This document shows, piece after piece, positions 1-64,000 of a stretch of 64,000 nt of DNA. Numbering within the stretch: the stretch's first letter is position 1; every line of letters begins with the position of its first letter. Where the stretch lies: IMG/VR virus record IMGVR_UViG_3300005340_000003, positions 10,599 through 74,598 of that record; one strand, written 5' to 3'. Source of the stretch: a virus. The position numbers were made by a program, and so were the translations under genes. The notes beneath the pieces were generated by a model. The model ran no database searches. It saw nothing but the letters and a program-made list of their open reading frames with translations, and was not told where the DNA came from.

Positions 1-867
1 CGCCCCGCCGATTTCCATTCGTAATCGTTTCTTACGGGCAAAAATTGTCTGGTCCTGGAACCCGGGCAGGCCGATGACATGGACGTTTCGGTCCACCATG
101 TAATTGCTGACGTGATAGTGTCCCTGCACGAGAATCGCCGGCTTCTCTCCGCCCTGGAAAGACTCCACTTGCTTCTGACCGGTATAGCTCCGAGCATACG
201 CGCTTCCTCCACCCGGATGTTGAACTTTGATGATCGCGCTTTTCTTAGCGCCCTTGATTTGAACCTCAACGTCGGATTCAACGTGGCCGATATATTTCAG
301 GTCGGTTCGCTTCCCCATTTCAGCGACGTGCTGAAGATACGCGCCGAAGTTGAATCCTTCCTTCTGCCACCATCCCTCATGATCGTCCCCTGTGATAAAG
401 TGCGTTGTAATGCAGTTTCTCGCGGGGTAATTGTCCACCACATATTGAGCCTGTCCGTCAATGCTGGTATCTTCCACCGATCCACCGTTGATATGCGGGA
501 CGTAACCATCGACGATATTCCCCGCGTGCAGCACCGTGGAAATTCCTTCGCGTTTAAACAGGTCGTATTGCGCGTGCAAGCTGTCGAGCCGGCATTCCTT
601 GCAAGCGAGGTGCGTGTCCGAGACCAGACCGAAACGAATCCATTCCCCGCCGTCAATCGACCGAAGCGGAATATATCCGAAATCCGGAGCATCGAGTTTT
701 ACGTCATGCTTGAGCTTCGGAGTATTGTCGGGAGAGGATAGCTTATGCTCCACCGATTTCCGGCTGCGTCCCAGGCGATTTCCGATTTCCCGGTAACTTT
801 TTCCCTCGCCCTTTAATTTTTCGGCTTGCGCCAGTTCGTTTGCGCTCCACGGTATTGATTTTGTCAT
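1..867 (-). CDS. Calcineurin-like metallophosphoesterase with N-terminal HTH (runs off the left edge; absent from ORF track)
   Basis: Manual translation from ATG 867: MTKSIPWS...GKSYREIGNRLGRS (HTH)...LVSDTH...HAGNIVDG...ITGDDHE...VQHPGGG...VQGHYH. These match the DxH, GNxxD, GxHE, H and GHxH metallophosphoesterase motifs. The frame is open to position 1. Confidence 0.85.
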   Translation of the reverse strand, partial: MTKSIPWSANELAQAEKLKGEGKSYREIGNRLGRSRKSVEHKLSSPDNTPKLKHDVKLDAPDFGYIPLRSIDGGEWIRFGLVSDTHLACKECRLDSLHAQYDLFKREGISTVLHAGNIVDGYVPHINGGSVEDTSIDGQAQYVVDNYPARNCITTHFITGDDHEGWWQKEGFNFGAYLQHVAEMGKRTDLKYIGHVESDVEVQIKGAKKSAIIKVQHPGGGSAYARSYTGQKQVESFQGGEKPAILVQGHYHVSNYMVDRNVHVIGLPGFQDQTIFARKKRLRMEIGGA

Positions 868-1459
868 TTTGTTCCTTATTCTCCCGCATGTCCCGCTCCG
901 CCAACCAAGCCAGAAGATGTTCCGGCAATGGTTCCCCTTTAAATAAACTGTCGAAAGACTCCAGCGCGTTTGCCGGTGTGTTGCCGATGCCGACAATTGA
1001 GTGCTCGACATCCTCCAGGCTTCCGATGTAGGCAATCCACTCACCCGTTACCGGGAGCTTCAGAAGTGTCGGCTTGTAACAGAAATGCGGCGTGTTGACT
1101 TGCCTCGCCGCCTTCGTTTGCTCCAACAAAAATTCGAGGTTCTGGTCATACATCTTTTCGAGTTTGTTTTCGAGCGTCTCCTGCACGTTGAAGTTCCATC
1201 GGTCGGTGTCGCTCAAAATATCGTCGAGCTTGTCGCAGACCTTGATGAAAATCGCTTCTGCGCTCGATTTGCACCCGCCGTCAAGTTCCGTCTTTTGATG
1301 CGGTTCAACCCCCTGGTTGTAGGTGAGAGAGTGCAACGCGAAGCTTCCGATCTGCACCAGATTTTGAATCTGGTTACTCGTCATAATATCTCTCTGAGGG
1401 AAAGGCAGCTTGTCTTTCCTCGGTCGGTTGTCGGGGGATTGTTGTGAGGTGTTGCTCAT
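743..1459 (-). CDS. Hypothetical phage protein
   Basis: 238 aa ORF coupled to the upstream RuvC gene by an ATGA overlap; its 3' end overlaps the phosphoesterase start. Confidence 0.6.
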   Translation of the reverse strand: MSNTSQQSPDNRPRKDKLPFPQRDIMTSNQIQNLVQIGSFALHSLTYNQGVEPHQKTELDGGCKSSAEAIFIKVCDKLDDILSDTDRWNFNVQETLENKLEKMYDQNLEFLLEQTKAARQVNTPHFCYKPTLLKLPVTGEWIAYIGSLEDVEHSIVGIGNTPANALESFDSLFKGEPLPEHLLAWLAERDMRENKEQNDKINTVERKRTGASRKIKGRGKKLPGNRKSPGTQPEIGGA

Positions 1460-1965
1460 AGTTTCATCCGTTTAAACGTCTTCATTGCCCACACCCAAAT
1501 CCAGGCTGCGTCGATGGCGTCATCATTCAGGCCGCTCGGATCATCTGGAAACTCCGCCTGGGCTCTCCAGCTTCCGAGGGCGTATTTTTTCATGGCTTCT
1601 TTCGTCGCATGTCCGTTGCCGGTTGCGAAAAGCTTCAGGGTGCCGACCGGAACGCAATCGAAATGTTTCGCATGAGCGCAAAGCCACACCACCGACCGAA
1701 GGGCACTCCACAATTGAACTTGGTAGGTGCTGCTGGCGAATTCAACATCTTCAAAAACCACTACATCGAAATCGTGTCCTGCAAGCTTCGATAGTTTTTT
1801 GCATAGCCGATCCACCCTCGGATCGTTGGTTCGTCGCTCCCTCGTTTTGCCCCAGGCGGTTATTTCTTTTTTAGTGGCGAGATTCCAGGTGCCGCAAAAG
1901 AATTCCGAGTCGATATTATAGGCGTAGCCGGTGTCGGTGCCGAGATCGAGTGCGAGGATATTCAT
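1456..1965 (-). CDS. RuvC-like Holliday junction resolvase
   Basis: MNILALDLGTDTGYA, VVVFEDV, LFATGNGHATKEAM and DDAIDAAW match the RuvC/RNase H acidic motifs. Confidence 0.85.
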   Translation of the reverse strand: MNILALDLGTDTGYAYNIDSEFFCGTWNLATKKEITAWGKTRERRTNDPRVDRLCKKLSKLAGHDFDVVVFEDVEFASSTYQVQLWSALRSVVWLCAHAKHFDCVPVGTLKLFATGNGHATKEAMKKYALGSWRAQAEFPDDPSGLNDDAIDAAWIWVWAMKTFKRMKL

Positions 1966-2264
1966 GAAGGCGGAATTTGTTCCACGAATTTCACGATCCG
2001 GGTATGATTACCCGGAAGAATGCAATCGTCATCGGAATAGACATGGCCATAATCGATTCCGGAACCTAGATATTCCTTCAAATACACAACCCGGGGCTCA
2101 GGTTTCACCCGATATCTTTCGGTCCCGAAGTTCCAACTCGGATCATTGTTCGAGACATCTTCCCAACCGTTTGAAGATGCAGACCAAAATTGAATTATCT
2201 TTCCGGCTCGATGCGCCCGAGCTAGTTCAATAATTTCGTCCGTAGGGATATTTCCGAGTCTCAT
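1962..2264 (-). CDS. Small phage protein, YR(I/V)KPEPR family paralog 1
   Basis: PSWNFGTERYRVKPEPR; ATG at 2264 overlaps the sigma gene stop. Confidence 0.65.
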   Translation of the reverse strand: MRLGNIPTDEIIELARAHRAGKIIQFWSASSNGWEDVSNNDPSWNFGTERYRVKPEPRVVYLKEYLGSGIDYGHVYSDDDCILPGNHTRIVKFVEQIPPS

Positions 2265-2893
2265 AACAGTTGATCTTTCTTTGGTTCGAGCACCACGCGC
2301 AATTTCTTCAACGCGCATGAGTGCAGATTTTGGATGTGTTGCCGGGAGTAGCCGATTCGTTCGCCGATTTCGCCGAAGGAAAATCCAGACTCATACCTGA
2401 GTATAAAAATGGCTCGCTCTCGGTCATTCAATACTCGAAATATAGCAGGTCGGAGACCGGCGAGCAACTCTTTAGTTTCGAGATTTGAGGTGTCGATTTC
2501 GCAGACTGTCGGCACCAAGGCGTTTCCGTGATCCGGATCAAGCTTTCCGGATTCACCTGGGGTAATGAAATCAATCGGGCAATGTTCCGCCTGCCGCACC
2601 ACTAATCGGCTTTTGAATTCCTTGCTGATTTGTCCTCTCAAATATTGTTTGCTAAAGGCGAAAAATGTTATCCCGTTCGATTTTCGCCGGCAATAGTTCT
2701 TCGCGGCCTGCCGCAACGCAATCCAACACATACTCGTCAACTCGCCGTCGTTCAAGCCGCCTCGGGAACAATGCCGAGCGTAAATGATCGCTTCCGACAT
2801 ATTCGCGAGAGCGAGTTTGTCGAGAGCGCCTTTCGTCCCCTTTCGAATCAGCTTGTGCTCTTCGTCGAGGGTTATTGTTTGTGAAATCCTCAT
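2261..2893 (-). CDS. Phage-encoded sigma-70-family RNA polymerase sigma factor
   Basis: Region 2-like segment (LALANMSEAIIYAR...ALRQAAKNY...ITFFAFSKQYLRGQI) and region 4 HTH (LNDRERAIFILRYESGFSFGEIGERIGYSRQHIQNLHSCALKKLR). Confidence 0.85.
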   Translation of the reverse strand: MRISQTITLDEEHKLIRKGTKGALDKLALANMSEAIIYARHCSRGGLNDGELTSMCWIALRQAAKNYCRRKSNGITFFAFSKQYLRGQISKEFKSRLVVRQAEHCPIDFITPGESGKLDPDHGNALVPTVCEIDTSNLETKELLAGLRPAIFRVLNDRERAIFILRYESGFSFGEIGERIGYSRQHIQNLHSCALKKLRVVLEPKKDQLL

Positions 2894-4971
2894 TTTGGAA
2901 ATATCCAGACTCTCGTTTTACTTTCCCCGGTTTCCGTGTAACATTTAATCACTCCCTCACGCTGGATTAGCTCAAGATACCGGTTTATCTGATCCGGCTT
3001 GAATGATTTAATCAATCCGTCGTTCATCGGGTTCGCCTGTAGCAAGCGATAAAGCTGTGTGAATGTCCCGCGCCACTCAGTCGCTTCCGGCGTCATATTG
3101 AAGAAGGCACGCAACTCTTCGATCAATATTTCCTTGAGCGGTGCCGCCTTGCTCGTCTGGTGGGTTTGGTCGAGAAGATGCGGATCGTGATAAGCAGCAA
3201 AACCATACCGCCCATCGCGAGGGATGTAGTCCGGAACTTTCCAGTTAAGCACGACACGGCCAAACACAGGAAGCTCAACAGCAAGAATTTTTTGCAGTTC
3301 ATATCGTTCGGGAAATTCGATTTTGGCGGAGGTGCATTTGAAAACGCATGTCTTCTCTGCCGAGTTATTATCGAGGGCGCACAGAATCCGGCTAGAGGTG
3401 AAGTCTGTATTTGCTGTTACCAATATACGTCCCATCCACTCAACAGTCACGGGAACGCGGAACTTTTCGTTCACTCGGAATTCCTGGTTTGCCGCCGTTT
3501 TTTTCATCATGGCCGAGAATCGGTCATGGGCATTGATCGAGTTGCCGGGAGTTTCATCATCGATTACCCACAAAGGCACATGATAATTCTCCGAGCCAAA
3601 TGAATCGCCCCGGACAATATAGTCGCTGGCGTCCACGAATCCGCCGACTAGTCGCCCAACAATGTGCCGGCCACAAAATGTCTTACCGCGATTCGGTTCT
3701 CCGAGGATAAAAACATTCTGTCCTGGGCGGGGGAGAAGTTCCACTGCGGACCGATAATAATGCTGGAGCCACGCCATGAATCTTTGAAACTGTTCCTCGG
3801 TGTCAAAAAGCTGCCGGAGAAATCGGATGATCCAAAGGTCATCGGAATTATGGTCGGCGGGCTGCACTACATTGTTTTTCCAGGTATTCAGCACTTTCCG
3901 AGTGTTGTATTCGATGAGCCCCGGCTGGCGGAAAACAAAGGGGGCCGCGCCGACTACCCGGGCATTTTCGTGAAGGTGGAAAAGTGTATCATCGATTTTC
4001 TTCTCGGGGATGCCGCAACCTTTCTTGAGGAAAATCTTCATCGCTGAGTCGTTTACGGATTGATAGATGCCGTCTATTTTTCGCCAGTAAGCTTGCCCGT
4101 CATGGAAGATGTCGAGTGTCGCCTGGGTGATTGCTTTTTCGTTGATGTCCTTTGTGAATTCTTTGCCGAGGATTTCCGACCACGAATAGAACGGTTTTTC
4201 TGCGTGGGCCGAGAAAGTAAGCATCCCGTCTGATTTGACAATCGCAGATAGTGGACTAATGGAAGCGGGTATCCAAAATGATGGGCCTTGTGTATCGAGT
4301 TCAAAAGAAGCGGGCCAAGAAAAACCCGGATACCGCTCTCTAATTGCAGGCTCGATGGTGGATAGTGGAATTGTGTTTCCCTCCGCCACTTTGAATTTGA
4401 ATTTTTTGAGAGCTTCGACATAGAATGCCTGGAGTTTGTTTTCGTCTATTGGGGCTGAATCATGAACAGGTGTCCAAACCGCGCCGTTGCAATAAAGGCG
4501 GGTGGGCTCTTCAAAAGCATTCGAATCAAGACCCGGAAGTAGATCGAGATTAAGCCATTTCTTAGCGTGCTGCAAAATCCAAATGGCCAAGTCCGTCGTT
4601 TCGACCGGAAGCGGACGAGGGAGTAACCAGAGCAAACGGCAATTACCTCCAAGGGATCGCTCAATCCAGGATGGTTTAATTGACATGGACAGAATGGCTT
4701 CCCGAATTCGATCTTCGGGAATTGTGACATCGTAGTCGGCAACGAATCCGTGAATATATTTGGCAGGGTTGTCTTTGTTAATTCGCTGATTGTTGTTGGC
4801 GGGCTCAATGGCGGTGTAGAAATTCCAGTCGGTTGATGATGTGCGATACCAGATTTGTCTTTCGGTTTTGTCATGACAGATTTTTTCTGAGGGTTTCGGA
4901 CTGTTGAATGTCCAGGGTTCGCAAGGCGTGAGCGTCTTGTCGAGGATGTTGTGGGAGTAGAAAAATTTCAC
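2890..4971 (-). CDS. Primase-helicase (AEP/RepB-like primase plus D5/DUF5906-like SF3 helicase)
   Basis: N-terminal FVADYD (DxD); C-terminal Walker A GEPNRGKT, Walker B LWVIDDE and motif C VTAN. Likely GTG start at 4971, overlapping the polymerase stop. Confidence 0.8.
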   Translation of the reverse strand: MKFFYSHNILDKTLTPCEPWTFNSPKPSEKICHDKTERQIWYRTSSTDWNFYTAIEPANNNQRINKDNPAKYIHGFVADYDVTIPEDRIREAILSMSIKPSWIERSLGGNCRLLWLLPRPLPVETTDLAIWILQHAKKWLNLDLLPGLDSNAFEEPTRLYCNGAVWTPVHDSAPIDENKLQAFYVEALKKFKFKVAEGNTIPLSTIEPAIRERYPGFSWPASFELDTQGPSFWIPASISPLSAIVKSDGMLTFSAHAEKPFYSWSEILGKEFTKDINEKAITQATLDIFHDGQAYWRKIDGIYQSVNDSAMKIFLKKGCGIPEKKIDDTLFHLHENARVVGAAPFVFRQPGLIEYNTRKVLNTWKNNVVQPADHNSDDLWIIRFLRQLFDTEEQFQRFMAWLQHYYRSAVELLPRPGQNVFILGEPNRGKTFCGRHIVGRLVGGFVDASDYIVRGDSFGSENYHVPLWVIDDETPGNSINAHDRFSAMMKKTAANQEFRVNEKFRVPVTVEWMGRILVTANTDFTSSRILCALDNNSAEKTCVFKCTSAKIEFPERYELQKILAVELPVFGRVVLNWKVPDYIPRDGRYGFAAYHDPHLLDQTHQTSKAAPLKEILIEELRAFFNMTPEATEWRGTFTQLYRLLQANPMNDGLIKSFKPDQINRYLELIQREGVIKCYTETGESKTRVWIFPK

Positions 4972-6935
4972 TTGAGGTAATGGGGAACTTCCTTTGCTTC
5001 GGCTTTCACCGGCAACCCGGCACACCATTCTGGACAAACCGACATGATGCTTTCAACATCGTGTTTGGTGATGTGTTGATCCGTTTCGAGGATCGCCTCG
5101 TCGTGGCTGGAAAACAGAACGTCAATTCCGGATGTGTCATGTAGGGTTAATAAGTGCTCTGAAAATACGTCCCGCGCCATTCCCTGATCGACGTTCTCAG
5201 TCAGCTTGCCGCCGTAGCTCTCAAATCGACGGTCTCCACGGTCGAACGTAAACACGACTCGAAGCTCCGGCTTGCCGTCCGCATCGGGCTTGAGTCTCCG
5301 CTCACACTTGACCTTTTCATAACGTAACACCCGGCCAGAAGGGAGGACAACTCTTAAATCTGAGCCGACACTGCGTTTAAACATGCCATCCAGGTATGCC
5401 CACAGCCCGGTTACTTTCGGATTCTGTTCGCGATATTCAGCGACGATCTTTTTGGCCCTCTGACCATAGCCGCTGACTTTTTTGCCGTCCACCTCGATCC
5501 ACTCCGGATCGTCTGCCGTTAAATCCATCCCGGTATAGTCCTGGGCCATGACGATGAACTTCTCCCATCCGGCCCCATATCCGAGCGCGAGAACCCGGGC
5601 TTTCACTTCCGCGTAATAGGTCGAGTCCTTATCGAGAGCAGGCTCGTTGAACCCAAGGGCGGTTCGAGCGTGAGCTTCATAAGGGCTCATGCCGGTTCGA
5701 ATCAAGTTGAGGGTCTTTTCATCCTTGGCAAGCCAGAGCAAACATCGAGGTTCGATCTGTGATAAATCCGACACAATCATTTTCTTCCCAGGTCGGGGAA
5801 TAATCAGGTGTCGGAAATCGATGGAATATTTCACCCAGGCCGGAAACGATTTGGTCTCTTTACGAATTTTCAAAGCTCCATCGATTACTTTTTCGTTCGT
5901 CTCCATCAGTCCGGATTGATCGCAGAGTATCGGTTTCTTCCGCATGTTCTGCATGTTGATTTTCGCGTCTCCGGACCACCTGCCTGTATGTGCTCCGAAA
6001 TACTTCAAACCAAATGGCATCGTCCCATCCGAGCGGAGACGTGCCTTGACCGTCAAAAACGATTTGTAGAGTTTGTTGATGCTGCGCCAGGACGATAATG
6101 CGACGATCCAGGGATTGCTCTTCCGATACATCGTTTCCCACTCCTCGTAAGCCTCCTCTCCTTCGTGTTCCTTGACGGGCGGGCTTGGAATTCCTGATCG
6201 CCGGCACTGCTCTGCTATGCACTTCGTCGATGTCGGTTTAGTGTTGAAGTCCTCCCATGAATCATCGTCGCTGCCGTCATCTTCCATCCAGGGGATTAAG
6301 CGTTCGGTCGCCAGTTTCATTTCATGACTTTGGAGGATGTAATCGTTTAAGAGCTTCGTATCGATTTGCACTCCGCGCATACCCTGCTCGATGGTCATAT
6401 TCGACAAACGCTTTTCTTTCTCTGGCCATTTATCGGAATGATCCGTCCAGAGTTTCCAACACCACCAAGGGTCTTTCCTTGCATAGTCGATCATCGTGGA
6501 TCGCTGTTCCGGAGTAAAATCTGCCGGCCAATGTTTGCCGTTGGCGTCCTCCCGAGGGTCTTTCGATAATTTGATTTTGTATAGGTGTTCGACCGCATGA
6601 GCGAGAGCGCGACGGTTGCAGAGATAAGCTGTGAGATTGGCGCTACAATGCCATTCGAGGTAATTTACTTTTGGTGCCCAACCTCGAAGGACCATTTCAT
6701 TGTAAACAGTGTTGTCGAAATATCGATTATGGCTAACGAGGATTTTTCCTTCGAGTGACGACCAAATAAAATCTTTCGGGGAGCCCGCCCAACAGGTCGA
6801 TCCATCGGAGACGCTAATAATATACGGATCGAAAAGTTCGTGCCGGCAATACTGCTCCGCTATCATCGTCTTAACGGAGTATTTTAATTTCTTGCTGAAG
6901 AAGGTTTCGAAGTCCAGGCCGATTACGTTATTCAA
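4968..6935 (-). CDS. polA: Family A DNA polymerase with 3'-5' exonuclease domain
   Basis: ExoI GLDFET, ExoII HNRYFD, GAHTGRWSG, motif A SDLSQIEPR, motif B KARVLALGYGAG, motif C SHDE. Confidence 0.95.
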   Translation of the reverse strand: MNNVIGLDFETFFSKKLKYSVKTMIAEQYCRHELFDPYIISVSDGSTCWAGSPKDFIWSSLEGKILVSHNRYFDNTVYNEMVLRGWAPKVNYLEWHCSANLTAYLCNRRALAHAVEHLYKIKLSKDPREDANGKHWPADFTPEQRSTMIDYARKDPWWCWKLWTDHSDKWPEKEKRLSNMTIEQGMRGVQIDTKLLNDYILQSHEMKLATERLIPWMEDDGSDDDSWEDFNTKPTSTKCIAEQCRRSGIPSPPVKEHEGEEAYEEWETMYRKSNPWIVALSSWRSINKLYKSFLTVKARLRSDGTMPFGLKYFGAHTGRWSGDAKINMQNMRKKPILCDQSGLMETNEKVIDGALKIRKETKSFPAWVKYSIDFRHLIIPRPGKKMIVSDLSQIEPRCLLWLAKDEKTLNLIRTGMSPYEAHARTALGFNEPALDKDSTYYAEVKARVLALGYGAGWEKFIVMAQDYTGMDLTADDPEWIEVDGKKVSGYGQRAKKIVAEYREQNPKVTGLWAYLDGMFKRSVGSDLRVVLPSGRVLRYEKVKCERRLKPDADGKPELRVVFTFDRGDRRFESYGGKLTENVDQGMARDVFSEHLLTLHDTSGIDVLFSSHDEAILETDQHITKHDVESIMSVCPEWCAGLPVKAEAKEVPHYLK

Positions 6936-7195
6936 AATGGATGCCTCTCTTTTTCTTGATGAGATTTCGAATTATTACACTTCTCGCAAAGCAACTGAAG
7001 ATTGCCGGCCCGATGCTGCGCGTGATAAAAACTCATCCGTGCGGAGGTATCCATCCGATGATGTCGATCTCCGCACGGTGTAATACAATCGAATTCTAGT
7101 TTTTCGGTGGCGGGGCATCTAGCGCATTTATCGCCGAGGACAACCCTCAGCTTTGCACGCGCACGGCGAGCCCATTCCTTGTGACGCTTCGCCAT
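6932..7195 (-). CDS. HNH endonuclease-like protein
   Basis: CARC...LEFDCITP...NLQLLCEKCNNSKS; the catalytic DH appears as DC. Confidence 0.75.
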   Translation of the reverse strand: MAKRHKEWARRARAKLRVVLGDKCARCPATEKLEFDCITPCGDRHHRMDTSARMSFYHAQHRAGNLQLLCEKCNNSKSHQEKERHPF

Positions 7196-7359
7196 TCAGC
7201 ACGCCCCGCCGTTCCAAGTGTCTTCCGACAACTCCCGTTTCAGGTTTTCGATTTCCACCTGGAGCTTCAGATTAACCTTGTCGAGTCGCTCGATTGCCTC
7301 GCACGCGGGGCAACGGTCCGCTTCGAAAAGTATCGGGTAGTGGCCGGCGTGACAGGTTT

Positions 7360-7671
7360 TCATTCGGCCTCCACAAATCGGATCGCACGAACGTATCTCG
7401 CCCCAAAATGAGCACGACCGATATTCTCCGCTTGAAGGTGGGTATCAGCGATAATGTTAGCTAATAAAACATCTCCGTCGATGCTCCGGAATTCAACCAC
7501 CCATTTTTCCCGGGGTTCCGGCTTGATTCGATAACGGTCGGCGTCGTAACAGAAATCGAGATTCTCTGAAACTTCCCATTTTTCGGTGCAAAGACCTTTC
7601 ATTTCCACCGGTTTGCCTTCGGCGAAGGCAGTGATGATCGGCAGCATTTGTTTGGCTTTCTCAGGACTCAT
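7360..7671 (-). CDS. YRIKPEPR family paralog 2
   Basis: IITAFAEGKPVEM...DFCYDADRYRIKPEPREKWV. Confidence 0.65.
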   Translation of the reverse strand: MSPEKAKQMLPIITAFAEGKPVEMKGLCTEKWEVSENLDFCYDADRYRIKPEPREKWVVEFRSIDGDVLLANIIADTHLQAENIGRAHFGARYVRAIRFVEAE

Positions 7672-8021
7672 AGGTTTATTAGTTGATCGGTTAATTCTCG
7701 GACGGATTGAAAGAATTTGATGTAGTCTTTCCGCGTTACTACGTTTACCTGTAGTAAAGCACAAGCGGCGACATCGCGCAACTCACGAAATTTAGTCGCT
7801 GTTTCGTTGCCGATGTTTGACGATTTCTTCGGGCCGGAGATCGATGTCTCGTTCAGCCGTTTATTCGGGCCAAGATCGCTACATGCCTTCCGAACCGTTG
7901 CGGAGACAACCGAATCGAGGGCCGTCAAAAACTCCGGTCCGGATTGGTTGCCGAGGCCCTTCACGAGTTTCTTCACTGACGAGGTTACAATGAATTCGGG
8001 TTTGTTCATGGTTTCAGCCAT
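7668..8021 (-). CDS. Putative histone-fold protein (bacterial/phage histone-like) with C-terminal helical extension
   Basis: EFIVTSSVKKLVKGLGNQSGPEFLTALDSVVSATVRKAC...NKRLNETSI aligns by eye with the a1-L1-a2-L2 pattern of Bdellovibrio Bd0055/HBb (VLVVTSKVKKLIKEKG...KTV, recalled from memory). Confidence 0.6.
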   Translation of the reverse strand: MAETMNKPEFIVTSSVKKLVKGLGNQSGPEFLTALDSVVSATVRKACSDLGPNKRLNETSISGPKKSSNIGNETATKFRELRDVAACALLQVNVVTRKDYIKFFQSVRELTDQLINL

Positions 8022-8093
8022 ATCTCTTTAATTAGTTTTTTGATGAGTCGAATCGCTTTCGCGTGCTTCCTGTAAAAGCCGATGGATGGTTTT

Positions 8094-8699
8094 TTACTCA
8101 TCGGTTTTTTCAGTTGAAGATTTGAATTCAGTGCCGCAGGCACAAGTCGGCAATCCGGTCTCGATCCACTTTTGCGTCGTCCGGATCACGTAGCCGCACT
8201 CCGGGCATTCGCACTTCAGCAGCCGAGTCGATTGTTTCTTCGTCGGTGCCATCCCCTTCAATTGACTGTGCGGATAAATGCCGAGCGACTTTTGCCAGCC
8301 GAGCATGTCCGACATCAACTTTTCGCCGGCATTGGTGGAAGTAAGTTTTCCCTCCAGGCCAACCGCACGAGCGCACTTGCCGAAAACTTTGTTGTGGCCT
8401 TCCTTGTGGCCGACAACGGCGTGAACGACTTCATGCACGAGTGTCGCAATGACTCCCATGTCCGTAGTCATTTCGTCGAGTGCGGGCGAGATAAAAATCT
8501 GCGCGGCTTGCTTGTCGGCTGATGCTGTTTTGCTCCAGCATTCGCCGAGCACTCGTTTCTTGTTCGCGAGACCACCACGGACGGGCCACCCACATGCTAC
8601 CCGCACTTGCGGCACTTTATATCCGGCCTCCACGAACAGCGGCGTCATTTCGCCGACTGCCGCCTGGAGCCACTCTTCCCGAGTTTTGTATTGTTTCAT
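8094..8699 (-). CDS. SprT-like zinc metalloprotease with C-terminal Zn ribbon
   Basis: LVHEVVHAVVGHKEGHNKVF (HExxH...H) and CPECGY...CACG. Confidence 0.8.
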   Translation of the reverse strand: MKQYKTREEWLQAAVGEMTPLFVEAGYKVPQVRVACGWPVRGGLANKKRVLGECWSKTASADKQAAQIFISPALDEMTTDMGVIATLVHEVVHAVVGHKEGHNKVFGKCARAVGLEGKLTSTNAGEKLMSDMLGWQKSLGIYPHSQLKGMAPTKKQSTRLLKCECPECGYVIRTTQKWIETGLPTCACGTEFKSSTEKTDE

Positions 8700-8965
8700 T
8701 TTTTATAGAGGTTTTCGTAAAATTTTCCCAACTTTTCAACAGTCATGTTGATGGGTTCCGAGGTTTTTTGCGGGACAAAATTTGCAAGTTCGTATTGAAT
8801 CTCCGGCCATTGTTTTCGGCAGTCATCGAGGAAAGTCTCTGCTGCTTCGATAGACTGCCCGATATTACAATACCATACTTCGCCAGTTTCCTTGCGCGTG
8901 CATCGAATCCAGTAGCATTGACTGGCTGGCGGAATTTGATCCGCCTTCATCGGTTCCTGGTTCAT
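8696..8965 (-). CDS. Hypothetical protein
   Basis: ATG at 8965 directly after the upstream stop; ATGA overlap with the SprT gene. Confidence 0.5.
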   Translation of the reverse strand: MNQEPMKADQIPPASQCYWIRCTRKETGEVWYCNIGQSIEAAETFLDDCRKQWPEIQYELANFVPQKTSEPINMTVEKLGKFYENLYKK

Positions 8966-8966
8966 G

Positions 8967-9266
8967 TTACTTGCTCCCGTGTTCAAGTCCGCGAAAATAG
9001 GCTCGCACGGTGGGATACCGACCAGCCTGCAAAAATGACTTCGCAATGTCCACCGACAATTCGGCGATAGCGCGGAGGTTGGCCTTGTAAAGTTTCGAAA
9101 CCCAATAGCTTTGATCTGCGATTGCGCGAACCTGATCGTAAGCAATCACGCTTAGTTTCGCGGGGTTCTGCTGTTCAGCGATTTTCTTTTCGGCAAACTG
9201 CAACCAGTCGATTGCCACCATCGAAGCCACCGCTTCCGCGTATTTTGAATTGTGTTTTTGTTTCAT
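8967..9266 (-). CDS. Hypothetical early protein
   Basis: 99 aa ORF preceded by a promoter, a hairpin and an A-run. Confidence 0.6.
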   Translation of the reverse strand: MKQKHNSKYAEAVASMVAIDWLQFAEKKIAEQQNPAKLSVIAYDQVRAIADQSYWVSKLYKANLRAIAELSVDIAKSFLQAGRYPTVRAYFRGLEHGSK

Positions 9267-9278
9267 GTTTTTTTTTTT

Positions 9279-9332
9279 GTGGGTCGTTTATTCGACTTCA
9301 CTACTTATCGCACCCTATCCAACGAATGTCAA
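9279..9332 (-). promoter_or_regulatory. Sigma70-like promoter plus AAUAAA-loop leader hairpin
   Basis: TTGACA-N17-GATAAG, then GTGAAGTCG-AATAAA-CGACCCAC. Confidence 0.6.
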
Positions 9333-11129
9333 ATGTTTTTTTGCCCGTGTAACTGCCACGTAGTAAATGTTTTGCTCCTCGTCGCCTTTATTCTTTTTGA
9401 AGGTCGCCGTCAGAATAAACACCCGGTTCCATTCGAGGCCTTTCGCCTTGTGAACGGAACTGAGGACAACAGAAGGCTTTGCGTTGCTGTCGGTATCCTG
9501 GAAAAGCGAGTAAATTTTCGATTCAATCTCGGCTACATTCCGAGCCCCCTCGGACACCGCCATCAGCGTATCCACTTGGTCGTTCACCTGGGCGATTTTC
9601 GCTTCCGCGTTTTTCGTCGCGCCAAAGCGAGCCCTCTGCTTGGTTCCCCAGGCTTCGAGCTTGCGGATGAAATCCGGCACGCTCTTCGCCCTGAGTTTCC
9701 GAACCATTCCGACTAGCTGCGCTCCAATGTCGCGTCCCTCGATCCGAGCCGGCGTTCCACGGCGGAGGAGGTTCAGGCATGCGCTCATGAGCGGAGCGTT
9801 GAGGCGGCTGAGGATCGCATCGCCGATCCGAGCATGTTCGAGAACGCTCACCACTTCATCCACCAAGCCCTCGGGAGCACTCGGGGCGGCTTTGTAATCG
9901 GTCACAATTTCAGCCGCAATTGCCACCACAGCCTTCGGGCAGCGGTAAGTGGTAGTCAGACCGAAGACCCGGGCTGAAAGACGCTCCTGCATCATCCTCA
10001 TGCCATTTTGAGCCGCTCCACGAAACGCATAGATTGCCTGCCGGTCGTCGCCCACGATGCAAATCCGACCGCCCGGTTCACAGCTTCGAATCGCCATTTC
10101 GAGTTGCGGGAGATTCATATCCTGGCTCTCATCCACCACCACGAGGCCGAAACGAGGGAAAACCCAATTCTTCACCACCGGCAACCAGACCATATCGTTG
10201 AAGCTGATTCGGCCCTCGTTGTCGCGTTCCTTGGCGGCTTCCAGGGCGTCGAAGGCCACTTTCGCGAGCTTCGCCACGGTCCAGCCGCCATCCGCTTCGG
10301 CCTCTGCTGCTGAGAAAATCCCCCGGTCGTTCGCGATGTCGATAAGTTGTTCGACGGTAGGGTTGAGGAGAAGGTTTTTCGCGAAGCCGACGATCCGTTC
10401 CACGCAACCAAGGACTTCCTCCGGGATATTCGGGCTAACCGCTTCGATCCGAGCCGCTTCCACCGAGGCGTCCGGCTTCACACCGGGCCAAACTTGCGTG
10501 ATGTAGAAAAAACCGAGGCTATGCAACGTCTTGATCTCCACGCGCTTGTCGGAGATTTTCTCTTCGGCTTCGATCTGGTTTTTCTTGTTGAAGACCGCGT
10601 AAAGGAGCTTCGTGATGTGGCTCGGAACGAAGGTGAAAGCCTGCTTAATGGTCGTCGTTTTGCCAGTGCCGGCCCGGGCTTGGACGACCGCATTGCCAGT
10701 GCCCGACGCGAACCATTGAAAAATCTCTTCCTGCTCTGCGGACCAAAAAACGGTGGGAATAGAAGGGATCGAACCTTCAACACCCGCGCTCAAACTATCA
10801 GTGCCAGTCGAGGCACCCGAGACGTTTGACGACTGCGCGGGCACGGAGCCATCCACTCCCGACAGTGACGGAACTTGGGCTTGTTCTTGAGGGTTGGTGG
10901 GATTGGTCGTCTCGTCAGACGTAGCGCCATTACCCCACAAGCAAATTTCCCAAGTTCCGTCACGGTCGTTTTTACTGCAAGAAACACCCTCATTTTTCAA
11001 GGTGTTCTTACTCGATCTCCAGGCATTCCAAAAAGCCGGTGTCGGCGCTGCGGTTCGGAGCGTCCGGATTCCCACTCGGGTATTCACGGTTTTCGGCTCG
11101 CTCCAGTTCAGTTGAATTGTTTCAATCAC
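9315..11129 (-). CDS. UvrD/Rep-like superfamily 1 helicase with N-terminal extension
   Basis: ARAGTGKTT, VVVDESQD, GDDRQAIYAFRGA, TYRCP, SVHKAKGLEW, YVAVTRAK. Probable leaderless GTG start at 11129. Confidence 0.92.
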   Translation of the reverse strand: MIETIQLNWSEPKTVNTRVGIRTLRTAAPTPAFWNAWRSSKNTLKNEGVSCSKNDRDGTWEICLWGNGATSDETTNPTNPQEQAQVPSLSGVDGSVPAQSSNVSGASTGTDSLSAGVEGSIPSIPTVFWSAEQEEIFQWFASGTGNAVVQARAGTGKTTTIKQAFTFVPSHITKLLYAVFNKKNQIEAEEKISDKRVEIKTLHSLGFFYITQVWPGVKPDASVEAARIEAVSPNIPEEVLGCVERIVGFAKNLLLNPTVEQLIDIANDRGIFSAAEAEADGGWTVAKLAKVAFDALEAAKERDNEGRISFNDMVWLPVVKNWVFPRFGLVVVDESQDMNLPQLEMAIRSCEPGGRICIVGDDRQAIYAFRGAAQNGMRMMQERLSARVFGLTTTYRCPKAVVAIAAEIVTDYKAAPSAPEGLVDEVVSVLEHARIGDAILSRLNAPLMSACLNLLRRGTPARIEGRDIGAQLVGMVRKLRAKSVPDFIRKLEAWGTKQRARFGATKNAEAKIAQVNDQVDTLMAVSEGARNVAEIESKIYSLFQDTDSNAKPSVVLSSVHKAKGLEWNRVFILTATFKKNKGDEEQNIYYVAVTRAKKHLTFVG

Positions 11130-11135
11130 GGGAGC

Positions 11136-11164
11136 ACTATCGCAGAGGATCGCCGGCACGTCAA
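11136..11164 (-). promoter_or_regulatory. Sigma70-like promoter for a leaderless helicase mRNA
   Basis: TTGACG-N17-GATAGT (with TGn) followed by 6 nt and GTG. Confidence 0.55.
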
Positions 11165-11180
11165 CAACTGTTTAAACATT

Positions 11181-11215
11181 TTAGCGGGCCTGATGGTTAG
11201 TATCAGACCCGCTAA
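11181..11215 (-). terminator. Strong hairpin, possible terminator
   Basis: TTAGCGGGTCTGAT-actaacc-ATCAGGCCCGCTAA, a 14-bp stem with a poor U-tract. Confidence 0.45.
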
Positions 11216-11240
11216 TTACTGAATCTCGAACCCAAATTAT

Positions 11241-11342
11241 TTCCGGTCTCTCCCGGAAGTCACGTTGCATGGTTTTCCGCAATTCCCTGACGTTAGTATT
11301 TTCCGCCTCACGGTATGGCTTTCAACGTTTAGCCGCTAGGAT
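11241..11342 (-). ncRNA. Candidate structured RNA
   Basis: Consecutive hairpins GGCT/AGCC, CCG-TGAGG-CGG, TTGC/GCAA and TTCCGG-GAGAGA-CCGGAA; possible ACGTT/AACGT pseudoknot. Confidence 0.35.
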
Positions 11343-11346
11343 GTTT

Positions 11347-12204
11347 TCAGATGCCGACGACCTTGTGGATGAACCCCATCAGGTCAGTGTCAGTAACGGC
11401 CTTGACTGCGAGGACCGGAACCGGTGCCTCGAATTTTCCCGTGTCTGTCTTGAAGGATTTCATCCTCGTTGAAAGACTCCAGGTGCGGGAAAAATACCCG
11501 TCCTGAAGGCACCCGAGCCGGCGCTGATAGTTGAAGGTGTTTTTCATGGCCTCCGTGTAAACAGAGCCCTTGCAGTTCCAGTATCCGACAGTCATCTTCC
11601 GACTGCCGACCGTGAATCCGAAAACCGCGCCGTCATCCTGGACGTGTGCCGGCTTTTCAATCGCCAGCAAAAGTTCCGTCATCGGCTCGAACCGGCGCAT
11701 GCCCTCCGCTTTCTTGAGTTTCCACTCGTTGTAATCGAGCGTGCCGCCGACTGCGCGGACCGCATCCTCGGTGTCCACGATCTCTCCGCCGACTTGACCG
11801 GCGAGTTTTTCCTGGAACTTCAGCCACACGATGCCGATCACGCAGATAACGACAGGCGGCAATTGCGCCCGAGTGATGACGCCCTGCTTCTGATCGATTT
11901 CAGCCGGCGAATACAGAATGGTTTCCTTGCCGAAAACGATGCTGCCCGGGGTAAAGTTCTTCCCAAGTTCTCCGACGCTGTAGGTGAGGTTCAGGCGAGG
12001 GAGGTTGATGTCCTTGAACCCTGGCAGGTAGTCACCGAGCTTGAAAGCATCCTTTGTCGCCGGCACGCCGGGAGAAGAAGACGCAACGGTTGTGGTGGTT
12101 TCGACTTTCACATCCGCTACCGGAGTGCTCACAGTCTTTGTTTCAACATCGATCACCGGAGCCGGTGACGATCCGCTATCATTTCCGAATTTGACTTCAG
12201 GCAT
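11347..12204 (-). CDS. Putative ssDNA-binding or recombination protein
   Basis: DINLPRLNL motif, low-complexity N-terminus and location near exonuclease and helicase genes; function inferred. Confidence 0.45.
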   Translation of the reverse strand: MPEVKFGNDSGSSPAPVIDVETKTVSTPVADVKVETTTTVASSSPGVPATKDAFKLGDYLPGFKDINLPRLNLTYSVGELGKNFTPGSIVFGKETILYSPAEIDQKQGVITRAQLPPVVICVIGIVWLKFQEKLAGQVGGEIVDTEDAVRAVGGTLDYNEWKLKKAEGMRRFEPMTELLLAIEKPAHVQDDGAVFGFTVGSRKMTVGYWNCKGSVYTEAMKNTFNYQRRLGCLQDGYFSRTWSLSTRMKSFKTDTGKFEAPVPVLAVKAVTDTDLMGFIHKVVGI

Positions 12205-12253
12205 TTTAGTTTTGTGTTTAGTGTTTAACCGACATTGGTGGACACTCCTAGTG

Positions 12254-12463
12254 TTAGCTAGGAAGGACTCCAGCCCTAACAGGCCCCGTCCTCACATTTG
12301 GTGATGTCCGACAGTTTACCATCCGACTCGATTTGGCGAACCATTCTCCGCCGTCCGCGTTGACTCCGTGGTGAACGAAGTAATGCGTGTCGGTTTCCCG
12401 GAGGACTTCCCCGGTGAAGACCACATCGAATTCTCCGCGATTGATTTCGACTCGTGTTTTCAT
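12254..12463 (-). CDS. Hypothetical protein
   Basis: 69 aa; ATGA-coupled to the upstream gene. Confidence 0.5.
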   Translation of the reverse strand: MKTRVEINRGEFDVVFTGEVLRETDTHYFVHHGVNADGGEWFAKSSRMVNCRTSPNVRTGPVRAGVLPS

Positions 12464-13461
12464 AGATTGTTCGCTTCATTTTGGATGTAAGCGCAAAGCC
12501 TTTCCAGGTTCGCGCCGATATTCGCGATGACCCGCCCGCCCCGATCCGTTTGCGTAATCGGCCTGGGTGTTTCCCAAAGACGTTTCGAAAACTCCAAAAT
12601 CTTTTCCTTGTCCGGGGCGAGCGCGGCTTTCTCTTCCGCCAATCGCACGGCGAGTTGTTCGGCGGCGAGTTTATCCCTCGCAGCCTTCGCTTCGCGTTCC
12701 AGCTTGGCGACCGCTTCGTTCGCTTTCGCGACGAGGGCCAGCTTTTCAGCTTTGAGTCGATTCGCTTCTGCTTCTAATTTCGCCTGGGCCGATTTGCGTT
12801 CGTCCGCAAGTTGTTTCTCAAGTCGATCCCGGGCGATTTCAGCGGCTTTGCGAGCGGCTTCCCGTTCGGCGGCTTCTTTCTTCAATCGTTCGTTCTCCGC
12901 ACGCTGCGCTTCGATTCGATCTGCTTCCGCTTTACGGACGGCTTCCGCCGCTTCGCACTCCAGTCTCAATCGTTCGAGTTTCGCGGTATGGGTAGCGATT
13001 GAATCCTTCAACAAGCCGGAATATTCAGCATCGGTCAAATCCGCTAAATCGATAATGACAGGGGCGGAGAGATACGGACCAAGTTCAGTGGTCCGCGATT
13101 GACGGACCTCGATTCGAATTCGTTCGGTTTCCCGTTCCGCAAAAGTTTCCTGCAACAACAACCGCTCTTCGAGTGGTTCGAGTATGCGAAGCAATTCGTT
13201 TTTGCCGGCGTCGATCTTCCGGCTCTCCTCCAGAACGCTTTCCTTCAATTCCCGATGCTTGTGCGTAATTGCAACGCGAAGGTTTTTGATGGTGAGCCGA
13301 GTCGCCCGGGCGAGTTTCATTTCGGCGACTTGAGAGACATCTGTTACGGTAAGGGTTTCCGCCGTGGTTTTCAACTTCTCCGCCTGGGACTTGAAGTCGT
13401 CCCAAACGATCAATTGTTTCATCCGTTCTCCGGGTAGTGAGTTTACAATTTCAACTTCCAT
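12460..13461 (-). CDS. Coiled-coil protein (DUF1351-like)
   Basis: ARATRLTIKNLRVAI...SRKIDA...LEPLEERL followed by a long E/A/K/R coiled coil. Confidence 0.6.
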   Translation of the reverse strand: MEVEIVNSLPGERMKQLIVWDDFKSQAEKLKTTAETLTVTDVSQVAEMKLARATRLTIKNLRVAITHKHRELKESVLEESRKIDAGKNELLRILEPLEERLLLQETFAERETERIRIEVRQSRTTELGPYLSAPVIIDLADLTDAEYSGLLKDSIATHTAKLERLRLECEAAEAVRKAEADRIEAQRAENERLKKEAAEREAARKAAEIARDRLEKQLADERKSAQAKLEAEANRLKAEKLALVAKANEAVAKLEREAKAARDKLAAEQLAVRLAEEKAALAPDKEKILEFSKRLWETPRPITQTDRGGRVIANIGANLERLCAYIQNEANNL

Positions 13462-13462
13462 A

Positions 13463-14731
13463 TTATTCTTTCGTTTTCTCCGCCTGCAAAAATACTGCTG
13501 GCGAGCCTCGTTCTACTACATTCGCGGCCTCCAGACAACTCTTGAATTCTTGGATCGCATGTTTTTTACTGCCGCGAGGTGCCTTCGCTCCGATTGAGTC
13601 CTCAATCGCGCCAATGCTCACGTCGAGCGCCTGGGCGTATTCTTCCTCCGTCAAATACCGCAATGCCTCGCGCTTGAATCCGGCCATATCGGTAACTGCG
13701 CGGCTTCCGTCCCGTTGTTGCAGGCGGTATCCTTCAGGAAGCGGAGCACCACGAAGAACCCTCTCCGCCGTAACCTTCCGGAACGCTTCCGACCAGACTT
13801 TCATTACCTGGGCGAGTTGCATCCCGAGACCGGTATTCGCCGGGTCTTGAACCATACTCGGAGTCACTGAAGCCGGGATTTTAAGTGGGGCGAATTTGTT
13901 TCCGACAGTGCAAGCGAATTTGGTAACAGCGGGACAGATGCCCGTATGTTTGCAAAAAAGACAGTTCGGAATAGTCGGATTTGCAGATGAAAAATCTGCT
14001 TTAGCCCGGGCCATTCTCGCCCGTTCAACGACAACCGAAACCCGAAGGAGTAGCGACAGAATTTCGGAACGGTGGAAAACGTGATCGTCAAGAAAACCGA
14101 TTGCTGGCTGCTTGATCCAGAAGCGAACCGATTCGAGCTTCGGAAATTTTTTGAATAGACCCAAAACATAAGCGATTGCCTGGAGGTTGTTTTTGACTTT
14201 CTCGACCGACCACACACCAAATTTCCAATCGAAGGCTTCACAGTAAGTGCCAGCATGAGAGAAAAACGCCCGGTCGAAATATCCTGCGGTCGTTGATTGA
14301 ATCTTCAAAAGAATCGAGCCGAGACCAACTTTGATTTCGTCTTCGAATTCCAGGTCGTCAATCGGGAGGTAAGTCTCGGTCAATTCGAGAATCTCCGGAT
14401 ACGATCTGTGATCCGGAAGTTCAGAAATCATCGCATGCGCCCGCGCATCGACCGCCAACTGTTTTCGCTCTTCGTAAAAATCCAGGCACTCAGCCGCCAT
14501 CAAAGCGTCATCATCGCTGAGGGACTCATCGTCCATTCTGTCCTCAGTAACCTTGTGCATTTTGGTGCCGGCAATGGCCCGAATATGGCTCTCGTCTCTT
14601 CCTTCATAGCACGGACAGGCTTCGAGACTTTGTAAGGTGGAGGGAGAGTAAGGATGGTGAACGCGATCCTCTTGCTTCGGTCGTTGTTCATTTATCAGAG
14701 TTTGTTCTTTCAACGCTTGTTCGAGATTCAT
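13463..14731 (-). CDS. PD-(D/E)xK Cas4-like exonuclease (DUF2800-like)
   Basis: HHPYSPS...ACP, GTKMH, GYFD, DWKFG, NLQAIAY, CLFC-x5-CP. Confidence 0.85.
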   Translation of the reverse strand: MNLEQALKEQTLINEQRPKQEDRVHHPYSPSTLQSLEACPCYEGRDESHIRAIAGTKMHKVTEDRMDDESLSDDDALMAAECLDFYEERKQLAVDARAHAMISELPDHRSYPEILELTETYLPIDDLEFEDEIKVGLGSILLKIQSTTAGYFDRAFFSHAGTYCEAFDWKFGVWSVEKVKNNLQAIAYVLGLFKKFPKLESVRFWIKQPAIGFLDDHVFHRSEILSLLLRVSVVVERARMARAKADFSSANPTIPNCLFCKHTGICPAVTKFACTVGNKFAPLKIPASVTPSMVQDPANTGLGMQLAQVMKVWSEAFRKVTAERVLRGAPLPEGYRLQQRDGSRAVTDMAGFKREALRYLTEEEYAQALDVSIGAIEDSIGAKAPRGSKKHAIQEFKSCLEAANVVERGSPAVFLQAEKTKE

Positions 14732-15327
14732 TGGCCTTTTCCTCCCTCGTCGCCGACGATGGTTTTCTTGAACATCACCCGGGCTGCGGTGTGCCAGATG
14801 ACGATCCCTTCGGGCTGCATGAATCCAGGAGACGCCACGCTACCTTTCTCCGCTAGTTCCTGAAGTGTCCAGGCAACATTACCGGTTGTGAAAAGTCCTC
14901 GATACAGTGTCGGAACTACAAGGCAACACTCGGGCGGCTTTTCCTTCCCATCCGGACCCCATCGGTCCACATTGAAAAGTGAAAAGTGTTTTTCCGTCAA
15001 ACCGTAGCGACGTTGAATTCCTCCGCCCCACCATTCGCCGAAGTGCCGTCCCTGTCCGAGTTTCACCAATTCTTCCGCGTTGGACTGCACCCATTTCGCG
15101 AATCCGTAATTATCGTTGTCCGGAGTGATCCAACGGGTGCGACTGCCTGCGGCAATCCAGGGACCGTTCGAACCGACGCGAACCAAAGGAATGTCATTTG
15201 GATTTGCCACCTCGTCGAGAACTTCAGTGATGAAAATCTGTGCGTTAGTGCCGTCGATCTTTTCGGTGATAACACACTCGCGGCTGAGACGCGCCATTTT
15301 CGGAAACGTTTCAAAGGTGCTATTCAT
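14728..15327 (-). CDS. RNA ligase (Rnl2-like nucleotidyltransferase domain)
   Basis: Motif I TEKIDGTNA, GSRTRW, GEWWG, FSLFNV, motif IV PEGIV, FKK. Confidence 0.88.
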   Translation of the reverse strand: MNSTFETFPKMARLSRECVITEKIDGTNAQIFITEVLDEVANPNDIPLVRVGSNGPWIAAGSRTRWITPDNDNYGFAKWVQSNAEELVKLGQGRHFGEWWGGGIQRRYGLTEKHFSLFNVDRWGPDGKEKPPECCLVVPTLYRGLFTTGNVAWTLQELAEKGSVASPGFMQPEGIVIWHTAARVMFKKTIVGDEGGKGQ

Positions 15328-15511
15328 GATTCATAATTTCCTTCAGGCGTTGCTGGAGTTTCCAGAGGGCAATCGTTTCGATTTGTCGAAGTCGAGTGGT
15401 GGACACGCCGATCATCGCGGCGACTTCCACCGGGGATTTTATCGGGGTGAGTTTATCCGCAATCGCTGCGCCGATACGCATGCGTTCCCGATTCTCGGGA
15501 TTCATTGTCAT
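15320..15511 (-). CDS. Stand-alone sigma region-4 HTH protein
   Basis: SPVEVAAMIGVSTTRLRQIETIALWKLQ matches the sigma 4.2 pattern (S..R.RQIE..AL.KL). Confidence 0.7.
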   Translation of the reverse strand: MTMNPENRERMRIGAAIADKLTPIKSPVEVAAMIGVSTTRLRQIETIALWKLQQRLKEIMNHE

Positions 15512-15529
15512 ACTAACCTTTCGTGTTTT

Positions 15530-15552
15530 GACCGGGCTTTATTACCCAGGTC
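15530..15552 (-). promoter_or_regulatory. AAUAAA-loop hairpin
   Basis: GACC-T-GGGT-AATAAA-GCCC-GGTC upstream of the sigma-4 HTH gene. Confidence 0.5.
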
Positions 15553-15736
15553 GTTTCATTACCGCTTTTCGAAGATTCTTTCGCTTTGCACCGGTTGGCT
15601 TCCATCCGTGTTCGACCGCGTTCAGGAGCCGCTCTTGTGCAGCCGCCTTTTCAGGGGTCGTCGATTTCGCCTTGACGCCGTTCGGGGTCGATACTCTCAC
15701 TCTCGACTTGCTGATTTTGCGAATGGTTACTGGCAT
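15542..15736 (-). CDS. Small basic protein, leaderless
   Basis: 64 aa, K/R-rich; preceded by TTGTCG-N17-CACTATT-N5-ATG. Confidence 0.65.
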   Translation of the reverse strand: MPVTIRKISKSRVRVSTPNGVKAKSTTPEKAAAQERLLNAVEHGWKPTGAKRKNLRKAVMKRPG

Positions 15737-15983
15737 ATTGAAATAGTGTCAGAAAATTATTACTTCGACAACTTGTATTCTTTCGGCCTCGGATGATGGT
15801 GAACACACCCGAAAAGAGGACCGGTGGCAAAACAGCCGGAATTAAAAGGTTCCCCATCCACCACGGCGAAACCATGCTCCGGGGCTGGATAACCAATTGG
15901 GTCGAGCTTCGGGCATCCGCACTTCTTGAAATTGGAAATTTCTCCGCACCTCTCCCCCCAATAGATACAAGTATTACAAGTGT

Positions 15984-16340
15984 TCATTTGAGGATTCGGT
16001 AATGAGTGAACCGGATTCCGCAATGCCAGCAATATTTTACCGGATAGTCTCCAGGGAATATTCCCGCTTCAAATTGAACGATCATCGTTAGCGGAGTGTA
16101 AGCGACTGGAAGAGTTTTGCCACATACCCCGCAATCGAATCTATAAATCCCGTCGCTGAGGTGTTGCCCCTGGATCAGCACTGCCGGATAAATTGTCCGA
16201 AATTCCGTCTGGTTGTGATGCCACGCGAGGACGTTTTTCGCCGCGCATGCAACCCCGCCCTCTCCGGATTCAATCAGGAGAGCCAGCATTTCTTGAAATT
16301 TTTCCGAGGTAATGTCGATGTCTGAGGCGTCGATTTTCAT
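15984..16340 (-). CDS. Hypothetical Zn-ribbon protein
   Basis: CGVC...CWHC; ATGA-coupled to the helicase. Confidence 0.5.
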   Translation of the reverse strand: MKIDASDIDITSEKFQEMLALLIESGEGGVACAAKNVLAWHHNQTEFRTIYPAVLIQGQHLSDGIYRFDCGVCGKTLPVAYTPLTMIVQFEAGIFPGDYPVKYCWHCGIRFTHYRILK

Positions 16341-17803
16341 TTTAGTTTGAGGTTTCCCGGCATCAAGTCCGAGTCCATGATCGCTGAGTGGTTGTCGAGC
16401 TTCCGGCGCAACGCCCTAAACATATCGATCTCCACCGTGCCGGCAGCGAACGGAACCCGGTAGTGCGATTTGCTTTTACCGCCATCCCGAGGGAAACGCC
16501 CGAGGACTTGTGTGAAGGTTGCCGCCGACCACGGAGGACAGACTAAACCCCATCGCGGATGTTTTCCCTCAATGTCCTGTAGGCCGATATTGACTCCCCC
16601 GACTTCGGAGTTGAGGACCAGGGCACGACATTCGTTTCTCTGAAACGACGCAATGATCTCATCGCGTTTTTTACCTGTAATGGTGCCATCAATAAAAGGG
16701 CAGTGAAGTGCCCCGGATAGTTCCTCAATAGATTGTCGAAAGTTACAAAAAATTCCGACGTTGAAATTTTGCTCCATTCGGTCTCTAGCAAGTTCAACGA
16801 GTGTTGGAACTTTGAGGATTTCGATTGCCTGTCTCGCGTGGAGGATTTGCGTGATGTTGATTTCATGTTCGATTGATCTGTATATCTCAGCGATTTCTTC
16901 GGTTGTCGTAAAGTCGATTAACTGCGCCTGAACGTCCACTTCGGGGAAATTCGGGATTTGGTCTGTGGTAACTCGAATGCCTCGTGCCGGAAAAATTTGC
17001 GAACCGATCTCCAACATCGTCTGCTTTTGCTTTTCGTCGGACACCCACCATTTCCAGGCGTGAAAAGTCTTGTCGAACGTCGCGCCGTGTTCAGCGAGCC
17101 ATCCGGAAAAGACCTTACGCTTTGCTCCTTTTGTGTTCGATTCAACCAGTCCGCGAATGTCGAGGCAGTGCAGGTCGAGCGAGTAGCCGAGAGCCCGAAG
17201 TTGAAGTATCGTCTGCGCTGGAGTAGCGGATAGCATGAGGTGTTTTATACCCTGTCGTTTGGCGGCAACGAGCAACTCGGAGTTGAGGGAGTCGAGTCCT
17301 CCGCACTTGTGAACTTCGTCGAAAATAATAAAGCGCACGGCTGAGTGGAATTTGAAATCGCCGTAGGGAACATCTTTGGTCCGAGTGCTAACACAGTGTA
17401 TCCCCGAGGCGTTAACAGGGCAAAGCTGCTGTTGCAAATCCTCCGGGCTCGAATACTTTCGCTGACAGAATTCACAAACGTAAATAGTGGGTCTCCCGGC
17501 GTCGAGCGCAGCTTGATTAGACCAAGAACCGAATGGAGTGTGTCCAAGTCGAAGTCGTTCATAATTGATTATTGAGAGGGTTTCGCCGAAGTGTTCGCAA
17601 ACAACTTTCCATCCTGATATAGCAATCTTCGGCACAACGGCGACAGTCGGCAATTGTAAAGCTTGAGCGATTGCAACAGCAAGGTAAGTCTTGCCTGTGC
17701 CTGTGTCCGAGCCATCGATTGCTGAGTCATGCGCTTGTAATATCCTGGCGAGTTGATTCGCCTTCGGCACCTGCCAAGGTTTCAGTTTGTTGGTGGTAAT
17801 CAT
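16337..17803 (-). CDS. Superfamily 2 (DExH/SNF2-like) helicase
   Basis: Q-motif LKPWQ, DTGTGKT, IIFDEVH, LSATP, FIDG, QVLGRFPR; Cys/His insertion CEFC...CPVN...HC. Confidence 0.9.
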   Translation of the reverse strand: MITTNKLKPWQVPKANQLARILQAHDSAIDGSDTGTGKTYLAVAIAQALQLPTVAVVPKIAISGWKVVCEHFGETLSIINYERLRLGHTPFGSWSNQAALDAGRPTIYVCEFCQRKYSSPEDLQQQLCPVNASGIHCVSTRTKDVPYGDFKFHSAVRFIIFDEVHKCGGLDSLNSELLVAAKRQGIKHLMLSATPAQTILQLRALGYSLDLHCLDIRGLVESNTKGAKRKVFSGWLAEHGATFDKTFHAWKWWVSDEKQKQTMLEIGSQIFPARGIRVTTDQIPNFPEVDVQAQLIDFTTTEEIAEIYRSIEHEINITQILHARQAIEILKVPTLVELARDRMEQNFNVGIFCNFRQSIEELSGALHCPFIDGTITGKKRDEIIASFQRNECRALVLNSEVGGVNIGLQDIEGKHPRWGLVCPPWSAATFTQVLGRFPRDGGKSKSHYRVPFAAGTVEIDMFRALRRKLDNHSAIMDSDLMPGNLKLK

Positions 17804-17806
17804 TCA

Positions 17807-18223
17807 TCATCCAACATGCACTCTTATCGCGAACCCGCCGTAATAGCCGTTGTGTTCGTTGTGGCTCGCCATTTGAAAAACGCCTTTGTCGGTGGTGATG
17901 TCGAGGAACTGAACTTCATGTTCGTCCCCACGGCATTCAATATTCGGAGCGTCTTTGATTTCCGCGCCGAGGAGTTTCGCGCCGATGAATGCCGACAAGT
18001 CGTCGTCGGTCCGCATGTATCGATGCTCACAGCACGACTGGCCGTCATCGGAGAAATAAATCTTCGATCCGTCGCTGAATTCGAAATGAAGGTAATTGGT
18101 CTCCGTATCCAGGCGTAAGCCAGTTATGGTTTTGCCGAGGGCACCAGTAAACGCGGCAACTGAGTCCGCGTTGCCGCCGAGTTGGGCTATCATTACGCCG
18201 AGTCCAGGATTGCTATTGCTCAT
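17807..18223 (-). CDS. Conserved phage hypothetical protein (SCCE...NGYYGG type)
   Basis: DDGQSCCE and HNGYYGG motifs. Confidence 0.65.
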   Translation of the reverse strand: MSNSNPGLGVMIAQLGGNADSVAAFTGALGKTITGLRLDTETNYLHFEFSDGSKIYFSDDGQSCCEHRYMRTDDDLSAFIGAKLLGAEIKDAPNIECRGDEHEVQFLDITTDKGVFQMASHNEHNGYYGGFAIRVHVG

Positions 18224-18420
18224 GATTTGGTTTGTGGCTTAAAGACGTAATCACCTTCATTCGCGCCGAAAGACATTTCAATTCCGACACGGATTAACAT
18301 TTCGGCGCGGGTGATAATTAAAACCTTCGTCGAGGGCATCGGCATCCAGCCAAAAACAGAACCACACCACACGTCTCCATTGCTGTTATAGAGATACCCT
18401 TGTTGTATTGCGTTTCTCAT
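18220..18420 (-). CDS. Hypothetical early protein
   Basis: Follows a promoter and hairpin; ATGA-coupled downstream. Confidence 0.5.
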   Translation of the reverse strand: MRNAIQQGYLYNSNGDVWCGSVFGWMPMPSTKVLIITRAEMLIRVGIEMSFGANEGDYVFKPQTKS

Positions 18421-18428
18421 ATTTTATT

Positions 18429-18484
18429 CAGAGTCTTTATTGACCGTGACGAACCCTACCAAATTGCCGACATTTTGCAACAAC
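18429..18484 (-). promoter_or_regulatory. Sigma70-like promoter plus AAUAAA-loop hairpin
   Basis: GTTG-TTGCAA-N16-TAGGGT, then CACGGTC-AATAAA-GACTCTG. Confidence 0.55.
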
Positions 18485-18675
18485 TAGGGCCGGGTGTATT
18501 CCTTAGTGGTCTCAGGAGTCCCGGCCAGAAAAGTGATGTGAGGTGCCCACGGAAAACCGGGCCGAAGGTTCACCGGGCAAAAAGCTATGTCGCGCTTGCC
18601 CCACAATTGACGCGCACGAGCTTTTGATACCCGGGTAAAGGTGGTTGCACCGGACTTGATAACAAAGTGCCTCAT
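18484..18675 (-). CDS. Hypothetical protein
   Basis: 63 aa ORF in an early operon. Confidence 0.45.
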   Translation of the reverse strand: MRHFVIKSGATTFTRVSKARARQLWGKRDIAFCPVNLRPGFPWAPHITFLAGTPETTKEYTRP

Positions 18676-18682
18676 AAACGAT

Positions 18683-19012
18683 TTAGCTGAGTTTGGTCTG
18701 GTTGCGGAAGTAGTAAATCGCGAGGGCGAGCTTCGCGTTTTCGAGCTTCGACTCCAATTCGTTCACCACTGCGCGGAGTGCGGACCCATCAGCTTCGATG
18801 GTGGAATCAAGCGGGACGTATCTCCCGTTTAAGTCAAACGATTTGGTCGGGGTTTCATAGCCCGACCAAATTCCTATAGTGCTGCCCCGGCTGCGTCGAT
18901 CAGGAGCACCAGACTTTGTGATTTCCGAGTGGGTGAAAAACTTCTTTCCATCGACTACGGCAGGCGTGATAATTTCCCCGGTGTAGATGTTTACGATTTG
19001 CGTGATGTTCAT
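18683..19012 (-). CDS. Hypothetical early protein
   Basis: 109 aa; first gene after the repeated promoter. Confidence 0.6.
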   Translation of the reverse strand: MNITQIVNIYTGEIITPAVVDGKKFFTHSEITKSGAPDRRSRGSTIGIWSGYETPTKSFDLNGRYVPLDSTIEADGSALRAVVNELESKLENAKLALAIYYFRNQTKLS

Positions 19013-19027
19013 TTTTCGGTTTTTTCT

Positions 19028-19099
19028 GGTCTGCCTTTATTGGCTGACCGTGCATATAACATATCAGAAAGGACGCACTCTGCAACAAGTATTTTCAAC
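19028..19099 (-). promoter_or_regulatory. Repeated early promoter plus AAUAAA-loop hairpin (copy 1)
   Basis: GTTGAAAATACTTG-TTGCAG-N16-TATGTT-N5-CAC-GGTCAGCC-AATAAA-GGCAGACC; near copy at 26969-27040. Confidence 0.75.
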
Positions 19100-19104
19100 T
19101 TTCA

Positions 19105-19323
19105 CTAACTCTTTGGTATTTCGGGAGTTGCGTCCGGATTGTCGAGAAAAGCGACGATCATCAACAGCACGTTTGAGTTCATTGCCAGGGCGAGAAGGAG
19201 TATCTGAAACCAGTCGAGTGTCGCCCAGGTTGCGGCAGTGAAGCCGACTGTTTTCACCAGAAATATGTTGGTCGCTGCCCACAGGCCATACAAAACCATC
19301 CGTGCGATTTTTCGAGGTGTCAT
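19105..19323 (-). CDS. Small membrane protein
   Basis: Two hydrophobic segments; ATGA-coupled to the FN3 gene. Confidence 0.55.
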   Translation of the reverse strand: MTPRKIARMVLYGLWAATNIFLVKTVGFTAATWATLDWFQILLLALAMNSNVLLMIVAFLDNPDATPEIPKS

Positions 19324-20219
19324 CGCTTGAGGGTTCGCGCAGAGATTACCGGCGAGTATGCGCTGAGTGTGCCGGCAGCATTTTGAGATTGCACGCGGAA
19401 AAAATACGTTCGGTCCCGGCGCAGTCCGGTGTTCGAGTAATAGGAATTGGAAGTGGTCGCAACATATTTGTTGTCTCGCTCCACACGGACCGTCACGGCC
19501 TCGGGCGGGGCGTCCCACCTGATGTCTATCCTGCTCGCGCTGATAACCGTTGCTCGGAGGTTCGTCGGCGCAGCCGGCACTGTAGGCACCGCTACAGTAA
19601 ACGCGGTATCCGGTCCATCCGTCCAGAGGCCGGAAGCGTTCTGAACGGCGAGGTGGCACCTCCACTGCCCGGCAGGAGCGTCAGCCGGAACAATCCAGGT
19701 TCCGGTGAAGTTCACGGTCTGTCCAGGCTGCACGCTGACATTGATTACCTCCGGAGAAAAGTCGTCGAACGGTCCTCCGGTATTTGTCGCTCCAGGACGC
19801 CGAGCGGTGATAACGGATTTCGCCGCGATGAAAACCGTGGTGGTGTCGTTCTTGAGGGTCGCGTTTGCGGTGATAGTCTGCCCTCGATTAAAAATGGTCG
19901 AATTCAGGACAGGAACACTCAAGACGATATTCCCGGACGCGGGCGGTGGCGGAGAATACGCGAGGACGTTGCTCTGCGGGGATTCGCCGGCTGAATTGAA
20001 GGCCGTCACGTAATACTGATATTGATTCGGATTCGAGACGGAGACCGTCACGGGTGGCGACGTTGGCGAAACTACCACGGCAAACGGAGCGGAATTGACG
20101 GCCTGATAAAGCCGGTAGCCGTCCGCGTTCGACACGGTGTCCCAAGTGAGCGTGAGGCTATCCGACTGTGCGACGAAGCTGCACAGGCCGGCCAGTAGTG
20201 CGATTAGTTGCTTTTTCAT
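19320..20219 (-). CDS. Secreted fibronectin type III / Ig-like domain protein
   Basis: Signal peptide MKKQLIALLAGLCSFVAQS; FN3 motifs LTLTWD...YYVTAFNSAGES and PAAPTNLRA...IRW...GL...TYFFRVQSQNAAG. Confidence 0.85.
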   Translation of the reverse strand: MKKQLIALLAGLCSFVAQSDSLTLTWDTVSNADGYRLYQAVNSAPFAVVVSPTSPPVTVSVSNPNQYQYYVTAFNSAGESPQSNVLAYSPPPPASGNIVLSVPVLNSTIFNRGQTITANATLKNDTTTVFIAAKSVITARRPGATNTGGPFDDFSPEVINVSVQPGQTVNFTGTWIVPADAPAGQWRCHLAVQNASGLWTDGPDTAFTVAVPTVPAAPTNLRATVISASRIDIRWDAPPEAVTVRVERDNKYVATTSNSYYSNTGLRRDRTYFFRVQSQNAAGTLSAYSPVISARTLKR

Positions 20220-20764
20220 TATGCGTTGGTTAGTTGATGGTAACGTGAGAGAAAAGTGTGTTCGACAGAATCGAAATCGAATCGTCGGTAATCCGACATG
20301 AGTTTGAAATCCCAATGCCATTTTACCGGAGGAATAACACGCGGAACGTCACCGGGATGGTCTGGAAAAAAATACTCGTGCTCCAGGAAAAGTGCCGCTG
20401 CGTCCGCTTGCTTGACTTGCTCGTGAAACGGAAATTCAAAGTTGAGGGCGTCAGCGATTGTTTTCATTAGCCGGTGTTCGATGATTTGATATTCCGGCAT
20501 GTCGTTTTTTACCGGTTTCGCGATGTCGGAGAGTCCGAGTCCTTCACTCGCATCGTGCAGTAGTGCAGCCCGCGCATGCTCGGGTTCCACCATAAAAGAA
20601 ACGTGGATCGAGTGAAGACCGACTGAATAAAATCCTGGGAGGTGCCCATTCCATCGGCAGAGTCGAGAAAGTGTGTGGGCTATGTCTTCGATCCGAATGT
20701 CCGAGGGTTCTGCATCGAGGGGGTAAAATGGATCACCTGAAAATGTTCTAATGTATTCGCTCAT
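20219..20764 (-). CDS. HD-domain 5'-deoxynucleotidase (YfbR/YfdR-like)
   Basis: IEDIAHTLSRLCRWNGH, YSVGLHS, ALLHDASE, DIAKPVK, VKQAD. Confidence 0.88.
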   Translation of the reverse strand: MSEYIRTFSGDPFYPLDAEPSDIRIEDIAHTLSRLCRWNGHLPGFYSVGLHSIHVSFMVEPEHARAALLHDASEGLGLSDIAKPVKNDMPEYQIIEHRLMKTIADALNFEFPFHEQVKQADAAALFLEHEYFFPDHPGDVPRVIPPVKWHWDFKLMSDYRRFDFDSVEHTFLSRYHQLTNA

Positions 20765-20778
20765 GGTTTATTTTTAGC

Positions 20779-20976
20779 CTACACGTCCTCCGGTGTGCTC
20801 ACAACTTCTATTCGGAGGATTTGAAAAGTCGTTTTTCGATACTGTCTCTCACGAGGTTTCAACACCTTGTCCCGATACCAAAGAGCGCCATCGAGGGTTT
20901 GATGGTCCGACCCCACAATAAAAGGTTTTTCATCTTTGTTTGTGGCCTCAACTTGCCAGTATGTTCGAACGATCAT
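20779..20976 (-). CDS. Hypothetical protein
   Basis: 65 aa ORF in operon. Confidence 0.45.
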   Translation of the reverse strand: MIVRTYWQVEATNKDEKPFIVGSDHQTLDGALWYRDKVLKPRERQYRKTTFQILRIEVVSTPEDV

Positions 20977-20981
20977 AAAAA

Positions 20982-21160
20982 GTTGCCGGTTACGTCTCCG
21001 GCTCCCGCCGTTGATAGACGGGACGATTTAATATTTGCCGCGTATCGTTAGCGTGCCCACGGCTATGTTTTTCTGTTGAATCGGCGACATCTTTTACCCG
21101 ATGCCGATAGCCCGATCCCTTCACCGGCTGATTTGTCCCGGTTATCGACCGGAGCCGGTT
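20982..21160 (-). ncRNA. Candidate structured RNA
   Basis: Nested helices ACCGGCT/AGCCGGT, CCGGT/ACCGG, GGCTAT/ATAGCC, TCGGC/GCCGA, TCCCGTC/GGCGGGA and GCCGG/CCGGC in a ~210-nt gene gap. Confidence 0.4.
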
Positions 21161-21190
21161 CGAAATTGCGTGCCGTCCCTCTCTTAGAAA

Positions 21191-21424
21191 TCACTTCCGT
21201 TGTCTCCGTTCCAGGAGTGCCGTAATTGCGAGAGCTACTCCGGCGAACGCCAGGATGCCTCCAAGGAAAACCACCACCAGCCCGAGGCTAATCCAAAGCG
21301 GAGACAGCACCCACCACCAGGACCAGTCGATTACGTGACAAAGTTTCAGGGTGATAAAAACGATGGTGAGAAGTCCTCCGAAACTGATTCCTCCGCTTGA
21401 CGCTTGTGTTTTTGTGTCGCTCAT
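21191..21424 (-). CDS. Small membrane protein ([11 protein letters not shown] family)
   Basis: [19 protein letters not shown] plus transmembrane segments; a widespread phage family. Confidence 0.75.
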
Positions 21425-21993
21425 AGTTTTGCTGTTACGATTCCGGTTTGTGATTGATACTTTCCTTTTTTGTCCGCGTAACTGACATCGCAGCCGCCAG
21501 CGTCACCTCGGAAGAAAAGCACCTGGGCGATGCCTTCGTTAGCGTAGATTTTCGCCGGCAATGGAGTTGTGTTTGAAATCTCCAGGGTGACGAAGCCTTC
21601 CCACTCGGGCTCGAAGGGTGTCACGTTGACGATGATCCCGCACCGGGCGTATGTCGATTTGCCGAGGCATACCGTAATCAGGTCGCGAGGAATTCGAAAA
21701 TACTCCACACTCACGCCGAGGGCGAAACTGTTCGGCGGGATGATTACGTATTCTTCCGTCTGCACGGTAACGAATGCCTCGTCCTTGAAAGCCTTCGGAT
21801 CGACAAGGGTGCCGTGGACGTTGGTGAAAATCTTAAACTCATTCCCGATGCGGATGTCATATCCGTAGCTGCTCAAACCGTAGGATATTTTCCCGTCGCG
21901 CACTTGATGATCCACGAAGGGGTCAATCATCGGCTTAAAGTTGCCGGAGGTAAAACATCGGGCGGTTATTTGATGGTCGGCGAGGACGCTCAT
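21421..21993 (-). CDS. dcd: dCTP deaminase
   Basis: [47 protein letters not shown]; start MSVLAD at 21993. Confidence 0.97.
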
Positions 21994-22184
21994 ACGCTCA
22001 TGTCTTCGTGTTTTTCTTGTGTGCGATTGAATCGACGACCGGGATGGTGACTCGTTCGCCCTTTTCGTTGATGAATTCTCCGGCCTCCTGGTTGCCTTCA
22101 CCGGGCCAGAACGGATTCTGGCCGAGTGAATCTTCCGGGCGACCTTCGATTTTGTTTCCTGGTTTTTTCTTTCTGCTCATATTT

Positions 22185-22427
22185 TTAGAACGGGTTGTCA
22201 TCGGGTTTCTTTCGAAAATAAATGAAAAGGTCTCCGGTATCGTCGGTGGTTAAAACTGTGTCCCAACCAAGTAAGCCGGCTGTTGCAACGCGCTCCCGCA
22301 AGGACTTCAATTCCCACCCGTTGCTGAGTTTGTCCTTCGGGTATCTCCACAAGAGTCTGGTGCGCGGAAACTCCACGGAGTATGCCCACGCCTGGGCTCG
22401 GGCGAGAAGTTTTGTGTATGGGTTCAT
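22185..22427 (-). CDS. Hypothetical protein
   Basis: ATG at 22427 overlaps the kinase stop. Confidence 0.5.
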   Translation of the reverse strand: MNPYTKLLARAQAWAYSVEFPRTRLLWRYPKDKLSNGWELKSLRERVATAGLLGWDTVLTTDDTGDLFIYFRKKPDDNPF

Positions 22428-23440
22428 TGTGCGATCCTGGTAAATTCTTCGAGTGTGTAAATCCGGTTGCTCGGAGACGGGACACTCGGGTCCGACCAGA
22501 TGACTCGAAGTTTGTTGCCGGCGCGTTGTGCCGATAGTTTTTTCGTGAGGTCCGCGTCGAGGGAGTGGGCGAGTTTCTCCGACATATCGCGAAGCTCCGG
22601 CGACTCTGGCGTGAGCTTGCGCTGCGCGAGTCGGGCGGTCCACGATACAGGCGAACAGAGAATATGCCAGTGTTCGAAACCGCCAGCAGTGAGAGATTTG
22701 TATTCGTTCGCGAATCGGCAGTTGGTGACGGCGACACGCGCCGGCCCGAGGCCGAGGGACCGGTGGAATACCGACTTCACCCAAATGTCCTGATCGAGTC
22801 CGAAAAGTCCGAAGTCGGTTCCGGTGTTAACCAGGATTTTCTGGTTCGCCAGGGATCGAACCATCAGGCAAAACATTGCCCGCTCGGGAGTAAGTGGATA
22901 CTGCTCGTTGATTTCGTTGCGTCCCCACTGGCCGATTGTCTGGAGGGTTTTTCGAATGCCGGGGAGCGCCTTGTTGTCGGCGTCGATCCGAGTATTAAAA
23001 AGGTATTCCGCTAACACATACATCGGGTCCGCGAATCCGAGGACTGTCGCGCCGATACTTTTGGCGACGAAATCCTTGCCGGCGCAAAGCTTGCCGGTGA
23101 AGAAAATTTTCCGTGCAACTGAGGCGTGTGTTGAACTGGTCGCTGGAGGATTAGCGGTGGGAGTAGTTGCCTCAGCTTGCACGGTGGAAGTTAGTTGTGT
23201 GATCCTACCGACAACCGGCGCGGAGGCCGGCATCGGATCGGCGAAAATCGTTGCGCCGTGACGATCCGTTTGTTGTTTAAACGTGTCAGCGATTTCTTGT
23301 TTGCCCTCGGGCGGCACAACTGCACCGGTAACTTCGGGGTTATTCACGAAGTCAACCAGTCCGCGCAACGTGGCGGCGTCGGTGCCCATGTTGGATTTGT
23401 CTAGGGGCTTCTTCAAGGTCGTATCGGTAAGTTCATTCAT
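22424..23440 (-). CDS. Deoxynucleoside monophosphate kinase (T4 gp1-like) with N-terminal extension
   Basis: P-loop TGKLCAGKD, FADPM, RKTLQTIGQWGR, WVKS, TNCRFANE. Confidence 0.82.
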   Translation of the reverse strand: MNELTDTTLKKPLDKSNMGTDAATLRGLVDFVNNPEVTGAVVPPEGKQEIADTFKQQTDRHGATIFADPMPASAPVVGRITQLTSTVQAEATTPTANPPATSSTHASVARKIFFTGKLCAGKDFVAKSIGATVLGFADPMYVLAEYLFNTRIDADNKALPGIRKTLQTIGQWGRNEINEQYPLTPERAMFCLMVRSLANQKILVNTGTDFGLFGLDQDIWVKSVFHRSLGLGPARVAVTNCRFANEYKSLTAGGFEHWHILCSPVSWTARLAQRKLTPESPELRDMSEKLAHSLDADLTKKLSAQRAGNKLRVIWSDPSVPSPSNRIYTLEEFTRIAQ

Positions 23441-23714
23441 AAAAATTCCATGCTGATCGTATCACCACAAAACACCCAATTTTTTCCACGGCAGTATTCA
23501 CGAAAAAGTCCCTGCTCGCGCCAGGAACGATACTCAAAACCGGTTCGGCGCACAACTTCTGTTGCGAATCTTTTATCTCTCTCGCACAGAAAGGATAGGT
23601 TCGTTACGGGAGAAAAGCCGGAGGCGGCTGGTTCGCTCTGCAACTCTCGGGCGGATTTCGGTTGGTTGTTCACGAGCTATGTATCGCCAGTATGCCGCCT
23701 GGAAGGAATGCCAT

Positions 23715-23945
23715 TCAGACACATGAGCGGTTGTCGGTAGTTTGTTCTTCATAAAGTTTCCTCAATCCGCGACGGAGCTTCGCGAGGGCCTCTTGCTCGA
23801 TCTGCACGACACGTTGGCGGCTGAGCCCGAGGATGTCGGCGACTTGCTGGTGTGTTCGAAGTTCATAAGGTAGCATCGGATTTTTCACTGATCTAGCGGC
23901 TTTATCCGGTCGGTGCCGGATTCGGTATATTTCATTATCGTCCAT
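23715..23945 (-). CDS. Stand-alone sigma region-4 HTH protein
   Basis: RTHQQVADILGLSRQRVVQIEQEALAKLR. Confidence 0.75.
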   Translation of the reverse strand: MDDNEIYRIRHRPDKAARSVKNPMLPYELRTHQQVADILGLSRQRVVQIEQEALAKLRRGLRKLYEEQTTDNRSCV

Positions 23946-24019
23946 TGTCGTTCTTGTTGAAAAGTCCGATGATGAAAGCCACGAGACCGATAAGCAAAAT
24001 GAAAAATATGGCTGTCACA

Positions 24020-24376
24020 TTAGCATCCCCTGCATCCGTCGTCGATGTCCTCGGGCGCTTCCGGCTCAGGCCGAGCCATATCCGGATGATCCCACTCGTG
24101 CCGAAGATTCGTCACGGTGCCTGGATAAAGGACCATCCAAAATCGTTTGCCTGGAGTGACGCCGTGATCGAGAAAAGGATCGACCACTCCGATAGGCTGG
24201 ATCATTTCCGGACACGCGATGACTCTCTCAATGCAGCCGGGAGCGAGAATAACTTTCTGCCCCGGTAAAAGTTTCTCGTCTGAGAAAACTGGCGCGATTG
24301 CGACGTGAACGGCATCGCGTTGGATGTCATCGTAAGACCGCAGCAATTCTCCGAGCTTAGGTGAGTGTTTCGACAT
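24020..24376 (-). CDS. Conserved phage hypothetical protein
   Basis: RDAVHVA...GVVDPFL...LYPGTVTNLRHEWDHP. Confidence 0.65.
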   Translation of the reverse strand: MSKHSPKLGELLRSYDDIQRDAVHVAIAPVFSDEKLLPGQKVILAPGCIERVIACPEMIQPIGVVDPFLDHGVTPGKRFWMVLYPGTVTNLRHEWDHPDMARPEPEAPEDIDDGCRGC

Positions 24377-24797
24377 AAGGTGCTCCGAAAATCTGGTGTT
24401 CCGGGGAGGCGAGGTGGGCCTGATAGTTTTTGATGTTCTCTTCGCGACGGCGGATTTCCCGAGTTGCCGCCGTTTGAATGGTGATGAGCGGGTAAATCAC
24501 TTCCTTCGTGAAGTTCTCGCGGATGAAATCCACCTGAATTTTCCTGAGTTGCGTCGATGCCATCCGGAAACGGCGAACGGATCGCCTGAGTGCCCGGTGA
24601 ACCCGGTCGATGGGGGTGTGAGTGAACATCGTTTCAATCCGTTGGCCGAGCGACTTCGGCTGCTGTTCGCTGATCCAGTGTGTTTCCCGGCTCCGCATCA
24701 GGTTCCGGCGAAAAGTCCCGGTCATCCGAAGCTTCGGATTCGTTAGCTGCTCCGTCGCTGTTGACGCCGGTATCGTGTCCCTGTCTAGTTTTTGCAT
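24357..24797 (-). CDS. Hypothetical protein
   Basis: 146 aa ORF tiling the minus-strand operon. Confidence 0.5.
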   Translation of the reverse strand: MQKLDRDTIPASTATEQLTNPKLRMTGTFRRNLMRSRETHWISEQQPKSLGQRIETMFTHTPIDRVHRALRRSVRRFRMASTQLRKIQVDFIRENFTKEVIYPLITIQTAATREIRRREENIKNYQAHLASPEHQIFGAPYVETLT

Positions 24798-25023
24798 AAC
24801 ATTTATTCCTTCGTTTTAGTTCGTCTGTCAGTGGCAGAATCATTCCGCACCGGCAGACAAAATTCTTCGGATCGGCTGCTCGTGTCAGCCATATTGGTTC
24901 GATCTGTTCCACTTCGTTGTCTCCCATATCTAGTGACGCAATTTCGAGTCGCGTGCTGCTCTCCGCAACCACGGCAAGGTTGCTGATTGCGGAGGGCTTT
25001 CCAGTTGATTTTCCTCAGTTGCA

Positions 25024-25248
25024 TTATTGGTGAGAGTCGGAGACTTCATCATACATCGAGGGGATAAAAACCTCGGGCGTTTCATTGAAACGCCAATTAG
25101 GTATGATGTTCGCCCAGGACCAATTCTCCGCACCGTCAACATGGAGGAAAAATCCAGGTTTTTCTTTCGGCATTTCCGGATGATTGAGCGACAGCAAAAG
25201 CTTCTCGATCTCCGCCGCGATGTGTTGTTTTTCTGAGGTGCTGAACAT
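25024..25248 (-). CDS. Hypothetical protein
   Basis: 74 aa; LHVDGAENWSWANI. Confidence 0.55.
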   Translation of the reverse strand: MFSTSEKQHIAAEIEKLLLSLNHPEMPKEKPGFFLHVDGAENWSWANIIPNWRFNETPEVFIPSMYDEVSDSHQ

Positions 25249-25249
25249 A

Positions 25250-25474
25250 TTATTTTGAGGGTGCGCGGCAGATTGCTACGCCGTGCCCGGTTGAAACGAT
25301 GATGTAGGTGCTGCCGTCAATTTCGACTTTGCTTACTGTCAGGGACGAGGAAAATGTTTGCGACTGAGCCACGACCCGAATTTGCGCGTATTCCTCCGGC
25401 AGCTTCACGTCCGATTGAGGCGTGCAGCCGGCAGCGAGTGCCGCGATTAGTGCGAGGATTTTGATTTTCGTCAT
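25250..25474 (-). CDS. Putative lipoprotein
   Basis: MTKIKILALIAALAAGC lipobox. Confidence 0.6.
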   Translation of the reverse strand: MTKIKILALIAALAAGCTPQSDVKLPEEYAQIRVVAQSQTFSSSLTVSKVEIDGSTYIIVSTGHGVAICRAPSK

Positions 25475-25806
25475 ACGAATTGAGTGGATACTACAGTGAT
25501 GGTGACGGCGACACAACTTTGATTGAGACCGTCGCGGATAAATTTCGCGAGGCCGAGGATTTCGTGGGTTTTGTTGTCGGTGGTGAGAATCGACAAAATC
25601 CTCCCATCCTCACGGATGATGATCTTGTTCGGATCGACCCATCCGCCTCGGGTGTCGATCCAAGTGTAACCTCCGAAAAGCTCGCAGGCGAGTTTTTCGA
25701 TTTGCTCTCGGAGCGACCACATTTCGTGCGTGGTCGTGTCGAGCAGATCGTTGTTCCTGTCGCGCTCGATGCCGAAGGTGATTTCAGCTTTGATGGATTG
25801 GCTCAT
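25471..25806 (-). CDS. DUF3574/SAM-lyase-like protein (tentative)
   Basis: FGGYT...RGGW...RED...LAKFIRDGLNQSCVAV pattern. Confidence 0.4.
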   Translation of the reverse strand: MSQSIKAEITFGIERDRNNDLLDTTTHEMWSLREQIEKLACELFGGYTWIDTRGGWVDPNKIIIREDGRILSILTTDNKTHEILGLAKFIRDGLNQSCVAVTITVVSTQFV

Positions 25807-25807
25807 A

Positions 25808-26176
25808 TTAAAAGGTCCAGTCGTCGCCGGCGATTGTCGGCATTCGATTCGCTTCTCGCACGTTGGCGGAAAAGTTCCACCAGTCTTCGATGGCGCGTTT
25901 GGCGACGGCAAGATGAGTGAGATACTTCCGGCTATCGATGACGGTAGCATCATAATACGGGTTCAGGAAGAATTCCCGAAATTGTTTGATGGCGGCGATT
26001 TTTTTGTCGGGCCGGATGTTTCCCAGGTGAGTAACGAACGGTGCCATTGCCTCGAAAAATCGGGCGACATCCGGATCGAGTGCCGAGGGGCTGATGATGT
26101 CCAGTTCGAAATTATCGATGCCGAGCTTCGTTGCGATGATGGCGTGGACTTCTGCGAGTGTGAGCGTGATTTTCAT
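25808..26176 (-). CDS. Protein with a ribosomal bL12 C-terminal-like motif
   Basis: KKIAAIKQFRE...LAVAKRAIE. Confidence 0.45.
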   Translation of the reverse strand: MKITLTLAEVHAIIATKLGIDNFELDIISPSALDPDVARFFEAMAPFVTHLGNIRPDKKIAAIKQFREFFLNPYYDATVIDSRKYLTHLAVAKRAIEDWWNFSANVREANRMPTIAGDDWTF

Positions 26177-26463
26177 TGGCGAGTCTTTCGAACGCTGACG
26201 AGGTTTTCCGCCGTGGCGACTCCGGGCGTTCCGAAACGACCGCCCATATTCAAGGCGACGTATCCGGGAGAAATGATGACTGCGCGTCCGGTGGCATTCT
26301 TCCATTCCTGGCCGTGCATGCCACGACCAGCCGGAACGAGGATTGTCACGCGGTCGCCTGGGCGGATGCTGGCGAGGTAGCGTTTCACGCTGGCGGCGTA
26401 TTCACTGCCCATGCTCGCCGCGTCGGTCATTCGTTTTTCCAGTGTCACGGATTCACCACGCAT
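26173..26463 (-). CDS. Hypothetical protein
   Basis: ATGA-coupled ORF in an early operon. Confidence 0.5.
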   Translation of the reverse strand: MRGESVTLEKRMTDAASMGSEYAASVKRYLASIRPGDRVTILVPAGRGMHGQEWKNATGRAVIISPGYVALNMGGRFGTPGVATAENLVSVRKTRQ

Positions 26464-26663
26464 TCAATCTCAAAGTCTATGCTGTCTTTAAGAGCGCGGA
26501 GGCTTGGGCTGCCAACAATTTTCCTCCCACTGGGAAGCGTTGCACCCCATCGGTAGCAACGCACATACCCATTGGCGGCAATACCTGAACTAACAGTCCA
26601 TCGGCTATCCGCCTTCACGCGGAGGCAAGGTTTTTTGAAAATTTCGCAGCCTTTGTATTTCAT
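26445..26663 (-). CDS. Hypothetical protein
   Basis: 72 aa ORF in an early operon. Confidence 0.45.
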   Translation of the reverse strand: MKYKGCEIFKKPCLRVKADSRWTVSSGIAANGYVRCYRWGATLPSGRKIVGSPSLRALKDSIDFEIECVVNP

Positions 26664-26714
26664 GTTAGCCTTTCAGGTTGCGCCCGATGCTGGCGAGGAG
26701 TTGTTCGGCGGGGA

Positions 26715-26951
26715 TCATCGGGCACCTCCGGTCACGCCGCAGGCGGCGAGAAAAATGTTGCGGTTGAATCGGGGATTGGCGTCGGAGAAAACGTCTGCGA
26801 GGCGGTTTGCCATCCGTTCGATGGTGAAAACCCGGGTGTTGCCCTCAGCAATAGACTGCCCGTCCTGGCCGGGGAGATTGCGAAGTTGAATCGCAGCGTC
26901 ATATTGGTTCTTGATCGCTGCCGCCACTGCTACGAAGTCTTTTCTGCTCAT
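26715..26951 (-). CDS. Early phage protein (NPRF...FLAACG family)
   Basis: MSRKDFVAVAAAI...LADVFSDANPRFNRNIFLAACG. Confidence 0.7.
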   Translation of the reverse strand: MSRKDFVAVAAAIKNQYDAAIQLRNLPGQDGQSIAEGNTRVFTIERMANRLADVFSDANPRFNRNIFLAACGVTGGAR

Positions 26952-26968
26952 GATTTTTGTTTTTGTTT

Positions 26969-27040
26969 GGCCGGCGTTTATTCGCTGACCGTGGTTACAA
27001 CATATCAAAACCGCTGGAGTCTGCAACAACTATTTTCAAC
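26969..27040 (-). promoter_or_regulatory. Repeated early promoter plus AAUAAA-loop hairpin (copy 2)
   Basis: GTTGAAAATAGTTG-TTGCAG-N16-TATGTT-N5-CAC-GGTCAGCG-AATAAA-CGCCGGCC. Confidence 0.75.
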
Positions 27041-27656
27041 TTTCTTTGGCTGGTTGTAGAAGTCGTTGCTCAATAGACACTTGCATAACGTTGTCTGCGT
27101 TCGGAATAACTTTCCTCACCTCCGCGATGTCGCCGCAGCCGTAAACCAGGCTCGGATGTGACTTGTCGGCCTCAAACCAAGTGCTTACGACCGTTTTGGT
27201 TGAGTCGAGACTGAGAGGCTCGAAAATGATCGCCTGGGAAGTTCCCAAGCTACTCAGTTTCACAATGCCCTGAAATGCGTTCCGGACGAGGCTACGGGCG
27301 GTGTTGTTGACGATGGACATCAGTTGCGCCGGATTCTCCTTGGCGTTGCGTATAACCGATTCTGGAATGAATGCGGATACTTGCCATCCGATGCGGCCTC
27401 TACCCGATGGGTCGCTGTTCTCAACACGGATTTGCATAACCTGGGAGCGCAGGTGTTGATAATCCTTTCCCCACTGTTTGATCTCTGCGTTTAAACGAAC
27501 CTTTTGGGCGGAGCACCCGTGAAAACGAAAAGTCATCGCGTCGAGTTCCACCTGGAGGCGGATAACATTCGATTTGAGATTCTCGCACTCCGAGAAAAGG
27601 TCGCCGGTCCAGAAATTCCACAGCCAGCGGTGGAGTTTATGAAGAATGTTTTTCAC
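27036..27656 (-). CDS. Hypothetical coiled-coil protein
   Basis: Long ORF; likely GTG start at 27656. Confidence 0.55.
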   Translation of the reverse strand: MKNILHKLHRWLWNFWTGDLFSECENLKSNVIRLQVELDAMTFRFHGCSAQKVRLNAEIKQWGKDYQHLRSQVMQIRVENSDPSGRGRIGWQVSAFIPESVIRNAKENPAQLMSIVNNTARSLVRNAFQGIVKLSSLGTSQAIIFEPLSLDSTKTVVSTWFEADKSHPSLVYGCGDIAEVRKVIPNADNVMQVSIEQRLLQPAKES

Positions 27657-27867
27657 TGAGGGTTTCTTTCGCGATGTTGTATGCGTTGGTGATGTTGGAC
27701 GGGTAATCGGGTGTGGGGACTCCGATTTCTTTTTGGATTCTCTGGAGCGCGTCACGGAGTTTCAAATCCCGCCATCTCCACATCTCGCAACATTGGGAGG
27801 CGTGCGTCTCGGATACCCGTCGAATAATGTCCCGGATTTCTTCCAGTTCTTCAATGAAAGGTTTCAC
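27637..27867 (-). CDS. Hypothetical protein
   Basis: 76 aa coupled ORF. Confidence 0.45.
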   Translation of the reverse strand: MKPFIEELEEIRDIIRRVSETHASQCCEMWRWRDLKLRDALQRIQKEIGVPTPDYPSNITNAYNIAKETLSEKHSS

Positions 27868-28058
27868 GATTCGAATACGAGCGTCGTTTCCAATAATCGC
27901 TTAGTCCAGTCCTCGTCAACCCGGCGATAGACCTTGTGAAAATTGCGGGTGTCCTTCGACGGCCAATTGATGTCATCGTAATTGGCCCGCCATTTGGTTG
28001 ATCGTTCCTTGCATCCTTTGCCGGCACCTTGTAGGCCGATGTCGCGTGGGTTGCTCAT
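27864..28058 (-). CDS. Hypothetical protein (GKG..R...NYDDINW type)
   Basis: AGKGCKERSTKWRANYDDINW. Confidence 0.55.
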   Translation of the reverse strand: MSNPRDIGLQGAGKGCKERSTKWRANYDDINWPSKDTRNFHKVYRRVDEDWTKRLLETTLVFES

Positions 28059-28360
28059 ATTGCGTTGATTCGTTTAATGGTGAGTAATCGCCAGGAGGGA
28101 TTCACGAAGGCCCGAGCGTCCGCTTTGTCTGAATAATACCCCGAGCGAAAAGTGCCAATCTCTGTATCGGCATATACGTTAGTCCAGGCATGAGAGAGTT
28201 TCGCGGGTGGAGCGATGCGGTATTTGAAGACGCTGAAGTTGATCGCCACGAGGGAACGTGGTGTGCGTATCCAGTGCTTTCCTCCGTCGATCCGTTTTCG
28301 CTGAACGTGGACCTGTTTGGAGAATGCCGCGATGATTTCCGAGACGTTGGTGAGTTGCAT
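28055..28360 (-). CDS. YRI-family paralog 3
   Basis: IIAAFSKQVHVQ...INFSVFKYRIAPP...AWTNVY. Confidence 0.55.
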   Translation of the reverse strand: MQLTNVSEIIAAFSKQVHVQRKRIDGGKHWIRTPRSLVAINFSVFKYRIAPPAKLSHAWTNVYADTEIGTFRSGYYSDKADARAFVNPSWRLLTIKRINAI

Positions 28361-28677
28361 CAGATTAGGCTTCCGCGTGATTCGGTGGCGACATGCTTCA
28401 CTTGTTCCGGCGCGGGTTTGTTGTGCGCTTCAGCACGGCGAAAAATCGCCGACAGTCCGGTGACGAGCGGCTGGTATTCGTCGGTGGCGGCAAGCCATGT
28501 CGCGATGAATTCGTTGCCGTGCTGGAGGAAAAGTGTCGTCAGGTAATTTTGGAGCACTTCGATCTCTGCGGCTTTACCGGATCGCTCGATTGGGCTGGTG
28601 TTCGTTTCCTCAATCTTCGCGAGTGTGCGATACATTTCAACGACTGTCTGTCTGGTTAGGGGTGGTGCTGTTATCAT
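28360..28677 (-). CDS. Hypothetical protein
   Basis: 105 aa coupled ORF. Confidence 0.5.
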   Translation of the reverse strand: MITAPPLTRQTVVEMYRTLAKIEETNTSPIERSGKAAEIEVLQNYLTTLFLQHGNEFIATWLAATDEYQPLVTGLSAIFRRAEAHNKPAPEQVKHVATESRGSLI

Positions 28678-28946
28678 GGTAGTGTGATGGTGAACCGAAT
28701 GGGTTTGGTTGGTTGGCGGAGGTCGGTGCGTTCGATGAATTTTTGTGCTGTGCGCGGAAGCGGGACGAAGACATGTTCATTACCGATTTCAAATCGAAGT
28801 TTAGTCGTGAGAACCGATCCGAAAATTTTCCTCAGTTGTTCGTGGCATTTGATTGCCCGAGCTACCGGGCAACAAGAAGGGCTTTTAGGTGCTCCGAGAC
28901 GAATGCACGATTCCGTTACGTTGATGATGAATTTCTTCTTTTTCAT
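28674..28946 (-). CDS. Hypothetical protein
   Basis: INVTESCIRLG...CCPVARAI. Confidence 0.5.
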   Translation of the reverse strand: MKKKKFIINVTESCIRLGAPKSPSCCPVARAIKCHEQLRKIFGSVLTTKLRFEIGNEHVFVPLPRTAQKFIERTDLRQPTKPIRFTITLP

Positions 28947-29257
28947 CGCACCTCCAAAAGTTCGATGCACTCAACTCGGTTAGGCGCGGCGTTGTCGTTC
29001 GCGTCCGCGAGGGAAGAGTGGATTTGAGGATCGGCGTCATCGGGATACACGTTCAGCCAGAATCTCCGGGGAGACCGCTTGATGCGATACCTGAATTCCT
29101 CGAACCAGAATTTGTCGCCTTTATCGAGGTCGCAGTATCCCTCGCCGGCTTTGTTTTCTGTGGCGGTGTATTCGACGGCTTCGCCGTTAAGAAAAGCCTT
29201 CACCACTGCGGCGGCTTCGTCGGGTGTATTCGGCTGGTTGCGTTTTACGGTTTCCAT
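28943..29257 (-). CDS. YRIK-family paralog 4
   Basis: VVKAFLNGEAVEY...FWFEEFRYRIKRSPRRFWLNVY. Confidence 0.6.
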   Translation of the reverse strand: METVKRNQPNTPDEAAAVVKAFLNGEAVEYTATENKAGEGYCDLDKGDKFWFEEFRYRIKRSPRRFWLNVYPDDADPQIHSSLADANDNAAPNRVECIELLEVR

Positions 29258-29871
29258 ATTGTCACGGGTGCTGGTGTTGGTTTTTCGATGTTGTCGTAAA
29301 TCGGCGTGGTGATCTCGGTCAGTGCTTCCAGGTTTGCGAGTCGCGTTTCGAGGTTTGCAAGTGAGTTGGTCAGCCGATCCTGGAGATATTTTATCGCTTC
29401 GTTGTCGAGGTTTGTGATCCGGAGTTCGAGTGCGTCGAGTCTTTCATCGAGGGAAAGTTTAGCGGGAGACGAGGGAGCGCACAACTTCTGTTTTGGTTGT
29501 GTGTCGTTAAGAAAATCGCCGAACGCGACGGCGAGTCGGGCGAGGAGAAAATTGGCGAGGGCTCCGCCGTTCTCTTCCTCATTCTGAGTATCGTAAGTCG
29601 CCTGGGCTTCGCTGTAGTTGTATTTGGGCGGGCCTTTGCGATACCGTTGAAAACGAAGGGACGCCATATCAGCGAAGCGCAAAGCCGATTGGTAGTCGTC
29701 AATGTAGGCTAGGACGACCTGTGATCCGGCAATCGACATCTGAACGACGTAGCTGTTGCCAGCAGTGCGATACACGAAAAGGTTCCGCTTGAGCGGTATC
29801 GGTGCGTCCGAGAATTTAAGGTGGCGGGCTGATTTAATCAGGGATGCGGTTTGCGGATCGAGTTTTTTCAT
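29245..29871 (-). CDS. AP2-like DNA-binding domain plus coiled coil
   Basis: FVYRTAGNSYVVQMSIAGSQVVLAYIDDYQSALRFADMASLRF...YNYS. Confidence 0.5.
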   Translation of the reverse strand: MKKLDPQTASLIKSARHLKFSDAPIPLKRNLFVYRTAGNSYVVQMSIAGSQVVLAYIDDYQSALRFADMASLRFQRYRKGPPKYNYSEAQATYDTQNEEENGGALANFLLARLAVAFGDFLNDTQPKQKLCAPSSPAKLSLDERLDALELRITNLDNEAIKYLQDRLTNSLANLETRLANLEALTEITTPIYDNIEKPTPAPVTIWKP

Positions 29872-30457
29872 TGAGGTAATTGATTGCGGAGGATAGTTGA
29901 TCGGTGGAATTGTTGAACGCTTTTATCCCCATGTGGCATGCGCGGCACAAAATACCGTTGTTGTCCGGATCGAATTTTGGTCGGAGGAATTCGGTAAAAT
30001 CATTCCGGCAGATGGCACACTTGCCGGTTTGTTTGCGGAATAACAGGGCGAAGTCTTCTTGCGTGATACCATACCTGGATTTCCGAATGCGGCCCGCATT
30101 TGACGATATGCTGACCCTACGAATGTCAACGCCTGATTCGATTTTATCCAGGTGAGCCCGAATCTCTGGAATCTCTGCATCGATGGCGGCTTGCTCCTCG
30201 GAGAAGCACCAGAGAGGGAATTGTATCCGGTCGAGGAAACGAAAAGTGGCGGCATCCGCTAGACGGAATGCGGTCTCCAGGTGTTTGACGAATCCTATCG
30301 TGAGGGATTTCTTGGGATTGAATGTGATGGTCACGGACCAGATGTCGGGATAGGGAGATCGAAAAACGTTGTTTGCGGTTTGCCGTTTGCGGTCGGTGTT
30401 TGGCAGTTCAAGCTCTCTAACCTCAAACGCTGCTGGAGGACGAAGGATTTCTCGCAT
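29834..30457 (-). CDS. AP2-like domain fused to a degenerate endonuclease VII domain
   Basis: WSVTI...IGFVKHLETAFRLADAATFRF; RYGITQEDF...QTGKCAIC...GILCRACHMGI...AINYL, lacking the VDHCH motif. Confidence 0.6.
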   Translation of the reverse strand: MREILRPPAAFEVRELELPNTDRKRQTANNVFRSPYPDIWSVTITFNPKKSLTIGFVKHLETAFRLADAATFRFLDRIQFPLWCFSEEQAAIDAEIPEIRAHLDKIESGVDIRRVSISSNAGRIRKSRYGITQEDFALLFRKQTGKCAICRNDFTEFLRPKFDPDNNGILCRACHMGIKAFNNSTDQLSSAINYLNEKTRSANRIPD

Positions 30458-30462
30458 ATCCG

Positions 30463-30493
30463 AACAGTGCCACAGCTACAGGGAAAATGACAA
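30463..30493 (-). promoter_or_regulatory. CACT-type promoter, leaderless
   Basis: TTGTCA-N18-CACTGTT-N5-ATG. Confidence 0.5.
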
Positions 30494-30566
30494 CTCTTTT
30501 TGTGTCGGACGTGGGAGGTTGGGTATTACGATAGAAACAAGCCCCCCCAAAAAGGTAAGGATTAAG

Positions 30567-30677
30567 CTCGGTAGGTAGGTAAGCAGGAGTATTCCCTTAG
30601 ATACACTTTAATATTATTTGTAAAAATTGATATATAAAGATAAAGGGTGGGAGACCCCCAGTTACCTACCTACCGAG
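30567..30677. repeat. Perfect 16-bp inverted repeat flanking an AT-rich core; candidate replication origin
   Basis: CTCGGTAGGTAGGTAA (30567-30582) and TTACCTACCTACCGAG (30662-30677), located at the switch of coding strands. Confidence 0.7.
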
Positions 30678-31141
30678 TATCTCTAAGGGTTTTGGACCCC
30701 GAAGTTTCTATCGTAAGGTCGCAACACCGTTTTTTCAGTGGCGCTTTTCAGCGCCGGGGATCACATCTTTTCGTGAGAGAGAACGAGACTGACCTTTTCT
30801 CGGGCCTACCGTCCGAGGACGTAAAACGCCTCAACCGCCAAGCCCGACAGGAGCGCCGGCAGAAAGCCAGGGAAGAATGGAAACGAAAGAACCTCCAACG
30901 TTTGCCGGATTCGAGAGATATGAAGTAAAGGGCGATTCGGCGAGCCCACCACCCGATTCTGAATTCGCCCGAGTTGTCGCCGAGGTGTGGGCGTTGAACC
31001 TCGCGTGGCCCACCACTTTTCGCGGCGGCATGCGCGAATCGATTCAGCACGGTCGCCGATGCGCCGGTTTGCGACGGGTGAGGCATGGCGAAGTGAACGG
31101 CTTTTCTGGATTCGTGCAGATACCGCGACAGACCACTCATT

Positions 31142-31831
31142 ATGAGTAATCAAATTTCAATCCCCGTGAAGCATACAGAACTGGAAGCAGCGTTTGATCG
31201 AGAGCAGGCTTTTCTGTTATACACAATGTTTGGTGGCGATTCAGTAAAGACCGCGCATGCGTTGGGAATGCGAGCCGTCGATGTGTTGCGTATGTCGGAA
31301 GAGGAATCATGGAACGAGAAGATCAAACCAATTCTTGAGCTTCGTAAATCAAATAAGCCTGGAGATTTTGAACGTTCCGTCAACCGAGCGATGAACTTTT
31401 GTCAGGCTCGCCGTCTTTGGTTATTTCTTGAACGAGTCATTAACAGAATCACAGGCATGTCTGAAGAGGAGTTGAACGACTATTTGTTTACGGGTGAGCA
31501 GAAGTTCAATGCGGATGGATCGTTGAAAGGTGAAGTGAAGAAACTAACGACACGGGCGCTCGCGGATTTAGCTAGTGCGTGCGAGAAAGCGCATGCGTTG
31601 ACTTACTTGGCTCTTCATGATGTGGCCTCAGACCGAGCGAGACGAAAAGAGGAAGTGAGTGGGAACGAAGACGCAGGAGAACTTCATATCCGAATCGCAC
31701 GGGCAATGAGCGAGGTAAAGCGAAGCAATACACCACGCGCCGAGTTGTTCGACCTGAAGCTTGAGCAAGCCTCACAGCAAATCAATGCTCAGGAGAAACC
31801 CGCAAACCCCCTGGACAATGACGACCATTGA
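31142..31831 (+). CDS. Putative terminase small subunit / HTH protein
   Basis: N-terminal HTH (DSVKTAHALGMRAVDVLRM...W); first large gene of the structural arm; function inferred from position. Confidence 0.5.
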   Translation: MSNQISIPVKHTELEAAFDREQAFLLYTMFGGDSVKTAHALGMRAVDVLRMSEEESWNEKIKPILELRKSNKPGDFERSVNRAMNFCQARRLWLFLERVINRITGMSEEELNDYLFTGEQKFNADGSLKGEVKKLTTRALADLASACEKAHALTYLALHDVASDRARRKEEVSGNEDAGELHIRIARAMSEVKRSNTPRAELFDLKLEQASQQINAQEKPANPLDNDDH

Positions 31832-32323
31832 CAGTTGTAAAGGCGGCTCTACAAATGTAGAGAGTCTAATCTAACAATGTTAGTCATGCCTAACATTATC
31901 CTCATTTATCATGCCAACAATTGAAAGCGAGTTCGGGTCGAGACCGCCGCAAACCACGTCCGAGGTGTAGAATTTTGACCACCCTGAGCAAAAGTCGCCA
32001 AAACGAGGGTCGTCGCGTTCCCGTTGATCTGGAAACCAGCGCGAACCGCCGACCGCAGCCCGCGATCCCCAGGCCGGCGTGGACGGACGGTGGAGGACGG
32101 TCCGGAGCCTGGGAGGGCTTTATCGGTAACGTTAACGTTAAAGTTGGGTGGGGGCCTCGGGGGGTTTGCGCCGGCCCGGACTCGCTTACTGACGGACCCG
32201 AAATTTGAAAAATTGACATCGAGGAAGTCTTTCAGTAGCGTCTGACGCTCTGATATGAAAACCACGATCAAAGGAGATTTCCACCTGGAGTTTCTCAGTG
32301 AGGACCGTTGCGAGAGAAAACAG

Positions 32324-32353
32324 TTGTCACTTCGACGCCCACGGATCACTTCT
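32324..32353 (+). promoter_or_regulatory. CACT-type promoter, leaderless
   Basis: TTGTCA-N17-CACTTCT-N5-ATG. Confidence 0.55.
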
Positions 32354-32358
32354 CGTAT

Positions 32359-32574
32359 ATGGCAACACTTTCAACGGCGGAGAAGGCAGACATCGCATAT
32401 TTGATCGAGTATCAGCGCGGCAACTACGACACGCCACTCGACAGTTTTGTGGCGGAGAGACTGAGCGTCCTTCACGCGAAGTTCGGATACGACAGCCAGA
32501 TTGTGTATCTCGAAGCCCTTCGCGATGCGCCCCACCGCACACTTTTGCAATCTCTCCTGGCAGTGTCGGCTTAA
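32359..32574 (+). CDS. Small hypothetical (virion?) protein
   Basis: ATG at 32359, 5 nt after the promoter motif. Confidence 0.55.
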   Translation: MATLSTAEKADIAYLIEYQRGNYDTPLDSFVAERLSVLHAKFGYDSQIVYLEALRDAPHRTLLQSLLAVSA

Positions 32575-32586
32575 CCTCTTTTCGAC

Positions 32587-33909
32587 ATGGGCTGGCCACT
32601 AACCGGTAATAACCTCAGCCGTTTCAATCGGCTGCTCGACGACCTCCGGCAATACGGGGATTTTCCCTTCGTTGGTTCGCCCGATGACATCACTTGGCTC
32701 TGGCAGATAATCCGGGAAGCGAGCGACAACCAACTCAATCCCGCACTCGATGACGTAGCGAATCGCTCTCACTATTGGATGCTTCGGCTGGTCGCTTTCC
32801 TCGGCGATCAAGTAACTCCACCAGCACCCGCACCCCCCACCGGTTTATTGTGGGGTCCGAACCCATCTATTATAGACATGAGTGTGGATGGCAGGAATTT
32901 GGACTTTTCTTTTCTGGATAACCCCTCAATCACGAGTTTAGATTTTCGAGGACTTACTTTGATAACAGACGGGGGATCGGGTAATGGTCTGAACCTCTAC
33001 ACTCCCAATTCTGTGGGGATGAACTTTTCTTTTCCCGATCTGGAAAACGTAGATGCTCCATTTGGTTTTGGTGGAGAAGGAACCATCGGTTCGATCAGTG
33101 CCCCCAAGCTGAAGAACGTTCAATTCGGAATGTTTTTGTATGGCAACCCCATCACTTCTCTGGATTTTCCAGGTCTGGAAACAGTTGTAGAAGGCGGCTT
33201 GGATGTCGTGGACGACGTTCCATTAACCAGCATGAGTTGGCCGGCACTTCGAACCGTTGGTGTCGGGTCTGTAGGAGGTGTTACTTATTACGCAGCCTAT
33301 TCCTGTCCGAACCTCACCACACTTTTGCATCCGGCACTCGAACAAGTGGACTCCGATTTGGTTGTTTTTGGTTGCCCGCTTTTGACCGCCCTGGATTTTC
33401 CGTCCCTTGTTTCGGCAAGAATTTCTGTTGCTGACTGCGTTTCGTTAGTCAGTCTTTCTGTTCCCCTTTGGGGAACGCTTTCAGCTTCTAACGCAGGATT
33501 CACTTTAGTTAACACCGGATTGATTTCATTGGTTCTTCCGTCGCTTGTTGAAGCAACGCAGGGCTCTGTCGATGTTCACAACAATTTATTTTTGGATTCA
33601 ATCAGCCTCCCGCTATATGTGGGTAACGACGCCCCTTCCGCCAATTTAGCGTTTTACAATAACCCGGTATTAACCACTCTGAGTTTGCCATCGTGGTCTC
33701 CTGCCGATGGTTCCGGTCTTCTTTTTTCTGGAAACTCATTATCCGCTTCGAGCGTAAATCATGTCCTGGCTCGTGCTGTGGCAAATCTGGCTTATGTTTC
33801 AGGTTCTATTGATCTCAGCGGGCAGACTCCCGCGCAGCCCCCGACTGGTCAAGGTGCCACAGACAAAACAACGCTTCAAGGTCGCGGCGTAACGGTCATC
33901 ACAGACTAA
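32587..33909 (+). CDS. L-domain/LRR-like solenoid repeat protein
   Basis: ~22-25 aa repeats ITSLDFRGL, FSFPDLENV, ISAPKLKNV, LDFPGLETV, LDFPSLVS, LVLPSLVE. Confidence 0.75.
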   Translation: MGWPLTGNNLSRFNRLLDDLRQYGDFPFVGSPDDITWLWQIIREASDNQLNPALDDVANRSHYWMLRLVAFLGDQVTPPAPAPPTGLLWGPNPSIIDMSVDGRNLDFSFLDNPSITSLDFRGLTLITDGGSGNGLNLYTPNSVGMNFSFPDLENVDAPFGFGGEGTIGSISAPKLKNVQFGMFLYGNPITSLDFPGLETVVEGGLDVVDDVPLTSMSWPALRTVGVGSVGGVTYYAAYSCPNLTTLLHPALEQVDSDLVVFGCPLLTALDFPSLVSARISVADCVSLVSLSVPLWGTLSASNAGFTLVNTGLISLVLPSLVEATQGSVDVHNNLFLDSISLPLYVGNDAPSANLAFYNNPVLTTLSLPSWSPADGSGLLFSGNSLSASSVNHVLARAVANLAYVSGSIDLSGQTPAQPPTGQGATDKTTLQGRGVTVITD

Positions 33910-34032
33910 CTATCATCATGACACGGGAAGAAATAATCCGCAAGCACGACGAGCTTCATCGCCAGCATAAAGAGAAGCAACTCAAGCAACGACTAAAAGG
34001 GATAAAAGGGAAAACCGCCGAACCCAAGACCA

Positions 34033-35688
34033 ATGATTCTTAAGACCTTATTTTCCATCCTGGCTTTTCTTTCCGCCGCATCCGCTCAATCACCTCTCCC
34101 TCAGTCAGTCTATCAGCAATTCGCTGATCCGAGTGTCAGTGTGATTAACCTTCCATCGGGAACATACACGCTACCCGGCAACGCACCGCTCATTCTCCAT
34201 CGGTCCGGGGTGACAGTAAATTTTTCCGGATGCGTCCTCGAAGTTAATCCCGCCGACAAAGCGAACGACGGGAATTATCCGATTCAAGTGGCAAGCACCA
34301 GCATCACCTCCCCCACGTATCCCGGGGGAAATAACAGCCGATACATTTCCCATCTGACCGGCAGCATCTCGGAATGCACGACGCAACTCACGATGGACCC
34401 CGCCGAAGCAGTGAGTCTCTCCCCAGGCGAACGTGTGCTTATTTGGGCCGGCGTAGCGAATTCCGATCCGGTGGAACCAGCGGCTTTTATTCCGGCGACA
34501 GTATCATCCGTGGATAGTCGCGGCACCATCACTTTTACCGCACCCCTCGGGAAAAACATTTACAATTACGGATCAGTAACCGGGATCATCAACGCGACGA
34601 TTCCGTCCCTCCAATGGAAAGCAGGCGCATGGGGAAGCTGGCCGAGTGGAGCGAACTTTTCGAAAGGGTTCGGCATCGACCACGGGCTCGAAAGATTTGT
34701 TGGCGGAATGGTTCACGATGTCGTCCTCAACGACATCACTCTTAATCTTCAGACGGTTGACGCGGCACATTCGCCGAACGCGATGTGGGACGTGTCGGCA
34801 ATCGCAGTGGACGGGTTCACCATCAGGAACGCCTCAATCAATAATCCCCACGGCAACACGGTTCATTTTTGGCGCAGCTTCAATACGCTTGTTGACGGAG
34901 CGACATTCACCGGTCACGGTCAGAACAAGATTTGGAATACGACCATGAGCGAGGCATTCGCTCTGACGGCCTGGGGCGGGGATCACCTCGCTTACAATAA
35001 TGTCACCATCACCGGCACGGACATAACGGCATTCAACACCGAGGTTGGATCGAGCGACATTTCTGTAAACGGCCTGAGTTTCGATGTCGAATTCACGAGT
35101 GCTCGAAACTACGCATCATCGCCGACGATTTTCGGATTCCACTCTCCAGCAACCACACCGAAAATTACCAACGCGAGCGTCCATGCTGTAACTACAGGCG
35201 GATCGAATCACGCATACACCACCTACGACTATATCGAATTCCTCGGGAGCCTCACTTTTCCAGGATCGTCCCTCACGGCATTTTTCGATTGGGGTTATCA
35301 ACGACACGCTGATTTGAATGGAACGGTGTCCCTCAACGGAATCACATACGGGCCGAAGGCTTCAGTCGCGGCAACGATCACCTTGTTGCATGGAGCCGGT
35401 TCTCGGACTTACACACCGCCCGAGGGAGTTTATGCTTCCGGAAAGTTCCGCGTCACCACACTCGGATCGTTGCGTGGCGTGACTGATACGCAAGGCGGCA
35501 CCTACGATTGGAACGCGGTGTCCACCGGACAGTGGGTGACTTTTCTTTCTAACCGGTGGTTTTCAATCGGTCCCGGTGACTCGAATCTCGCAATGTATCT
35601 TTCGAAGGGGATTCAGTTTTGGTTCACGTCTCCCTGGCCGAATGATTCCGTGGTGGAATTCGAATTCACATATCTCCCGAAACAATGA
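34033..35688 (+). CDS. Secreted right-handed beta-helix (pectate-lyase-like) protein
   Basis: Signal peptide MILKTLFSILAFLSAASAQ; INLPSGTYTL; helix rungs GFTIRNASI, NTLVDGATF, YNNVTI. Confidence 0.65.
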   Translation: MILKTLFSILAFLSAASAQSPLPQSVYQQFADPSVSVINLPSGTYTLPGNAPLILHRSGVTVNFSGCVLEVNPADKANDGNYPIQVASTSITSPTYPGGNNSRYISHLTGSISECTTQLTMDPAEAVSLSPGERVLIWAGVANSDPVEPAAFIPATVSSVDSRGTITFTAPLGKNIYNYGSVTGIINATIPSLQWKAGAWGSWPSGANFSKGFGIDHGLERFVGGMVHDVVLNDITLNLQTVDAAHSPNAMWDVSAIAVDGFTIRNASINNPHGNTVHFWRSFNTLVDGATFTGHGQNKIWNTTMSEAFALTAWGGDHLAYNNVTITGTDITAFNTEVGSSDISVNGLSFDVEFTSARNYASSPTIFGFHSPATTPKITNASVHAVTTGGSNHAYTTYDYIEFLGSLTFPGSSLTAFFDWGYQRHADLNGTVSLNGITYGPKASVAATITLLHGAGSRTYTPPEGVYASGKFRVTTLGSLRGVTDTQGGTYDWNAVSTGQWVTFLSNRWFSIGPGDSNLAMYLSKGIQFWFTSPWPNDSVVEFEFTYLPKQ

Positions 35689-35723
35689 AAAAGAAAAAAG
35701 GCAAAAAGAAAAGCAAGGGCTAT

Positions 35724-35750
35724 TGACGCCGGCAGTTCTTCTGATATAGT
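35724..35750 (+). promoter_or_regulatory. Sigma70 promoter, leaderless
   Basis: TTGACG-N16-(TGA)TATAGT-N6-ATG. Confidence 0.6.
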
Positions 35751-35756
35751 TCCGAC

Positions 35757-36083
35757 ATGAACGAATTTTTCGATCATGTCCTGAAACTGTGCGAACAGCA
35801 CAACATCGCGGTTTATATCCATCCCGAATGCAGGCCGTGTTCTTTTCCCCCGATCCGTCAAATCAACATCCACCCGGTTAAATCCGTCGAGGACTACTGT
35901 GTGGCCCTCCATGAAATCGGCCACGTAATTCTCGGACACCTGCCGGAGCAAGATCGCATGGAGAAAGAAACCTCGGCTTGGTGGTGGGCGATAAACAATG
36001 CGCTTGAGTGGGATATAGAGCATACAGAATTTCTTGCGAAATGTCTTGCGCTTTGGGAGGAAGAGTGTAAGTTGACGCCATGA
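35757..36083 (+). CDS. HExxH metallopeptidase (ImmA/IrrE-like)
   Basis: ALHEIGHVILGH...EKETSAWWWA. Confidence 0.7.
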   Translation: MNEFFDHVLKLCEQHNIAVYIHPECRPCSFPPIRQINIHPVKSVEDYCVALHEIGHVILGHLPEQDRMEKETSAWWWAINNALEWDIEHTEFLAKCLALWEEECKLTP

Positions 36084-36189
36084 AAAGATTCATAACCAAT
36101 CCGAGAACGGACACAGATGCCTTGATTGGAGGCTTCATTATTTCCGTGGCTGTCGCTACCGTGATAATCCTCATTGTGTGCGCTCTTAC

Positions 36190-36999
36190 ATGAAAGTTTA
36201 CAGCTACATTCGGGTCTCGGGTCGCGGACAAGTCGGCGGGGAAGGCCCCGACCGCCAGCGTGAGAGCATCAACGCCTTCTGTGCGGCCCGAGGACTTTTC
36301 TCCAACGGCGAGTTTTTCGAGGCCGGCGTCTCCGGCACGGTCGATGGAATGGACCGCCCTGAATTCTCCGACATGATCGAGCGGATCGAATGTCTGCGTT
36401 TAAACGGCGCTGAATGCGACGGGTTCGTTATCGAGCGGCTCGACCGGTTGGCGCGTGATTTAATGGTTCAGGAGGTTCTACTCAGTGAATGCCGGAAGCG
36501 TGACATTAAGGTTTTCGCTGCCGACCAGGGGGAACTTCTCGACCTCGCTTCGGATGCCGGCGATCCGACACGCAAGCTCATCAGGCAGGTTATGGGAGCC
36601 CTCGCGGAGTGGGAGAAATCTCAGACGGTTTTGAAGTTGCGTAAAGCGCGTCAGGCGGTTAAGGTTCGAACTGGACGTTGTGAAGGTGCCAAGCCGTATG
36701 GCGTCACTCCTGAAGAGCGGGGGATTTTGACGGCCTTGAAACTTTTCGTCCGTCCGGATAGCACTTTGAAGGACATCGCGTCACTACTTAACCGGGAAGG
36801 TTTTCATACCCGGCACGGCGGCACCTGGGACGAGAAGTCCGCATTCAGGGTGATGAAGATTGCCGGCGTGTGGCAGCGAAAGCCGACCGAGAATAATTTG
36901 AAGAATTTGGGTAAACACGCAAAAAATAAGCGGGAAGTCGGGGAGCATAGCCCCGCATTGCCTCTGGCATGTGGTGTAACAGTAGCACAACCGCACTAA
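36190..36999 (+). CDS. Serine recombinase (resolvase family with short recombinase domain)
   Basis: YSYIRVS...Q...RQ, EAGVSG, DRPEF, ERLDRLARD, GALAEWEK, PYG, IASLLNREGFHTRHGGTW. Confidence 0.92.
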   Translation: MKVYSYIRVSGRGQVGGEGPDRQRESINAFCAARGLFSNGEFFEAGVSGTVDGMDRPEFSDMIERIECLRLNGAECDGFVIERLDRLARDLMVQEVLLSECRKRDIKVFAADQGELLDLASDAGDPTRKLIRQVMGALAEWEKSQTVLKLRKARQAVKVRTGRCEGAKPYGVTPEERGILTALKLFVRPDSTLKDIASLLNREGFHTRHGGTWDEKSAFRVMKIAGVWQRKPTENNLKNLGKHAKNKREVGEHSPALPLACGVTVAQPH

Positions 37000-37223
37000 T
37001 CGAAAGGAAACAAATGGATGGAGCATACAAAGCATTCGTAAAGAGTTACGGGACAGACGTGGTGGAAGATTTCGCGAGGAAACATCGCGAGGACTGCCTC
37101 CTCCGTCTCGCTCGAATCACCAACGGCGCGGTGAAGGAATACCAGAACGGAACTACCGTCACCAAGCTTCGTAATTTGAGGAATAGCCGGTAAGAGACTT
37201 TCCGACTTTTCACTCAGAACGAC

Positions 37224-37262
37224 ACGACCACTGGAGGGCAAAAATCCAGTGGCCGTTTTTTT
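37224..37262 (+). terminator. Intrinsic terminator
   Basis: ACGACCACTGGA-loop-TCCAGTGGCCGT followed by a T-run. Confidence 0.75.
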
Positions 37263-37294
37263 GCGCTCGGAGCACTTCTTATTGCGGGCGGTAT

Positions 37295-37373
37295 TGCGGG
37301 CGGCAGGTCGTAATCTGAGCGTGCCTCATAAGCAACGCATTGAAGCGAGTTTAACTCTCGCGCTTCGCATCCA
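37295..37373 (+). tRNA. Atypical tRNA-Met/Ile2-like (CAT)
   Basis: Acceptor TGCGGGC/GCTTCGCA (bulged), anticodon arm GCGTGC-CTCATAA-GCAACGC, T arm GCGAG-TTTAACT-CTCGC, encoded CCA; D arm poorly formed. Confidence 0.6.
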
Positions 37374-37374
37374 T

Positions 37375-37450
37375 CGGAATGTAATGTCAGTAGCAGACGG
37401 CCCGGCTCGGAACCGGGAGGCCGCTGGTGCAACTCCAGCCATTCCGACCA
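37375..37450 (+). tRNA. tRNA-Pro(CGG)
   Basis: 76 nt; acceptor CGGAATG/CATTCCG plus ACCA; anticodon arm CCCGG-CTCGGAA-CCGGG; T arm GCTGG-TGCAACT-CCAGC with a non-canonical T loop. Confidence 0.88.
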
Positions 37451-37457
37451 ATTTTAT

Positions 37458-37622
37458 CGGGGGATAGTGTAAGTATGCCTGGATAGACATAAACGGGTTG
37501 GACGAAACTCCTGCTTCGGCGGGCATCAACCTCTGGCCCGGGAACGACGTGAAATCCCAGGAAAAGAAAGCACACCGGATGTGATTCCGGAAGTAGCGCA
37601 TCATTGCGTCTTCGCCCGACCA
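37458..37622 (+). ncRNA. tRNA-like RNA (His/GTG-like anticodon arm) with ~95-nt structured D-loop insertion
   Basis: CGGGGGA/TCGCCCG plus ACCA; T8A9; D stem GTGT/GCAC; CCGGA-TGTGAT-TCCGG; 5-nt variable region; GCGCA/TGCGT. Confidence 0.6.
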
Positions 37623-37629
37623 AATGTTA

Positions 37630-37748
37630 GCGGAGTGCGGCACCAACCAGGATAGGCCCTGGCCGTTGCAACGGGTTCCGGCCCGGTGGTCAAACGCCAT
37701 CGGGAAAATAGGGATGTGGCTCGGTTCCACGACCTCACTTCGCGACCA
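37630..37748 (+). ncRNA. CCA-terminated multi-hairpin RNA
   Basis: Terminal helix GCGGAGTG/CACTTCGC plus GACCA enclosing four hairpins. Confidence 0.5.
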
Positions 37749-37917
37749 ATTTTGAAACGAATCGTTTACACAAGAATTGATACTCGACCGACCGCACCCC
37801 CCGGTCAGGGTCAGGCGATCCGCGAATGGGACGACGCCTGGAGAGCGAAAGGTTTTCGGACAAAGATTCTGATTTCTCCGGACTCCGCGAAGCTCCTCGG
37901 GATTAAACCTAAGAACC

Positions 37918-39867
37918 ATGCTGACCGACCCCGCTGAAAAATTTCTCGCGCAGCAAGTCGCTCAGAAAGTTCACTCGGATAAAAAATTCGAGGCGGCTCA
38001 ACAGATTGACGATTACCTGAAGCTCAACCTCCACCTGGAGGACGACCCGAAGCAGTTCCTTCCGGTCCTGATGCACTACGTTCACTATCTCCTGAACGCA
38101 AACGCACCGGAAGCCGCCGCGCAGGTTCTCTGGACACCAAACCAATTCACGCCGGAGCCACAATTTACAAAAGACCTCTGGCAACTTTTCGACCGGTCCG
38201 CGCAGGGGCTGATTATGGGCGCGGCATCCTGCTCGAAGTCCTACGGAATGGGTGTAAGACTTTTTCTCGAATGGATTCGCGATCCGGAGTGGACGACCAT
38301 TCGAGTGCTCGGTCCGAGCGAGGCTCACCTGGAGCAGAATCTTTTTTCTCATCTTGTCGGATTGCACAAGTCAGCATCGCTGCCGATGCCCGGGGAAATC
38401 GGGGAACTTTTCATCGGCACCGACCGGAGAAATCAGTTGTCGAGCATCATGGGCGTAATTATTCCCGTTGGCCAAAAGAAGAAGGCCGGCAGGATTCAGG
38501 GTGTGAAGCGGAAGGGACGGATCACCCGTCATGAAGTCTTCGGAACTCAAAGCAGGCTTTTTATTTTTGTGGATGAAATTGAAAACGTCCCGGGCGGTCT
38601 CTGGTCCGACATCGACAACATTCTGTCGAACATCCAAGAGGAAGGCGAGACATCCGGATTCAAAATTTTCGGCGCGTTCAACCCAACGAATCAAACAGAC
38701 GAAGTGGGGAAACGAGTCGAGCCTCCTTTCGGTTGGGAAGGATTCGATGTCGAAAGCCATTACCAATGGAAATCGAAACGTGGGTGGGATGTTCTGCGTC
38801 TTGACGGGGAACGATCCGAGAATGTAGTTCAGAAAAAAGTAATCTACCCAGGACTGCAAACTTATTCCGGATTGGAGATTATCGCGAGGAATGCCGGTGG
38901 GAAATCCGCCGCAGGATATTTTTCTATGGGACGCGGTGCCTATCCGCCACAAGGCATCGAGCTTACCGTGATACCTCCGGGAATGTTAATGAAGTGGCGG
39001 GGAAAGTTCATTTGGTATGACGAACCTAAACCTGTTGGATCAGAAGATTTGGCTCTGGAGGGAGGAAACGCAGCAATATACACTCTCGGAAAATGGGGGA
39101 GAGCAACTGGTATTCTTTTTCCTCCAACCATTGAATACCCATCCGGTCGCAAGTTCATGTTTAAAGACCGCAATGGACACTCAGTCACTCGATACGGACT
39201 TCAGGCCGACCAGCAGTTCATCATTCCTAAAGGAGATACACGGGCAATGACTGACCGGACGATTGAAGTGAATCGTCGCGCGGGAGTGCGGGGGGAATTT
39301 TTCGCGTGTGATCGAACGGGCGCGGGTGCTGGAACAGCAGACCTTCTCCGGCATGAATGGAGTCCATCGCTTCATGATGTGAATTATTCTGAGGCGTGCA
39401 GCAAAGATAAAATCATGATGGAGGATTCGAAACCCTGCAACGAACAATTCGAACGAATGAATTCGGAACTCTGGTTTGCCCTCAAGTCCTGGGGCGAGTT
39501 TCAATATTTCCTCATCAACCCCGAACTGGATTTGACGAAGCTCACCGGACAACTCACTCAACGAAAATTTCGAATCGTTGGCGGGAAGACGCGAGTCGAG
39601 CCGAAGAAGGATTATGTATCGAGAGGCTTCGAATCTCCGGACGAAGCGGACAGCCTAACTCTTCTCGTTCACGCGGCACGTAAAGGTTCCGGTGTGACTC
39701 TCAGCATGTCCCTCGATAATGTCGGCGAACTGAATCCGAATTACGACGATTCGGATGGATGGCTCGACGAGATAACACTTTTGGGTGGGGCTCGGATCGA
39801 TGAGAGCAACCGCACGCAATTTCTCGATGACGGAATGAAGCCGGTTCACGAGGACGCAATTTTATGA
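37918..39867 (+). CDS. terL: Terminase large subunit
   Basis: Deviant Walker A GAASCSKS, Walker B LFIFVDE, AFNP, nuclease motifs EDLALEGG, DRTGAG, SPDEADS. Confidence 0.85.
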   Translation: MLTDPAEKFLAQQVAQKVHSDKKFEAAQQIDDYLKLNLHLEDDPKQFLPVLMHYVHYLLNANAPEAAAQVLWTPNQFTPEPQFTKDLWQLFDRSAQGLIMGAASCSKSYGMGVRLFLEWIRDPEWTTIRVLGPSEAHLEQNLFSHLVGLHKSASLPMPGEIGELFIGTDRRNQLSSIMGVIIPVGQKKKAGRIQGVKRKGRITRHEVFGTQSRLFIFVDEIENVPGGLWSDIDNILSNIQEEGETSGFKIFGAFNPTNQTDEVGKRVEPPFGWEGFDVESHYQWKSKRGWDVLRLDGERSENVVQKKVIYPGLQTYSGLEIIARNAGGKSAAGYFSMGRGAYPPQGIELTVIPPGMLMKWRGKFIWYDEPKPVGSEDLALEGGNAAIYTLGKWGRATGILFPPTIEYPSGRKFMFKDRNGHSVTRYGLQADQQFIIPKGDTRAMTDRTIEVNRRAGVRGEFFACDRTGAGAGTADLLRHEWSPSLHDVNYSEACSKDKIMMEDSKPCNEQFERMNSELWFALKSWGEFQYFLINPELDLTKLTGQLTQRKFRIVGGKTRVEPKKDYVSRGFESPDEADSLTLLVHAARKGSGVTLSMSLDNVGELNPNYDDSDGWLDEITLLGGARIDESNRTQFLDDGMKPVHEDAIL

Positions 39868-40000
39868 AAAATCCAGAAGACATCGATATTCGACCGATGG
39901 GTTTAAACACTCCCCAAATTCGAACGCTCGTCATTAAGATAATTGAAAGACAGTGGGAGGAATTTTTTAAGCAGGCGATGAACGCGATCCCGAGGAAAAA

Positions 40001-40579
40001 ATGAATCGGATCAACGTCAACCTTTTCCCGAAGTCCGGATTCATCTATAAGGAATCTGACGGCACGACCATTGCCGGCAGCACTTGGGATGGCGTTGTAA
40101 ATCGAGTCCGCGCATACCGCAAACGCGCCGGATTACCTCCAGGCGATCCGGAGAATGAAGTGCGTGCCCAGGCATGCCAGCGCGATCCCGTGCTTTGCAC
40201 AAACGATGATGGGAGCCATGCGCGAGCCGTGAAAGTCGCCACGTTAAAAGGGCGTGTTCTTCAGTGGTTCTCCCGGATCAAGGCCGGAAATGCCCGGGAA
40301 CCCATCCAGCTTGCCTTTACAGAGGTGATGTATGCCCGGGCGAACGTTTGTGCCTCCTGCCCGATGAATCAGCCCCTACCCGAAGGCTGCTCCAGTTGTA
40401 AGTCAGCCCTGGAAGAGCTTCGAGTCGATATAATCGGCGCGAGGCCGACAGACGGGCGACTCGTTCACCACGGATGTAACGTTTTGGGTGCTGACCTCGC
40501 AACGCAGGCGTGGATTGAGTCGCCAACAGTCGAAAATGCGGAATTGCCGGCGCATTGCTGGAGGAAACGGACCCTTTGA
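40001..40579 (+). CDS. Cys-rich hypothetical protein
   Basis: RANVCASCPMN...CSSC...CNV...LPAHCW. Confidence 0.65.
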   Translation: MNRINVNLFPKSGFIYKESDGTTIAGSTWDGVVNRVRAYRKRAGLPPGDPENEVRAQACQRDPVLCTNDDGSHARAVKVATLKGRVLQWFSRIKAGNAREPIQLAFTEVMYARANVCASCPMNQPLPEGCSSCKSALEELRVDIIGARPTDGRLVHHGCNVLGADLATQAWIESPTVENAELPAHCWRKRTL

Positions 40580-40833
40580 GGCTCTTATCACCGTTCAGAG
40601 CGGCCCTAGCTGCGCTCAGGTTGGCGTATGCGAGGCTTTTCGGCTATCGGACGGTTACGACAGTGCCCGAACGAATGATGCGTCAGGATTGTTGTGAAAA
40701 CTGCGAGTTTTTCGATTATCGGGAACGGCAATGTAAGGTTTGTGGATGTTACACCGATTTGAAGATAGTTCTGGCTACCGAAAGCTGCCCGAAAAGAAAA
40801 TGGCGGTCTATTTGGATCAAACGCACTACTTAG
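40576..40833 (+). CDS. Cys-rich DUF6171-like protein
   Basis: RQDCCENCEF...QCKVCGCY...K......ESCPKRKW. Confidence 0.65.
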   Translation: MRLLSPFRAALAALRLAYARLFGYRTVTTVPERMMRQDCCENCEFFDYRERQCKVCGCYTDLKIVLATESCPKRKWRSIWIKRTT

Positions 40834-40842
40834 AAGCAAGAT

Positions 40843-42945
40843 ATGCCTAGCGACTCTGCTGTTTTCAGCACTCAATATCCATCGGGAGACTACCCGGGCA
40901 CAATCGTTCAATCTCCGAAGATTAACGAAGCCGGCAAGCCGACTCAGCGATCCATCAAGGACGCCAACATGGGCCGGGACATTGTGAAGTTGATTATCCA
41001 GGCAGGCCGGAACCGTTCGATAGTCGGTTCGCGTATCCTGGCGAAGTATAATGCAGAGCGGCCATTCGACAGCTACAAACTGGAAGCGGAGGGACTCGCA
41101 TGGAAGCAGAATTTCACGACCAAGCCGATGCCGTCCATGATCGACAAGGTTGCTCCGAGATTTACTCAAGCGGTGGATGGACTGAAATACCTCACAAGCT
41201 CCAGCCTCAGCAACAAGTGGGAAAACGCAGCCGCCAAAACGGAAACTTTTCGAGAGGTAATCACGCGAACGATTCGCGGACGAAAAGGATGGACGACTCT
41301 TCTTGAAGACATCGCATTCAACAACGCTCTTTTCGGTTATTCAACCGTCGCGTGGCTCGATGAATTTACGTGGTTCCCGCTTCATTTCAAATTCGATGAA
41401 TCCTTCGCCCCGGACGGCACAAAACAGGACTCGACTTTTTGTCAGGTGATGATCCTGAAGGAAACGCTTTTGCCACACGAACTTTTCGCAAAGATCGAGG
41501 ACAGAGAAGTTGCTTCCTCAGCCGGCTACAATATCGAGGAAACAATTACCGGGATCAACAACGCGAGCCCGGTTCAAATTCGTGATCGGCTTAACGTTGG
41601 CGGCACCCTAGAATTTTGGTATCAGAACGCACTTCGCGAGCTTACCATCGGCGCAAGTTATATGGCAGGCGCGTCTGTCATTGTGGTTTATCATCTCCTC
41701 GCACGCGAAGTAACCGGGAAGGTCAGTCATTACCAATTCGCCGGCCCGAGCATGACGGCTATTTTTTCGAAGGACGACCGTTTCCCGAGTATGCAGGAAT
41801 GCCTCACGTTCTACACGTATCAGAAAGGCAACGGAACACTTCACGGCAGCAAAGGCGTCGGTCGCGACATTTACGAATTGGCCGGAATGATCGACCGTAA
41901 CCGGAATGAAATCGTGGACCGATCCATCATGTCCGGGAAAATCCCCATCCAGGGAGACATAAAGCGGCTGCACACTTTCAAGATGTCGGTTGTTGGCATG
42001 ACGTGTATTTTCCCGAACGGTTGGACGATCCTGGAGCAACGCCTCGACGGAAACGTTGAGCCGAACCTGAAGCTCGACGCATATTTTAGCGCACTCATAG
42101 ACCAACTCATCGGCAACACGAGCCCGCCGCAGATGCAGAGCGGGGAGGCTTTTCGTTCTCCCGCCGCATGGAATCTTTTGGCGGCTCGCGAAGAGGAAGG
42201 AAAAGATAATCGCATTAGCCGATTCATGACTCAGTTTGTGAACATGATCCAGGCGATGCAGAAACGAATCTGTGACTCCGACACCGCCGAGGACGACGCG
42301 AAAGCGGCTCAAGATGAGTTGCTAAAATCAATGACTCGGGAAGAAATCACTGAGCTTGCAAACTATCCAGTGGCCGGCACGATCCGGGACTTAACTCCAC
42401 TCGAAAGGCAAATGATTGCGATGGTAGCCACGGAGAAAAAAGGAAATCCGCTTTACAATCAACGCGCCCTCGAACTTGAAGACCTCACGGCCCGAGTCGG
42501 AACCGAATTTGCGGAGAGAGTGCTTTTGCCGGATAACGATCCGAGCGTGGAAGCGGAGCAACACCGACAACAGCAACTCGAATCAAACCTGCTCGTCCAA
42601 GGACAGGCCGTGCCAGTGTCTCCGCGTGACAATCACATGATCCACCTCCAAACCCTGATGCCGCTCGCTCAACAAATCGGCGGGGCAGTCATGCAGGGTC
42701 AAGGAAACACCGCCATGCTGGAGGCCGTTGTCGCGCACATCTCGGAGCATTTTTCTCGTGCTGTCGAACAAGGCGTAAAGAAAGAACTGTTGAAACCCGT
42801 CCAAGAATTCCTGGACAAAGCCGGTCCCGCCATAGCACAACTTAAGCAGATCGACGCAGAGCACGAACAAATCGGTCAAACACTCGGACACCCCGATCAA
42901 CCGCAACCCCCACCAAACAATGTCGTCCCCCTCGGAACTCCTTGA
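40843..42945 (+). CDS. Portal protein
   Basis: 700 aa, largely helical, downstream of terL; C-terminal VSPRDNHMIHL...H motif typical of podovirus-like portals. Confidence 0.75.
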   Translation: MPSDSAVFSTQYPSGDYPGTIVQSPKINEAGKPTQRSIKDANMGRDIVKLIIQAGRNRSIVGSRILAKYNAERPFDSYKLEAEGLAWKQNFTTKPMPSMIDKVAPRFTQAVDGLKYLTSSSLSNKWENAAAKTETFREVITRTIRGRKGWTTLLEDIAFNNALFGYSTVAWLDEFTWFPLHFKFDESFAPDGTKQDSTFCQVMILKETLLPHELFAKIEDREVASSAGYNIEETITGINNASPVQIRDRLNVGGTLEFWYQNALRELTIGASYMAGASVIVVYHLLAREVTGKVSHYQFAGPSMTAIFSKDDRFPSMQECLTFYTYQKGNGTLHGSKGVGRDIYELAGMIDRNRNEIVDRSIMSGKIPIQGDIKRLHTFKMSVVGMTCIFPNGWTILEQRLDGNVEPNLKLDAYFSALIDQLIGNTSPPQMQSGEAFRSPAAWNLLAAREEEGKDNRISRFMTQFVNMIQAMQKRICDSDTAEDDAKAAQDELLKSMTREEITELANYPVAGTIRDLTPLERQMIAMVATEKKGNPLYNQRALELEDLTARVGTEFAERVLLPDNDPSVEAEQHRQQQLESNLLVQGQAVPVSPRDNHMIHLQTLMPLAQQIGGAVMQGQGNTAMLEAVVAHISEHFSRAVEQGVKKELLKPVQEFLDKAGPAIAQLKQIDAEHEQIGQTLGHPDQPQPPPNNVVPLGTP

Positions 42946-43231
42946 ATGGAATAGCGAAGACGAGTCAATTTTCAGACAATTTATCGAAACCCGAACAGGG
43001 GCGAAACTTTGTCCGAGATTGGCTGAACTAGCCCCGACACTCCTCGACGGCGCACACGCGAATAAAACCCTGGTTCGCAACGGCGAACTTCGCGGGTATC
43101 AATTTGCCCTACAAAACATTCTTTTCCTGGCGTATCCCCCGCCTCCGCCAGTGAAAGAAACCGCCGCGTATCCCCCGCTCGAAGATGACGATGCGTGGGA
43201 CGGAGAGAAACTCAATGAACCCAAGAAATAA
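42920..43231 (+). CDS. Small portal-adjacent protein
   Basis: FIETRTGAKL...GELRGYQ; position after portal. Confidence 0.6.
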   Translation: MSSPSELLEWNSEDESIFRQFIETRTGAKLCPRLAELAPTLLDGAHANKTLVRNGELRGYQFALQNILFLAYPPPPPVKETAAYPPLEDDDAWDGEKLNEPKK

Positions 43232-43234
43232 TTT

Positions 43235-44581
43235 ATGGCAGAACCCACACTAACCCCCGAACAAGTAGCCGCCAAAAACGAAGAGACGGCACGCACCCTT
43301 GCGAATCAAGGTAACGATTTTCTGAGGCCCGCATCCCCGGACGATTTCAAGTCGGCTTCCGAGGGTCTCGATAAACTCGCCGAATCAATCAGCAAAAAGA
43401 ACGATCCGGAAGTAATCGCCGCTGAAGAAGCTGCCAAGAAAAAAGCTGAAGCGGACGCTGCCTCTCCCGAACAAAAAGCCGCCGCAGAAAAAGCTGCTGC
43501 TGAAACTGCTGCCAAGGAAGCGGAACAAAAGGCCCTGAAGGAAAAGGCCGATGTCTATTTCAAGGACTCCCCAACGCTGCCGCCGAACGCCAGCCCAAGA
43601 TCGGGCGAAGCTTTTGAGGGTATCAAGCTTCGGGCCGCTCAGGAAATCGGCGCGAGAGAAGCTGAGATTGAGAAGTTGAAGAAAGACATCGCGGAGAGAG
43701 ACGAGAAACTCAAGAACCCGGTTCCGCCCGAAATCGAAAAAGAACTGAAGGAGCATCGGGAATGGCGTGCGAAGATCGATGTTGAATACGATCCGAAATT
43801 TACAGAATTCGATAAGAACGCGGACAACATCCGGGAATTCGTTTACGACCAACTCCGGAAGTCCCCGAACGTCTCCGCCGACAAACTGATTGAGAAAATC
43901 AAGGCCCTTGGCGGTCCGGAAATGGTGGACTGGACGAAGATTTTCGAATCTTTGAAGGACCCAACGCTCGAAAACATCATCAAGTCGAAGGTCTCCGACA
44001 TTGAACTGATAAAGTTCAACAAAGCGGAATCGATCAAGACCGCGAAGAAAAACATCGAGCAATACATCACGGACAAAAATGCACAGTCTGAAAAAACTCT
44101 TACGGCACGTCGCGACGAAACTAAGTCCCATCTCGATAGCTTTGTTCAGAAGCTCGGGTTTCTTAAGCCCGTGCCCGATGACCCGAAAGCGGATAGCGCG
44201 AAGAAATCGCAGATTGAAGAACACAACAAATGGGTCGCCCAGGTGAATGAGAACATTCAAACCGCCTTGAATGACGACACGCCCGAGACTCGGGCTTTGA
44301 TGATTGCCGGTGTCGCGAACCTCATGTATCTGAATCGAATTCACGACGGCACGGTTGCGGAAAACGAGTCGCTCAAGAAAGAAAACGCAACCCTGAAGGA
44401 ATCCATCGCGAAATTCAAAGGCGCGAGCGTCAACCGAATCCGAGAAGGCGGAGCGCCGGCATCCGGTGACTTGCCTAAACCGAAGACGGACGAGGAGAAG
44501 CTTTTCAAGACTCCGGCGACTCAGGCCCTCGATGATTTGGCGAAGGACATCATGGCGAAACGCGCTGCTGCCGGCCAATGA
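43235..44581 (+). CDS. Putative capsid scaffolding protein
   Basis: 448 aa E/K/A-rich coiled coil between portal and capsid genes. Confidence 0.6.
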   Translation: MAEPTLTPEQVAAKNEETARTLANQGNDFLRPASPDDFKSASEGLDKLAESISKKNDPEVIAAEEAAKKKAEADAASPEQKAAAEKAAAETAAKEAEQKALKEKADVYFKDSPTLPPNASPRSGEAFEGIKLRAAQEIGAREAEIEKLKKDIAERDEKLKNPVPPEIEKELKEHREWRAKIDVEYDPKFTEFDKNADNIREFVYDQLRKSPNVSADKLIEKIKALGGPEMVDWTKIFESLKDPTLENIIKSKVSDIELIKFNKAESIKTAKKNIEQYITDKNAQSEKTLTARRDETKSHLDSFVQKLGFLKPVPDDPKADSAKKSQIEEHNKWVAQVNENIQTALNDDTPETRALMIAGVANLMYLNRIHDGTVAENESLKKENATLKESIAKFKGASVNRIREGGAPASGDLPKPKTDEEKLFKTPATQALDDLAKDIMAKRAAAGQ

Positions 44582-44802
44582 AAACCACACGTCATTGGGC
44601 ACCCTTTGGTAGAGACAACGAATTCAACATTTGGGGTGATTTTAATCTCCTTGTCGCTGAGAGGGAATCTGACGAGATTTCTTATCGTATGACAAAATAT
44701 TATTTGGAGGGGCCGAATAATCGGCGCAGGGATTTAACCGAGGAAGAATACAAGAAGTGTTGCATGTCTTTCGTTGTCCAAAACTCAACTTTTTCAGAAT
44801 GA
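44578..44802 (+). CDS. Hypothetical protein
   Basis: ATGA-coupled 74 aa ORF. Confidence 0.45.
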   Translation: MKTTRHWAPFGRDNEFNIWGDFNLLVAERESDEISYRMTKYYLEGPNNRRRDLTEEEYKKCCMSFVVQNSTFSE

Positions 44803-45051
44803 AACAACTTAGGCCGACCGCTAGATACCTCGTCATACGAATTCGGGTTCCCTCGATTTTCGCTCCGCACGGATTGTGGGCAAGATTCGTAACCAACGTT
44901 TTGAAATGTCCCCGGCTTTACAAATGTCGAGACACTTTCAAGATGATTAAATATCGGACCTCGCCGTTTCCTCGGATCAATCTCACTACGGCGATCACCG
45001 AACATTTCGAAGATACTGAAAAAGCTCTCGATAAACTCGCGAAAGAAATTC

Positions 45052-45972
45052 ATGATCGAAATAGCGGATCACACCTCGGGACTCCCGGCCCTTCCGGTCG
45101 ATCCCCCCAGGACAATTAACGTATTCGACAAGAAAGTTATGGTCGCGCTGCCGTGGCACAAAGCATCGCATCCGATCACCGCTTTCTGTGTAGCGCAATT
45201 ACTCGACAAACGGCGCACATCGAGCGTGCTGAATTTTGGTGATGCGTTCGTGGCGCACTCGCGAAACAGCATCGTGGATGCTTTTCTGAAGACCGACCTA
45301 GACTATATCCTCAGTATCGACGACGATATGGTTCTGCCGATAGGGAACGCGGAGTGGTTCAAGCTGTATTCGGGGTGGAAATGGATGGGAGACAGTTTTG
45401 CCGGCTTGAATACCATCGACAGATTGACGTCACACAAAAAGTCCGTGGTCGGGGCGTTGTATTTTGGCCGATATATCCACGGTCCACCGGTTTTTGCCGA
45501 GGGAGTGAACGAAGAAGTGGCAAAAATGGTTCGATCAGGCCCGCACGACCGGCTGATGGCGACGAATTGGGTGGGCACAGGCTGCATTTTGATTCATCGG
45601 CAGGTTTTTCTCGACATTGAAAAGCGTTTTCCGCGCCTTGCGCGTGACAACTCAGGGAAATATGGCCAGTGGTTCACCAGTTCCGAACACGGAATCATGG
45701 AAGGTATCGACAGAATGCGCGACATGCTCTCAAAAGGGCCGATGGACGGTCAAAAAGCGATGAAGGCATACGAAATGGCCGAGGGACTTGCCGCAAAAGC
45801 GAGACAATCGAGCGGCCTGGGCGTCGGTGAAGACGTTATTTTCTGCCGGCGAGCCCGGGAATGCGGTCACGAGGTTTATGTGGACCTCGGACTCGTCGCG
45901 GGGCATGTCGGACACTGCTGTTACGGACCGAAAAACACTTTTCAACGACCAACCGATGCGAAATCCACCTAA
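45052..45972 (+). CDS. GT-A (family 2-like) glycosyltransferase
   Basis: VAHSRNSIV, ILSIDDDM (DxD), VVGALY, VGTGCILIHRQVF, GEDVIFCRRA...VYVD...GHVG. Confidence 0.85.
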   Translation: MIEIADHTSGLPALPVDPPRTINVFDKKVMVALPWHKASHPITAFCVAQLLDKRRTSSVLNFGDAFVAHSRNSIVDAFLKTDLDYILSIDDDMVLPIGNAEWFKLYSGWKWMGDSFAGLNTIDRLTSHKKSVVGALYFGRYIHGPPVFAEGVNEEVAKMVRSGPHDRLMATNWVGTGCILIHRQVFLDIEKRFPRLARDNSGKYGQWFTSSEHGIMEGIDRMRDMLSKGPMDGQKAMKAYEMAEGLAAKARQSSGLGVGEDVIFCRRARECGHEVYVDLGLVAGHVGHCCYGPKNTFQRPTDAKST

Positions 45973-46708
45973 AACCGATAAAATCCTGATCGCTCTCCAG
46001 TTTTGGAACGGAGATAAGCCCTATGCCATGCACCTTGCGAGGCTTCTTGCCGACATCGAGCCGGCCATGTGTCAAAAAGCGGATTTTCTGTTCGTTAGCC
46101 GGTTCGATTGCGATCACGATCAGGCTACGATCAATTATGTGGCACGAAAATTCAACACTTTCTCGTATGTGTCGAAGCGACGAGGCACCGGCTGGCCCTC
46201 CGGGTGCAACGCGACGTTTTTCGGAACCCTGGAGTGGTTCTATCACAAGAAAAACATGGGACAGATACTTCCTTACAAGTCGATTTTTCTTTTTGAGGCG
46301 GATGGAGTGCCGATGTCCCTCGGATGGATCGACGGCCTAAGTAAAGCCTGGGACAATGCAAATTCCGTGAAGCCCGTTTGCATGGCCGGCGCGTGGTTGG
46401 AGAACGGACCGATCCCGGACTGTGGACACATCAACGGAAACGCGATGATGACAGGTGATTTGAAATTCTTGCGCTGGCTCGTAACTCGCGTCACTGATGT
46501 TTCGGTAAATGTCGGTTGGGATTACATTCTCGCGCCTCAGTTTAAACAACACGGATGGGCAAATCTCCCGCAAGTGAAAAGTGTGTGGAGACAACCGCTG
46601 ACTGAAGAAATTTTTCTTCGACAAATCGAAGAGGGGACGCTCTGGTGGCACGGGTGCAAGGGCGATGCGGGAATCAAACTGGCGAGAAAATTCTTACTCG
46701 GACAATGA
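45956..46708 (+). CDS. Glycosyltransferase-like protein
   Basis: GWPSGCN, IFLFEADGVP (ExD), HINGNA, GWD, WWHGCK. Confidence 0.6.
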   Translation: MRNPPKTDKILIALQFWNGDKPYAMHLARLLADIEPAMCQKADFLFVSRFDCDHDQATINYVARKFNTFSYVSKRRGTGWPSGCNATFFGTLEWFYHKKNMGQILPYKSIFLFEADGVPMSLGWIDGLSKAWDNANSVKPVCMAGAWLENGPIPDCGHINGNAMMTGDLKFLRWLVTRVTDVSVNVGWDYILAPQFKQHGWANLPQVKSVWRQPLTEEIFLRQIEEGTLWWHGCKGDAGIKLARKFLLGQ

Positions 46709-47427
46709 GCAAATTACTTGTCGCAATTTCCGGATATGACGGAGATCGTCATCAAATCGAAAGCAACTGGCAATGCTATGAGCATCACAACAGCCCGGTC
46801 CTGGTGCTGTCCCCGAAGGACGGAGCAATCGACCGCATGAATTCCGCAAAGTGTATTTCAATCGGAGCGAAGGGCTGGATCGGGGCGCATACGCTTTATC
46901 GCCAGCGTCGGTTCCTTCAGATGATCCTGAATGAACCTGGGGAATTTGTTTTGTTCAACGACGCGGATTCGGTGTGCCTTTCTCCGCAAATTCCAAAATA
47001 CCTTTACGATTCTCCGGGAGTTTTCTGGTCGAACGAAGTCAGAGACACGAATCCAGCCGCCTCCAAACTACCGAAACTTGCGTTTCAACCGCCGTATTTT
47101 TTCTCTAAGAGCGTTCTCCATTCGCTCGTCAGATCGTCTGCAACTCCGGCACACTCCTTCACTCAACCGAGCCCCGAAGGTTGGCCGATGCCACTTCCAA
47201 CCGAGTGTATCGACCATTGGATGCTTCAGGTGGTTTACGCGGCGAATTTACCTCACAGAAGTTTTCCGGATGGAGCGAGCTTTGAGACGACCAGCCAGCA
47301 CGGACTCGATACGATGTCCGAGCATGTGCGGGCACACGGGAAGATTTTCATTCATCAAGTGAAAACTCGTCCGGTGCTCGACCGTCTTCTCGCTGATAGA
47401 CAAATTTTCCTCGATACTCACCGATGA
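46705..47427 (+). CDS. Glycosyltransferase-like protein
   Basis: VLFNDADSVC (DxD), AFQPPYFFS, IDHW, IHQVK; paralog of the next gene. Confidence 0.6.
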   Translation: MSKLLVAISGYDGDRHQIESNWQCYEHHNSPVLVLSPKDGAIDRMNSAKCISIGAKGWIGAHTLYRQRRFLQMILNEPGEFVLFNDADSVCLSPQIPKYLYDSPGVFWSNEVRDTNPAASKLPKLAFQPPYFFSKSVLHSLVRSSATPAHSFTQPSPEGWPMPLPTECIDHWMLQVVYAANLPHRSFPDGASFETTSQHGLDTMSEHVRAHGKIFIHQVKTRPVLDRLLADRQIFLDTHR

Positions 47428-48083
47428 ACGAAAGCACACTCATCGCAGTTTTCGGATACGGACCGAGCAAACACGGTTCGAACACCTGGGATTACAAAAA
47501 TGCCGGGGATGTCGAACGTATTCGAATGCTCCTCCCATATTACGAGCATCACAAATGCCCGGTGGTAATCATGTCTCCCTCAGACGCGCCGATCCTCAAA
47601 CTCGGTCCGCACATCTGCCGGCAGGCCGGCAAACGCGCATATACAGGGCAGGCGTCCCTCGACCGTCAACGGGATCATTTGAGAATCTTGCTTGAGTATC
47701 CGTTTAAACACTTCCTTTTATGTGATTCGGATTCGTGTTGTGTCACCCCGGAAATTCCACAGAATTTTTATGATGTGGACGCCTTCTGGTCGAACGAAAT
47801 TACGGAGCCGAGACCACATGAGTCGCCGTATCCTAAGATTGCGCTTCATCCTCCGTATTTTTGTTCTCGGGAAGTGCTTGGTAGGATGTTGACGGTTGCT
47901 GATAGGATCGTGGCGCACCCGATTACTCCGTTCATTGACCATTATATGCTTCAACTCGTGTGTGAGTCCGGAGCGGAGCACCGGAATTTTCTCGACTACA
48001 TTTTGGATCGTCGGATTATGATTCATCCGGTAAAGACGAAGGAAGACATTATCAAATGTCAGTGCATAGGAGAAACTAAATGA
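47424..48083 (+). CDS. Glycosyltransferase-like protein
   Basis: FLLCDSDSCC (DxD), FWSNE, ALHPPYFCS, IDHY, IHPVK. Confidence 0.6.
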   Translation: MNESTLIAVFGYGPSKHGSNTWDYKNAGDVERIRMLLPYYEHHKCPVVIMSPSDAPILKLGPHICRQAGKRAYTGQASLDRQRDHLRILLEYPFKHFLLCDSDSCCVTPEIPQNFYDVDAFWSNEITEPRPHESPYPKIALHPPYFCSREVLGRMLTVADRIVAHPITPFIDHYMLQLVCESGAEHRNFLDYILDRRIMIHPVKTKEDIIKCQCIGETK

Positions 48084-49048
48084 GAGATTTGCATGTTGTA
48101 TGCGGTGGTCGCGGATTTGTCGGACAGGCTCTCATCGCAGACCTGAAACAAAAGGGCCATGAAGTGAAATGCGTATCTCGCGGCCTGGGACAGAATAATT
48201 GTGGGTGGTCGAGTGAACCGTGGGAAATTCGCGATGGGGTTGAATACGTAAACGCTGACTTGATGAAGCCAGATCACGCAGTCGGAGTGGTTCGAGACGC
48301 TCGATACGTTTACAACCTCGCGGCGTCCGTGGGCGGGATCGATTTCATTCAGAACAATCGAGCAGCCTGCATGTCGTCAGCGTTGATTAACCTGAATCTC
48401 CTCCGCGCATGCCACCAATTCGGAACGCAGCGATATTTTTTCGCCTCCAGCGCGTGCGTGTATTCGAGCCGGGATTTTCCGATTACGGAAAGTTGCGCGG
48501 AGCCCGCAACCCCGGAAAGAGGATACGGGTGGGAAAAACTTTTTGGCGAGCAAGTTTGCCGAGAATATCGCGAGGCCGGATTTGTCGATACGCGAGCGGC
48601 TCGATATTTCACACTGTATGGCCCGGGCGACGACAAGAAGCACAACCATTTTCCCGCCGAGTTGTGCAAGAAAATCGCTACGGCAAAAATCCTCGCTCAC
48701 AAATCGATTGAGCTTTGGGGCGATGGTTCTCAAGTTCGGTCCCTTTTGTATATTGACGACTGCGTAGAGGGCACTCAAAGGATCATGGACTCTGGCGTGA
48801 CGATCCCTCTGAATCTCAGTGGCGCGGAATACGCTTCCACAAATCAAATGGCCGATCTCGTTCAATCGATTGCCGGCACGGACCTCCAGGTGAACTACGT
48901 TCCGGGAGTTACCGGGGTCCAATCTCGATTCGCGAGCAATGAACGGATTCACCGAGAACTGGATTGGGAACCCTCGACGGGATTGAAGGAAGGGTTCGAG
49001 TGGACTTACCGGTGGTGGTTCGATAAACTTTTGAAGGAGTTGCGTTGA
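48080..49048 (+). CDS. NAD-dependent epimerase, GDP-mannose 3,5-epimerase-like
   Basis: GGRGFVG, YNLAASVGGIDFI, FFASSACVY, YGWEKL (YxxxK), WGDGSQVRSLLYIDDCVEG. Confidence 0.88.
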   Translation: MRDLHVVCGGRGFVGQALIADLKQKGHEVKCVSRGLGQNNCGWSSEPWEIRDGVEYVNADLMKPDHAVGVVRDARYVYNLAASVGGIDFIQNNRAACMSSALINLNLLRACHQFGTQRYFFASSACVYSSRDFPITESCAEPATPERGYGWEKLFGEQVCREYREAGFVDTRAARYFTLYGPGDDKKHNHFPAELCKKIATAKILAHKSIELWGDGSQVRSLLYIDDCVEGTQRIMDSGVTIPLNLSGAEYASTNQMADLVQSIAGTDLQVNYVPGVTGVQSRFASNERIHRELDWEPSTGLKEGFEWTYRWWFDKLLKELR

Positions 49049-49074
49049 GGGAGATTTTCTGATAGAGTTTTGGA

Positions 49075-49482
49075 ATGACGAAGGTTTGCAAAAAGTGCGG
49101 TGTGGAAAGAACTCTCGACCGATTTCGAAAGCGGGACGGCAAAAGAACTGAATTCTGTTACGAGAGTGTTTGTAAGGATTGTGTCGCTAAGTCCAAACGT
49201 GAAAAATATGATCGAGACCCCACCGCACTTAAAATGGCCCAACTCAAATGGAATTACGGAATAACTGAATTTGAATTCAATGGTCTAAGAAAATCTCAGG
49301 ACGACAAGTGTGCTATTTGCAGAAGGGAATTTATACCCGGTAGCCTTTGTGTCGATCACTGTCATTTTTCCGGAAAAGTTAGGGGCCTTCTTTGCAAGCC
49401 CTGTAATATGTTCATCGCTTTGATTGGGGAAGACACCTCCGCCCTTGTTAGAGCGATTGAATACCTTCAAAAAAATTCTTAG
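49075..49482 (+). CDS. Endonuclease VII-like (probable homing) endonuclease
   Basis: CKKC...CKDC...YGITE...QDDKCAIC...LCVDHCHFSGKVRGLLCKPCN...AIEYL. Confidence 0.9.
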   Translation: MTKVCKKCGVERTLDRFRKRDGKRTEFCYESVCKDCVAKSKREKYDRDPTALKMAQLKWNYGITEFEFNGLRKSQDDKCAICRREFIPGSLCVDHCHFSGKVRGLLCKPCNMFIALIGEDTSALVRAIEYLQKNS

Positions 49483-49512
49483 TTGACAGTCTTCTAAACT
49501 CGCGTCACTTCT
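49483..49512 (+). promoter_or_regulatory. CACT-type promoter for the major capsid gene
   Basis: TTGACA-N17-CACTTCT. Confidence 0.6.
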
Positions 49513-49655
49513 TTTTGAAGCCTAAAAAGGCTCGCGCTCGCTTCAGCGCGAGAAGACCTACTCTTCTGTTTGGTCGCAGAAACTAAACTCCGCTTACGCG
49601 GACCGAAAACTGAGTCTCGGAACAGACTCTATTCAGTTTAGAAAGACCAAATTTT

Positions 49656-50954
49656 ATGGCTTTTTTCTGCGATAATCCATCCGATATCTCTGATATTGCC
49701 TCCAAGGACGTGAACCGCATCGTCGGAACCATTGCAAAGGCTCTTGCGGCAAACTCCCCATACATGGGGGTAATCACTGGAGGCACCTTTCCATCGGGCA
49801 CTTCTGACGCGATACGCTCTGTTGTGCAAATGCAAGCTGCCCCAGGGGACTCACTTGCAATTCCTACGTTCCTCTGCGATACCGAAATCTGCGGCAACAC
49901 CGGCATCCAAGACCTCACCGACACAGTGGAGTTTACGCTCCGCCTGGAGTCGTTTCGCGGTCGCGGCCCGAACATCTGCGTCAAGAAAGGCTACAGCGCC
50001 TTCAAGGGCAGCTATGTTATGGCCGAGGACAGCTTGAAAAAGCTCGTCACTCAGTATGTCAACGCTGACATCCGCGCACAGTTGTATCTCCGATCCGCCT
50101 CCAAGTTCACGGCGAACGCCGGATACGACTTCAACAGTCTGTTCACTGGCGGTCTGGAAACCGACCTGGGCGTGAAATTCGCTCCGTTGCTTCCGACAGG
50201 CCCGATGACCTTCAAGGCTCTCCATTACATTGCGCGGTATCTCCGCGAGGTGCTTTTCGGCGAGTGGTATTCTCAGTCCGAGGGCATGCCTCACTTCCGA
50301 TTCATCGGAGGTTCCGATCAGGTGGAATATTTCCGCTCTGAAGTCGGAGTCCAAAATGTGATGATCGCTCTTACGACCGGTCAATACAAACTCGGTGAGA
50401 CCAGCCTTACGGCTTATTCCTTCGAGCAGTCGCCGGCCTACCGGGGAATTGCTTTCGGCGTGGATCAACGTCCGCTTCGTGCGACGGGATTCAATCCGGA
50501 CGGCACACTCGCCCTGGTCGATCCCGTGACCGTGGTTTCGAACCCGGCACGTAACACCGCTTTTGCCAAGCCGAACCCGGCGTGGTTGAACGCGGACTAC
50601 GAAGTCGGTGTTCTGATTGCCGATGGCAGCTTCGAAAGGCTCGTGCCCGAGAAGTATGTCGGCGAAGGTTCCTTCAAATTCGCTCCGCAGTTGCACATGG
50701 GCGAGCTTGAGTGGCACTACCAGATCGACAACCAATGTAACCAATGGGGGGACTTTGGATGGCACAAGTATCAAATCACCCGGGCATATCGCCCATTGCG
50801 TCCTCAGCACATCATCCCGATCCTCTACAAACGCTGCAAAGCGGACCTGGGTTTGGTGAGTTGCGCGGACACGGCCTCGTCCAGCTTCACGGGCGCTGAC
50901 TCCTTCGTGGAAATCGGCGTGTGCGGCGATGACGAAACGCCAGTGATCCACTAA
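49656..50954 (+). CDS. Major capsid protein
   Basis: 432 aa with strong C/G-ending codon bias, its own promoter and terminator, and a position after scaffold. Confidence 0.8.
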   Translation: MAFFCDNPSDISDIASKDVNRIVGTIAKALAANSPYMGVITGGTFPSGTSDAIRSVVQMQAAPGDSLAIPTFLCDTEICGNTGIQDLTDTVEFTLRLESFRGRGPNICVKKGYSAFKGSYVMAEDSLKKLVTQYVNADIRAQLYLRSASKFTANAGYDFNSLFTGGLETDLGVKFAPLLPTGPMTFKALHYIARYLREVLFGEWYSQSEGMPHFRFIGGSDQVEYFRSEVGVQNVMIALTTGQYKLGETSLTAYSFEQSPAYRGIAFGVDQRPLRATGFNPDGTLALVDPVTVVSNPARNTAFAKPNPAWLNADYEVGVLIADGSFERLVPEKYVGEGSFKFAPQLHMGELEWHYQIDNQCNQWGDFGWHKYQITRAYRPLRPQHIIPILYKRCKADLGLVSCADTASSSFTGADSFVEIGVCGDDETPVIH

Positions 50955-50970
50955 GTCTTGAATGACTCGC

Positions 50971-51004
50971 GAGGCGGTCGGGAATAAAACCTCGACCGCC
51001 TTTT
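50971..51004 (+). terminator. Intrinsic terminator after MCP
   Basis: GAGGCGGTCGGG-AATAAAA-CCTCGACCGCC-TTTT. Confidence 0.75.
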
Positions 51005-51146
51005 CACTATAGACAAAAAACTTTGTCTCAAATCCACTTAACACAAAATGATTTGTCACAATATCTCACGACGACATTGTGACATTGGGGGTGGGTAAAC
51101 CGGAGCGGGTGCTCAACACATCCGCTCCGCAACTTTAGAAAAAATT

Positions 51147-52121
51147 ATGGCTGCTGACGAACTAACATTTAAACCCGGAGACACAGACAATAACCTGCTT
51201 CGAAAAATTCTCGGGACACTCGAAAACGGCCTGGATATTTCGGGCGGAACAATCAACATTCCAGGAGCGATTACCGCTTCAATTGCCGATGGCGCGGACA
51301 CCGCCGAAGGCTCTCGTGCCGATCCAGCCGAAACCAATCCAGCCGCCGTCGCTTCGATTGTTTCTCTGTTGAAGGGAATCCTTACAATCGACACTCAATC
51401 GAACAGCGGAGTAGCCCAACTCAATACCGCTACCGGGCTCATCAATTCAGCGGCAGTTACAAATCCGGCTTCGAATGCTTCTGTAATCGCAGCCCTCAAG
51501 GGAATTTTGACCGGAGTAAACAGCATAAACACCAATACAGGTGCTCCGGCAGACGCGGCAGTCACCAATCCAGCATCCAGTGCCTCAATTATCGCGGCGA
51601 TTAAAGGTCTTCTAACGTTAATTACGACTGGTAACGCCCAACTCGTAACGAATAACAATGTCGGCGGATACACTACGGCAATCAAGGACACTACGGCAGT
51701 AAGTGCTACTCCTGATTATTCGATTGGGGACGCAGTTGGCGGAAAAAGAACACTCACTAACGCGGTTCGAGTTAGCGGTGGAACCGGGGTTTTGGAATCG
51801 GTTATCCTACTTGATCGAGCAAATCAAAAAGCGGGAATGGAACTTTTCATTTTCGACTCCGATCCAACCGCAGCGACGATCACGGATAATGCAGCTTTCG
51901 TTTTCAGCACTGACGACTTGAAAGTTATCGCCAGGGTGTCCATTTCATCCGGCGATTATGTTACAATCAACAGCAAAGCGGTCGCTGTTGTGAAGGGACT
52001 AGGCATCGCATTAAAAGCCTCGGGAAGCACCAGCTTATATGCGGCTCTCGTTACTACGGGTGCCCCCAACCTTGCTGCTACGGACGACATTCAATTGATT
52101 TATGGCATTTTACAGGACTAA
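51147..52121 (+). CDS. Virion (head decoration/fibre-like) protein with internal repeats
   Basis: Three repeats of A(V/E)TNPA...S(I/V)(I/V)..(L/I)KG(I/L)LT. Confidence 0.6.
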   Translation: MAADELTFKPGDTDNNLLRKILGTLENGLDISGGTINIPGAITASIADGADTAEGSRADPAETNPAAVASIVSLLKGILTIDTQSNSGVAQLNTATGLINSAAVTNPASNASVIAALKGILTGVNSINTNTGAPADAAVTNPASSASIIAAIKGLLTLITTGNAQLVTNNNVGGYTTAIKDTTAVSATPDYSIGDAVGGKRTLTNAVRVSGGTGVLESVILLDRANQKAGMELFIFDSDPTAATITDNAAFVFSTDDLKVIARVSISSGDYVTINSKAVAVVKGLGIALKASGSTSLYAALVTTGAPNLAATDDIQLIYGILQD

Positions 52122-52123
52122 AA

Positions 52124-52876
52124 ATGCCTAATCCAGTTCTCATAAAAAGACTGTCACCGTCTTCTGTTTCATCGGGTGTTTTACCAACAGTGGGTTTGAC
52201 CCATCAATATAAAGCCGATAGTTATGTCGGAGTCGCAGACAACACCGCCCTCGGTGGAACTGGATTAGAGTGGGTGGATTCAGTTGGAGGTGTGTCTTAT
52301 CAAGCTGCCCAAGCCGTAGCAGCACTTCGACCAGTTTTTAAAACCTCTGTAACTAATGGGCTTCCTGGGGTTTTGTTTACTAATCTCACTACGTTCGCAA
52401 CACAAAATTATTTGGACATCGCCACAGGAATCGCTCATGTGAACACCTACAGTGTTTTCGCAGTCATTAAAGCGAGCACTACCGCAGGACAGTTTCAAGG
52501 CGGATGCGTCATCGGTGCTTTTTCTGTGGGTGGAGGTGTGGCAGATGAAGATACCTTGATGATTATCAGAAACTCCGTTTCCGCTCAATCCGTTTCAGGA
52601 TTGGCCAGTGATAAGGGAACTGTTTTGGCAGTAGGATTTATTCAGGACAATTTCAACGTCGCCTTTTTTCGAAACAACGTAACGCAATCCACCAACACCT
52701 TGACTTTGGGAACACTCAATCTTAACGAAATTGGGGCTGCAGGTGATATGGGTTTCGGGCCGACTTCCTCGGTTAGATACAGCGGACACATTTTTGAAAT
52801 TTTGGTTTATGATCGTGCAGTCTCTAGTGATACTCGGGCGGCGATTCAGAAATATTTTGGACGTTGGGGGATTTAA
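52124..52876 (+). CDS. LamG/concanavalin-A-like lectin domain protein
   Basis: YKADS...WVD...NGLPGVLF...YSGHIFEILVYDRAVS...IQKYFGRWGI. Confidence 0.7.
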   Translation: MPNPVLIKRLSPSSVSSGVLPTVGLTHQYKADSYVGVADNTALGGTGLEWVDSVGGVSYQAAQAVAALRPVFKTSVTNGLPGVLFTNLTTFATQNYLDIATGIAHVNTYSVFAVIKASTTAGQFQGGCVIGAFSVGGGVADEDTLMIIRNSVSAQSVSGLASDKGTVLAVGFIQDNFNVAFFRNNVTQSTNTLTLGTLNLNEIGAAGDMGFGPTSSVRYSGHIFEILVYDRAVSSDTRAAIQKYFGRWGI

Positions 52877-52878
52877 TT

Positions 52879-53133
52879 ATGCCCGAGCTAGAAAAAATTA
52901 CTTTCCCTCTTGTTACTGGAGGTATGTCGAACGAACAACGAATCGAGTTGCTGGAGAAACAAATTCTCATCGTGTATCATCAACAGCAAAACATCGCTAT
53001 TGAAATCGATACCACACTCAAAGGAATCGAAAAACTCGAAAAACGTTTTCGACTCCTCGAACGGGCTAATTGGGTAGGCATTGGAATTATTTTGGTCGTG
53101 GAGTTTCTGTTCAGATCGAAACTTCTACCATGA
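52879..53133 (+). CDS. Putative holin-like protein (coiled coil plus C-terminal TM)
   Basis: LEKRFRLLERANWVGIGIILVVEFLF. Confidence 0.45.
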   Translation: MPELEKITFPLVTGGMSNEQRIELLEKQILIVYHQQQNIAIEIDTTLKGIEKLEKRFRLLERANWVGIGIILVVEFLFRSKLLP

Positions 53134-53867
53134 AGAAAATTCTCCAGGCGATACTCGTAGTTTTTCTGGCAACCGGATGCAGCAGTCTATTCCCCAAAAC
53201 CGTAGAATTCGGACAGGACAAAGTTGAAAAATTCCCAAGTCACCCAAAACAACAACTCGAAGCGGAGAGACAAGCTACTGCCCTCGCCGCAGAGAAGGCT
53301 CGCGAGGCTGAAACAATTGCAACCATCGATAACAGCACAGCATCCCAACCAGCCGGCGAAGCTGCCGACCTATCGGAATCTGTTGCGCGTTCATTGGGTC
53401 CACCTTCTGACCCGTGGTCTGGAGAGGTGAAAAAATTGACGGAAAGGCTCGACCGGCTCACTTCTAAATATAACGGCTTACTGGCCAACTTTCAGAAAGA
53501 CAACGACGAAAATGCGGGAAAGAAAATCGAGGGAACCGGATTTTTGCAAGTCCCATATTTTTTATGGCTAGGTATCGTGGTCGGCGTGGTTATGATTTTG
53601 TGGATTATCCTGAAAACAGTGGCAAATGTTGCGGCGGCAGCGAACCCGGGTGTCGCCGTTGGCCTTCGGGCAGCGCAAGTCGGAGGCCGAGTTTTGTCCC
53701 GGGGGTTTTCTCAAGTTTTGAAAGGCGGAGAAGCCTTCAAGGACTGGCTGAAAAAAGAAGTCCCCGACGAAGCATTGAAAACGAAAATACTCGAAGCGTT
53801 TAAACAACATCACACCCAGGCGCAGGATGAGGATGTTCAAAACTTGGTGAAAGACTTAACGAAATGA
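53130..53867 (+). CDS. Lipoprotein with internal TM helix (spanin-like?)
   Basis: MKKILQAILVVFLATGC lipobox, coiled region, TM YFLWLGIVVGVVMILWIIL. Confidence 0.55.
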   Translation: MKKILQAILVVFLATGCSSLFPKTVEFGQDKVEKFPSHPKQQLEAERQATALAAEKAREAETIATIDNSTASQPAGEAADLSESVARSLGPPSDPWSGEVKKLTERLDRLTSKYNGLLANFQKDNDENAGKKIEGTGFLQVPYFLWLGIVVGVVMILWIILKTVANVAAAANPGVAVGLRAAQVGGRVLSRGFSQVLKGGEAFKDWLKKEVPDEALKTKILEAFKQHHTQAQDEDVQNLVKDLTK

Positions 53868-54439
53868 GCGGATGCAATTCATTCAACGTCCCGAGCGGTT
53901 GCTCGAATAACCCTTGCGCTGTCACTCAGCTTAATACGGCTCAATGCGAATCGCTCCCGAGCCAGATCAGCAATTTCACTCTTCAATTTTTCGGCACGGT
54001 CGTAAAAACCGAAATCGATGGCGTGGTTACGTGGTCGTTGCCGTGCAATCTTGATGTTGGTCTGACGAATAACCCTCGCGGAGCCGATGAAGGGCTTGCG
54101 TGCTACTTCCTTCGACTTTTCCAGGACGGAATTGTCGGCCTCACCGGTCCGAAGGGAGATCAAGGATGTCCCGGAACGGATGGATTCAACGCTTATACCG
54201 TCACGCTCCAGGCATTCGTCCAGCCGACCGAAGATCAGCCGAATATTTCTGTCCTCACGCAATTTTCACCGGCAATCCTGGAGGGTTTGAACGTTTTCAT
54301 TGCGACGAGCGGATATTACCAAGTCACCGGCACAAGTTCAACCGGGCTCGTGTTTTTGACGCTCATTAAGCCGGTTGCCGGCGCGTCCGGAACGATTGCA
54401 GCCGGTAAAATCGTGGTCCCAACCGGGCCGGCGCTCTAA
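53864..54439 (+). CDS. Virion protein with short collagen-like segment
   Basis: GLTGPKGDQGCPGTDG; Cys-rich N-terminus. Confidence 0.65.
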   Translation: MSGCNSFNVPSGCSNNPCAVTQLNTAQCESLPSQISNFTLQFFGTVVKTEIDGVVTWSLPCNLDVGLTNNPRGADEGLACYFLRLFQDGIVGLTGPKGDQGCPGTDGFNAYTVTLQAFVQPTEDQPNISVLTQFSPAILEGLNVFIATSGYYQVTGTSSTGLVFLTLIKPVAGASGTIAAGKIVVPTGPAL

Positions 54440-54444
54440 AAACT

Positions 54445-54795
54445 ATGCTAGACTGCATCGACTCATTCAAAACGGGTGAATGCGGGTGTGGCTGCGGCTG
54501 CGTCCCGTGCCTGAACAACAGACCGCCACTCGGTCCGAAATGTCGCTCTTTGCCAGCACCGGTAATTGTCCACGACAATAAGGGACAATGTGTCCCGGTC
54601 CTGCACGACCCGAATCATCTCTTTTCGCACTCCTGTAAACGGCCCAAGGGAGGCGATATGACCGTAAGAGCGCCTTTATACGCTCTAACAGTCGAAAACC
54701 CGCCTGATGGCGTCCTGAGAGACGCTGAGGGCTTCCCTGTGCTCGATGCAGAGGGGAATGTGCAGGCGGAAAACGCGGTTACACAACACTGTTAA
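54445..54795 (+). CDS. Cys-rich hypothetical virion protein
   Basis: CGCGCGCVPC. Confidence 0.55.
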   Translation: MLDCIDSFKTGECGCGCGCVPCLNNRPPLGPKCRSLPAPVIVHDNKGQCVPVLHDPNHLFSHSCKRPKGGDMTVRAPLYALTVENPPDGVLRDAEGFPVLDAEGNVQAENAVTQHC

Positions 54796-54797
54796 TT

Positions 54798-55157
54798 ATG
54801 GCAAAATACAATCTTGACCTGGAAGGCGCAAATTACCCTGGTGGCGAACCGTATCCGGAATCTCCGGGTAACGACGAAAAGAACGATTACCCTCAGTTCA
54901 CGTATTACCACGAGGAAGAGTTTGAGGGACCGGAAGAGGGGATCATGACGATCCGATATTGCAAGGTGAAATCGGACCACGACACTCGCCGGCCAGCCGA
55001 CAAACAATACTCATGCACCCTCGGTGTAGAGGAAATTATTTCAGTCAAGGCCGTGAAATCAGAAGCACCAGCAAGCCGGGACCGAAGTGCGGAGGAATCA
55101 CTCGACGCACTCGCGGCGGAGAAATCGAAAGAGAATGATGCAGGGGAGGGATATTAA
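54798..55157 (+). CDS. Acidic hypothetical protein
   Basis: 119 aa, D/E-rich, in operon. Confidence 0.55.
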   Translation: MAKYNLDLEGANYPGGEPYPESPGNDEKNDYPQFTYYHEEEFEGPEEGIMTIRYCKVKSDHDTRRPADKQYSCTLGVEEIISVKAVKSEAPASRDRSAEESLDALAAEKSKENDAGEGY

Positions 55158-56159
55158 GTGTTCAGGGTCGATGACATCTACGACGAAGGTAAGAAAATCG
55201 TGGGGCAATGCTCCGACGAAAAGTTTTTTCGTTGGTGCGGCGATGTCGTGACCATGACGGCCAACAAAGCCGACTTCGAAGGGTGGAAAGGTTGGATCGA
55301 CATCTGCACAGCGGGATGCTCGTGCTCTTCCGGATCAGTTTGCAGTTTTGGCGCGTGTTGCGGAAAACGTTGCGTGACGATGCCGCGAGAAGTCGAAACA
55401 GTTATCGCGGTCAACATCGGCGGTCAACCGTCTCTCGGATTCGAGCAACTTTTCAATTTCCATCTGAACGGCCCGGGTGACTGCCGCAATTCTTGCGATT
55501 GGGCGTGGCAGGATCAAGGTCAATGGCACGTAACATATCGCGACTTGATTACACCCGCGCAACTTGTCGTTCACCTTCAAACGCCCGAAGACAATAACAA
55601 ACAGTTCGTGATTTTTGGTTATGACGACAAGGGAAATGTTCTGCGCCGGGAAGTTGGCGGCGTATGGATGGACGGACTTCAACTCCCAACCGTCTTTGGT
55701 TACGCCATCCCTGAAGTTACAGCGCCGAAGGTGGCTCGAATCACCGGACTTTTCAAAGCCGAATCTGTCGGCAGTATGCGTCTTGCAACGACTGATAGCA
55801 ACGGACAAAGCGGTGTCAATCTTGGCGTTTACGAGCCCGACGAAACCCTCCCTCAACTGAGACGGATTACCCTCAATCGTCAATGCGGTTGGGTGCGGGT
55901 CGCGTATATCAAAACGTCGCCTATTTTCAAGAGCCGGTGGGATCATATACCGCTCAAGAGTCGCCTGGGGTTCCTTTTGGGACTCCAGGCGCATAAACTT
56001 TATGCGGCACTCGATTTCGCCAACGCGCACTCGTGCGAAGCTGACGCTGCGCGTCTCGAACTCGAAGCTCAGATGAAACTGGAGCCTCCAACATACTCGC
56101 CGATACAAGTAATCGACCGCAACAACCTTCGTTCGAAAGACGACTACGATATTCGCTAA
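55158..56159 (+). CDS. Putative head-tail adaptor (tail tubular A-like)
   Basis: Size and position immediately before the nozzle-like gene; inferred from synteny. Confidence 0.5.
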   Translation: MFRVDDIYDEGKKIVGQCSDEKFFRWCGDVVTMTANKADFEGWKGWIDICTAGCSCSSGSVCSFGACCGKRCVTMPREVETVIAVNIGGQPSLGFEQLFNFHLNGPGDCRNSCDWAWQDQGQWHVTYRDLITPAQLVVHLQTPEDNNKQFVIFGYDDKGNVLRREVGGVWMDGLQLPTVFGYAIPEVTAPKVARITGLFKAESVGSMRLATTDSNGQSGVNLGVYEPDETLPQLRRITLNRQCGWVRVAYIKTSPIFKSRWDHIPLKSRLGFLLGLQAHKLYAALDFANAHSCEADAARLELEAQMKLEPPTYSPIQVIDRNNLRSKDDYDIR

Positions 56160-58165
56160 TGGCTGGTGAAAGACTACTCGACTTTGACAGCAGTTGGATC
56201 GGGGGAACAAATAGTTCCGTTGACCCAAGCCAGTTGCCTTTGGGACAAGCCTGGAGCGCGATTAACACAATCAACATCGGCGGCGTCATCTCCTGCCGCC
56301 CCGGGTATCGTTGCATACTTAAACTCCCAAAAGGAAATCTCCAAGGAGCCGCAATTTTTCGTCCTCTTGTCGGCCTAGAACAATTTCTTTTCGCAGTCGA
56401 GGGTCTGATTTACGTTTCCACCTACCCGTTCAAGGAATTTTCGCAAGTCCCGAATATCCTGTTCTCAACTTTCGCGAAGCAGGTTTTTTTCACTCAGACA
56501 CTTCAATCCGCACGTCGCATTAACCCCGGAGACCTTACCTCCGCCATCGAGTTAATCACTCCCCGCGCAGTCATGATTATGCAGGACGGCGGAGCAACCG
56601 CGCCGGCATATTACGACGGATCAACATCGGGTCATATTAAGGGATTGCCTTTCGAAACTCCAATTGGCGGCGTGATGCAATGGGTCGGTGACAGACTTTG
56701 GGTCTCGAACGGTCCGGAAGTGGAAGCCAGCGACATTTCAAATCCATTTTCGTTCATCGAACAAATTTACCTCGGAGGAAAGACCAGCTTCAACTTCAGC
56801 CGGGACGTTACCGCGATGTCGAAGACTCCAAGTATCGAATCACCACAATTGATGGTTTTCACCGACGACGACGTTTCATTACTCCAGGCCGACATTCGGG
56901 ATCGAAGCCTCTGGCCCACCACAATCGGATTCCAAAAGGAGATTTTGCAGGTTGGATGTTCTTCGGCTCGCGCAGTAACTTCAGAGTCAGGCCGTCTGAG
57001 TTGGTGGTCTAGCGCCGGAATAGTAGTTTTCGACGCGGCATCCGCGAGGGCTTGGACTTCGAGAGCACCTATTCGCGACAACGAAATGTTGATCTCTAAG
57101 AAGTTCCTCAAAGAAGATTTGAGCCAAGTCGCTCTTGGAGCTTTTGGACAGTGGACACTTATTTCTGTTCCTGCCGAAGATGTTTACAACAAACACACAT
57201 GGGTCTATAATAATGCAAGCTACGAAACTGTCAGCGACGAAGGCGGGCCTACTTGGTCCGGTTACTGGCTCGGGACTCGCCCCGTGGAATGGCTTTACGG
57301 AGTCATCGCCGGAGCAGAGAAAATCTATCACGTCAGCGCCGATGTGGATGGAGAAAATCGTCTTTGGCAATGCTTCACCCCGGACCGACTCGACAACAAC
57401 TGTCCGATCACCTGGGCAGTTTTCACCCGTGGTTATTTCGGATTGACGAGCAAGACCAAGCCTCCAGGAATCGACTGCCGATATACCTTTGCCGACATCG
57501 GATTTACGGCTATCGCTGAAGATACCGATATTGGAATTTTTTCGGCCCCAGGCGTGCGCGGAAGCTTCAAACCGATTGCAACTCGAAGAATATCTGTCGA
57601 AAAAGGATCGTTGTCTTTTGATCGAGACATCAACATCAACACAGACCTTTTCGCTTACAAAGAGCAATCGAGGATTCTGCGGACTGAAGACCTGTCTCAA
57701 CAGTTCCCCGATGAAGAGTCCGGATCATGCCCGGTCGAGTCGAACCTCAACGATGACAATGAAGAGTCTTTTCAACTTTTGATCGTTGGCCACGGTCCCG
57801 CTACCCTCCGGTGGGTTCGAAGCTTCGCGACTATCGCCCCCGAAGAAGATTTTTCTGGAAGCGCGAAGGCATGCGAGAACGAAGAAGAATTCAACACCAC
57901 TCGATTCGATGGTGAAAGTGTTTTCAATGTCAACTCCGACGAGGCCGAAGCATTGTTGTCCGCGAAGCCACTCAGAATTTTCACTTCGATTCAGACGGCC
58001 TCCGTCAGTCAAAGCGGAATTTCCGCCGTTGGTGTCGGAACAGCCGAATCAATCGTTAACCAGGGCGCAGCCGACAGAGTAGCGAATCGTGTGGCCACTC
58101 GTGCGGCAGAAATCGAAGTGCAAGCCTTTTCTGAACCGTTTCTTTCACTCGGAATAGGATTCTAA
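56159..58165 (+). CDS. Putative tail nozzle / stabilisation protein (P22 gp10 / tubular B-like)
   Basis: GGTNSSVDPSQLP...AIN...RPGY N-terminus, beta-propeller-like body (GDRLWV, QVGCSS), 668 aa. Confidence 0.65.
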   Translation: MAGERLLDFDSSWIGGTNSSVDPSQLPLGQAWSAINTINIGGVISCRPGYRCILKLPKGNLQGAAIFRPLVGLEQFLFAVEGLIYVSTYPFKEFSQVPNILFSTFAKQVFFTQTLQSARRINPGDLTSAIELITPRAVMIMQDGGATAPAYYDGSTSGHIKGLPFETPIGGVMQWVGDRLWVSNGPEVEASDISNPFSFIEQIYLGGKTSFNFSRDVTAMSKTPSIESPQLMVFTDDDVSLLQADIRDRSLWPTTIGFQKEILQVGCSSARAVTSESGRLSWWSSAGIVVFDAASARAWTSRAPIRDNEMLISKKFLKEDLSQVALGAFGQWTLISVPAEDVYNKHTWVYNNASYETVSDEGGPTWSGYWLGTRPVEWLYGVIAGAEKIYHVSADVDGENRLWQCFTPDRLDNNCPITWAVFTRGYFGLTSKTKPPGIDCRYTFADIGFTAIAEDTDIGIFSAPGVRGSFKPIATRRISVEKGSLSFDRDININTDLFAYKEQSRILRTEDLSQQFPDEESGSCPVESNLNDDNEESFQLLIVGHGPATLRWVRSFATIAPEEDFSGSAKACENEEEFNTTRFDGESVFNVNSDEAEALLSAKPLRIFTSIQTASVSQSGISAVGVGTAESIVNQGAADRVANRVATRAAEIEVQAFSEPFLSLGIGF

Positions 58166-59379
58166 TGGATACCATCCTCGATTTACTCTGGCTGAGAATT
58201 CCGCCGATCAACTATGTAACGCCTCCGCTCTGCGAATTCATTTTCAGCGGCAGCGGCAGTGGTTCATTCGTCATCGCGACTCACCCGAGCCCGTGCAAAA
58301 TAACGGGGGTTCGTATCGAGGGCAACACACTTTTTTGGGACGCACTAACCGCCGATAGTTGCAGCGCGGGAGTCGGAGCGATTTGTTACAACGTGTATCA
58401 TGCGACACTCGGATCGAATTCATACTCAGTGGTCGCTGAGTGCATCCCAGGAACCGAATATGATGTTACCGGTCAAACAGGATGCTTCCGAGTTACCGGA
58501 ATCACGACCGAGGGAGAATGCGACTTGAGTGATCCGGCATGTATCGAGGGACCACCGCCCGAAGAATTTTTCAGCGAGGTTTGGAGAAATCAAAACGATG
58601 CGGGGTTCGTTATTCTCGACACAGTTTCGGGAGAAACCGAATCAACTCCGGAACTCTTGTTGAATATTAACTCAGTCCCGAGTGATATACGGCTTAATTG
58701 GGACTCCCTCACTTACGTTGACGCAACGGCAGGTATGGCGGCTGGCGATATTTGGTGTTACAAAGTTCGGTCCAGCGTTCCATCAGTCGGAAACTTCTCG
58801 AACGAAGCATGCGCGGTGATGGATCAATTTTTTCCGTTTAACACTGGAACTGTAGTAAACCATCCAACATGGCAAATCGCTTTTGGTGATTTCCAGCCCG
58901 CCGATAACGTGGATGTCACCGACATAAATCTTTCGGGACTTCGAGCAGTGATCGGAGGGAATCTCTTCCTTGATGCGCTATTAGTGATAAACACTCTCGA
59001 TTTGAGCAGCCTCATACTCGTAACGGGAAGCTTATTTTTTTCGTCGGAGGGACTTATTGGTGGAACGCTCACAGTGCTGTCTCTCCCGTCTCTCGTAAAC
59101 GTAAACGGAAACTTGTTTTGCGATAATACCATGTTCACTTCGGTATCTATCCCGAACCTAATCATGCACAATGGCGGAACATACGCCTTCGATTTTAACG
59201 CACTCGACATCCCTTCAGTAGAGGGAATCCTTGCTCGTGGTATTGCTTCCGGGGTAACATCAGCGACCATCTTCCTTGATGGAGGAACGAACGCGGGATT
59301 ATCGTCATTATCCGCCCAAGGACAGGCTGATTACGCAACTCTTATCGGTCTCGGAAATACGGTAAGCATAAACCCCTGA
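58165..59379 (+). CDS. Tail-associated protein with FN3-like and L-domain/LRR-like repeats
   Basis: YNVY...FRVTG, WCYKVRS...SNEAC; INLSGLRAV, LDLSSLILV, LSLPSLVNV; C-terminus related to 32587..33909. Confidence 0.6.
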   Translation: MDTILDLLWLRIPPINYVTPPLCEFIFSGSGSGSFVIATHPSPCKITGVRIEGNTLFWDALTADSCSAGVGAICYNVYHATLGSNSYSVVAECIPGTEYDVTGQTGCFRVTGITTEGECDLSDPACIEGPPPEEFFSEVWRNQNDAGFVILDTVSGETESTPELLLNINSVPSDIRLNWDSLTYVDATAGMAAGDIWCYKVRSSVPSVGNFSNEACAVMDQFFPFNTGTVVNHPTWQIAFGDFQPADNVDVTDINLSGLRAVIGGNLFLDALLVINTLDLSSLILVTGSLFFSSEGLIGGTLTVLSLPSLVNVNGNLFCDNTMFTSVSIPNLIMHNGGTYAFDFNALDIPSVEGILARGIASGVTSATIFLDGGTNAGLSSLSAQGQADYATLIGLGNTVSINP

Positions 59380-59397
59380 TATGCGTCACTGATTGAT

Positions 59398-60603
59398 ATG
59401 GCCTTACAAGCTACAAACCTCGTCATCCAGGCATCGCAACTGCCCGCAACATTCGCCGGCAAGCCGAACGACCTTTTCCGAGCAATGATCGAACGCATGC
59501 GGATCGTTTCGCCGTCCGGGACCGGTTTTTTCGTGATTGGTGACAATGAACCACCGAACAATCAAGGCCCCTGGTTGAAGGGCGGAACTCAATGGTGGGT
59601 TTGGGATGAAGACTTGAAAAGATACGTCCCACTCGATGTCAGCGAGTCAGAGACAAAATGGTATCAAATCGGAGCGACGACCCCGACAACTTCCGAGCCT
59701 CCGCTTTGGCTCAGAACGACCGCGAACGCGACGGAAGCTAAACCGAGTTTCGGAACACCCGTTGCTTGGTATCTTTTCGATGGAACGACCTGGATACAGT
59801 TACCAGTATTGATTGAAGACCGGTCAATTACCCAGGCGAAACTTCATTGGAATACCCCATTTTTCGGGACGGCATCCGGGACCGATAATTACGTTATTTC
59901 GTTCAGCCCAAACACCGGATTTACTTTGGGCGACGGAGCAGCGACTTCGATTTTGTTTCTGGTGAAATTCCCGAACACAAACACGGGACCGGTGACTCTC
60001 AATGTCAATTCCTCGGGACCGATCCCGGTGAAAAAATTCACCAGCGAAGCAATCGTCGCGGGAGAGATTGTCGCCGGATCGATTCACGCGGTTTCGTTCG
60101 ACGGAACGAATTATCAAATTCTAAGCTCGATCCCCAATCGCGAGTCGGGAGTTTTGTTGAATGTCGTCACAAAAATTTCGAATGTAGCTTTTAGCGGAGC
60201 ACTGATGTTTCCTTACGACAACACGCCTCCGGAAAACACTGAGGGAAACCCATATAATGATTTGGAGACCGTCTATTCAGCGGAGAGGGCCAACTCAAAG
60301 TTGATTGTGGACGTGAAATTACAAGCGTCCACGAATAACGGAACCTATTTTATTACGGCTCTATTCAAAGACTCAGACACGAACGCTTTGGCAGCTAGTT
60401 CAACCTCCATTGTTGCTATCGAGGACGAGCAAGCCACTCTAAGAGCGATTTTCGATGTGGGGGATACGTCTCCGCACACTTACAAAGTTCGATTCGGGCC
60501 GTCAGCTTCGGCTGCGACGGTTTTCATAAATCAAAACTCCACTGCACCGACCTTCGGTGGAACGTTGATGTCGTCACTTACGATTATGGAGGTGTCAGCA
60601 TGA
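59398..60603 (+). CDS. Tail fibre / receptor-binding protein 1
   Basis: The first ~245 aa are paralogous to the next gene; VKFPNTNTGPVTLNVN fibre motif. Confidence 0.75.
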   Translation: MALQATNLVIQASQLPATFAGKPNDLFRAMIERMRIVSPSGTGFFVIGDNEPPNNQGPWLKGGTQWWVWDEDLKRYVPLDVSESETKWYQIGATTPTTSEPPLWLRTTANATEAKPSFGTPVAWYLFDGTTWIQLPVLIEDRSITQAKLHWNTPFFGTASGTDNYVISFSPNTGFTLGDGAATSILFLVKFPNTNTGPVTLNVNSSGPIPVKKFTSEAIVAGEIVAGSIHAVSFDGTNYQILSSIPNRESGVLLNVVTKISNVAFSGALMFPYDNTPPENTEGNPYNDLETVYSAERANSKLIVDVKLQASTNNGTYFITALFKDSDTNALAASSTSIVAIEDEQATLRAIFDVGDTSPHTYKVRFGPSASAATVFINQNSTAPTFGGTLMSSLTIMEVSA

Positions 60604-62060
60604 GTCTCCAAAACACAAACTTGATTATCCAGGCGTCACAGCTTCCGGCGACGTTCAAGGGTAAGCCGAACGATTTGTTCCGCGCAATGGTGGAACGAAT
60701 GCGGATTGTTTCAAGTTCCGGAACCGGATTTTTCGTAATCTCCGACACAGAGCCGCCGAACAATCAAGGCCCCTGGCTGAAGGGCGGGACTCAATGGTGG
60801 GTCTTCGATCCGGACTTGAAACGATATGTCCCACTCGACATCAGCGAGAGCGAAACGAGGTGGTATCAGGTTGGCAACAGCATCCCGACCACGACCAGCC
60901 CTCCGTTGTGGTTGAAAACAACCGCTACAGTTCCGCCTAGTTCTACCGTGGCGGAACCTACGCCGGGAACACCGATTGCATGGTATCTTTTCGACGGTAG
61001 CAACTGGATTCAACTTCCGGTGCTCATCGATGATCGATCCATTACGGCAGCGAAGCTGAATCCAACGGCGAATTTTTACGGCACCGCGTCCGGAACCAAT
61101 AACTATACCCTGGTGTTCACTCCGGACACCCCGTTCAATTACGGCAACGGATCAACCGAAGCTTTTGTCGGTTACGTTAAGTTCACCAACGCGAATACCG
61201 GAGTCTCAACACTCAGCCTCAACGGTGGGGGCGGCGTTACGATCAAAAAGGCCGTCAACATGGACTTGGTTGCCGGCGAAATCAAAGCGGGCTCCGTTCA
61301 TCTTCTCGTTTATGACGGACAGTTTTTCCAAATCCTTTCCGAGTTGCCTTCGACTGAAATCGATCCCGGCCCGGTTGGTGGAATTGGAAACTCTGAGGGA
61401 CTCCTAATTACAAACGATTTGGTTACTCCAGATGACATCCTGGTAATCACTGCCAACAGTGTTTTGCTTGAGGACTCAATGGGTGATGACCTTCGAATCA
61501 ATACGGTCAATCTCGATTTGAATCTCACGCTTTCCGGCCTGGGCGGTCTCGATACGGGATCATCGACGGCGAATACATGGTATTACATTTGGTTGGTGTC
61601 GGATGGGACAACGATCAACGCGGTGTTTTCTCTCAGCGATTCGAACCCGACTCGACCAGCCGCTTATCGATTTATCGGACTCTTCGGAGCGGTTTTCTCC
61701 GACTCCAGCAACGACCTTACGAAGATGTGGCAGACGGCGAGGAAAACCTATTTGATCGTGTCACCTATCGTCAAAGGTCCAGACGGCTTCCAGGATTTTT
61801 CAACTGTTGTTCCGCCGATTGCGATAACTGTTTTCGGATCGACAACTCCAATAGGAGGACCGAATGCCGTTGCAGATTTGGTGATGTCAGGGGACGCGAA
61901 CCTTGTGGGTGGGTTCACTTTTCATTTGCAAGATGTCGCCGGCAACACCACGGCGGTCGGAGGGTTTTTCGAGGTGCCGATGATTACTCCTCAGAATGTT
62001 TACGCAACCTCGACCGGGACACTCGGGGTGAGTTTCGATATTTCCGGATTTACGATATGA
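60600..62060 (+). CDS. Tail fibre / receptor-binding protein 2
   Basis: Shared N-terminus; different C-terminus with GGLDTGSSTANTWYYIWLV. Confidence 0.75.
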   Translation: MSLQNTNLIIQASQLPATFKGKPNDLFRAMVERMRIVSSSGTGFFVISDTEPPNNQGPWLKGGTQWWVFDPDLKRYVPLDISESETRWYQVGNSIPTTTSPPLWLKTTATVPPSSTVAEPTPGTPIAWYLFDGSNWIQLPVLIDDRSITAAKLNPTANFYGTASGTNNYTLVFTPDTPFNYGNGSTEAFVGYVKFTNANTGVSTLSLNGGGGVTIKKAVNMDLVAGEIKAGSVHLLVYDGQFFQILSELPSTEIDPGPVGGIGNSEGLLITNDLVTPDDILVITANSVLLEDSMGDDLRINTVNLDLNLTLSGLGGLDTGSSTANTWYYIWLVSDGTTINAVFSLSDSNPTRPAAYRFIGLFGAVFSDSSNDLTKMWQTARKTYLIVSPIVKGPDGFQDFSTVVPPIAITVFGSTTPIGGPNAVADLVMSGDANLVGGFTFHLQDVAGNTTAVGGFFEVPMITPQNVYATSTGTLGVSFDISGFTI

Positions 62061-62506
62061 GGTTGAATGAGTTGCTAATGCGGGAATATCTGAGCACTGT
62101 TATAGAGGCTAGACAGGATTTGCAAGAGCGTGAACCGGGCGGCTTCGGGAAAATCAACGTGGAATTTTTGGCGGAGACCTGGGCGGGGCTTATGGCACAG
62201 GGTTCTGGAGTGGCCTACGGCGAAGAGGATTCGGGGAAACCGGTTGGGTTTTTGATTGGGACGCATACTCACGATCCGATGACCGGTATTTTGACCGCGT
62301 TTGAATACTTGTGGGTTCGCCGGAAAGACGCTCCGAAAGGGACCGGAATGAAGCTCCTGAATGAATTTGAATCAGAAGCAAAACTCGCCGGTTGCAAACA
62401 GGTAGTGGTCGGATGCAATTCTGTGTATAAGCACGAGGCTCTGGCCTATTGGTATTTGCAAATCGGTTTCAAATTGTGCAGTCAATCTTTCCAGAAATGG
62501 ATTTAA
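62057..62506 (+). CDS. GNAT-family acetyltransferase
   Basis: PVGFLIG...EYLWV...GTGMKLLNEFESEAKLAGC...WYLQIGF; typical position before ejection proteins. Confidence 0.8.
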   Translation: MRLNELLMREYLSTVIEARQDLQEREPGGFGKINVEFLAETWAGLMAQGSGVAYGEEDSGKPVGFLIGTHTHDPMTGILTAFEYLWVRRKDAPKGTGMKLLNEFESEAKLAGCKQVVVGCNSVYKHEALAYWYLQIGFKLCSQSFQKWI

Positions 62507-62509
62507 TTT

Positions 62510-63481
62510 ATGGGTGATGTCCTCGGATTCGTTGGAACAATCGCCGGAGCAGAAATCTCTGCGGCGGCACAGAGAAATATTGCCAACAAACAAATCGCGG
62601 CCCTCGAACGGCAGCGACAGTTTGTCTATGACCAACTCGATCCAAGCCGACTTGCCAAAGCTGCGGCGGCTGGCGATACCGCAAACGCGAAGGCCCGCCT
62701 GGAGCTTCAGAAACAACTCGATCCCGAGCTTTTCAAGTTGCGTTACGGCGCACAGGCCGGCGTAAACGATGCGCTCGAACAACTGAAGTCCGGAGGCACT
62801 CAGGAAGTCGCCGGTCAAGCTGTCAAGGAAGCGTTATCCGGTGGAGACGTAGCGGCCCAGGCGAAACAGAAGCTCATCGATGCCGCCCTCGAACAACTCA
62901 ATGCCGGCGCGACATTGCCTCCCGATGTTCAGGCGGAACTTGTGAAAGCCGGCCTGGAGAAATCCGGAATGGTAACAGGCGCGGCTCGATCAAAAGGTGT
63001 CGGTGGTCAGTTGACTAGACAATTACTCGGATCAGGCGGAATCGCGCTCCAGCAGCAACGACAGCAGCAAGCGATGGGTCTCCTCGGTCGCGCACAAGAT
63101 TTGGAAACGCAGCGTTCGCAGCTACTCGGAACGCTTTTCCCGAACCTCGCGACGACTCAACTCAACGTGTTGAAAGGAAACGAAGGCGCACTCGCTTTTT
63201 CGAACGAGCTAATGCCGAATGCGGGACTCACTGGAAAAGACATCGTGAATCTCTGGCTCGCTCGCGTGGGCGCGAATAGCTCGCTTGAATCGCAGAAAAC
63301 TCAAGCAGGGTATCTTGGCGGGGTCAATAGTGCAGCCGCTCTTCAGCAAGGTTATGGCGCAGCTACTAGCTATGCGGCGAACGCTTTTCCGACGACCTAT
63401 CAGTTGATTAAGCAAGGTCAAAACAGTGGAAACGGAGGTTATACAAAACTTCCGGACGGTAGTTACGATTGGGGAACTTAA
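62510..63481 (+). CDS. Internal virion / DNA ejection protein
   Basis: G/A/Q-rich helical protein following the GNAT gene. Confidence 0.6.
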   Translation: MGDVLGFVGTIAGAEISAAAQRNIANKQIAALERQRQFVYDQLDPSRLAKAAAAGDTANAKARLELQKQLDPELFKLRYGAQAGVNDALEQLKSGGTQEVAGQAVKEALSGGDVAAQAKQKLIDAALEQLNAGATLPPDVQAELVKAGLEKSGMVTGAARSKGVGGQLTRQLLGSGGIALQQQRQQQAMGLLGRAQDLETQRSQLLGTLFPNLATTQLNVLKGNEGALAFSNELMPNAGLTGKDIVNLWLARVGANSSLESQKTQAGYLGGVNSAAALQQGYGAATSYAANAFPTTYQLIKQGQNSGNGGYTKLPDGSYDWGT

Positions 63482-63487
63482 AAACCT

Positions 63488-64000
63488 ATGGCATTTGGAC
63501 CAGCAGAACCAGACGTGCAGCTTCGACCCGAGTTATCGACAAATCGTGTGCCCGTGGATTTTAATGTCGAACAGAACGCGGTCGCGCAATTGGCGGATGC
63601 GTTCCGTAAAGGCGTTGTTACGGCTGACGATTTGATTGAGCGATACGGCACTCTCGCGAAGACGAGGGACAAAGCGCAAATCACCGGTCTGGAGGAATTT
63701 ATTTCTCCTGAATCGATTCAGACGAGGCAGAACCAAGTTCATGCAGCGAATACAGAAGCGATTCTTCGATCCTCTCCGGAATATCAACAAGCGAAACAAG
63801 CAGAATTTATCGACCTTCGAAACAAAGCTGAGGGCGGGGATTACAATGCAATGCGTCAAGCGATGTTGACGAAAGGTTTTCCGATTTCCACTTTCGATGT
63901 CAAAGCGGGATGGACCCCCGACACGATTAAGCGGACCCAGGATGAGTTTCAAGAATTTGTGAACTATAATGACAACGTGGAATCCGCGAAGGCTTTTATT
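63488..64000 (+). CDS. Probable internal virion protein (runs off the right edge; absent from ORF track)
   Basis: Open frame from ATG 63488 (MAFGPAEPDVQLRPELS...) to the window end. Confidence 0.6.
   Translation, partial: MAFGPAEPDVQLRPELSTNRVPVDFNVEQNAVAQLADAFRKGVVTADDLIERYGTLAKTRDKAQITGLEEFISPESIQTRQNQVHAANTEAILRSSPEYQQAKQAEFIDLRNKAEGGDYNAMRQAMLTKGFPISTFDVKAGWTPDTIKRTQDEFQEFVNYNDNVESAKAFI

Follow-up and report, generated by a model that had tools for sequence, protein, structure and literature searches.

A tRNA-like RNA with an expanded D-loop in a soil phage and its non-decoding relatives in related phages

The element at positions 37458–37622 of a soil phage sequence (165 nt) is best read as a tRNA mimic that does not decode and whose D-loop underwent a nested expansion specific to its lineage, one that would be displayed on the RNA and not spliced out (probability roughly 0.55). 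Its structural and evolutionary description, drawn from comparison with related phages, is likely to be correct. Through this locus, the odd element joins a family whose members number in the dozens and in which the acceptor end is conserved, the stems covary, the loops are hypervariable and the D-loop tolerates expansion. On comparative grounds, this scaffold is a real, conserved and non-decoding RNA family, previously unnamed; literature searches turned up no account of the scaffolds, nor of tRNA-like phage RNAs with a domain in the D-loop. The family offers a tractable system for studying the role of non-decoding tRNA mimics in infection.

The window, i.e. the whole 64,000-nt stretch of DNA that was analysed and to which coordinates refer, belongs to a virus record of 74.6 kb that is complete and carries direct terminal repeats; the phage was recovered from rhizosphere and soil metagenomes. 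Positions 37228–37917 constitute an intergenic island of small RNAs, extending from the side of a serine recombinase gene to a terminase-like gene (Table 1). A small conserved ORF and a terminator-like hairpin lie between the recombinase and the RNA array, and the hairpin–U7 element is also found in L003 (L numbers designate loci of related phages). The gene downstream encodes a 649-aa protein with Walker motifs that resembles a large terminase, and has the same orientation as the array. Short A/U-rich spacers separate the array units, and a conserved promoter-like motif occurs between the array and the terminase-like gene, suggesting separate transcription of that gene. The element would be one unit of an array composed of a tRNA-Met-like unit, a tRNA-Pro, the element itself and a fourth, CCA-ended RNA (element 3). 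With Rfam, one family only is found over the whole window, the tRNA at 37375–37447. The sequence CGACCAA ends three consecutive units, namely tRNA-Pro (37444–37451), the element and element 3 (37743–37749), and both the spacing and the 3′ end of the element match those of the adjacent true tRNA. Comparison by eye of element 3 with its L003 homologue reveals compensatory changes in the terminal stem and the hairpins. A minus-strand ORF (37326–37919) was rejected as a gene, its frame not being kept in relatives. In DNA contigs from four soil and rhizosphere runs, the island has the same sequence throughout, and indels, joints and insert-free variants are all absent; the sequencing runs listed for the island include no RNA run.

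Table 1. Features of the small-RNA island and parts of the D-loop-expanded element (window coordinates)
Feature	Position	Strand	Remarks
Resolvase-type serine recombinase gene	36178–36999		Upstream of the array, 460 bp before the element
Hairpin and U7, terminator-like end of the upstream recombinase operon	37228–37262	+	Read from the sequence
Degenerate CAU-loop tRNA-Met-like unit	about 37295–37373		First of four array units
Genuine tRNA-Pro(CGG)	37375–37450	+	Rfam RF00005, 50.5 bits at 37375–37447; 8 nt upstream of the element
Acceptor-like stem, 5′ strand CGGGGGA	37458–37464	+	Pairs with UCGCCCG (37612–37618), 6/7, one G·G mismatch
U8 A9 linker	37465–37466	+	Identical in L004
D stem, 5′ strand GUGU	37467–37470	+	Pairs with GCAC (37570–37573)
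5′ joiner AAGUAUG of the expanded D-loop	37471–37477	+	Compared with AAGACGUG in L004, only the initial AAG is kept
Insert basal helix, 5′ strand CCUGG	37478–37482	+	Partner CCAGG (37557–37561)
Motif AUAGAC	37483–37488	+	Identical in L004 (2736–2741), surrounding joiners differ
Inner 60-nt domain, unique to this phage	37489–37548	+	13 nt at this place in L004
Motif GUGAAAUC, T-loop-like	37549–37556	+	Identical in L004 (2755–2762)
Insert basal helix, 3′ strand CCAGG	37557–37561	+	
3′ joiner AAAAGAAA	37562–37569	+	L004 counterpart AAAACAA
D stem, 3′ strand GCAC	37570–37573	+	
Anticodon-arm-like hairpin CCGGA-UGUGAU-UCCGG	37575–37590	+	6-nt loop; hairpin z = −2.78
Reduced T-arm-like hairpin GCGCA-UCAU-UGCGU	37596–37609	+	4-nt loop; z = −2.58
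Acceptor 3′ strand UCGCCCG, discriminator A37619 and encoded CCA (37620–37622)	37612–37622	+	
Element 3, CCA-ended structured RNA	37630–37748	+	Homologue in L003, 79.5% identity

A sequence-only reading of this DNA had described a tRNA scaffold with a structured insertion in the D-loop, and the outer parts that it listed are all present: an acceptor with six of seven pairs and A-CCA, U8 and A9, the D stem, the CCGGA/UCCGG stem with its 6-nt loop, a 5-nt variable region and the shrunken T arm. The acceptor may also be drawn as seven pairs with one bulged G. The minimum free energy (MFE) fold reproduces this outer architecture, with a D-loop of 99 nt, and places the insert junctions in a 7 × 8 internal loop that separates the D stem from the insert helix. 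The helices proposed inside the insert, CCUGG/CCAGG, the UUCG hairpin and GGGUUGG/UCAACCU, are all complementary in the sequence, but the last of them loses in the MFE fold to an alternative, CGGGUUGGA/UCUGGCCCG (37494–37502/37532–37540), with which it is mutually exclusive. The inner 60-nt domain contains the sequences for these two exclusive long-range pairings and for the putative CCUGC-UUCG-GCGGG hairpin (37510–37523), and its stability is not significant (fold z = −1.57). An alternative D stem, GUGU/ACAU (37467–37470/37487–37490), was discarded, as it is not kept in L004. The internal loop formed by AUAGAC and GUGAAAUC was compared by eye with the K-turn and with the loop E/sarcin–ricin motif, and mismatches the consensus of both.

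Several features separate the element from a canonical tRNA. The UGUGAU loop is closed by an A–U pair and is not a 7-nt loop with U33 and a purine at position 37; the T loop has 4 nt instead of the GUUCRANYC-type 7 nt; and the D-loop reaches 99 nt, as compared with about 7–11 nt. RF00005 gives no match over 37458–37622 at E ≤ 10, and ARAGORN reports 0 genes; nor does any other Rfam family account for these positions, at the gathering thresholds or at E ≤ 10. Over 36800–38400, Rfam at E ≤ 10 gives no group I or group II intron, self-cleaving ribozyme, riboswitch, tmRNA or Y RNA, and the ribozyme models at the same threshold give no hammerhead, twister, pistol, hatchet or HDV-like match. A tmRNA was rejected on the lack of ARAGORN and Rfam matches and on pair 3:70, which is G–C rather than G3:U70; a YrlA or other Y RNA was rejected for want of an Rfam match and of a TROVE domain in the phage. 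Searched for partner genes, the phage proteins include no RtcB, ATP-dependent DNA ligase, Pth, CCA-adding enzyme, class II aaRS core or Ro/TROVE protein.

Taken as a single sequence, the element is at chance level, both as a pattern and in folding energy. The fold of the whole element has z = −0.72, and 49 of 200 shuffled sequences fold equally well. A descriptor combining an acceptor of at least 6/7 pairs followed by NCCA, D and anticodon stems of 4 and 5 bp, respectively, a 6–8-nt anticodon loop and a free D-loop of 20–120 nt counts 26 occurrences in the real 64-kb window, against a mean of 23.3 in 12 first-order Markov resamples. What lifts the element above chance, as far as comparison of the loci can tell, is only its context in a tandem array and its homologues in related phages.

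About 100 loci were gathered from IMG/VR and JGI metagenomes by search with the terminase-like protein. This protein has 713 protein relatives in Logan/ENA, among them proteins of 70–85% identity, and the metagenome scan with it largely yielded contigs already in IMG/VR. Identities of the terminase-like protein to that of the window phage are 85% for L004, 82% for L002 and 80% for L003. In relatives, the same slot is a variable island of small RNAs, with tRNA-Met, tRNA-Pro or tRNA-Ala, tmRNA (L019 and L020) and tRNA-like units, and phages differ freely in how many units they have and of which kind. The L003 island has the unit order of the window, i.e. tRNA-Pro, scaffold, element 3; its scaffold, in the equivalent slot, is too diverged for BLAST, while the flanking tRNA-Pro and element 3 are ∼80% identical. 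Array units may be swapped cassettes rather than orthologues. Other soil phages, ∼73 kb in size, contain further members, as do the large tRNA arrays of bigger, unrelated phages, where the units sit away from any recombinase.

At least 13 tRNA-like scaffolds occur in the related phages, and 13 units were parsed. They have in common C1–G72, G2–4:C69–71, A73 and an encoded CCA, together with a 4-bp D stem containing G10–C25 and U11–A24. Acceptor pairs 1–4 (CGGG/CCCG) are near-invariant in the 13 members and positions 5–7 covary. In the D stem, one group of members, which includes the window, has GUGU/GCAC (also in L004, L002, L080a, L080b and L129), and the other has GUCU/GGAC, i.e. a G–C to C–G swap at the third pair. 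Over 16 stem pairs, 96% of the cells are paired, a fraction inflated by a parse that forced the D and anticodon stems, not the acceptor, to pair; 10 pairs are changed on both sides, 24 extra pair types are seen and none of 1000 partner shuffles attains the observed stem-pairing values. The anticodon-like stem covaries widely (65/65 stem cells paired, under the forced parse). The element itself follows the family layout of D stem, one nucleotide, 5-bp stem and non-standard loop, the acceptor rules and the position in the array.

The loops behave in the opposite manner to the stems. Anticodon-like loops range from 4 to 9 nt in the 13 parsed units and differ between members; the range extends to 3–14 nt with unparsed L100 (in a triloop reading) and L090 (14 nt), both read by eye. 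T arms of the parsed units are heterogeneous and have no canonical loop. Some loops recur on different stems, such as UGUGAU in the window and L030, and AAUCGA in L004 and L090 (by eye in L090). The anticodon-like loop had been called His-like: the loop does recur in L030, but those of the other members are unrelated to it, and the label is weak. The insert-free look-alike units go unreported by ARAGORN and have no Rfam tRNA match at E ≤ 1.

A covariance model (R1), built from six family members, finds at least 10 scaffolds at E < 1e-6, with a best E value of 3e-13. It gives ∼30 bits to true tRNA-Pro genes, including 30.8 bits for the tRNA-Pro of the window, which fits an origin of the scaffold from the tRNA-Pro type. 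With filters off, the best partial matches of R1 to the window element and L004 are not significant, at 8.2 and 8.0 bits (E ∼0.06–0.07), since the insert breaks the alignment. Homology of these two to the insert-free scaffolds therefore rests on array position, shared stems and short motifs rather than on a statistical score. Elements shared between tRNA-Pro and the window element are C1–G72, A73, the encoded CCA, U8, the 4-bp D stem and the 5-bp anticodon stem; unlike tRNA-Pro, the element has a 6-nt loop without the proline anticodon, a 4-nt T loop and a 99-nt D-loop.

A homologue search, proposed with the sequence-only reading, yielded insert-free scaffolds and one scaffold with an intermediate D-loop, so that a tRNA-derived scaffold with a large D-loop domain is borne out by insert-free units in L002, L003, L080 and L129 and by the half-length form in L004. 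D-loop lengths are 4 nt in L002, 7 nt in L003, 4–8 nt in L080a–c, 6 nt in L129, 52 nt in L004 and 99 nt in the window. The insert-free D-loops lie between the same GUGU/RCAC stem, and the extra sequence falls exactly between the D-stem halves. The L004 element is 116 nt long. The inserts of the window and L004, the only two phages to carry one, share the initial AAG, a 5-bp helix, AUAGAC, GUGAAAUC and an A-rich 3′ joiner. The basal helix is UCCGG/CCGGA in L004 and CCUGG/CCAGG in the window, two pairs being changed on both sides and none broken. The T-like hairpin of L004 (GCCGU-UCACU-ACGGC) also has two pairs changed on both sides as compared with the window (RNAalifold). Taken together, at least four compensatory double changes are spread over two helices (basal and T-like), while the joiners have diverged. 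The acceptor retains four of seven pairs in L004 and has one mismatch in the window, as expected if constraint on it is relaxing.

Beyond the L004 form, the window insert holds ∼47 nt more, nested inside the arm and including the UUCG hairpin. The motif GUGAAAUC is identical at seven of eight positions to the T-loop GUGAAGUC of L100 and L173, and is close to GUGAAACU of L129. As judged from this likeness, the inserted arm may supply a T-loop-like element, the loop of the nominal T hairpin being 4–5 nt. The expansion appears confined to this lineage in the collections searched. BLAST of the element against the loci of the relatives gives no match, even to L004, and with the insert or the inner domain as query the matches are chance ones of 10–14 nt. 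In IMG/VR, the pattern GTGAAATCCC(N)GGAAAA has 28 matches and the pattern TAGTGTAAG-N4-12-GGATAGAC has 11, of which only the L004 contig is real, the others lacking context. A scan of GTDB representative genomes returned one unrelated MAG contig, with no prophage or host clue, and blastn of the island against GenBank phages gave no match.

The main rival explanation regards the element as a decaying duplicate of tRNA-Pro type that took up neutral insertions in its D-loop and whose RNA, if transcribed, would be inert. Such decay would account for the 6-nt anticodon loop, the 4-nt T loop, the G·G mismatch in the acceptor and the four remaining acceptor pairs of L004, and also for an insert found in two phages only, with different lengths, for the absence of the element from close relatives such as L002 and for a fold no more stable than that of shuffled sequences. 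Drift does not readily explain why at least four compensatory double changes occur in two helices with none broken, or why two motifs remain identical between joiners that have diverged; nor does it agree with the strong stem covariation of the family, its persistence over many diverged phages and the retention of the encoded CCA, A73 and acceptor pairs 1–4. Decay is thus unlikely, though it has the best standing among the rivals. If it were the whole story, the case would serve as a caution, as a cloverleaf with a free insert arises by chance ∼23 times per 64 kb.

Another explanation, distinctly less probable than decay, gives the unit a role in cis. It would be processing punctuation for RNase P and RNase Z, or a stabiliser, between the upstream transcript and the late (terminase) mRNA, with the insert as mere baggage. 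The arrangement suits this, the array being co-oriented with the terminase-like gene, lying between that gene and the terminator-like hairpin and having short A/U-rich spacers; free variation in the number and kind of units between relatives is also in line with it. One tRNA would suffice for punctuation, however, and neither the conserved non-tRNA motifs of the insert nor the recurrence of loops on different stems is explained. The conserved promoter-like motif preceding the terminase-like gene is a further argument against it.

That no RNA gene exists, the cloverleaf being fortuitous and the DNA itself acting as a recombinase site, promoter or packaging signal, is improbable. The chance rate of the descriptor and the fold z of −0.72 agree with this proposal, as do the serine recombinase gene 460 bp upstream and the terminase-like gene downstream. 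Nevertheless, the compensatory substitutions preserve, on one strand, pairs of RNA type, G·U included, the 3′ end and spacing are those of the neighbouring true tRNA, and some members of the family belong to the large tRNA arrays that big, unrelated phages carry, with no recombinase nearby.

Least probable is an intron-like insert, the second proposal of the sequence-only reading, whereby ∼99 nt would be excised and the halves religated, e.g. by the PF09414 protein, into a tRNA-like RNA of ∼66 nt. Group I introns of bacterial tRNAs contain a P3–P8 catalytic core, are usually over 200 nt long and are sited in the anticodon loop, and archaeal tRNA introns are marked by a bulge-helix-bulge motif and occur at non-canonical positions, including the D arm. 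As in such interrupted genes, extra sequence divides a tRNA-shaped unit that has insert-free relatives. However, there is no match to a group I or II intron or to a self-cleaving ribozyme at E ≤ 10, and a group I intron is contradicted by the lack of a family match, by 99 nt being too small for the core and by the D-loop site; an archaeal-type intron is contradicted by junctions that lie in a 7 × 8 internal loop, with no bulge-helix-bulge, and RtcB is missing as well. Removing the insert leaves a non-decoder, because the insert-free relatives are themselves look-alikes; unlike the genes that host tRNA introns, the element would not become a working tRNA once the insert was gone. In their conservation, the basal helix and motifs resemble a structural arm that is retained. 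The phage does encode a 199-aa protein of the PF09414 RNA-ligase family (14728–15327, minus strand, 38 bits), but its gene has those for DNA polymerase, helicase and PD-(D/E)XK nuclease as neighbours, i.e. lies in a DNA replication/repair module, and nothing links it to the element. The proposal of excision is thus not supported, and neither is that of religation by the phage ligase.

Returning to the displayed tRNA mimic, a history and a mechanism may be sketched. The scaffolds keep a tRNA-Pro-type acceptor end and the D and anticodon-like stems; an anticodon loop of 7 nt and a canonical T loop have been lost. Along the branch of the window phage and L004, the D-loop would then have gained an arm made of a 5-bp helix flanked by AUAGAC and GUGAAAUC, and in the window phage a further hairpin-rich piece of ∼47 nt would have been inserted inside that arm. 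The array would be transcribed as a single precursor, from which the tRNA-like chassis would direct host RNase P and 3′ processing to release a stable, CCA-ended RNA. The insert would be retained in the mature RNA as a displayed surface. The idea of an aptamer displayed by a tRNA agrees with the observations as regards the display of a domain on a chassis; its identity as an aptamer finds no support.

As to function, the RNA could bind a protein that recognises tRNAs. Candidates are host enzymes that process tRNAs or target them in defence, and enzymes that make use of acceptor ends outside translation. Such binding appears the most likely function, since conservation in the family is highest at the acceptor end and variation highest in the loops; it is proposed tentatively. 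The RNA might act as a decoy or inhibitor of the host defence or processing enzyme or, alternatively, as an acceptor-end substrate outside translation. If members are indeed decoys, inhibitors or acceptor-end substrates, they would make up a new class of RNA-based counter-defence or metabolic tool, and the D-loop arm would be an example of an old fold acquiring new RNA domains. Somewhat more speculatively, it is tempting to imagine that soil phages use a natural 'tRNA scaffold' system, in which a tRNA-Pro-derived chassis ensures stability and processing, by RNase P and at the 3′ end, and presents exchangeable binding modules. These modules would be the hypervariable 'anticodon' hairpin and, in the lineage of the window, the nested D-loop arm with its T-loop-like motif. 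Loop classes such as UGUGAU, AAUCGA, GAAUU and AGCUA, found on unrelated stems, would be reminiscent of specificity determinants, and the modules could, for example, divert or inhibit the nucleases of tRNA-targeting defences.

That stable RNAs without an assigned role reside in phage tRNA clusters is an old observation, rnaC and rnaD of T4 being examples and, of the analogues described, the closest to the element. In the annotated record, rnaC (species 1, 139 nt) and rnaD (species 2, 119 nt) are stable RNAs at the distal end of the tRNA cluster, directly after a tRNA. Their likeness to the element is one of position and size; similarity of sequence is not expected. A standard GGUUCGAAUCC T arm and the absence of an encoded CCA from the annotated span characterise rnaC, whose canonical T arm and weakly paired ends point to derivation from a tRNA. 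In contrast, the element has an acceptor stem, A73-CCA, a D stem and an anticodon-like arm, with extra sequence only in the D-loop. To our knowledge, the function of rnaC and rnaD is still not established. The engineered 'tRNA scaffold' of Ponchon and Dardel reportedly serves to express recombinant RNAs, the chassis providing processing and stability. There, as proposed for the element, a folded RNA is displayed from one arm of a tRNA chassis; the engineered construct is synthetic and its cargo replaces the anticodon arm, whereas the cargo of the element is natural and resides in the D-loop.

Two natural groups of unusual tRNA-like molecules offer further comparison. Allo-tRNAs (8/4 and 9/3) are unusual cloverleafs from soil metagenomes and phage tRNA clusters that have a 7-nt anticodon loop, are charged and are used in translation (Mukai et al. 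2017, PMC5389517); unlike the element, they have no D-loop domain. YrlA-type Y RNAs are non-decoding, protein-binding RNAs with a tRNA-like domain, present in some phages (Chen et al. 2014, PMC4201824). Their paired ends constitute a stem that binds Ro, with the tRNA-like module in the interior, whereas the ends of the element form the acceptor stem with its CCA.

Some 'anticodon' loops of the tRNA-Pro-type look-alikes carried by these phages recur in pairs, each time on unrelated stems. The UGUGAU loop of the main element (37458-37622), a non-decoding look-alike with a 99-nt D-loop, is found again in locus L030; AAUCGA is shared by L004 and L090, GAAUU by L003 and L129, and AGCUA by L080a and L080c, two units of a single locus. 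A 4-nt palindrome (UCGA, AAUU, AGCU, GAUC or UGCA) was seen by eye in 9 of 14 loops. From sequence, such recurring or palindromic loops could serve loop–loop dimerisation or the binding of a common ligand. Group A scaffolds, recognized by the D arm GUCU-AAAAUCUA-GGAC and a T loop ..GAAGUC, are located within large tRNA arrays of other phages (26 and 13 tRNAs in the stretches examined); those of L172, L173, L175 and L178 are not called by ARAGORN.

The main element is part of a tandem array of small RNAs. Its first unit is a degenerate tRNA-Met-like RNA, called by neither Rfam nor ARAGORN, with its 5' acceptor sequence UAUUGCGGGCGG duplicated in tandem. The unit is likewise degenerate in the close clade of the window phage (L002, L003 and L004), and a canonical tRNA-Met(CAU) fills this slot in more distant relatives. 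The second unit is a genuine tRNA-Pro(CGG), missed by ARAGORN. Its T loop, GGUGCAACUCC, is unusual, with G at position 55; in L003 the orthologue carries the standard GGUUCGAAUCC. Four DNA runs from soil and rhizosphere contain short contigs, at a depth 4-10x higher, whose match is confined to the 3' half of this tRNA (37400-37454), with 4-7 differences, and which then diverge. Their source is probably other phages or hosts whose tRNA is similar in its 3' half.

The last RNA of the array, element 3, encloses four hairpins in an 8-bp terminal stem and matches no Rfam family. By eye, its terminal stem and three hairpins differ from those of the L003 and L004 homologues by compensatory changes. 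It looks like a class II tRNA whose variable arm is long and whose 'anticodon' loop has 4 nt. Between the array and the terminase-like gene lies a conserved motif, GTTTACAC-N-GAAT-N-GATAC, and many relatives have a CACT-containing motif 12-14 nt upstream of where the array's first RNA lies. The two motifs are candidates for phage promoters; a sigma-70 scan yielded no promoter.

Features of the RNA array, of related loci and of the ligase-like gene
Feature	Locus	Position	Strand	Remarks
5' acceptor duplication	window	37281-37304
tRNA-Met-like RNA, unit 1	window	~37295-37373		CUCAUAA loop, 3' end UCCA
tRNA-Pro(CGG)	window	37375-37450
Element 3	window	37630-37748		119-nt CCA-ended RNA
Element 3 homologue	L003	2711-2828		79.5% identity
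Element 3 homologue	L004	2606-2703
GTTTACAC-N-GAAT-N-GATAC motif	window	37764-37783
Same motif	L003	~2852-2872
Same motif	L004	~2838-2858
Same motif	L080	~631-655
Group A scaffold	L172	3732-3806
Group A scaffold	L173	3889-3963
Group A scaffold	L175	13931-14006		contig of 279 kb
Group A scaffolds	L178	4301-4377 and 2422-2501
tmRNA	L019 (same in L020)	1038-1423		Rfam 78.7 bits
Hairpin-rich sequence	L019 (same in L020)	1424-1825		about 400 nt, directly after tmRNA
Ligase-like ORF	window	14728-15327	-	199 aa; Pfam RNA_ligase PF09414, 38 bits

The equivalent island of relatives L019 and L020 harbors a phage tmRNA, followed by a hairpin-rich sequence that, in L019, matched no RNA family. The sole ligase-like gene found in the window phage adjoins a PD-(D/E)XK nuclease and helicases.
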